Shown here: one piece after another, positions 1 to 21,894 of the stretch
How the letters are laid out: each line of letters starts with the position of its first letter
Position numbering within the stretch: the first letter of the stretch is position 1
Source of the DNA: Candidatus Thorarchaeota archaeon
Lineage (GTDB): Archaea; Asgardarchaeota; Thorarchaeia; Thorarchaeales; Thorarchaeaceae
DNA length: 21,894 bases
Assembly: GCA_003345555.1 (NCBI GenBank)
Contig: PRDJ01000056.1
Span: forward strand, 1 to 21,894
Direction of reading: 5' to 3'
The notes under the pieces: generated by a model
Told to the model about the DNA's origin: nothing
Databases searched by the model: none
Seen by the model: the letters and a program-made list of their open reading frames with translations, nothing else
Translations under genes and position numbers: made by a program

Positions 1-316
1 CAAAGGTAACTACGGGATTTCCGTATTGTTGAAGGGTGATGTTCGGGACCTCGACAGACATCCTGTACAGAAGCGACGAATTGTCAACGAAAACCAGACT
101 AAAACTGCCAGCTGACAGCTTGACGTCCAGAAGTACTGTACCAGTAGTGTTGCCAAGATCATCGTGGAAGACAAAGGTAGTCTTTGCCTGATTCCAGTTG
201 AACCACCACCCACCGGTAGAGCCCAAGTATGCCAAGCCACCTACTGTGATGGCTCCGGCCGCCAATACAGCCACTATGCATACCACCATTCTTGTGTTTC
301 TTCGATATTCACTCAT
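1..316 (-). CDS. Membrane-anchored exported protein, unknown function; partial, runs off the left edge; absent from the ORF track
   Basis: ATG at 316 overlaps the upstream stop (ATGAGTGA). The frame is open to base 2: MSEYRRNTRMVVCIVAVLAAGAITVGGLAYLGSTGGWWFNWNQAKTTFVFHDDLGNTTGTVLLDVKLSAGSFSLVFVDNSSLLYRMSVEVPNITLQQYGNPVVTF. Basic N-terminus, one hydrophobic helix, then a beta-strand-like region with 3 N-x-S/T sequons. Confidence 0.85.
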   Translation of the reverse strand, partial: MSEYRRNTRMVVCIVAVLAAGAITVGGLAYLGSTGGWWFNWNQAKTTFVFHDDLGNTTGTVLLDVKLSAGSFSLVFVDNSSLLYRMSVEVPNITLQQYGNPVVTF

Positions 317-953
317 TTCTCATACCACCTTTCTTGTGCGACCTGAGGAAGCTATGCCACTTCTCTCTCAGGTCCCGATATCGCGAATCTTCCTCTAACA
401 CGAACCGACGAATGATTCGCGATGCGTCGCTTCTAACCGGCGGAGGCAGCTTACGGTACGCCTTGTCATCCACGATTGGGATGTTGGAAGTCACCGCATT
501 CTCTCGCTCGATTAATCGTCCTAGTATTTCCATCGCCTGCCCAGTCTCAGACTCCGGTATGTCGATGCCATAGGCCAGGAGGGCAGAGACAGTGGAACCA
601 AGGCGGTCCTTCGCAAACCTTGCTATGCCTGCGTCCGCTTGCATCATCTCTCCAAGGCCCATCCGGTATTCTCTTGCAGTAGCACGATAGTAGCGTTGGA
701 CAATTCCTGTAGGTGTCAACTGGGTCCGCTCCTGTACAACCAGTCCTGCCTTCTTTAGTGCGTCTATGTGATGTAGAATCGTTCCGGGATTCTTGCCAAG
801 AACATCTGCCAGCTGCTTGACAGTCATCGCGCCATTGACCAAGAACTTGAATACAATGTCGGCTCTTACGGGATCAAGCAGTACTTTGAAGATGCTAGGG
901 TCAGTAATGACCTCCAGGTCCTTCATAGGCGCGACTTGTTCTGGTTGCTCCAT
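309..953 (-). CDS. Winged helix-turn-helix transcriptional regulator (ArsR-like) with a long C-terminal domain
   Basis: LLDPVRADIV...MTVKQLADVLGKNPGTILHHIDALKKAGLV...GIVQRYY matches the ArsR/HTH_20 pattern. Start is ATG 953 (GGTG upstream) or GTG 959, which overlaps the upstream TGA. Confidence 0.88.
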   Translation of the reverse strand: MEQPEQVAPMKDLEVITDPSIFKVLLDPVRADIVFKFLVNGAMTVKQLADVLGKNPGTILHHIDALKKAGLVVQERTQLTPTGIVQRYYRATAREYRMGLGEMMQADAGIARFAKDRLGSTVSALLAYGIDIPESETGQAMEILGRLIERENAVTSNIPIVDDKAYRKLPPPVRSDASRIIRRFVLEEDSRYRDLREKWHSFLRSHKKGGMRNE

Positions 954-955
954 CT

Positions 956-1819
956 TCACACACCGCCGACCAGCCTGAAGTCCGGATTCTCTGACGACGC
1001 ACTACCCGTTTCCTGAACATTGTCTGTCAGAATCAAATAGACTCTCGTGAGCCCGATTGCCATGGCTGGAATCACCAAGAACAAGACAATCAGGAAGCCG
1101 ATTAGGGGCACGACAGATGTCAGAAGGATGATTCCGATGAAGGACAACCATGTGCCAAAGACCCGATCGAAGTATTGCCGGCTCAATCTGAGAGACCGTC
1201 TCGCCGCAGCCAAAGCAGAAAGCCCATCGATTATTCCTGGAAACAGCAGCGACAGCATTCCGGCACTGATGACGACCCAGAGTAAAATTGCGACCATTGG
1301 TATAGCGAAATCGAGCCCAATTAATGAGCCTGTGACAAAGCCAGGCATCCACAGAATCAAGAGAACAATCGGCCACATGACGACTAAGAAGAGTATGATC
1401 CCTCCTCCGGCCAGAGAGAAGAACTTCTTCCTGTACCAGGCAAAGACACCCTCCGCAGTCGTTCCTTCGCTTTCCACTATCTCTCGGGCCATGCCAAAGA
1501 GTGCGCCAAAGGCAACCATGAAGGGACCAAGGACAAACACTGCAAGCAACATGAACACACCAATCATCAGAGAAACTTGTGGAGTGGACCAGATTGCCGC
1601 GAACGATGTGAAGAATTGAATCATGCCTTCCATTCCAATTCCTTCGATGAGACCAAACACAATTGGAACGAAGATAGCGACTGCTATCATGGCCATGAGA
1701 ACAACAGATACAATCAGAACCCCGAACATTCCCAAGATAAACGAGATGACGTTCCGAGCTGCGAATCTAAAGCTGATGCTTATGTCGTTTTTTAGAACTT
1801 CAAAACTCGACTCTTTCAT
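956..1819 (-). CDS. Polytopic membrane protein, paralog of 1894..2802
   Basis: Several long hydrophobic segments; AGGTGA SD at 1826-1831; motifs FGM...G, S.R.....F.RVFG and G..RVY..LTD are shared with the neighbouring gene. Confidence 0.85.
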   Translation of the reverse strand: MKESSFEVLKNDISISFRFAARNVISFILGMFGVLIVSVVLMAMIAVAIFVPIVFGLIEGIGMEGMIQFFTSFAAIWSTPQVSLMIGVFMLLAVFVLGPFMVAFGALFGMAREIVESEGTTAEGVFAWYRKKFFSLAGGGIILFLVVMWPIVLLILWMPGFVTGSLIGLDFAIPMVAILLWVVISAGMLSLLFPGIIDGLSALAAARRSLRLSRQYFDRVFGTWLSFIGIILLTSVVPLIGFLIVLFLVIPAMAIGLTRVYLILTDNVQETGSASSENPDFRLVGGV

Positions 1820-1835
1820 TATTAATCACCTGCGA

Positions 1836-1886
1836 AGACGGTTCGAGGATGCCACTACCACCTCGATGGCCGGCATCCTCCCGTCT
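1836..1886 (-). other. Intergenic stem-loop between the two paralogous membrane genes
   Basis: AGACGG (1836-1841) pairs with CCGTCT (1881-1886); GAGGATGCC (1845-1853) pairs with GGCATCCTC (1872-1880); a 3-nt bulge lies between the two helices. Confidence 0.7.
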
Positions 1887-1893
1887 ATCCGAT

Positions 1894-2802
1894 TCATGCG
1901 ATAGATATTTCGGCTTGGCGAGGAGTCGCTACCTGTCCATCAGTAAGTTCATGATAGACTCTCACGAAACCGATGATCATCATCGGGTAGAGAACCAGAG
2001 CCCACAATAGAAAGGCAAAGAGACTCCAAATCCCGACGATAGCTACAGCCGACACCTGTACGATGTCAAGTGGATTCATTGTCCAGCCGGCTGCATATCC
2101 CCAGATTATTATTGGAGCAAGCGTCGCGGCTGCCAACAAGACAATCGCACTGAGCAAACCGAAGACGCGTTCGAAGCGCTGCGTGGCCAGTTTGAATGAC
2201 TCGTGGAATGCATCCTGCACTCCCTTCCCGCTAACAATAGCTGGCAGGACCATTGACGTAAGGCCTACCGTTACGAAGGTCCATGCGAATGAGAAAGCGC
2301 TTAGAGCGTACATTGGCAGGCCCGTAATAGTGTATTGGAACATATTGGACGCCAACCCCCAGACCACCAATTGTGGTACAATGATCATTATGGTGAGCAT
2401 GGCGCCAGCACTTACAAATGAGACAAACTTCACCCGAAGATAGTGGAAAGCGCTCTCAGCTTTCGTTTCTCCTGTGGTGACAAGATCATTGCTCATTCCG
2501 AATATCGAACCCACGACCACCAAGAACACGGATATGATAGGGATTACGAACAAGAGCGCCGCCCCACTGACTAACAAGGGATTCTGCACTGCCCAGGTGA
2601 CCATCAAAGGACCGAAGCCGGGACCCAGAACTCCATAGACCGCCATGAAAACGATTGCGACTGGAATCAAGACGAATACCAGCAGGATGGCCAGAGTTAT
2701 CGCCATCCCCAAGTTGGCAAGTAGGTAGCTTAGAATGTGATGCCTTGCTTGCCCGAAGCTTGACTTCAGATCGTCTAGAATCGTACCGAATTTTGCAGAC
2801 AT
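1894..2802 (-). CDS. Polytopic membrane protein, paralog of 956..1819
   Basis: 302 aa with multiple hydrophobic helices; GAGG SD about 10 nt upstream of the ATG; motif-level similarity to the downstream gene. Confidence 0.87.
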   Translation of the reverse strand: MSAKFGTILDDLKSSFGQARHHILSYLLANLGMAITLAILLVFVLIPVAIVFMAVYGVLGPGFGPLMVTWAVQNPLLVSGAALLFVIPIISVFLVVVGSIFGMSNDLVTTGETKAESAFHYLRVKFVSFVSAGAMLTIMIIVPQLVVWGLASNMFQYTITGLPMYALSAFSFAWTFVTVGLTSMVLPAIVSGKGVQDAFHESFKLATQRFERVFGLLSAIVLLAAATLAPIIIWGYAAGWTMNPLDIVQVSAVAIVGIWSLFAFLLWALVLYPMMIIGFVRVYHELTDGQVATPRQAEISIA

Positions 2803-2827
2803 TGTTTTATCCTCTTTTCAACATCTA

Positions 2828-2876
2828 TCAAACGAACCGTATTTACGGAACGTTTGACATGTGCCCAACGTTGGGC
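2828..2876. promoter_or_regulatory. Candidate operator region: three abutting palindromes
   Basis: TCAAACG-aa-CCGTA-tt-TACGG-aa-CGTTTGA (2828-2857, 12 of 15 symmetric pairs), ACATGT (2857-2862) and a perfect 14-mer GCCCAACGTTGGGC (2863-2876). All lie directly upstream of an operon that encodes a wHTH regulator. Confidence 0.6.
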
Positions 2877-2884
2877 GGTATTTG

Positions 2885-2893
2885 CTTATAAAG
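2885..2893 (-). promoter_or_regulatory. Candidate archaeal TATA box for the 2802..1 operon
   Basis: The minus strand reads CTTTATAAG about 85 nt upstream of ATG 2802. The upstream BRE position is not purine-rich, which lowers confidence. Confidence 0.45.
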
Positions 2894-2924
2894 TATGTGG
2901 CATGAGCAGAAAGCCTGAAGCCCG

Positions 2925-3000
2925 CCAAGAAAAGGAGAACACTCAGGCATCTGCAGCGCAGGGCAGCTAGGGGAAAATGAGTCCATTGTGCAGCCTGAGT
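2925..3000 (-). terminator. Possible terminator after the ECF S-component gene
   Basis: Inverted repeat ACTCAGGC (2941-2948) / GCCTGAGT (2993-3000), extendable by TGCA/TGCA after a 3-nt bulge. On the minus strand it is followed by a pyrimidine tract (GTTCTCCTTTTCTT). Confidence 0.35.
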
Positions 3001-3605
3001 CAGCCAGTCCTGCTGAGGATTTTGGAGTACAGGAAGAGCCAAGCCCATGCGAAAAGCGGCGTCAAGAGGAACACACTCGGAAGCCCTTCGGTTAACAAAG
3101 GAAGCATCACGAATCTGATGGCAACAAGTCCTGCATAGACTTCCACGGTCAGTCCTATAGCAACCACGACAAGTGTAGCGAGAAGCAAACCGATGGAAGA
3201 GACAATCGATAGCTTGGCAAGTGACCTTCCGTTGTTAAAGTCGTAATGGCCTAACCCGACAACGAAACCCATGATTCCGAAACCCACTGCATTGAGCGAG
3301 AGCGTCACAACAGTCCCAAACGCAAACAGACCGTAAAGGAGCGTCCCCAAGTACCCGGTGAGCAGACCCGCCAGTGGTCCCCTTATGGCACCCGCCGTCG
3401 TGATGATTGCGAGAGCTGGCAACAGACCAATCTTGAATAGGTCAATCATTATGTATGGTTCAGGAAGAACCGAGAAAGCAATGAAGACTCCTGTTCCTGC
3501 CGCGGACGTGACGAGGGTCCAGGCAATTGCATTGCTGTTCTGAATGAGGAAGCGTTGTGCCAAGGACAGCCTCCTGCTGCTACTAGTATGGACTTGTTCT
3601 GACAT
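3000..3605 (-). CDS. ECF transporter S-component-like membrane protein, substrate unknown
   Basis: About 200 aa with 5-6 hydrophobic helices; LPALAIITTAGAIRGPLAGLLTGYLGTLL matches the G-x-x-x-GP-x-x-G-x-x-x-G-x-x-G S-component pattern; GGAGG SD 7 nt upstream of the ATG. Confidence 0.7.
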   Translation of the reverse strand: MSEQVHTSSSRRLSLAQRFLIQNSNAIAWTLVTSAAGTGVFIAFSVLPEPYIMIDLFKIGLLPALAIITTAGAIRGPLAGLLTGYLGTLLYGLFAFGTVVTLSLNAVGFGIMGFVVGLGHYDFNNGRSLAKLSIVSSIGLLLATLVVVAIGLTVEVYAGLVAIRFVMLPLLTEGLPSVFLLTPLFAWAWLFLYSKILSRTG

Positions 3606-3608
3606 GCT

Positions 3609-5267
3609 TCATCCTCCAGTGGTGAGTACCAACTGATATGTCCCAGGACTCAATGTAAGTGCGTAATCACTTCCGCCCACGGGCGTGAGTGGAGGAAGAG
3701 GATAACCGCCGGAGTATGCAGTCGGCTCCGATGCGAAGTTGCTGAAGGTCAGAGTCGCGGTCTTATCAACACGCACATTCAGGACGAAACCCTGCTTGAT
3801 GGGGTCCCACTGAGCTTGGTAGATCCAGATGTTGTCATCGTCAGCGCTCGATATGTATGGGTAGTTCCAGAAGTCGGCAGGCCTAGCGTCTGCAAGAGCC
3901 TTCACCGACACAGGTACCGTAGCCCACAACCACCCATAGGCCAAGCTCGATTGCAGAAACGGCTCGACTGCCGTCGTGTCCCAATGCATCGAACGCCCGT
4001 CAGCAGACCAGACTTTGTTGTAAGGAGAGTATATGAAATTCGCAATCCGGTCCCTCGTGACCAGGTCTCCCATCTGCTGGGCCAGTGCTACAGCGTAGAG
4101 ATTGCATAGCATATCGTACGTATCGAACTTGCCAGGGTTGTGGTATGTATCAATCATGCAAAGTTGGTCAGCAGAGATATCCTTCGAGTAATGCTCAAGG
4201 AATACCGGGTAGTCTTCCGCAGTAACGTTTGGTTCTGTATACTCGATGAACAGCAATGACCACGCAACGCCATATCCTTCCAAGAGTGGACGCCCATCAT
4301 TGACATAAGGATCAAGTCTCTTTCCCGGAAATTCCTGAACAGGTCCATCGCCCAATTGATGAAAGCCCATTGGTTCCTGTACAAAATACTCGTCCGTGTA
4401 CAGACCGTATTGGTCAGTCATATTAGCCTCGATGAAATTGAGCCCATAATCCCACATCCCGGTCTCCATCCAGTCTGTTCCGTGCAGGTTATCGTACAAC
4501 TCAGTAAAGTACAGCGGTATAGTGTTGCACTGAACCCAGATTGCATAGGGTTGACACGGAATTAACCCGCACTCCCAGATACCACTGGCTCGCGGGTGCC
4601 CCAAACCATCAGTCGTCAGTGAGTTGTTCCAGTCCTGCATGTACCAGGAATACTCGTCGTAGAATGTGCTGTTATGGAAATTCCGTTCGTAGAGCAGCTC
4701 CATGAGAGCATAGTGACCGGTCCACATTATGTTAGCCGGCCCCCTGAACCCGCCCGTGTACACATCATTCGCGTCCGGATGGATTGGGTCTGGATAGTAG
4801 TATTGCGTCCAATTGCTGTAGCCAATGACGGGACGGGTCCACTCCATGGACTCGATTGATGCGTTCGTGTATTCGGCCTCAGTAGTGTTCATTTTCTTGA
4901 CAAGATTATATGCAACGTCTGAATAGTAGCTTGTCCTGTACCCTGAGGTGACTTCGAACATCCGTTCAATTGCGTATGACATGAATGCAAGCTGATAGTG
5001 CACGAGATAGTACACACCTGAACCGATGTTCCATCCATCCCAGCGCTCTAGTGGTTGGTTGACGAGTCCGCGCACATAGTTGAAGGCTGCAACCTGTTCA
5101 TGCGTCAAGGACGGATAGTCGGCGAAGTTGAACACAACTCCATTCACCACTTGCGAACCTGTCGACGTTACGGGTCCGGGAAGATTGCCGAATGTTGCTG
5201 CTCCGAATACAAGCGTCATGACAAAGGCAGCAAAAAGGAACTTGCTGGGCCTAGGCGAAGAACTCAT
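3609..5267 (-). CDS. Linalool dehydratase/isomerase (LinD/Ldi)-like exported protein with a C-terminal extension
   Basis: Ordered motifs HYQLAFMSYA, NIMWTGH, CQPYAIWVQCN, YDNLHGTDW, GYGVAWSL and AQQMGD correspond to LinD KYSIAFYAYG, NIMYKGH, CEPDNYFVQCN, YDRLHGTDY, AYTTAWTL and AREMGD (LinD recalled from memory). N-terminal hydrophobic helix; 7 sequons. ATG 5267 chosen for GAGGT spacing; ATG 5273 and TTG 5285 are alternatives. Confidence 0.8.
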   Translation of the reverse strand: MSSSPRPSKFLFAAFVMTLVFGAATFGNLPGPVTSTGSQVVNGVVFNFADYPSLTHEQVAAFNYVRGLVNQPLERWDGWNIGSGVYYLVHYQLAFMSYAIERMFEVTSGYRTSYYSDVAYNLVKKMNTTEAEYTNASIESMEWTRPVIGYSNWTQYYYPDPIHPDANDVYTGGFRGPANIMWTGHYALMELLYERNFHNSTFYDEYSWYMQDWNNSLTTDGLGHPRASGIWECGLIPCQPYAIWVQCNTIPLYFTELYDNLHGTDWMETGMWDYGLNFIEANMTDQYGLYTDEYFVQEPMGFHQLGDGPVQEFPGKRLDPYVNDGRPLLEGYGVAWSLLFIEYTEPNVTAEDYPVFLEHYSKDISADQLCMIDTYHNPGKFDTYDMLCNLYAVALAQQMGDLVTRDRIANFIYSPYNKVWSADGRSMHWDTTAVEPFLQSSLAYGWLWATVPVSVKALADARPADFWNYPYISSADDDNIWIYQAQWDPIKQGFVLNVRVDKTATLTFSNFASEPTAYSGGYPLPPLTPVGGSDYALTLSPGTYQLVLTTGG

Positions 5268-5373
5268 GGACATACCTCGTCGCAAGCGATGAAATCGCAG
5301 TTCCGACCAGTCTCCGTAGCATAAATATGTTCCAAACGAAACGGCGTGGGACTCGGCAAATGACGAACATTAT

Positions 5374-5431
5374 GCAGGTCTCCCGGAGACCTGCTGGAGT
5401 CAATGGAAACATATGTGTCTCTGCCAGAGAC
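5374..5431. repeat. Two adjacent inverted repeats in the divergent intergenic region
   Basis: GCAGGTCTCC-C-GGAGACCTGC (5374-5394, 10-bp arms) and GTCTCT-GCC-AGAGAC (5417-5431); both are built on GTCTC/GAGAC. Confidence 0.65.
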
Positions 5432-5590
5432 GTCTGAGATTCCTCGTGCATTGCTTTGCTTTCGAATATATGGGAGGAAGGTTCGACGCAAAGCCGAGTG
5501 CGTTTGAGAGACTCATCAGACTGATTTCAGCGGCCTTAATACGAACATAACGCAGCCTATTGCCAGAGCAGTCTTTGGCTGGTCTCCAGT

Positions 5591-6421
5591 ATGATCCATC
5601 TTGCCGGAAAGAACATGATTTCAGTGTTTCAGAAGTCAGCAGGTAGTATCGTTTCTCAGGTATCAGTCCTTGATGGCATTGCAGGCATAGTGCTGCTTGG
5701 AGGACTTACAAGGGGCTTTGCGGACAAACACTCCGATTTGGACATCATGGTATTCCTTACTGAGGCAAACGGCGGTCTGAGGAGCGCAATTAGGCGGATA
5801 GCTAATGATGAACAGAAGAAGACAGGAACTGAGGTTGACCTTGAGATACACCCCCTAGAGGGTTTTGAGCGAAGACGATGGACAGAGGTAGATAGATGGG
5901 ACTTCTGTTCTGCAAAAGTAGTCTTTGATGCGACTGGCAAAGTAGACAAGATGATTCATGCCAAGCTAGCAGTTCCAGAGGAGTTCTGGGTAAAACGTGT
6001 GGTCGTATGTTCTGAGCACCTCAAGTGGTACTGCTGTCCGCCTAGTGATGATGTGAGCACAATTGTCGAGACGTCCATCGAAAGAGGAGACTTGACCGCT
6101 GCACACTATTGCCTGAATTACGGACTCGAACTGCTGATTCGTATTCTCTTTGCCCTTAACAAAGCGTTCTTGCCGCCTCCTAAGTGGAGAATCATCTACT
6201 CTAAGGAGCTACGATGGCATCCCGCAAACTATGAGACTGCTCTTGAAGAGATACTTAGAATCAGAAGCCTCTCAAAGACTGAAATCGAAAGACGACTCAA
6301 ATTGATTCGTGAATTGTGGTCGGAGACAGCAGCCAGAATAATGAGTGACATGGCCCTCAGCCCGCAGATGATTTCGAAGTACTATGTTGAGAAAGTCCTA
6401 CATCAAGGCAATGTACGCTGA
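5591..6421 (+). CDS. Pol-beta-superfamily nucleotidyltransferase with a helical C-terminal (DUF4037-like) domain
   Basis: LLGGLTRGFADKHSDLDIMVF is the hG[G/S]...DhD motif; a third acidic strand EVDLE follows; the C-terminal LFALN..F.P..KW is typical. Alternative ATG at 5615. Confidence 0.8.
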   Translation: MIHLAGKNMISVFQKSAGSIVSQVSVLDGIAGIVLLGGLTRGFADKHSDLDIMVFLTEANGGLRSAIRRIANDEQKKTGTEVDLEIHPLEGFERRRWTEVDRWDFCSAKVVFDATGKVDKMIHAKLAVPEEFWVKRVVVCSEHLKWYCCPPSDDVSTIVETSIERGDLTAAHYCLNYGLELLIRILFALNKAFLPPPKWRIIYSKELRWHPANYETALEEILRIRSLSKTEIERRLKLIRELWSETAARIMSDMALSPQMISKYYVEKVLHQGNVR

Positions 6422-6469
6422 TTCGACGGACTGTCATGATGTATATGGTTTGAAGGAGTTCATTCAATA

Positions 6470-7216
6470 ATGAATCTGAAGTCGGATAACGCGGGCGCGC
6501 TCATATTCGATTTGGACGATACGCTCTATACATCAGATGCTAGAACGCTCGATGTGGCTCGTATGCTGCTCGATGAAATAGGTTTGCAGAAAGAAAGCAG
6601 GCTCTCGGACGAAGTTCTACAACGGGCATTCGCTCAGGGTCCAGACCGCTGGCTGAACAAATACATGCTCGACATCGATGCTCAGCAACACTGGAGACCA
6701 TCGCATGACCTGTGGGTAGAATATGGACGCAGATTGCTGACATCACTAGGAATCAGGGACGAGCTGGACGCCTTGGCCGCGAAGATGATTTCAAGGTGGG
6801 TGACCTACGGGGTGGACATGCGGTCGCACCTACCTGACGAATCGAAATCTGTGTTGAAGGAATTACACTCGAGGGGCTATCGCTTTGCGCTTGTTACCAA
6901 CCGGTGGGGAGACCCGTCTCCCCTACTCAGGAGAGATTCCATACTCGATCTCTTTGAGGCAGTGGAGTACTCACGCGTACCCGGCTATATGAAGCCCTCA
7001 CCGTTCATGTTGATACAAGCTGCGACTCGCCTAGGAGTCAACCCCAGTAGATGCGCTTGCATCGGTGACTTCGTCAGCATCGATGTTGAAGGGGCAAGGA
7101 GAGCAGGGATGGTGCCCTTTCTCCTGACATCCTATAATCCAAAGGACCGTGACCGTGCTCCGCGAGATATCACAGTTGTCAAGGACACTATTGATCTGTT
7201 GGAGCTCTTTCCATAA
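6470..7216 (+). CDS. HAD-superfamily hydrolase (subfamily IA)
   Basis: Motif I FDLDDT, motif II VTN, motif III KPSP and motif IV IGDFVSID; AAGGAG SD. Confidence 0.92.
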   Translation: MNLKSDNAGALIFDLDDTLYTSDARTLDVARMLLDEIGLQKESRLSDEVLQRAFAQGPDRWLNKYMLDIDAQQHWRPSHDLWVEYGRRLLTSLGIRDELDALAAKMISRWVTYGVDMRSHLPDESKSVLKELHSRGYRFALVTNRWGDPSPLLRRDSILDLFEAVEYSRVPGYMKPSPFMLIQAATRLGVNPSRCACIGDFVSIDVEGARRAGMVPFLLTSYNPKDRDRAPRDITVVKDTIDLLELFP

Positions 7217-7366
7217 CCCATGTGCAATCAGCCGGTAGGTGATTCCGATCGACAGCAGAACCGAAATAGACAGATACAAGGTTTCCCTTTTGACAATACA
7301 GCAGAGACCAATCCTCAGGAGTAACAACAATAATACCAAGGAAACTCGCCCGCGAGGAATGCTGAA

Positions 7367-8236
7367 GTGTCCGCGAAACTCACTATCCGAACTCCGTTGG
7401 CTGAAGAAAAGGAGCGATTCTACGACGTCTACAACACGGGGCTACCGGGTGTCGATGAAACAACTCATGAGAGTTTCTCAAAATCGTGGGACACTAATTG
7501 GAGCAATGGCAATCTTGAGAAACTATGGCGAGTAGCTGTTCTAGGCAACGAGATTGTGGGAGTTGTAATCAGTTCAGTTATTGAGTCTTTGAAATGGGGC
7601 ATGGTGGCGGAGCTAGCTGTGATCCCCGAACACCGTGGCAAGGGCATAGGCAAGAAGCTCATAGCAGAGTCGGAGCAACTAGTGTTGAAGAGCGGGTCAG
7701 ACATCACCGACCTTGCCATCGGCGTGAAGACTCATAACTCTCGGGCCTTTTCCCTTTACGAAAGACTCGGATACGCTGTGCGTTTCCTGGTGATTCGTTT
7801 GGGAAACAGTCCTTGGCAGACTAGCCCTAACCAACGACTTGTAGTTCGTGACGCTGAAACCAGAGATGTGGCGAAACTGCTTCGCCTTGTTCCTGATGCA
7901 TACTGGAACGCAAATGGTGCGAATGCCTGGAAGAAATGTATTTCGGAAGGGAACTGTCATGTGCTAATGACTCGCGAGGGCGAGAAGACGGTGGGCGCCG
8001 TAAACTTGCCCGAGGAAAGGAAAGACAGCAGCTCAACGGAACTGGCGTTGAGCTTCAAACTAGGATTCGGCAACGTTGTACTCGACACGGCAGTGACCCT
8101 TGTCAAGACGAGACAAGTCTATGTATGGCTGCAAGACAACCATCAAGACCTCATCGACTACGCATATCGAAGGGGGCTCAAGCGTGTCGACTCTGAATAC
8201 CTCATGAGGAAGCCTATTGGCGATAAGACGAGGTGA
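7367..8236 (+). CDS. GNAT N-acetyltransferase, probably with a degenerate second GNAT domain
   Basis: Acetyl-CoA motif A LAVIPEHRGKGIGKKL and motif B N..AFSLYERLGY; GTG start with GAGG upstream. The C-terminal half lacks motif A. Confidence 0.88.
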   Translation: MSAKLTIRTPLAEEKERFYDVYNTGLPGVDETTHESFSKSWDTNWSNGNLEKLWRVAVLGNEIVGVVISSVIESLKWGMVAELAVIPEHRGKGIGKKLIAESEQLVLKSGSDITDLAIGVKTHNSRAFSLYERLGYAVRFLVIRLGNSPWQTSPNQRLVVRDAETRDVAKLLRLVPDAYWNANGANAWKKCISEGNCHVLMTREGEKTVGAVNLPEERKDSSSTELALSFKLGFGNVVLDTAVTLVKTRQVYVWLQDNHQDLIDYAYRRGLKRVDSEYLMRKPIGDKTR

Positions 8237-8982
8237 TTCTTATTCCGTTCCGTGACTTCCCACCTGTTCTCAAACCAACCACGAATGCAGAAGAGTCCTC
8301 AACCAACATCGAACAAGAGTGGAATAGCCAAGATTGGCTTAATGGCGCGAAAGAGCTGATTCGTTGGTCGCACTCGCTCGCAGGCGATGACTCGTTCATG
8401 CTAGTTGTTAGACACTCTCACAGAGAGATAATCGCAAGCTATGATGACATGGTTGGCAGAGGACTGACTGGACTAGGACATCGAATGGCAAGGGAATTCG
8501 GTAGGAGACTCCCCCTACGAAAGGACACAAGGATATTCCATAGCTACGTGCCACGATGCACGGAGACGGCCGAGGATATTGCGGAAGGCATTCGTGACGC
8601 GGGCGGCATCGTGGATTTTGTTGAAGCCTCTGACCTTCTCGTGGGACCCCGTGTGATAGACCCACAGTTGTGGCAGAAGATTGGTAGGGACGGGATCCGT
8701 GTCCTCGGGTTTGTCGAAGAGTGGCATAGCGGTATGTATACCGAACAACAGATGGAGTCTTACGACAAGTTCCAGACGAGAGTTGTTCGAGAGATGATTC
8801 GGAAACTCAGGTCGGCTCCCGAGGGCTCGATGCACTTGCACGTCACCCACGATCTCTTTCTGGCGGCTGCGAAAAGAGCCATGCAGACCACTTATGCCAG
8901 CGTCAGCGACAGGCCTTCTTACCTAGCGGGGTTTGGAGTAATCGTCAGACCCAAGAAATCAGTCGCCTTTGAGATAAGATGA
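8233..8982 (+). CDS. Histidine phosphatase superfamily protein
   Basis: VVRHS (RHG variant), S..PRCTETA and a distal HVTHD. The GTG start overlaps the GNAT stop (GTGA); the exact start is uncertain. Confidence 0.82.
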   Translation: MILIPFRDFPPVLKPTTNAEESSTNIEQEWNSQDWLNGAKELIRWSHSLAGDDSFMLVVRHSHREIIASYDDMVGRGLTGLGHRMAREFGRRLPLRKDTRIFHSYVPRCTETAEDIAEGIRDAGGIVDFVEASDLLVGPRVIDPQLWQKIGRDGIRVLGFVEEWHSGMYTEQQMESYDKFQTRVVREMIRKLRSAPEGSMHLHVTHDLFLAAAKRAMQTTYASVSDRPSYLAGFGVIVRPKKSVAFEIR

Positions 8983-9035
8983 AGACAATCTTCATTCTTT
9001 CAAACACTGATAGACAATGGATCCCCTCATACCTT

Positions 9036-9058
9036 CGCTGGATCCGGATGATTCAGCG
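9036..9058. other. Intergenic hairpin
   Basis: CGCTGGATC-cggat-GATTCAGCG: a 9-bp stem with one G.U pair on the plus strand, between the histidine phosphatase and S66 genes. Confidence 0.4.
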
Positions 9059-9123
9059 TCTAACAAAGGATTTAGGACAGATGCTTGTCTAGAGAGCAAC
9101 CCAGACGTAGGAGTGCGATTCGC

Positions 9124-10080
9124 GTGAAACTAGTAAAACCAAGAAGAATCGCCGAAGGCGATACAATTGGGGTAGTTGCACCATCTCATCCTGTCACGTT
9201 GTTTCAGAAACAGTACAATGACGGGATTAGGAACCTCAGACAACTCGGCTTCGGGGTGAAAGAGGGCAAGACTGTGGGACTTACTTACAGAGACTACATG
9301 GCAGGAACAGACAAGGAAAGAGCAGAAGACATCAACGCCATGTTTGCAGACCGAGAGGTGAAAGCAATCGTGTGTGCCTTAGGTGGGCAGGTGGCAATTC
9401 GCACACTGCGTCATCTGGACTTCAACGTGATTAGGGCAAATCCAAAGGTCTTCTCTGGAATGAGCGATATCACAACCTACCATCTGGCCTTCTTGGCGCG
9501 CTCAGGTCTCAGTGGACTTCATCAACACGATGTGACCTTTGGATTTGGTACTGACCTAGACAGTGGCGATGCCAAATTTGAACGGAATCTCTTCTTCAAG
9601 CTCACCATGAATCCGGAGAGATTAGGGCAAATACCGGCCCTCACCAAGTGGGAGGTCTGGCGCGAAGGTTCCGCCAAGGGCAGGTTGTTCGGTGGCAACA
9701 TGAATAGTATTCAGTGTTCAATAGGAACACGCTACATTCCCAGTTTGGACGAAGATATCATCTTCTTTTGGGAAGCGATGACTCAGCCCCTTAGCCACAT
9801 TGATCAGAAGTTGGCTCACTTCAGAGAAGCAGGCCTGTTCGACAGAGCTGCTGGAATGCTCATCGGCAAAATCAGAGGGGAGGAAGGAGGGTCCGTTAAA
9901 GACATGACAGCTGATGTGAAACCAGCCGTAATGGATATAGCTGATGAGTTTGACTTCCCAGTTATCGCAGGGATGGACTTCGGCCACTACACACCCAATG
10001 TACCATTGCCAATGTGGCTGAAAGCAAGTATGAACACCGACGAGGTCAAGGTTAGTGTTGACGAGCCATTTGTTACATAG
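9124..10080 (+). CDS. Peptidase S66 family (LD-carboxypeptidase / MccF-like)
   Basis: KP..I..GDTIGVVAPS; catalytic Ser in GMSDIT; GRLFGGN; Glu in FFWE; His in DFGH. GTG 9124 with upstream GGAG is preferred over TTG 9085. Confidence 0.92.
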   Translation: MKLVKPRRIAEGDTIGVVAPSHPVTLFQKQYNDGIRNLRQLGFGVKEGKTVGLTYRDYMAGTDKERAEDINAMFADREVKAIVCALGGQVAIRTLRHLDFNVIRANPKVFSGMSDITTYHLAFLARSGLSGLHQHDVTFGFGTDLDSGDAKFERNLFFKLTMNPERLGQIPALTKWEVWREGSAKGRLFGGNMNSIQCSIGTRYIPSLDEDIIFFWEAMTQPLSHIDQKLAHFREAGLFDRAAGMLIGKIRGEEGGSVKDMTADVKPAVMDIADEFDFPVIAGMDFGHYTPNVPLPMWLKASMNTDEVKVSVDEPFVT

Positions 10081-10204
10081 ATGTTCAGATCCGCAATGTG
10101 ATCCCTGATTCGCCGTCCGCAAGCTCACGAATATGGAGTCCCCTAATGCAGGAAATCCCGTGAACGCGGCCCAGAAGATACCAGTTGTCACACGAACGGG
10201 GCGG

Positions 10205-10942
10205 CTAATCTTGCTTTGATTGAGGACGCGTCTTGAATTCCTGAAGATTCTCAGGTGGCCAACCCCTAGGAGTCTGATATCCTCTCATAAATCTGAAATC
10301 ACAGATTGGATGACCGCACCCTAGCGTTTGGGTGCGCATGAAACCAATGCCCATCGCCCGCATTCTTACGAAGTCTCCTAGGCATGCATAGGGGGCGGCT
10401 TCCTCGGCGTGGTGCTCTCGAATCAACTTGAGCCAGCCGCATTCCACGAAATTGAGCCCCCAGTCGAACGACCTACCATCTCCTTCTATGAACTCTCCAA
10501 CCCAATTCCCCGCATACTGCCTCCTCTGGGTTTCAGCCGCCCATTTCCTCCAACTACGTTTTGCGCGGCTCGAGAATGCCATCCAACGAAACATCCGTTT
10601 CTTGATACTTGAAACTGAGTCGTAATACGCTTCTCCCACTTCGTACATCAGCTGGGCGAATTCCCTGACATCCAATCCAACGCTCTTGCAGGCTTTATAG
10701 AATGCAAGTGTCTGAGCTGACTGGAGTATCAGCCCCAAAGAGGGATTGTTCTTGCCACCCAAGAAGGGTAGGCTCGGAAGAAGCGCCTCAAATTCGTCCG
10801 TCGATCTCCTAGTCAGTTCGCTTAGGGTTTCTTCACCGAAGTGCTTTCGTCCGACTTCAGTCGCCGTGAGCATCATCTTGCTGAACTGATTCATTATCTC
10901 CTTCTTATGTTCCAGATAGTAATTGCCTTGACTACTAACCAT
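10205..10942 (-). CDS. ATC-hydrolase-family protein (the L-2-amino-thiazoline-4-carboxylic acid hydrolase label is family-level only)
   Basis: C-terminal FDWGLNFVECG...YAC..D...G..F.RTQTL..G...CDFRF pattern. Confidence 0.78.
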   Translation of the reverse strand: MVSSQGNYYLEHKKEIMNQFSKMMLTATEVGRKHFGEETLSELTRRSTDEFEALLPSLPFLGGKNNPSLGLILQSAQTLAFYKACKSVGLDVREFAQLMYEVGEAYYDSVSSIKKRMFRWMAFSSRAKRSWRKWAAETQRRQYAGNWVGEFIEGDGRSFDWGLNFVECGWLKLIREHHAEEAAPYACLGDFVRMRAMGIGFMRTQTLGCGHPICDFRFMRGYQTPRGWPPENLQEFKTRPQSKQD

Positions 10943-11035
10943 TCTCCGCGCACCTAGCTAGAATCAAAGTTCTAGAGTATGGATGTTCTGCAAAACGCGT
11001 CTTTTAGGGAAATAGGTCCCAGCATCCTCACATGA

Positions 11036-11782
11036 CTAAGTCGGAAATGGCTGGAGGTCCAGTAAGATTACTCCAAGGAGCTCCTCGTATGTCATCCCTA
11101 TTAGCCATGGCGTCAGAAGCAGGAGTGTAATGCAGATTACTCCGAAGGCCAAGGTGGCGTAATCTTTGCGAGCCCATGTCACCTCCAGCCGTGCATCTTG
11201 CGAAACCAACTCCGGCTGAAACGGCGACTCTTTAGAGTCAGGGAGTCCGGGCATATTTGCGTCATCCACTTCAGCATCGTCTCCCTTCAGGACCACATTA
11301 TCATCACCCTTCATGCTGCCTCTGAGTCCAACAGCTTTGGATGTGGTCCGGGCGATGTCATCAGCAGAGAGCATTATACCGCGTATTGCTCCTTCGTACC
11401 CTCCAAGTCGGGCTCCGCTACGGACTCCAACCCGACTAATTGCCCCCACACGAGATATATTGCCGAGCCCGGCCACGCCAAACAGGAAACCCATGTAGGC
11501 GTCCACGACGAACGAGAATGCAATAAATGACAAGTCAAGCTTCAGGTGCCACAAAGATCTCCCCAGTACTCGCCTCATGGGTTTTGAAGAATGATGGTAA
11601 TGACGTACGATCTCGAATGCAAAGTGAATACCAACGATTAGCACAAGCCAGAACAGACTCACAAAAACGCTGAGGATTATGGCAAGACCGACGTAAAGCA
11701 CGTTGAAGACTCTGCTCTTGTCATGATCTATTATCCATCTGTGGGCAGAGTTCAGCCCCGCCTGGCTCAGCGTTACCACCAC
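11036..11782 (-). CDS. Uncharacterised integral membrane protein
   Basis: 248 aa; three or four N-terminal hydrophobic helices, a Gly/Arg-rich segment, an acidic linker and a C-terminal helix. GTG start. Confidence 0.75.
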   Translation of the reverse strand: MVVTLSQAGLNSAHRWIIDHDKSRVFNVLYVGLAIILSVFVSLFWLVLIVGIHFAFEIVRHYHHSSKPMRRVLGRSLWHLKLDLSFIAFSFVVDAYMGFLFGVAGLGNISRVGAISRVGVRSGARLGGYEGAIRGIMLSADDIARTTSKAVGLRGSMKGDDNVVLKGDDAEVDDANMPGLPDSKESPFQPELVSQDARLEVTWARKDYATLAFGVICITLLLLTPWLIGMTYEELLGVILLDLQPFPT

Positions 11783-11996
11783 TTTTCGACGCCGCCATAT
11801 GTTCTATTAAGACTATGCGGCACAAGGCCAAGCGGGAATCCATAAGATAAGACTCCGGGTGTGGCATACACGGAGTTCCCTCCGCCGTCATTCCGCGGCC
11901 AGAAGGCTACCTCTTGATGCTTTTCCGTTGGTTGCGCTTTCCCTCTCCGTAAGGCAGAAGAGCTATGTATGTCAGTATTTCGCCGGTACTGATGAT

Positions 11997-13073
11997 TTGA
12001 AGCCAGAAGATAATAGCAGCCTCTTCGACCCAAGGGTAGTTAGAGAGGGACTTCTTCAAAGAAACGAAGGTGAGGACGCAAGATGCCTAACCTGCAACCA
12101 TCGTTGTCTCATCCAAGATGGTAAGAGAGGGCTCTGCGGAACAAGAATAGGCGTCAACGGCAGAGTGACGACTCTCTGTTACGGGAACATCTCTTCAATC
12201 AGCAATAATCCAATCGAGAAGAAGCCGTTCTTCCATTTTGCTCCGGGCACCATGGCTCTCACTGTGGGCAGCTGGGGATGCAATGCCACTTGTCTGTTCT
12301 GTCAGAACTATGAAATCTCGAAGAGAAAGCCAACTCCTGATATCTCTCGTTACATGAGTCCCGAGGAGTTTGTCGATAGAGCACTTTTGCAAGGCAGTGA
12401 GGGAACATCAATCTCTCTCAACGAAGCAGCCACGTTGATGCTTGAGTGGAACATTGAGGTATTCAAGCTGGCCCACGAGAGGGGACTTTACAATTCCATC
12501 GTGACAAATGGGTACATGACAGACGATGCAGTTGACTTGATGGCAGATGCGGGTCTTGATGCCGCGAATGTTGACATCAAAGGCTGTGCAGAGGCAGTTC
12601 AGAGGATCTGCGGCCTTCACATCGAGCATGTTTGGGACTGCATTGCTCATATGAAGAAGATGGGCGTTCATGTAGAGCTTACGACACTTGTTGTCCCGGG
12701 TCTCAGCGATGATGAAGACTGTCTTCGACAAATCGCGTCACGCATAGTTTCAGACTTTGGTCCAGACATGCCTTGGCATGTGAACAGATTCTTTCCTTAC
12801 TATCGATACAAGAAACCAAAGACGCCAATTGAAGTGCTTCTTAAGGCAAGAGACTTAGGACGACGGTCAGGCCTCCACTATGTCTACATAGGCAATGCCC
12901 TACAACAAGGTCTGGAAGATACTATCTGCCCACGGTGCGGCAACTTGTGCTACAATAGGTACGGACTGCACTCCACGAACACAGGTTCCGACGCACAGGG
13001 AAGATGTGCTAGATGTGGTCTTGATTTAGGAATCGTAACATGGTCCCGCGACAGAAAGCACGCATTCAACTAG
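11997..13073 (+). CDS. amrS: AmmeMemoRadiSam-system radical SAM enzyme
   Basis: CLTCNHRC..CGTR N-terminal Cys cluster; PIEKKPFFHF; SAM-cluster motif CNATCLFCQN; C-terminal CPRCG/CARCG. The ORF opens at 11859, but family N-termini fit TTG 11997 better. Confidence 0.88.
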   Translation: MKPEDNSSLFDPRVVREGLLQRNEGEDARCLTCNHRCLIQDGKRGLCGTRIGVNGRVTTLCYGNISSISNNPIEKKPFFHFAPGTMALTVGSWGCNATCLFCQNYEISKRKPTPDISRYMSPEEFVDRALLQGSEGTSISLNEAATLMLEWNIEVFKLAHERGLYNSIVTNGYMTDDAVDLMADAGLDAANVDIKGCAEAVQRICGLHIEHVWDCIAHMKKMGVHVELTTLVVPGLSDDEDCLRQIASRIVSDFGPDMPWHVNRFFPYYRYKKPKTPIEVLLKARDLGRRSGLHYVYIGNALQQGLEDTICPRCGNLCYNRYGLHSTNTGSDAQGRCARCGLDLGIVTWSRDRKHAFN

Positions 13074-13099
13074 AAGTGAATTGTGGAAAGGGCATTCCT

Positions 13100-14974
13100 T
13101 CACGGAGTCGGTGTCACAGGAGACTTTCGGGATATTCTAGACACTATTGTGCTGCCCAAGAGACCAAGAAACGCGAAGAGAGTGAACGCCAAGTATGAAA
13201 GGACCACAAAAAAGTACATTATTGGCCGGTCTGCGTCCGGAGCAAACCAAAGTAGTCCCGGTCCCACATCAACTATGAAGTACGCAGTTGTAAGCAGAAA
13301 AACAACTGTTACTAGAAAGACAAACGCAGTGGCCCATGGCGTCATGTCGGATTTGTTTGGGGATACGCGATTCGTCGCCTTGAGCAACAGTAAGAGAAGG
13401 ACCCCGCCTAGTACGATCGCAAAGAGGGTCGGACCAAAGGTCATCACCAGAAACTCCTCAACACTTGTGAAGAAGTAGCTGGCAGAGAATCTCCAGCCAA
13501 ACAACAATAGCCCAATGTACAGGAAGCCGAAGTAGGCTAGGACGCTGATGACTACAACCAGCATCCTGAGCCCGTCAGTTGCTGTGTTCCTTGCCCGGGC
13601 CATGGGGCCTCGTATGACAATCGCCACGAGCAGAATGACTACGGCTGAAATCGCCGTGACAACAACCAGTCTCACTGTGCGTTCCTCGGCAGCCTTTGCC
13701 GCCCACGACTCTCGCAGAACAGTCTCAGCAGTTGCTTGCGCTAAAGCTGCGTCTTGTATAGCTGCAGTCCAGTTTCCGCCGGTGAAGTTGCCCCTCGAGT
13801 ATACAACATGAATTGCACAATCTGCGAGAGACGCTGCGTAGATTGAAAGGTAGCCCATCTTGCTGACTGTCTTTCCGGCTTGGGTCATGCGTACCTCTGA
13901 GAGATTGATTCTATGGATAGCTTCCTGCTGTTGAGTCAAGTTGAGGCATTCAAAGAGAATGGTTCCAGAGCAGTCGGAAGGAACCGCCCAGCCCATAGCA
14001 GCGGCAATCGTGGGAGCAATTGAGTTCTGATGTGCTGACGCGCCATAGACGCCGGGTATGACCCCCGGTCCCCTTATGATGAGAGGAATATGAAGCACGC
14101 TCTCTTCGGTTCCACCATGCTCTCCGTGACCGGGACGAGCATCTACTTGACCATGATCTGCTGCCACGATCACCAGTGTCGAGTTTAGTAGTCCAGCAGC
14201 TTCGTAGGCGTCCAGGATTTCCCCAACGTAGAAGTCCTCGTCCTTGAACGCATTCACATACGATTCGCTAGACGTACCATTCTCATGTCCAGCCTCGTCC
14301 GTTCCTCCGAAATGAACAAGCATGAATGTTGGCTGATGACGCTCCAGAACCAAACGGGCATACGAGGATACAAGACTGTCATGATATGCAGGCAGCAATG
14401 TCTCGTTCACTGCAGCTCCACTTGTAGCATTAATGACCGTAACAGCACGATTCGGTACCATCGTGGTGAAGGTGAGAGAATAGTTGAGCCACGGACCGAA
14501 TAGCTCGTTCCAGTCGTCACTACCTACGACAGCCGTGGTTCCTGAATTCGCGATTGTCGTATTCCAAACTGAGTCGGCCCGGAATACGCCCGCCACGTCG
14601 TTGCTGATCACTCCGCTTTCGGTTGAATTCACTCCCGAAGGAATCACGGCGTATCCGGTTCTACTTACGCTTAGAAGGGTCGAACAATGCACCGCCGTGA
14701 AGTTGGCCCAGTTTCCCAATGATTCAATATGTGGCTTTGGAGTGTTATAGAAAGTGTCTGCCCGAAGGCCATCGAGCACGAATACGACAGTGTGGTTGGC
14801 AAGTGGAATGGCGCCCATCCCATCAATGGACGAGACCGGTCCCGTCGGAATGTAGCTGTATGGATTGGTAAATGACGTGTAGGTTGAGAGGCCTGACACT
14901 AACAGCCCTATGTAGGAAAACGAGACCAACAGGAGAAAGGCCGCTGTATACCTCACACTGCGGTTTTTTGACAT
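13100..14974 (-). CDS. Membrane-bound alkaline-phosphatase-superfamily protein (phosphodiesterase / phosphoethanolamine-transferase-like)
   Basis: Metal-binding motifs VLDGLRAD, HFGGTDEAGH, AADHG and HGG; likely nucleophile Ser in LSVSR. One N-terminal and about 5 C-terminal hydrophobic helices; 13 sequons between them. Confidence 0.85.
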   Translation of the reverse strand: MSKNRSVRYTAAFLLLVSFSYIGLLVSGLSTYTSFTNPYSYIPTGPVSSIDGMGAIPLANHTVVFVLDGLRADTFYNTPKPHIESLGNWANFTAVHCSTLLSVSRTGYAVIPSGVNSTESGVISNDVAGVFRADSVWNTTIANSGTTAVVGSDDWNELFGPWLNYSLTFTTMVPNRAVTVINATSGAAVNETLLPAYHDSLVSSYARLVLERHQPTFMLVHFGGTDEAGHENGTSSESYVNAFKDEDFYVGEILDAYEAAGLLNSTLVIVAADHGQVDARPGHGEHGGTEESVLHIPLIIRGPGVIPGVYGASAHQNSIAPTIAAAMGWAVPSDCSGTILFECLNLTQQQEAIHRINLSEVRMTQAGKTVSKMGYLSIYAASLADCAIHVVYSRGNFTGGNWTAAIQDAALAQATAETVLRESWAAKAAEERTVRLVVVTAISAVVILLVAIVIRGPMARARNTATDGLRMLVVVISVLAYFGFLYIGLLLFGWRFSASYFFTSVEEFLVMTFGPTLFAIVLGGVLLLLLLKATNRVSPNKSDMTPWATAFVFLVTVVFLLTTAYFIVDVGPGLLWFAPDADRPIMYFFVVLSYLAFTLFAFLGLLGSTIVSRISRKSPVTPTP

Positions 14975-15058
14975 CAGACCGACAACTCCTCTGCGAGTAT
15001 TCTACGTTATTGCAGGAAAAAGCACGAACTGCCGATGCTATATCAATTGCTTCTCCTC

Positions 15059-16708
15059 TCACTTTACCTCGCGAAGCTCGCGGCGAAGGATTTTCCCTAT
15101 CGCACTTTTTGGCAATGACGGAACAAAGGAGATTATTCGTGGGTACTTGTACGCGGCCATGTGCTCCTTTGCCCAGTCTCTGACTTCGTCCTCAGTCACT
15201 TTTCCTACGCACTCTGGCTTCAGCTTGATGAATGCCTTGATCGTTTCGCCTGCAGTCGGATCGGGAATTCCAACCACCGCACACTCAGCAATTGCAGGAT
15301 GTCTGTAAAGAATATCCTCAACCTCAGCTGGAAAGACTGAGTATGCTTTGTACTTGATTAGATCCTTCTTTCTATCACCGATGTATACATACCCATCTTC
15401 ATCGAACCTTCCGATATCGCCGGTATGCATCCATCCTCCCTTGAGGGTCTCTTCTGTCTCCTTTTTCTTTCCCCAGTATCCAGTCATGACTTGGGGCCCG
15501 CGAACAAGTATCTCGCCCCACTCGCCTGTGGGCATGACTTTCGTGTCATCGGTACTGTCAACTATCTTGAGGTCGGTATTGAAGATTGGAATGCCTACAC
15601 TTCCCGGCCGTAGCACGCCCTCTGGAATCAACGTCTGAATAGGTGAGGTTTCTGTCATTCCGTATCCTTCGACAATGTACTGCCCAGTCAGCCCTTGGAA
15701 CTTCTCAAGAATTTCAACAGGAAGAGGAGCTGCACCAGAGAAGGCATGCTTCAAGGACTTTAGATTCTCCTTCTTGAAACTTGGGTGACCCAGCATTGAT
15801 ACATACAGTGTAGGTACGCCCACGAGGACTGTTGCCTTGTATTTCGGCAGTACATGCAGGACTTCCTTGAGGTCCGGCCGAGGAATCATGATTATGCTGG
15901 CGGCGATACAGGATGCAAGCACGAGCACGCACGAGAGACCGAACGCATGGAAGAAGGGAAGGACGCCTACAAAGCACTCATTTCCTTCGTTGACGTTAAA
16001 CCACTTGCGACCTGCCTCTGCATTGAACATGAGATTGCGATGAGTGAGCATTGCACCCTTGGGTAGTCCAGTGGTACCACCCGTGAAGAGAAGCGTAGCC
16101 ACGTCGTCAGCATTCAGTCTATTCTCCGGTGGTTTTGCAGGCTGATTTGACATTACTTGATTGAAGAACCGGATTTCAGCTCCTTTAGGCAATTCTGGAT
16201 GTGGAATCTTCCCCACAAGTTTTCCCAGTACGGCCTTTGCTCTCGGCAAGTATTCGCCTGTCTTCGTGTATACAACGGTTTCGACCTCTGTGTCTTTCCG
16301 CCCCTTCTCGACGACGTCATGGAATATGTCAAGAGCAACCATGATTTTCGTTCCAGTGCTCTCCAACTGGTGATGTAGTTCAAGCTCCTTCAAGAGCGGG
16401 TTTACTGGCGTGATTGCGCCACCTGCTTTGAAAGTGCCAAAGAAAGCAATGGGAAACTGTGGCAGGTTTGGCACCATGACTGCAACCCGATCCCCCTTTT
16501 TGATTCCGAGGTTCAGAAGTCCATGAGCAAATCGATTGCTCATTTCATCGATTTCTCGGAAGCTGATGGTCTTCCCCATGATGTAGTATGCCGGATGATT
16601 GGGGAATCGCTTGGCTGTCGCCATCAGCGCTTCATGAATTGTAAGATTAGGAACCTGAATGTCATGAGGCAAATCCTTCGGCCAACTCTTGTGCCAAAAC
16701 CGCTCCAT
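15059..16708 (-). CDS. fadD: Long-chain fatty-acid--CoA ligase (ANL superfamily)
   Basis: FTGGTTGLPKG, EGYGMTE, TGD and PKSAIGK adenylation motifs. ATG 16708 has GAGG upstream; the ORF track starts at TTG 16738. Confidence 0.92.
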   Translation of the reverse strand: MERFWHKSWPKDLPHDIQVPNLTIHEALMATAKRFPNHPAYYIMGKTISFREIDEMSNRFAHGLLNLGIKKGDRVAVMVPNLPQFPIAFFGTFKAGGAITPVNPLLKELELHHQLESTGTKIMVALDIFHDVVEKGRKDTEVETVVYTKTGEYLPRAKAVLGKLVGKIPHPELPKGAEIRFFNQVMSNQPAKPPENRLNADDVATLLFTGGTTGLPKGAMLTHRNLMFNAEAGRKWFNVNEGNECFVGVLPFFHAFGLSCVLVLASCIAASIIMIPRPDLKEVLHVLPKYKATVLVGVPTLYVSMLGHPSFKKENLKSLKHAFSGAAPLPVEILEKFQGLTGQYIVEGYGMTETSPIQTLIPEGVLRPGSVGIPIFNTDLKIVDSTDDTKVMPTGEWGEILVRGPQVMTGYWGKKKETEETLKGGWMHTGDIGRFDEDGYVYIGDRKKDLIKYKAYSVFPAEVEDILYRHPAIAECAVVGIPDPTAGETIKAFIKLKPECVGKVTEDEVRDWAKEHMAAYKYPRIISFVPSLPKSAIGKILRRELREVK

Positions 16709-16883
16709 CACATTTCCTCTCCGAAATCGACCAAGCAAGAGATACTGTCACGCAGAACAGCCATATAACAGCACTGATTTCCTGCAAACCGGCTTAGGAG
16801 AGGCGGAGACTCTCAAAGGCAAACAATTTGTAGTACGAAAGCTAAGAGCAATGATGCGATTCGCGTCTTGGGGATAGCTCGAT

Positions 16884-18869
16884 ATGAAGACAATCACAGT
16901 GATTGGCGCTGGCACAATGGGACATGGCATTGCACAGCTCGCCGCCATGGCGGGCTACCAAGTCTACTTGAACGATGTGAAGAAGGAATTCCTTGACAAG
17001 GGCCTTGAGCGGATAAAATGGAGCATAGGCAAATTTTCAGAGAAGAAGCAGCTCACTAAGGAGCAGGCAGATGAGATTCTCGGGAGAATCAAGCCTGAAC
17101 TCGATCTTGCCAAGGCCGTGAAGCCTGCGGACATAGTCATTGAAGCCATAATCGAAGACATGTCTGCAAAGCAGGAACTGGCACGGAACGTTGACAAGTA
17201 CGGCAGGAAAGGACTGATCCTGGCCTCCAATACCAGCACCCTGCCGATTACTGAGATAGCATCCGCATTCTCACACCCAGAGAACGTAATTGGCATGCAC
17301 TTTTTCGCCCCGCCCCAGCTAATGCCCTTAGTAGAAATCATCAGGGGCGAGAAGACCTCAGACGACACCCTAACAACAATAGTAGACTTGTCACGACAGA
17401 TGGGAAAGGACGTTGTGATTTGTCGAAAGGATGTTCCCGGTTTCATTGTAAACCGTATGTTAGGGCCCCTGCTCAATGAAGCAGCATGGATGGTTGAACG
17501 CGGTGAAGCAACCATCGCCGCTATTGATTCGGCCGTGAAGTACAGGCTGTCCCTGCCGATGGGATTGTTCGAACTTGCTGACTACAGCGGTGTTGACGTT
17601 ATCCATAATGCACAGAAGTACTTCCTGAAACGAGGACTCACCACAAACCAACCGGCAGTCTGGGAGAAGAAGGTGAAGGCACAAGAAATAGGCATGAAAG
17701 TCGGGAAAGGATTCTATACATACAAGAAAGGGGCTCTTGGATGGGAAAGACCGGATATTCCCAGAGATGCCGGCAACAATGTAGACCTTGTCAGGCTATT
17801 TGCCCCAGCTATTAGCTCTGGAGCCGAAGTTGTCAGGATGGATATTGCGACAAAGGAAGATGTCGACAAGTCAGTAAAAATGGGGCTGGGTTTCCCGAAG
17901 GGCATCCTAGAAATGGCGGATGAATTTGGACTTGACAAGGTAGTCGATGCCCTTGACGGGCTGCGCACCAAATTCGGCGATTTCTACAAGTCAGACCCTC
18001 TCCTTCAGCAGATGGTAACCGAGGGGCGCACTGGAAAAGCAGCTGGCAAAGGGTTCTATGACTACAAGGAGAAGACCACAGAATACCAGACCATTATCCT
18101 CAGGAAAGAACCTGAGAATAAGATCGCTTGGCTGATAATCAACAGACCACACAGACTCAACACCTTCACCCTTGACTCAATCGGCGAGCTCCGGCGGGCG
18201 TTTCTTGATATCGCTGATGACAAGGAAACGAGAGTGCTGATAGTCACAGGTGCAGGCGACAAAGCATTCTGTACAGGAGCTGACTTGACTGCATTCTCCG
18301 GAGAATTAAACCCTTCAACGGCCCGCGACCTCTCTGCAAAGGGTCACGACCTTTTCGCAATGATAGAGAAGCTTTCTCAGCCGGTCATCGCGGCCATAAA
18401 CGGGTATGCGCTCGGCGGAGGATGTGAACTATCTTTGGCCTGCGACTTCCGAATCGCCGCCGAACGGGCCAAAATTGGACTGACTGAACTCCAGCTTTCA
18501 TTGCTCCCAGGTTGGGGTGGCACACAGCGGCTTCCACGGATTATAGGACTGGCCAAGGCGAAAGAGGCCATCATGCTGTCACGGCGATACACGGCACAGG
18601 AGGCCTTGGCAATTGGCCTAGTGAACAGGGTCATACCAAACGAGAAGTTCGAAGAGGAGGTCAGGGCATTCGCCAAGGACCTTGCACAGCAGTCACCAAT
18701 TGCGATTAAGCTTGTGAAGCAGTGCCTCAATCAGGGTACGCAGGTACCTCTTGATGTCGGGATGGAGTTGGAGGCCCAGTGCTTCGGCACTATGTTCTCA
18801 ACGGAGGATGTCTTCGAAGGGATTGCGGCATTCATGGAGAAGAGAAAACCCGAGTTCAAGGGTAAGTAG
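16884..18869 (+). CDS. fadB: 3-hydroxyacyl-CoA dehydrogenase / enoyl-CoA hydratase, archaeal domain order (crotonase C-terminal)
   Basis: GAGTMG Rossmann motif, SNTS, MHFF..P...LVE and PGFIVNR; a duplicated dimerisation domain; then a crotonase domain with AFCTGAD, GGGCE and E..L..LPGWGGTQRL. Confidence 0.95.
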   Translation: MKTITVIGAGTMGHGIAQLAAMAGYQVYLNDVKKEFLDKGLERIKWSIGKFSEKKQLTKEQADEILGRIKPELDLAKAVKPADIVIEAIIEDMSAKQELARNVDKYGRKGLILASNTSTLPITEIASAFSHPENVIGMHFFAPPQLMPLVEIIRGEKTSDDTLTTIVDLSRQMGKDVVICRKDVPGFIVNRMLGPLLNEAAWMVERGEATIAAIDSAVKYRLSLPMGLFELADYSGVDVIHNAQKYFLKRGLTTNQPAVWEKKVKAQEIGMKVGKGFYTYKKGALGWERPDIPRDAGNNVDLVRLFAPAISSGAEVVRMDIATKEDVDKSVKMGLGFPKGILEMADEFGLDKVVDALDGLRTKFGDFYKSDPLLQQMVTEGRTGKAAGKGFYDYKEKTTEYQTIILRKEPENKIAWLIINRPHRLNTFTLDSIGELRRAFLDIADDKETRVLIVTGAGDKAFCTGADLTAFSGELNPSTARDLSAKGHDLFAMIEKLSQPVIAAINGYALGGGCELSLACDFRIAAERAKIGLTELQLSLLPGWGGTQRLPRIIGLAKAKEAIMLSRRYTAQEALAIGLVNRVIPNEKFEEEVRAFAKDLAQQSPIAIKLVKQCLNQGTQVPLDVGMELEAQCFGTMFSTEDVFEGIAAFMEKRKPEFKGK

Positions 18870-18883
18870 GAGGATAGAAGAAG

Positions 18884-20059
18884 ATGCCAACGAAGAAAAC
18901 CGCAGAAGCAGTCATAGTGGAAGCAACTCGAACGCCAATCGGCAAAAAGAATGGAAGCTTGGCCAACCTCAGGCCCGATGAACTGGCTTCTCACGTTCTT
19001 CGAGAGGTTGTCAGGCGCACGAAGATTGATCCTGCAATCGTAGATGATGTGATAATGGGTTGTAACACGCAGACAGCGCAACAGGCCGCCAACATAGGAC
19101 GATTGTCCGTCTTGGGTGCAGGTTTTCCATATACGGTTCCGGCATGCACTCTAAACCGAGCATGCGGATCCTCACAGCAGGCTGTGAATTTCGGTGCGCA
19201 ATCGATAGTCACAAGGAACGCTGATGTCGTGATTGGAGCAGGTGTTGAACATATGACGCTCCTACCTATTGGCGCTGACTTTGGCGAGGACTACGCTGCT
19301 TTCAATCCGAAGCTGATTGAGAAGTATGAGTTAGTACCAATGACCATGAGCTCGGACATGATGGCTGAGAAGTACAAGATACCAAGGATGGAACTGGACA
19401 AGTTTGCTCTGTGGAGTCACAAGAAGGCCGTTGCAGCTTGGGATGCGGGGAAGTTCGAGAGAGAGGTTACTCCAATCGAAGCTCCTCAAGCAGATGGAAG
19501 CAACACGATTGTCAAGAAAGATGATAGCCCACGCCGCGATACATCTCTTGAGAAACTGGCTTCACTGCCAACCCTTCATGGTGGGACAACTACAGCCGGC
19601 AATGCATGTCCCATAAATGATGGAGCCGCAGCTGTTCTGATGATGTCCCAAGAAAAGGCAGACGAACTCGGTCTGAAAGCACGAGCAGTCATCCGGTCTC
19701 AAGCAGTCGTTGGGGTCGAACCAGTGACATGTCTTGAAGGACCAATCTATGCTATACCGAAATGCCTTGGACGCGCGGGACTTACCCTGAGTGATATCGA
19801 TCTCATGGAGATTAACGAAGCATTTGCGTCGGTGATACTGGCTACAGGCAAGATGTTGCGTTTCGATGCCCAGTCTGACAAGCGACTTGCCGTTCACGGT
19901 GGGTCGATAGCCTTGGGGCATCCGTTGGGAGCTTCTGGTGCTCGGCTGATAACGACTGTCTTGCATGCTCTCGAGGATCGAAGACTGAGATATGGGCTTG
20001 TTTCGATGTGCGTCGGACTAGGACTGGGAACAGCAACAATCATTGAACGTGTGAAGTGA
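18884..20059 (+). CDS. fadA: Acetyl-CoA C-acyltransferase (thiolase)
   Basis: NRACGSS (catalytic Cys), NEAF, GHPLGASG and MCVGLG; GGAGG SD; 14 nt downstream of fadB. Confidence 0.95.
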   Translation: MPTKKTAEAVIVEATRTPIGKKNGSLANLRPDELASHVLREVVRRTKIDPAIVDDVIMGCNTQTAQQAANIGRLSVLGAGFPYTVPACTLNRACGSSQQAVNFGAQSIVTRNADVVIGAGVEHMTLLPIGADFGEDYAAFNPKLIEKYELVPMTMSSDMMAEKYKIPRMELDKFALWSHKKAVAAWDAGKFEREVTPIEAPQADGSNTIVKKDDSPRRDTSLEKLASLPTLHGGTTTAGNACPINDGAAAVLMMSQEKADELGLKARAVIRSQAVVGVEPVTCLEGPIYAIPKCLGRAGLTLSDIDLMEINEAFASVILATGKMLRFDAQSDKRLAVHGGSIALGHPLGASGARLITTVLHALEDRRLRYGLVSMCVGLGLGTATIIERVK

Positions 20060-20139
20060 GACACCGCTTAGAATATCTGTCCTGTTCTTCATGTGTTCTT
20101 CGCATGGTGAACGTGCCAGCGTGCAAAGGTGGCTAAGGT

Positions 20140-20946
20140 GTGAACATCGAAAAGGCCGTTGCCTTTGTGACCGCCAGAGGTGACCCCATCCAAATCGGGC
20201 GAATGTCATCGATTCTCTGGGGTCAGAAACAGAGCAGTTCTGCCACGAAGAGACTCTATGGAATGCAGAATGAAGACGGGGGATTCTCGACGGAGAAGGG
20301 CGGCTTCAGCACAGTCTGTTTCACAGTCAACGTGCTGTCTTGGCTCGATGACCTTAGGATTAGAGAAGGAACACTAGTCGACAGCGCAATACGATTCCTC
20401 AAAATGCATCAGAAAGCCGATGGCGGCTGGGATGAGGTAGAGGCACTGAAGACTGCAAATCCACCGCTATATATGATGCCGGGAGAAATCCGGACGCGGA
20501 TATGGCTCACTGCGTGTTGTGCCCATTGGCTCACTCGGTTCGGACGTATTGAGCCATCCGGTTCCAAGGGAAGTCCAGCCAGCTTTCTACTCAAACAGAG
20601 AGAACGAACCGGTCTACTGAAAGGTTACTTGAGGGCCACTTGGGATTCTCTCGTCTTATTCAGCTATTACCCGGGCCCTGATTCAGATGAATTCAAGGAG
20701 ACCCTCAGGGCGATTGAAAGTACGTACAAACCTTCAGAGTTGGAAGCGTCGAATCTTGCATGGCTTCTCACTTGTCTCAGGCACTCTGAACTGCCCAGTA
20801 GTCATCAGCTGGTTGGACAGGCGATCAATGAGTTGGCAAGGCGGCAAAGGGCAGATGGTAGTTGGAGCTCGGAGGACGGGGACAAGTTCGCTGTGAATGC
20901 GACGGTCGATGCGTTGCGTGTTCTTAGATACTACGACAGACTGTAA
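20140..20946 (+). CDS. Prenyltransferase/squalene-cyclase (QW) repeat protein, single alpha-barrel domain
   Basis: QNEDGGF, QKADGGW and QRADGSW repeats; no DxDD motif seen; GTG start. Confidence 0.8.
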   Translation: MNIEKAVAFVTARGDPIQIGRMSSILWGQKQSSSATKRLYGMQNEDGGFSTEKGGFSTVCFTVNVLSWLDDLRIREGTLVDSAIRFLKMHQKADGGWDEVEALKTANPPLYMMPGEIRTRIWLTACCAHWLTRFGRIEPSGSKGSPASFLLKQRERTGLLKGYLRATWDSLVLFSYYPGPDSDEFKETLRAIESTYKPSELEASNLAWLLTCLRHSELPSSHQLVGQAINELARRQRADGSWSSEDGDKFAVNATVDALRVLRYYDRL

Positions 20947-21019
20947 GATTACTCACGCCGCCCCGATTGAGCACAATTGACAAATGCATGCCACACTTCA
21001 CGGAACACATGATCGTGAA

Positions 21020-21511
21020 ATGAGAGAACTTCGTCGCAAGGAGAAAGCCATCAAGACTCGGGAGGAGATGGTGAGTATTCTGGAACATACGCAGTATGTC
21101 ACACTCGCCATGTGTGCAAACAACGAACCATATCTCGTGACCCTGAGCCATGCATATGAGAAGGAGAAAAACTGCATCTACTTTCATTGCGCAAGAGAAG
21201 GGAAGAAGATTGAGATTCTCTCTGCCAATAACGTCGTCTGGGGTCAAGCTCTAGTCGATAATGGCTATGTTCAAGGGGCATGTGACCACCTCTATGCCAC
21301 CGTTCATTTCAGAGGCAGGGTTACCTTCGTGGAAGATCCTAAGGAGAAGGAGCACGCTCTCATAATCATGATACGCGCTCTGGACAATGACCCATCATCA
21401 GTCATCCAGAAACAGATTACGGCGAAGTCAATTGCGCGTGTCAACGTGGGCCGAATCGATATCGAGTATATGAGCGGAAAGAAGGCAGAGAAGGTCGTCA
21501 TTTCCGTTTAG
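21020..21511 (+). CDS. Pyridoxamine 5'-phosphate oxidase-like flavin-binding protein (NimA-like)
   Basis: MRELRRKEK N-terminus, TLAM...EPY.V.L, IYFHCAREGKK and Y.TV.F.G. ATG 21020 is preferred over 20984. Confidence 0.88.
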   Translation: MRELRRKEKAIKTREEMVSILEHTQYVTLAMCANNEPYLVTLSHAYEKEKNCIYFHCAREGKKIEILSANNVVWGQALVDNGYVQGACDHLYATVHFRGRVTFVEDPKEKEHALIIMIRALDNDPSSVIQKQITAKSIARVNVGRIDIEYMSGKKAEKVVISV

Positions 21512-21546
21512 ACAAAGCACGAAATATCACTCAATCTCCATTCGTC

Positions 21547-21563
21547 GGCAATCCGGGATTGCC
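21547..21563. repeat. Inverted repeat in a convergent intergenic region
   Basis: GGCAATCC-G-GGATTGCC, 8-bp arms. Confidence 0.6.
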
Positions 21564-21611
21564 CAGCCTATGATGACTGATGCTCAGACAAGGAAGAGGC
21601 AGCCGGATTCT

Positions 21612-21658
21612 TCGCTTCGGCTAGCTTCTGGTGAAACGCCCGAGGCCAGCCGAAGCGA
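21612..21658. other. Long stem-loop in a convergent intergenic region (terminator-like or ncRNA element)
   Basis: TCGCTTCGGCT (21612-21622) / AGCCGAAGCGA (21648-21658) form a perfect 11-bp stem. It continues inward with about 9 more pairs, including G.U, interrupted by two 1x1 mismatches. Confidence 0.6.
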
Positions 21659-21701
21659 TTCCGAATAGAGTTGTTCGTAGCCCAAGTCATGGGCGGCCTG
21701 C

Positions 21702-21894
21702 CTATTTGATTCCTATTCTTGTAGTGATTTTGATCAAGATGAATATCACGAAGGCGATTATGATGAAGGTGATCAGGTCACCTATGAATTTGCCCACTAG
21801 GAATTGGCCAAATGCTATAGTTGTCCAGTCGACACCAGGCATGACCAACGATACAAGGGGCATCACAAGATTGTCCACAAGTGACTTCACCAGA
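21702..21894 (-). CDS. mscL: Large-conductance mechanosensitive channel, partial (5' end lies outside the window)
   Basis: LVKSLVDNLVMPLV (end of TM1) and GKFIGDLITFIIIAFVIF (TM2) match MscL; the frame stays open to the right edge. Confidence 0.85.
   Translation of the reverse strand, partial: LVKSLVDNLVMPLVSLVMPGVDWTTIAFGQFLVGKFIGDLITFIIIAFVIFILIKITTRIGIK

Follow-up and report, generated by a model that had tools for sequence, protein, structure and literature searches.

A predicted surface enzyme of a Thorarchaeota archaeon with a catalytic domain related to GPI-ethanolamine-phosphate transferases

Within a stretch of 21,894 nucleotides from Candidatus Thorarchaeota archaeon (assembly GCA_003345555.1, contig PRDJ01000056.1; hereafter, the window), one gene encodes a 624-aa protein that we predict to be a membrane-embedded phosphoryl-transfer enzyme of the zinc type from the alkaline phosphatase (AP) superfamily, NPP/PF01663-type (Table 1). 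According to our alignments, it is a full-length member of a large, uncharacterised and mostly bacterial family with one N-terminal and five C-terminal transmembrane helices (the 1+5 TM family). Its catalytic domain is, by the same kind of comparison, genuinely homologous to that of the GPI-ethanolamine-phosphate (GPI-EtNP) transferases, of which the protein would be a distant cousin and not a PIG-N/O/G ortholog. The explanation that we prefer as a whole, and hold tentatively, with somewhat less than even confidence, is that of a surface lipid-dependent phospho-head-group enzyme.

Table 1. Features of the gene and its predicted product, in positions of the window
Feature	Residues	Position	Strand	Basis
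Complete gene, 624 aa	1-624	13100..14974	(-)	ORF list; ATG start
TM1, predicted N-terminal signal-anchor	11-29	14888..14944	(-)	hydropathy, DSSP helix 5-33
Catalytic domain, predicted exoplasmic	55-345	13940..14812	(-)	invariant residues, fold match, Gpi13 alignment
Ser104 codon, predicted nucleophile, S-V-S-R motif	104	14663..14665	(-)	invariance, alignment to Xac NPP
Helical stalk	348-435	13670..13933	(-)	DSSP helices 348-373, 376-398, 402-461
C-terminal five-helix membrane domain	436-617	13124..13669	(-)	hydropathy, AF2 model
Predicted exoplasmic loop GWRFSASYF, TM3-TM4	493-501	13472..13498	(-)	invariant alignment columns
Predicted exoplasmic loop GPGLLWFAPDADRPIMYF, TM5-TM6	571-588	13211..13264	(-)	Asgard alignment
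Upstream spacer, 84 bp, between acyl-CoA synthetase gene stop and ATG		14975..15058	(-)	read from sequence

Layout and active site of the protein

We found 41 full-length Asgard homologs of the protein (41-80% identity), and its AF2 model has a pLDDT of 85 and a pTM of 0.83. An earlier note made from the letters of this DNA alone had proposed one N-terminal and about five C-terminal helices, and this layout holds: in addition to TM1, hydropathy and the model place five helices at residues 436-454, 472-490, 513-531, 550-568 and 588-606. Three K/R within residues 1-10 point to a cytoplasmic N-terminus, and the K+R counts, from which the outside placement of the TM3-TM4 and TM5-TM6 loops is derived, agree with an N-in/C-in topology. 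The stalk consists of two helices and of the outer stretch of a third, longer one, which runs on into TM2, and at the membrane edge lies the near-invariant Arg435, conserved in at least 90% of the Asgard and bacterial sequences. The conserved motifs of the membrane domain occupy both outward loops and the end of TM2 that faces out. For instance, S497 and S499 of the TM3-TM4 loop are invariant (bacterial counterpart 'G...SLS..N'), as are G573, L574, W576 and Y587 of the TM5-TM6 loop (bacterial counterpart 'W..PDL..GFKYY').

The outer domain is also as rich in sequons as had been claimed, with 13 N-X-S/T sites in residues 34-435 against 3.7 +/- 1.7 in shuffled sequences, a number matched by none of the 2000 shuffles; at N91, N116, N164 and N182, the sequon is kept by 34 or more of the 36 homologs. 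Given this enrichment, we place the outer domain outside the cell, and the protein is predicted to be a heavily N-glycosylated surface enzyme. In the spacer upstream of the gene, a GAGGAG precedes the ATG by about 12-17 nt, and A/T-rich stretches could be a candidate archaeal promoter. An ORF of 131 aa on the opposite strand (13083..13478, +) was taken as a shadow ORF, as it lies antisense to a conserved gene.

The catalytic domain matches PF01663 over residues 62-280 (59 bits, with a cut-off of 23), and its match to PF00884 is limited to residues 184-328. The motifs listed in the earlier note proved to be real, both those that we located by coordinate (DGLRAD at 68-73, SVSR at 102-105, DEAGH at 226-230, DHG at 273-275 and HGG at 286-288) and those recognised in the alignment (DSVWN, VGSDD and PLIIRGPGV). 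D68, D226, H230, D273, H274 and H286, together with N125, would make up a two-metal site, and all of them, as well as S102 and S104, are invariant in 36 Asgard sequences and also in the alignment of Asgard plus bacterial proteins. In the HMMER alignment to Xac NPP, Ser104 falls on the nucleophile position T90 and N125 on Asn111, while the equivalent serine of the bacterial family is aligned to the PPTTT motif of Gpi13, opposite its third Thr. With the curated cut-off passed, an AP fold in the model and all metal ligands, the nucleophile and the Asn in place, the protein is, on sequence and model, an NPP-type two-metal enzyme.

In the structural comparison that had also been suggested, the AP fold stands, and VIA-align places the model nearer to hydrolases (PafA, Z 27.1; Xac NPP, Z 23.3; ENPP7, Z 23.2) than to the proven lipid-dependent transferases LtaS and EptA (Z 17.6-18.7). 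There were no GPI-EtNP transferase structures among the solved-structure matches, whether from a sequence search of the PDB or from wide Foldseek and VIA-align searches. NPPs and PafA, which are soluble or single-pass hydrolases, share the fold and the two-metal site with our protein, but the latter has Ser instead of Thr as the nucleophile and a multi-TM membrane domain with conserved loops, and its last His ligand lies 12 residues past DHG and not around 100. EptA/MCR-1 and LtaS also combine an AP-superfamily exoplasmic domain with a five-helix membrane domain and offer a model for the use of lipid donors; in them, however, the five helices are N-terminal, the domain is PF00884-type and the nucleophile is Thr, whereas here the helices are C-terminal and the nucleophile is Ser. 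Neither EptA/MCR-1 nor LtaS appeared among the best 60 matches in our PDB sequence searches, and an EptA/LtaS-type assignment was ruled out by the reversed domain order and the weaker fold match.

A mostly bacterial family and its longer relatives

The earlier note had warned that generic bacterial alkaline-phosphatase-family membrane proteins share several of these motifs, and the caution was well placed. The alignment of Asgard proteins to the bacterial family with hhalign has a probability of 100% and an E-value of 7e-81 over 559 columns, with all TMs included, and around 130 of the top 150 representatives present the 1+5 TM layout. The family extends over Chloroflexota, Actinomycetota, Bacillota, Myxococcota and Acidobacteriota and is patchy in Asgard archaea and Bathyarchaeia; its archaeal clade includes Thor-, Odin-, Hod-, Heimdall-, Gerd- and Baldrarchaeia as well as Bathyarchaeia. 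Our protein shares with the bacterial members TM1, a membrane-proximal Y-x-P-Y, the catalytic residues, the stalk, the five TMs and both outward loops. In contrast to the bacterial members, most of which have 0-2 sequons, Asgard and other archaeal members carry 7-15, and they also present an insertion of around 25 residues in the catalytic domain. Given that the gene was found in 35 of the 301 Asgard genomes searched, such a patchy distribution does not tie it to a core process, and its product is, as far as sequence can tell, an accessory surface-modification or phosphoester-processing enzyme.

To our knowledge, the 1+5 TM family does not yet include a characterised protein. The relatives are annotated as 'alkaline phosphatase family protein' or 'predicted AlkP superfamily pyrophosphatase or phosphodiesterase', and soluble and single-TM forms are nested in the family tree (for example, 279-aa proteins of Mesorhizobium and single-TM forms of Curtobacterium and Spirillospora). 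The gene neighbourhoods of the Asgard and bacterial homologs gave neither a pathway signal nor an acceptor pathway nor conserved neighbours. Asgard synteny is restricted to the nearest relative and involves beta-oxidation genes, one actinobacterial subclade adjoins UbiD/UbiX/UbiA/HAD/GT4 genes, and Chloroflexi loci adjoin an epimerase. One protein, P0222, is a fusion of LPG_synthase_TM, an AP domain and GT2; since no TM separates the AP domain from GT2, the membrane side of the former is ambiguous, and this single sequence was dropped as a Rosetta stone for function.

A rarer group of longer prokaryotic proteins was also found, which includes P0221 (Deltaproteobacteria bacterium CG2_30_63_29, 889 aa), P0223 (941 aa) and Atlas clusters from Myxococcota and Thermoplasmatota. 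Their catalytic domain and stalk are as in the 1+5 TM family (P0221 against the bacterial family, E 4e-39), but unlike the 1+5 TM proteins, they carry 14-15 C-terminal TMs and are in this respect like GPI-EtNP transferases. In the maximum-likelihood (ML) tree, Gpi13 groups with these long forms (99/97) and the Asgard proteins form a separate clade (99/93), while AU tests of an Asgard plus Gpi13 clade gave p-values of 0.53, 0.49 and 0.27, so that an Asgard attachment is not rejected. This careful ML tree took the place of a quick one, which a constrained tree had outscored. Likeness to GPI-EtNP transferases in the Atlas is 0.93 for the long forms, with 183-185 shared features, against 0.88-0.90 and 144-152 for the 624-aa protein. 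The rarer long (14-TM) forms look closer to the eukaryotic enzymes than the 1+5 TM family does.

Relation to GPI-EtNP transferases and the lipid head groups of the genome

The comparison set for the eukaryotic enzymes was formed by fungal Gpi13/PIG-O, with PIG-N and PIG-G outside it. A plain homology search and a profile search of 1.84 billion proteins listed no PIG-N/O/G-sized proteins, while a search with a truncated profile, limited to longer proteins, brought up a single Gpi13, from which a set of 120 fungal Gpi13 sequences was built. Three comparisons bear out the catalytic-domain part of the earlier suggestion of a relative of GPI-anchor modifying enzymes: the Asgard plus bacterial profile matched the fungal Gpi13 P0224 with an E-value of 3.4e-16 among 5.8 billion proteins, the Asgard alignment matched Gpi13 in hhalign with 2e-12, and the bacterial-family alignment did so with 1.3e-34 over 291 columns, including the first stalk helix. 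The motifs D-x-x-R-x-D, nucleophile loop, D-x-x-G-H and DHG...G-x-HGG are colinear in our protein and fungal Gpi13/PIG-O, and the short 'DHG...G.HGG' spacing is also common to both; the nucleophile differs, with Ser in our protein and Thr in Gpi13. In the Atlas, PigN and PIGO_PIGG clusters rank among the best 30 out of 7.7 million for the 624-aa protein. The overall topology noted earlier also agrees, as PIG-O/Gpi13, PIG-N/Mcd4 and PIG-G/Gpi7 share the order of an N-terminal TM, an exoplasmic PF01663-type domain, a stalk and a C-terminal TM bundle.

The kinship does not extend to the membrane domain, and the PIG-N/Mcd4-like identity first proposed has to be given up. Neither the protein nor the genome matches the C-terminal domains PigN (PF04987) or PIGO_PIGG (PF19316) at E<=1; the bundle has 5 helices against around 14 in GPI-EtNP transferases (about 10-14 for C-terminal domains of the PigN or PIGO_PIGG type), and hhalign shows no significant similarity between it and the membrane region of Gpi13 (probability 0.1-8.8%). 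A resemblance between GWRFSASYF and STGHQATLSSIQW was rejected as a sign of membrane-domain homology to Gpi13 at these probabilities (<=8.8%).

The genome itself points away from a GPI pathway and from ethanolamine. Searches for other pathway members, which the note had put forward as a check, did not find PIG-A, PIG-V, GT22, Gaa1 or GWT1 in this 93%-complete genome, although several of these searches gave no match in any control genome either. A PIG-M match is weak (18 bits), and a PIG-U-like GT-C protein is the sole GPI-pathway match above its cut-off. No GPI pathway is thus evident from the sequences, and its absence is not proven. As for the donor, PS decarboxylase was not found in the genome by a search that was positive in 8 of 14 control genomes, a match to archaetidylserine synthase scores 20 bits and is not convincing, and among the CDP-alcohol transferases, two paralogs resemble AIP synthase and one resembles PgsA. 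No ethanolamine-phospholipid donor route is evident in this gene content, which therefore disfavours phosphoethanolamine, the transferred group originally supposed; a phospho-inositol or phospho-glycerol head group seems more likely here.

Possible mechanism and alternative explanations

Sequence and model together suggest that the enzyme probably transfers or cleaves phospho-head groups, with a membrane lipid as its substrate on the outside of the cell. The signal-anchor helix and the five-helix bundle would hold the enzyme in the membrane with the AP domain outside on its stalk, and the conserved exoplasmic loops and Arg435 could present a membrane lipid at the outer leaflet. Ser104 would attack the phosphodiester of this lipid, as is thought to occur in GPI-EtNP transferases, and a covalent phospho-head-group-enzyme intermediate would form on it, from which the phospho-head group may pass on, with either water or a hydroxyl group on a glycan or glycolipid of the surface as the acceptor. 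Several points speak against our preferred explanation: the fold is nearer to hydrolases (PafA, NPP and sulfatases; Z 23-27) than to LtaS/EptA, neither an acceptor pathway nor a conserved gene neighbourhood was found, the 1+5 TM family is uncharacterised, and the gene is patchy among Asgard genomes.

The first two of these points fit a credible, if unlikely, alternative in which the enzyme is a hydrolase of membrane-bound substrates. Its outward site would cleave a phosphodiester or pyrophosphate that is linked to a lipid, such as a spent carrier or a glycan on polyprenyl-(pyro)phosphate, or would strip phospho-head groups from surface glycoconjugates, and the TM bundle would position the lipid. 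The top structural matches are hydrolases, among them ENPP7, an alkaline sphingomyelinase and thus a lipid phosphodiesterase, and the conserved membrane-interface loops would suit a lipid substrate equally well. However, the closest multi-TM relatives of known function, the GPI-EtNP transferases, are transferases, and the carrier-lipid phosphatases known so far fall into other families, PAP2 and BacA/UppP. It is improbable, in our view, that the protein is a generic surface phosphodiesterase or phosphatase that scavenges phosphate or nucleotides from soluble substrates and uses its membrane domain as a mere anchor: for anchorage, TM1 would be enough, and there would be no need for five helices whose outward loops are kept invariant from Asgard archaea to Chloroflexota. 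This holds even though its site is PF01663/NPP-type, PafA is its top structural match, its distribution is that of an accessory gene and soluble and single-TM relatives occur inside the family tree.

It appears very improbable that the protein is a true ortholog of PIG-N/O/G, or their direct ancestor, and that it adds phosphoethanolamine to some GPI-like glycolipid as part of a GPI pathway in archaea. The ML tree groups Gpi13 with the long forms and sets the Asgard proteins apart, and the Atlas ranks the long forms closer to GPI-EtNP transferases than the 624-aa protein; moreover, the protein has neither a PigN nor a PIGO_PIGG domain, its 5 C-terminal helices stand against about 14 and show no detectable homology to the Gpi13 membrane region, PIG-A, PIG-V, GT22, Gaa1, GWT1 and PS decarboxylase were not found in the 93%-complete genome, and most of the 301 Asgard genomes searched gave no match to the gene. 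Nevertheless, some evidence goes the other way, such as the catalytic-domain homology with the same domain order, the survival of an Asgard plus Gpi13 clade in the AU tests, the homologs found in Heimdall- and Hodarchaeota and the PIG-U-like protein encoded in the genome. In addition, a preprint of 2026 counts PIGO as one of the GPI genes that may have come from archaea, and recent surveys assign parts of the GPI pathway, with PIGO among them, to Asgard archaea or Myxococcota. A bolder extension of our reading, which we consider decidedly improbable, is that the archaeal 1+5 TM clade was the stock of the catalytic module of eukaryotic GPI-EtNP transferases and that, in living Asgard archaea, it takes phospho-head groups from lipids and adds them to glycans or glycolipids of the surface by a chemistry that predates GPI.

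How eukaryotes acquired GPI anchoring is a debated question, and our analysis identifies prokaryotic relatives of the GPI-EtNP transferases of two kinds: a large 5-TM family that includes the Asgard protein, and rarer 14-TM long forms in Myxococcota-like bacteria and, according to the Atlas, Thermoplasmatota. The function of one tractable bacterial member would suggest a function for thousands of entries now labelled 'alkaline phosphatase family protein', and it would also indicate whether the transfer of phospho-head groups from lipids to glycans is older than eukaryotes.

Layout and catalytic domain of the protein

All of the motifs quoted in the earlier note, which proposed a PIG-N/Mcd4-like phosphoethanolamine transferase, are present in the 624-aa protein when checked by coordinate, and the layout it described, with one N-terminal helix and about five C-terminal ones, is seen both in hydropathy and in an AlphaFold2 model (pLDDT 85.2, pTM 0.83). 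The outer domain is indeed sequon-rich, with 13 N-X-S/T sites against 3.7 +/- 1.7 in shuffled sequences (0 of 2000 shuffles reached 13), and four of these sites are kept in at least 34 of 36 homologs. The K+R counts are consistent with an N-in/C-in topology that leaves the catalytic domain outside. The antisense ORF overlapping the 3′ end of the gene was taken as a shadow ORF and not as a gene.

Features of the protein, of the window and of one further contig of the same genome
Feature	Position	Strand	Details
Studied gene	window 13100..14974	-	624 aa, ATG start
N-terminal helix	residues 11-29		hydropathy and AlphaFold2 model
Alpha/beta domain	residues about 55-345		hydropathy and AlphaFold2 model
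Three-helix stalk	residues 348-435		hydropathy and AlphaFold2 model
Five TM helices	C-terminal to stalk		hydropathy and AlphaFold2 model
Antisense ORF	window 13083-13478	+	131 aa
LD-carboxypeptidase	window 9085-10080	+	Peptidase_S66 N-/C-terminal domains, E 3e-36 and 3e-24
Acyl-CoA synthetase	window 15059-16738	-
Fused 3-hydroxyacyl-CoA dehydrogenase/enoyl-CoA hydratase	window 16884-18869	+
Thiolase	window 18884-20059	+
268-aa ORF	window 20140-20946	+	squalene-hopene cyclase N-/C-terminal repeats, weak, 31 and 28 bits
516-aa membrane protein	L004:1129-2679, contig C42 of the window's assembly (G000)	+	PIG-U, 42.8 bits (cut-off 24.5)

In Pfam, the protein matches PF01663 (Phosphodiest, 59 bits); Sulfatase and Metalloenzyme match in part and PigN not at all. 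Nine residues (D68, S102, S104, N125, D226, H230, D273, H274 and H286) are invariant in 36 Asgard sequences and stay so once the comparison is widened to members from Chloroflexota and other bacteria. A HMMER alignment with Xanthomonas NPP places S104 on the nucleophile position 90 and N125 on Asn111, and the NPP metal ligands are matched by the DEAGH and DHG blocks. When the catalytic domain was compared with about 48,000 PDB representatives, its fold matched PafA (Z 27.1), sulfatases (Z about 24), Xac NPP (Z 23.3), ENPP7 (Z 23.2), LtaS (Z 18.7) and EptA/MCR-1 (Z 17.6); the PDB searches returned no GPI ethanolamine-phosphate (GPI-EtNP) transferase structure. The protein has the fold, the metal ligands, a serine at the nucleophile position and an outward orientation, together with conserved outward loops and Arg435 at the membrane edge.

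A mainly bacterial family with scattered Asgard members

Among 1.84 billion representatives, 114 proteins scored below 1e-30 in a profile search, most of them 550-620 aa long, and about 130 of the best 150 have one N-terminal TM helix, an AP domain and around five C-terminal TM helices (the 1+5 TM family). Carriers in a scan of named genomes belong to Chloroflexota/Anaerolineae, Clostridia, Coriobacteriia and other Actinomycetota, Myxococcota (Kofleriaceae) and Acidobacteriota, and the names of clusters extend the list to Hod-, Baldr-, Heimdall- and Gerdarchaeota as well as Bathyarchaeia. The Asgard alignment matched an alignment of 30 other members, mostly bacterial but with Heimdall/Gerd and Bathyarchaeia proteins included, with a probability of 100% (E 7e-81, 559 columns) from TM1 to the last TM helix, both conserved outward loops included. 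Because this profile-profile match is full-length, we assign the protein to a large, uncharacterised prokaryotic family, and the caution in the earlier note about generic bacterial AP-family membrane proteins was well placed. In the ESM Atlas, its nearest clusters are bacterial and of 550-600 aa (0.93-0.96).

Forty-one full-length homologs (identity 41-80%, about 600-633 aa) include named ones from Thorarchaeota, Odinarchaeota and Atabeyarchaeum. The gene was detected in 35 of the 301 genomes searched in the phylum, in 5 of 90 high-quality ones and in 12 of 76 from the window's own taxonomic family, and the phylum scan did not find it in many relatives that are 95-99% complete. Given this patchy occurrence, it is an accessory gene. 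In several of the Asgard genomes scanned, the matched region of the homolog is interrupted by one in-frame stop (TGA, TAA or TAG), which may point to a pseudogene, a sequencing error or a split gene. Our literature searches found no description of the anatomy of the family (1+5 TM layout, Ser nucleophile, conserved outward loops) or of its mainly bacterial spread.

Relationship to the GPI-EtNP transferases

Surveys have already proposed that a GPI-EtNP transferase is linked to archaea: a 2026 Nature paper reports, at the level of the pathway, that GPI-anchor synthesis derives from Asgard archaea (PMC12872458), and PIGO (K05288) is one of four GPI genes to which a 2026 preprint gives a potential archaeal origin, noting Myxococcota contributions as well (10.64898/2026.05.08.723234). 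Among proteins longer than 840 aa, a truncated Asgard+bacterial profile recovered P0224 (1133 aa, E 3.4e-16), whose relatives in many fungi bear the name Gpi13 or GPI ethanolamine phosphate transferase 3. In hhalign comparisons with 22 sequences of Gpi13, the one GPI-EtNP transferase compared, the Asgard family matched with a probability of 97.7% (E 2e-12, 185 columns) and the bacterial family with 99.9% (E 1.3e-34, 291 columns), the latter over the whole catalytic domain and the first stalk helix. The order of the motifs is the same as in Gpi13, and so is the short 'DHG...G.HGG' spacing, unlike in NPPs, where some 100 residues separate the last His from this block. The PIG-N-like proposal is supported in part, by this catalytic-domain homology to Gpi13; the post-catalytic regions have no significant similarity to Gpi13 in hhalign (probability 8.8% and 0.1%), and neither PF04987 nor PF19316 was detected in the protein or its genome. 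A catalytic-domain HMM of the family scores 314-400 bits for core Asgard proteins, 143-301 for bacterial ones, 103-159 for the long forms described below, 103-127 for soluble bacterial relatives, 64-90 for Gpi13 and 40-50 for sulfatases, and in the ESM Atlas the PigN and PIGO_PIGG clusters score 0.88-0.90 against the protein (144-152 shared features).

Two prokaryotic long forms recovered by the same truncated-profile search, P0221 (889 aa, OIP37367.1, Deltaproteobacteria bacterium CG2_30_63_29) and P0223 (941 aa), share the GPI-EtNP transferase architecture of an N-terminal TM helix, an AP domain and 14-15 C-terminal TM helices. In an ML tree (74 sequences, 269 columns, LG+C20+F+G4) that contains just these two, they group with Gpi13 at 99/97. 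The window's protein falls within a core Asgard clade of 10 sequences (100/100); the mostly archaeal clade of 23 sequences around it (99/93) lies in turn among bacterial members. Gpi13 and the long forms have long branches, and AU tests, with groups defined after a tree had been seen, reject no alternative: Asgard with Gpi13 (p 0.53, against an inferior quick tree), the same with the long forms (p 0.49, constrained lnL 0.6 higher), or the archaeal clade with Gpi13 without the long forms (delta lnL -10, p 0.27). Independent leads from the ESM Atlas point the same way as the tree, P0221 lying nearest to clusters of about 820-850 aa from Myxococcota and Thermoplasmatota and scoring 0.93 against GPI-ET3 and GPI-ET1 (183-185 shared features). 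Our literature searches found no description of such 14-TM prokaryotic long forms, which look closer to the eukaryotic enzymes; among prokaryotic proteins, they may be the nearest kin of PIG-N/O/G.

Genomic setting and possible activity

The neighbours of the gene and its homologs gave no pathway clue. A fatty-acid beta-oxidation-type cluster (window 15059-20059) adjoins the gene, and the acyl-CoA synthetase and the fused dehydrogenase/hydratase are likewise adjacent at the homolog's locus in the nearest relative. The repeats of the 268-aa ORF suggest a short terpenoid-cyclase/prenyltransferase-repeat protein, and the LD-carboxypeptidase is an enzyme of peptidoglycan-recycling type, here in an archaeon. 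At eight loci, all from one subclade of Actinomycetota/Coriobacteriia/Eubacteriales, the neighbours of the 1+5 TM gene are UbiD, a UbiX-like flavoprotein, a UbiA prenyltransferase, a HAD hydrolase, a nitroreductase and a GT4 glycosyltransferase; this proximity may reflect function or a quinone-pathway cluster that happens to adjoin. The metagenomic protein P0222 (1070 aa, ENA) fuses LPG_synthase_TM (20-336), TM helices, an AP domain of this family (580-823) and a GT2 glycosyltransferase (851-1009); although a single sequence of ambiguous topology, it offers a hint that the family is connected with the chemistry of lipid-linked glycans.

A role truly orthologous to that of the GPI-EtNP transferases is very improbable, even with the catalytic-domain homology to Gpi13. 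No PIGA domain, PIG-V, GT22 (PIG-B/Z), Gaa1 or GWT1 was found in the 93%-complete genome, negatives that are weak because several of these searches were positive in no control genome, and the best PIG-M match reaches only 18 bits. The 516-aa membrane protein matches PIG-U, a GT-C-like subunit of the GPI transamidase. Of three CDP-alcohol phosphatidyltransferases in the genome, two are archaetidylinositol-phosphate synthase-like paralogs (149 and 120 bits, under the 180-bit equivalog cut-off) and the third resembles PgsA/ClsA. Since none is a convincing archaetidylserine synthase and no PS decarboxylase was found by a search positive in 8 of 14 controls, an ethanolamine-lipid donor is not evident.

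Hydrolysis of soluble substrates, which would fit the matches to PafA and the NPPs, seems improbable for a protein with a five-helix membrane domain and conserved outward loops; hydrolysis of lipid-linked substrates would suit those loops and is less unlikely, albeit still doubtful. Our tentative preference is the transfer of a phospho-head group from a lipid to a surface glycan or glycolipid, by analogy with the GPI-EtNP transferases, EptA and LtaS, which move lipid-derived phospho-head groups. Catalysis would be covalent, through phospho-Ser104, with the substrate offered at the outer leaflet, and would end either in hydrolysis or in a lipid-derived phospho-head group being placed on a glycan or glycolipid of the cell surface.
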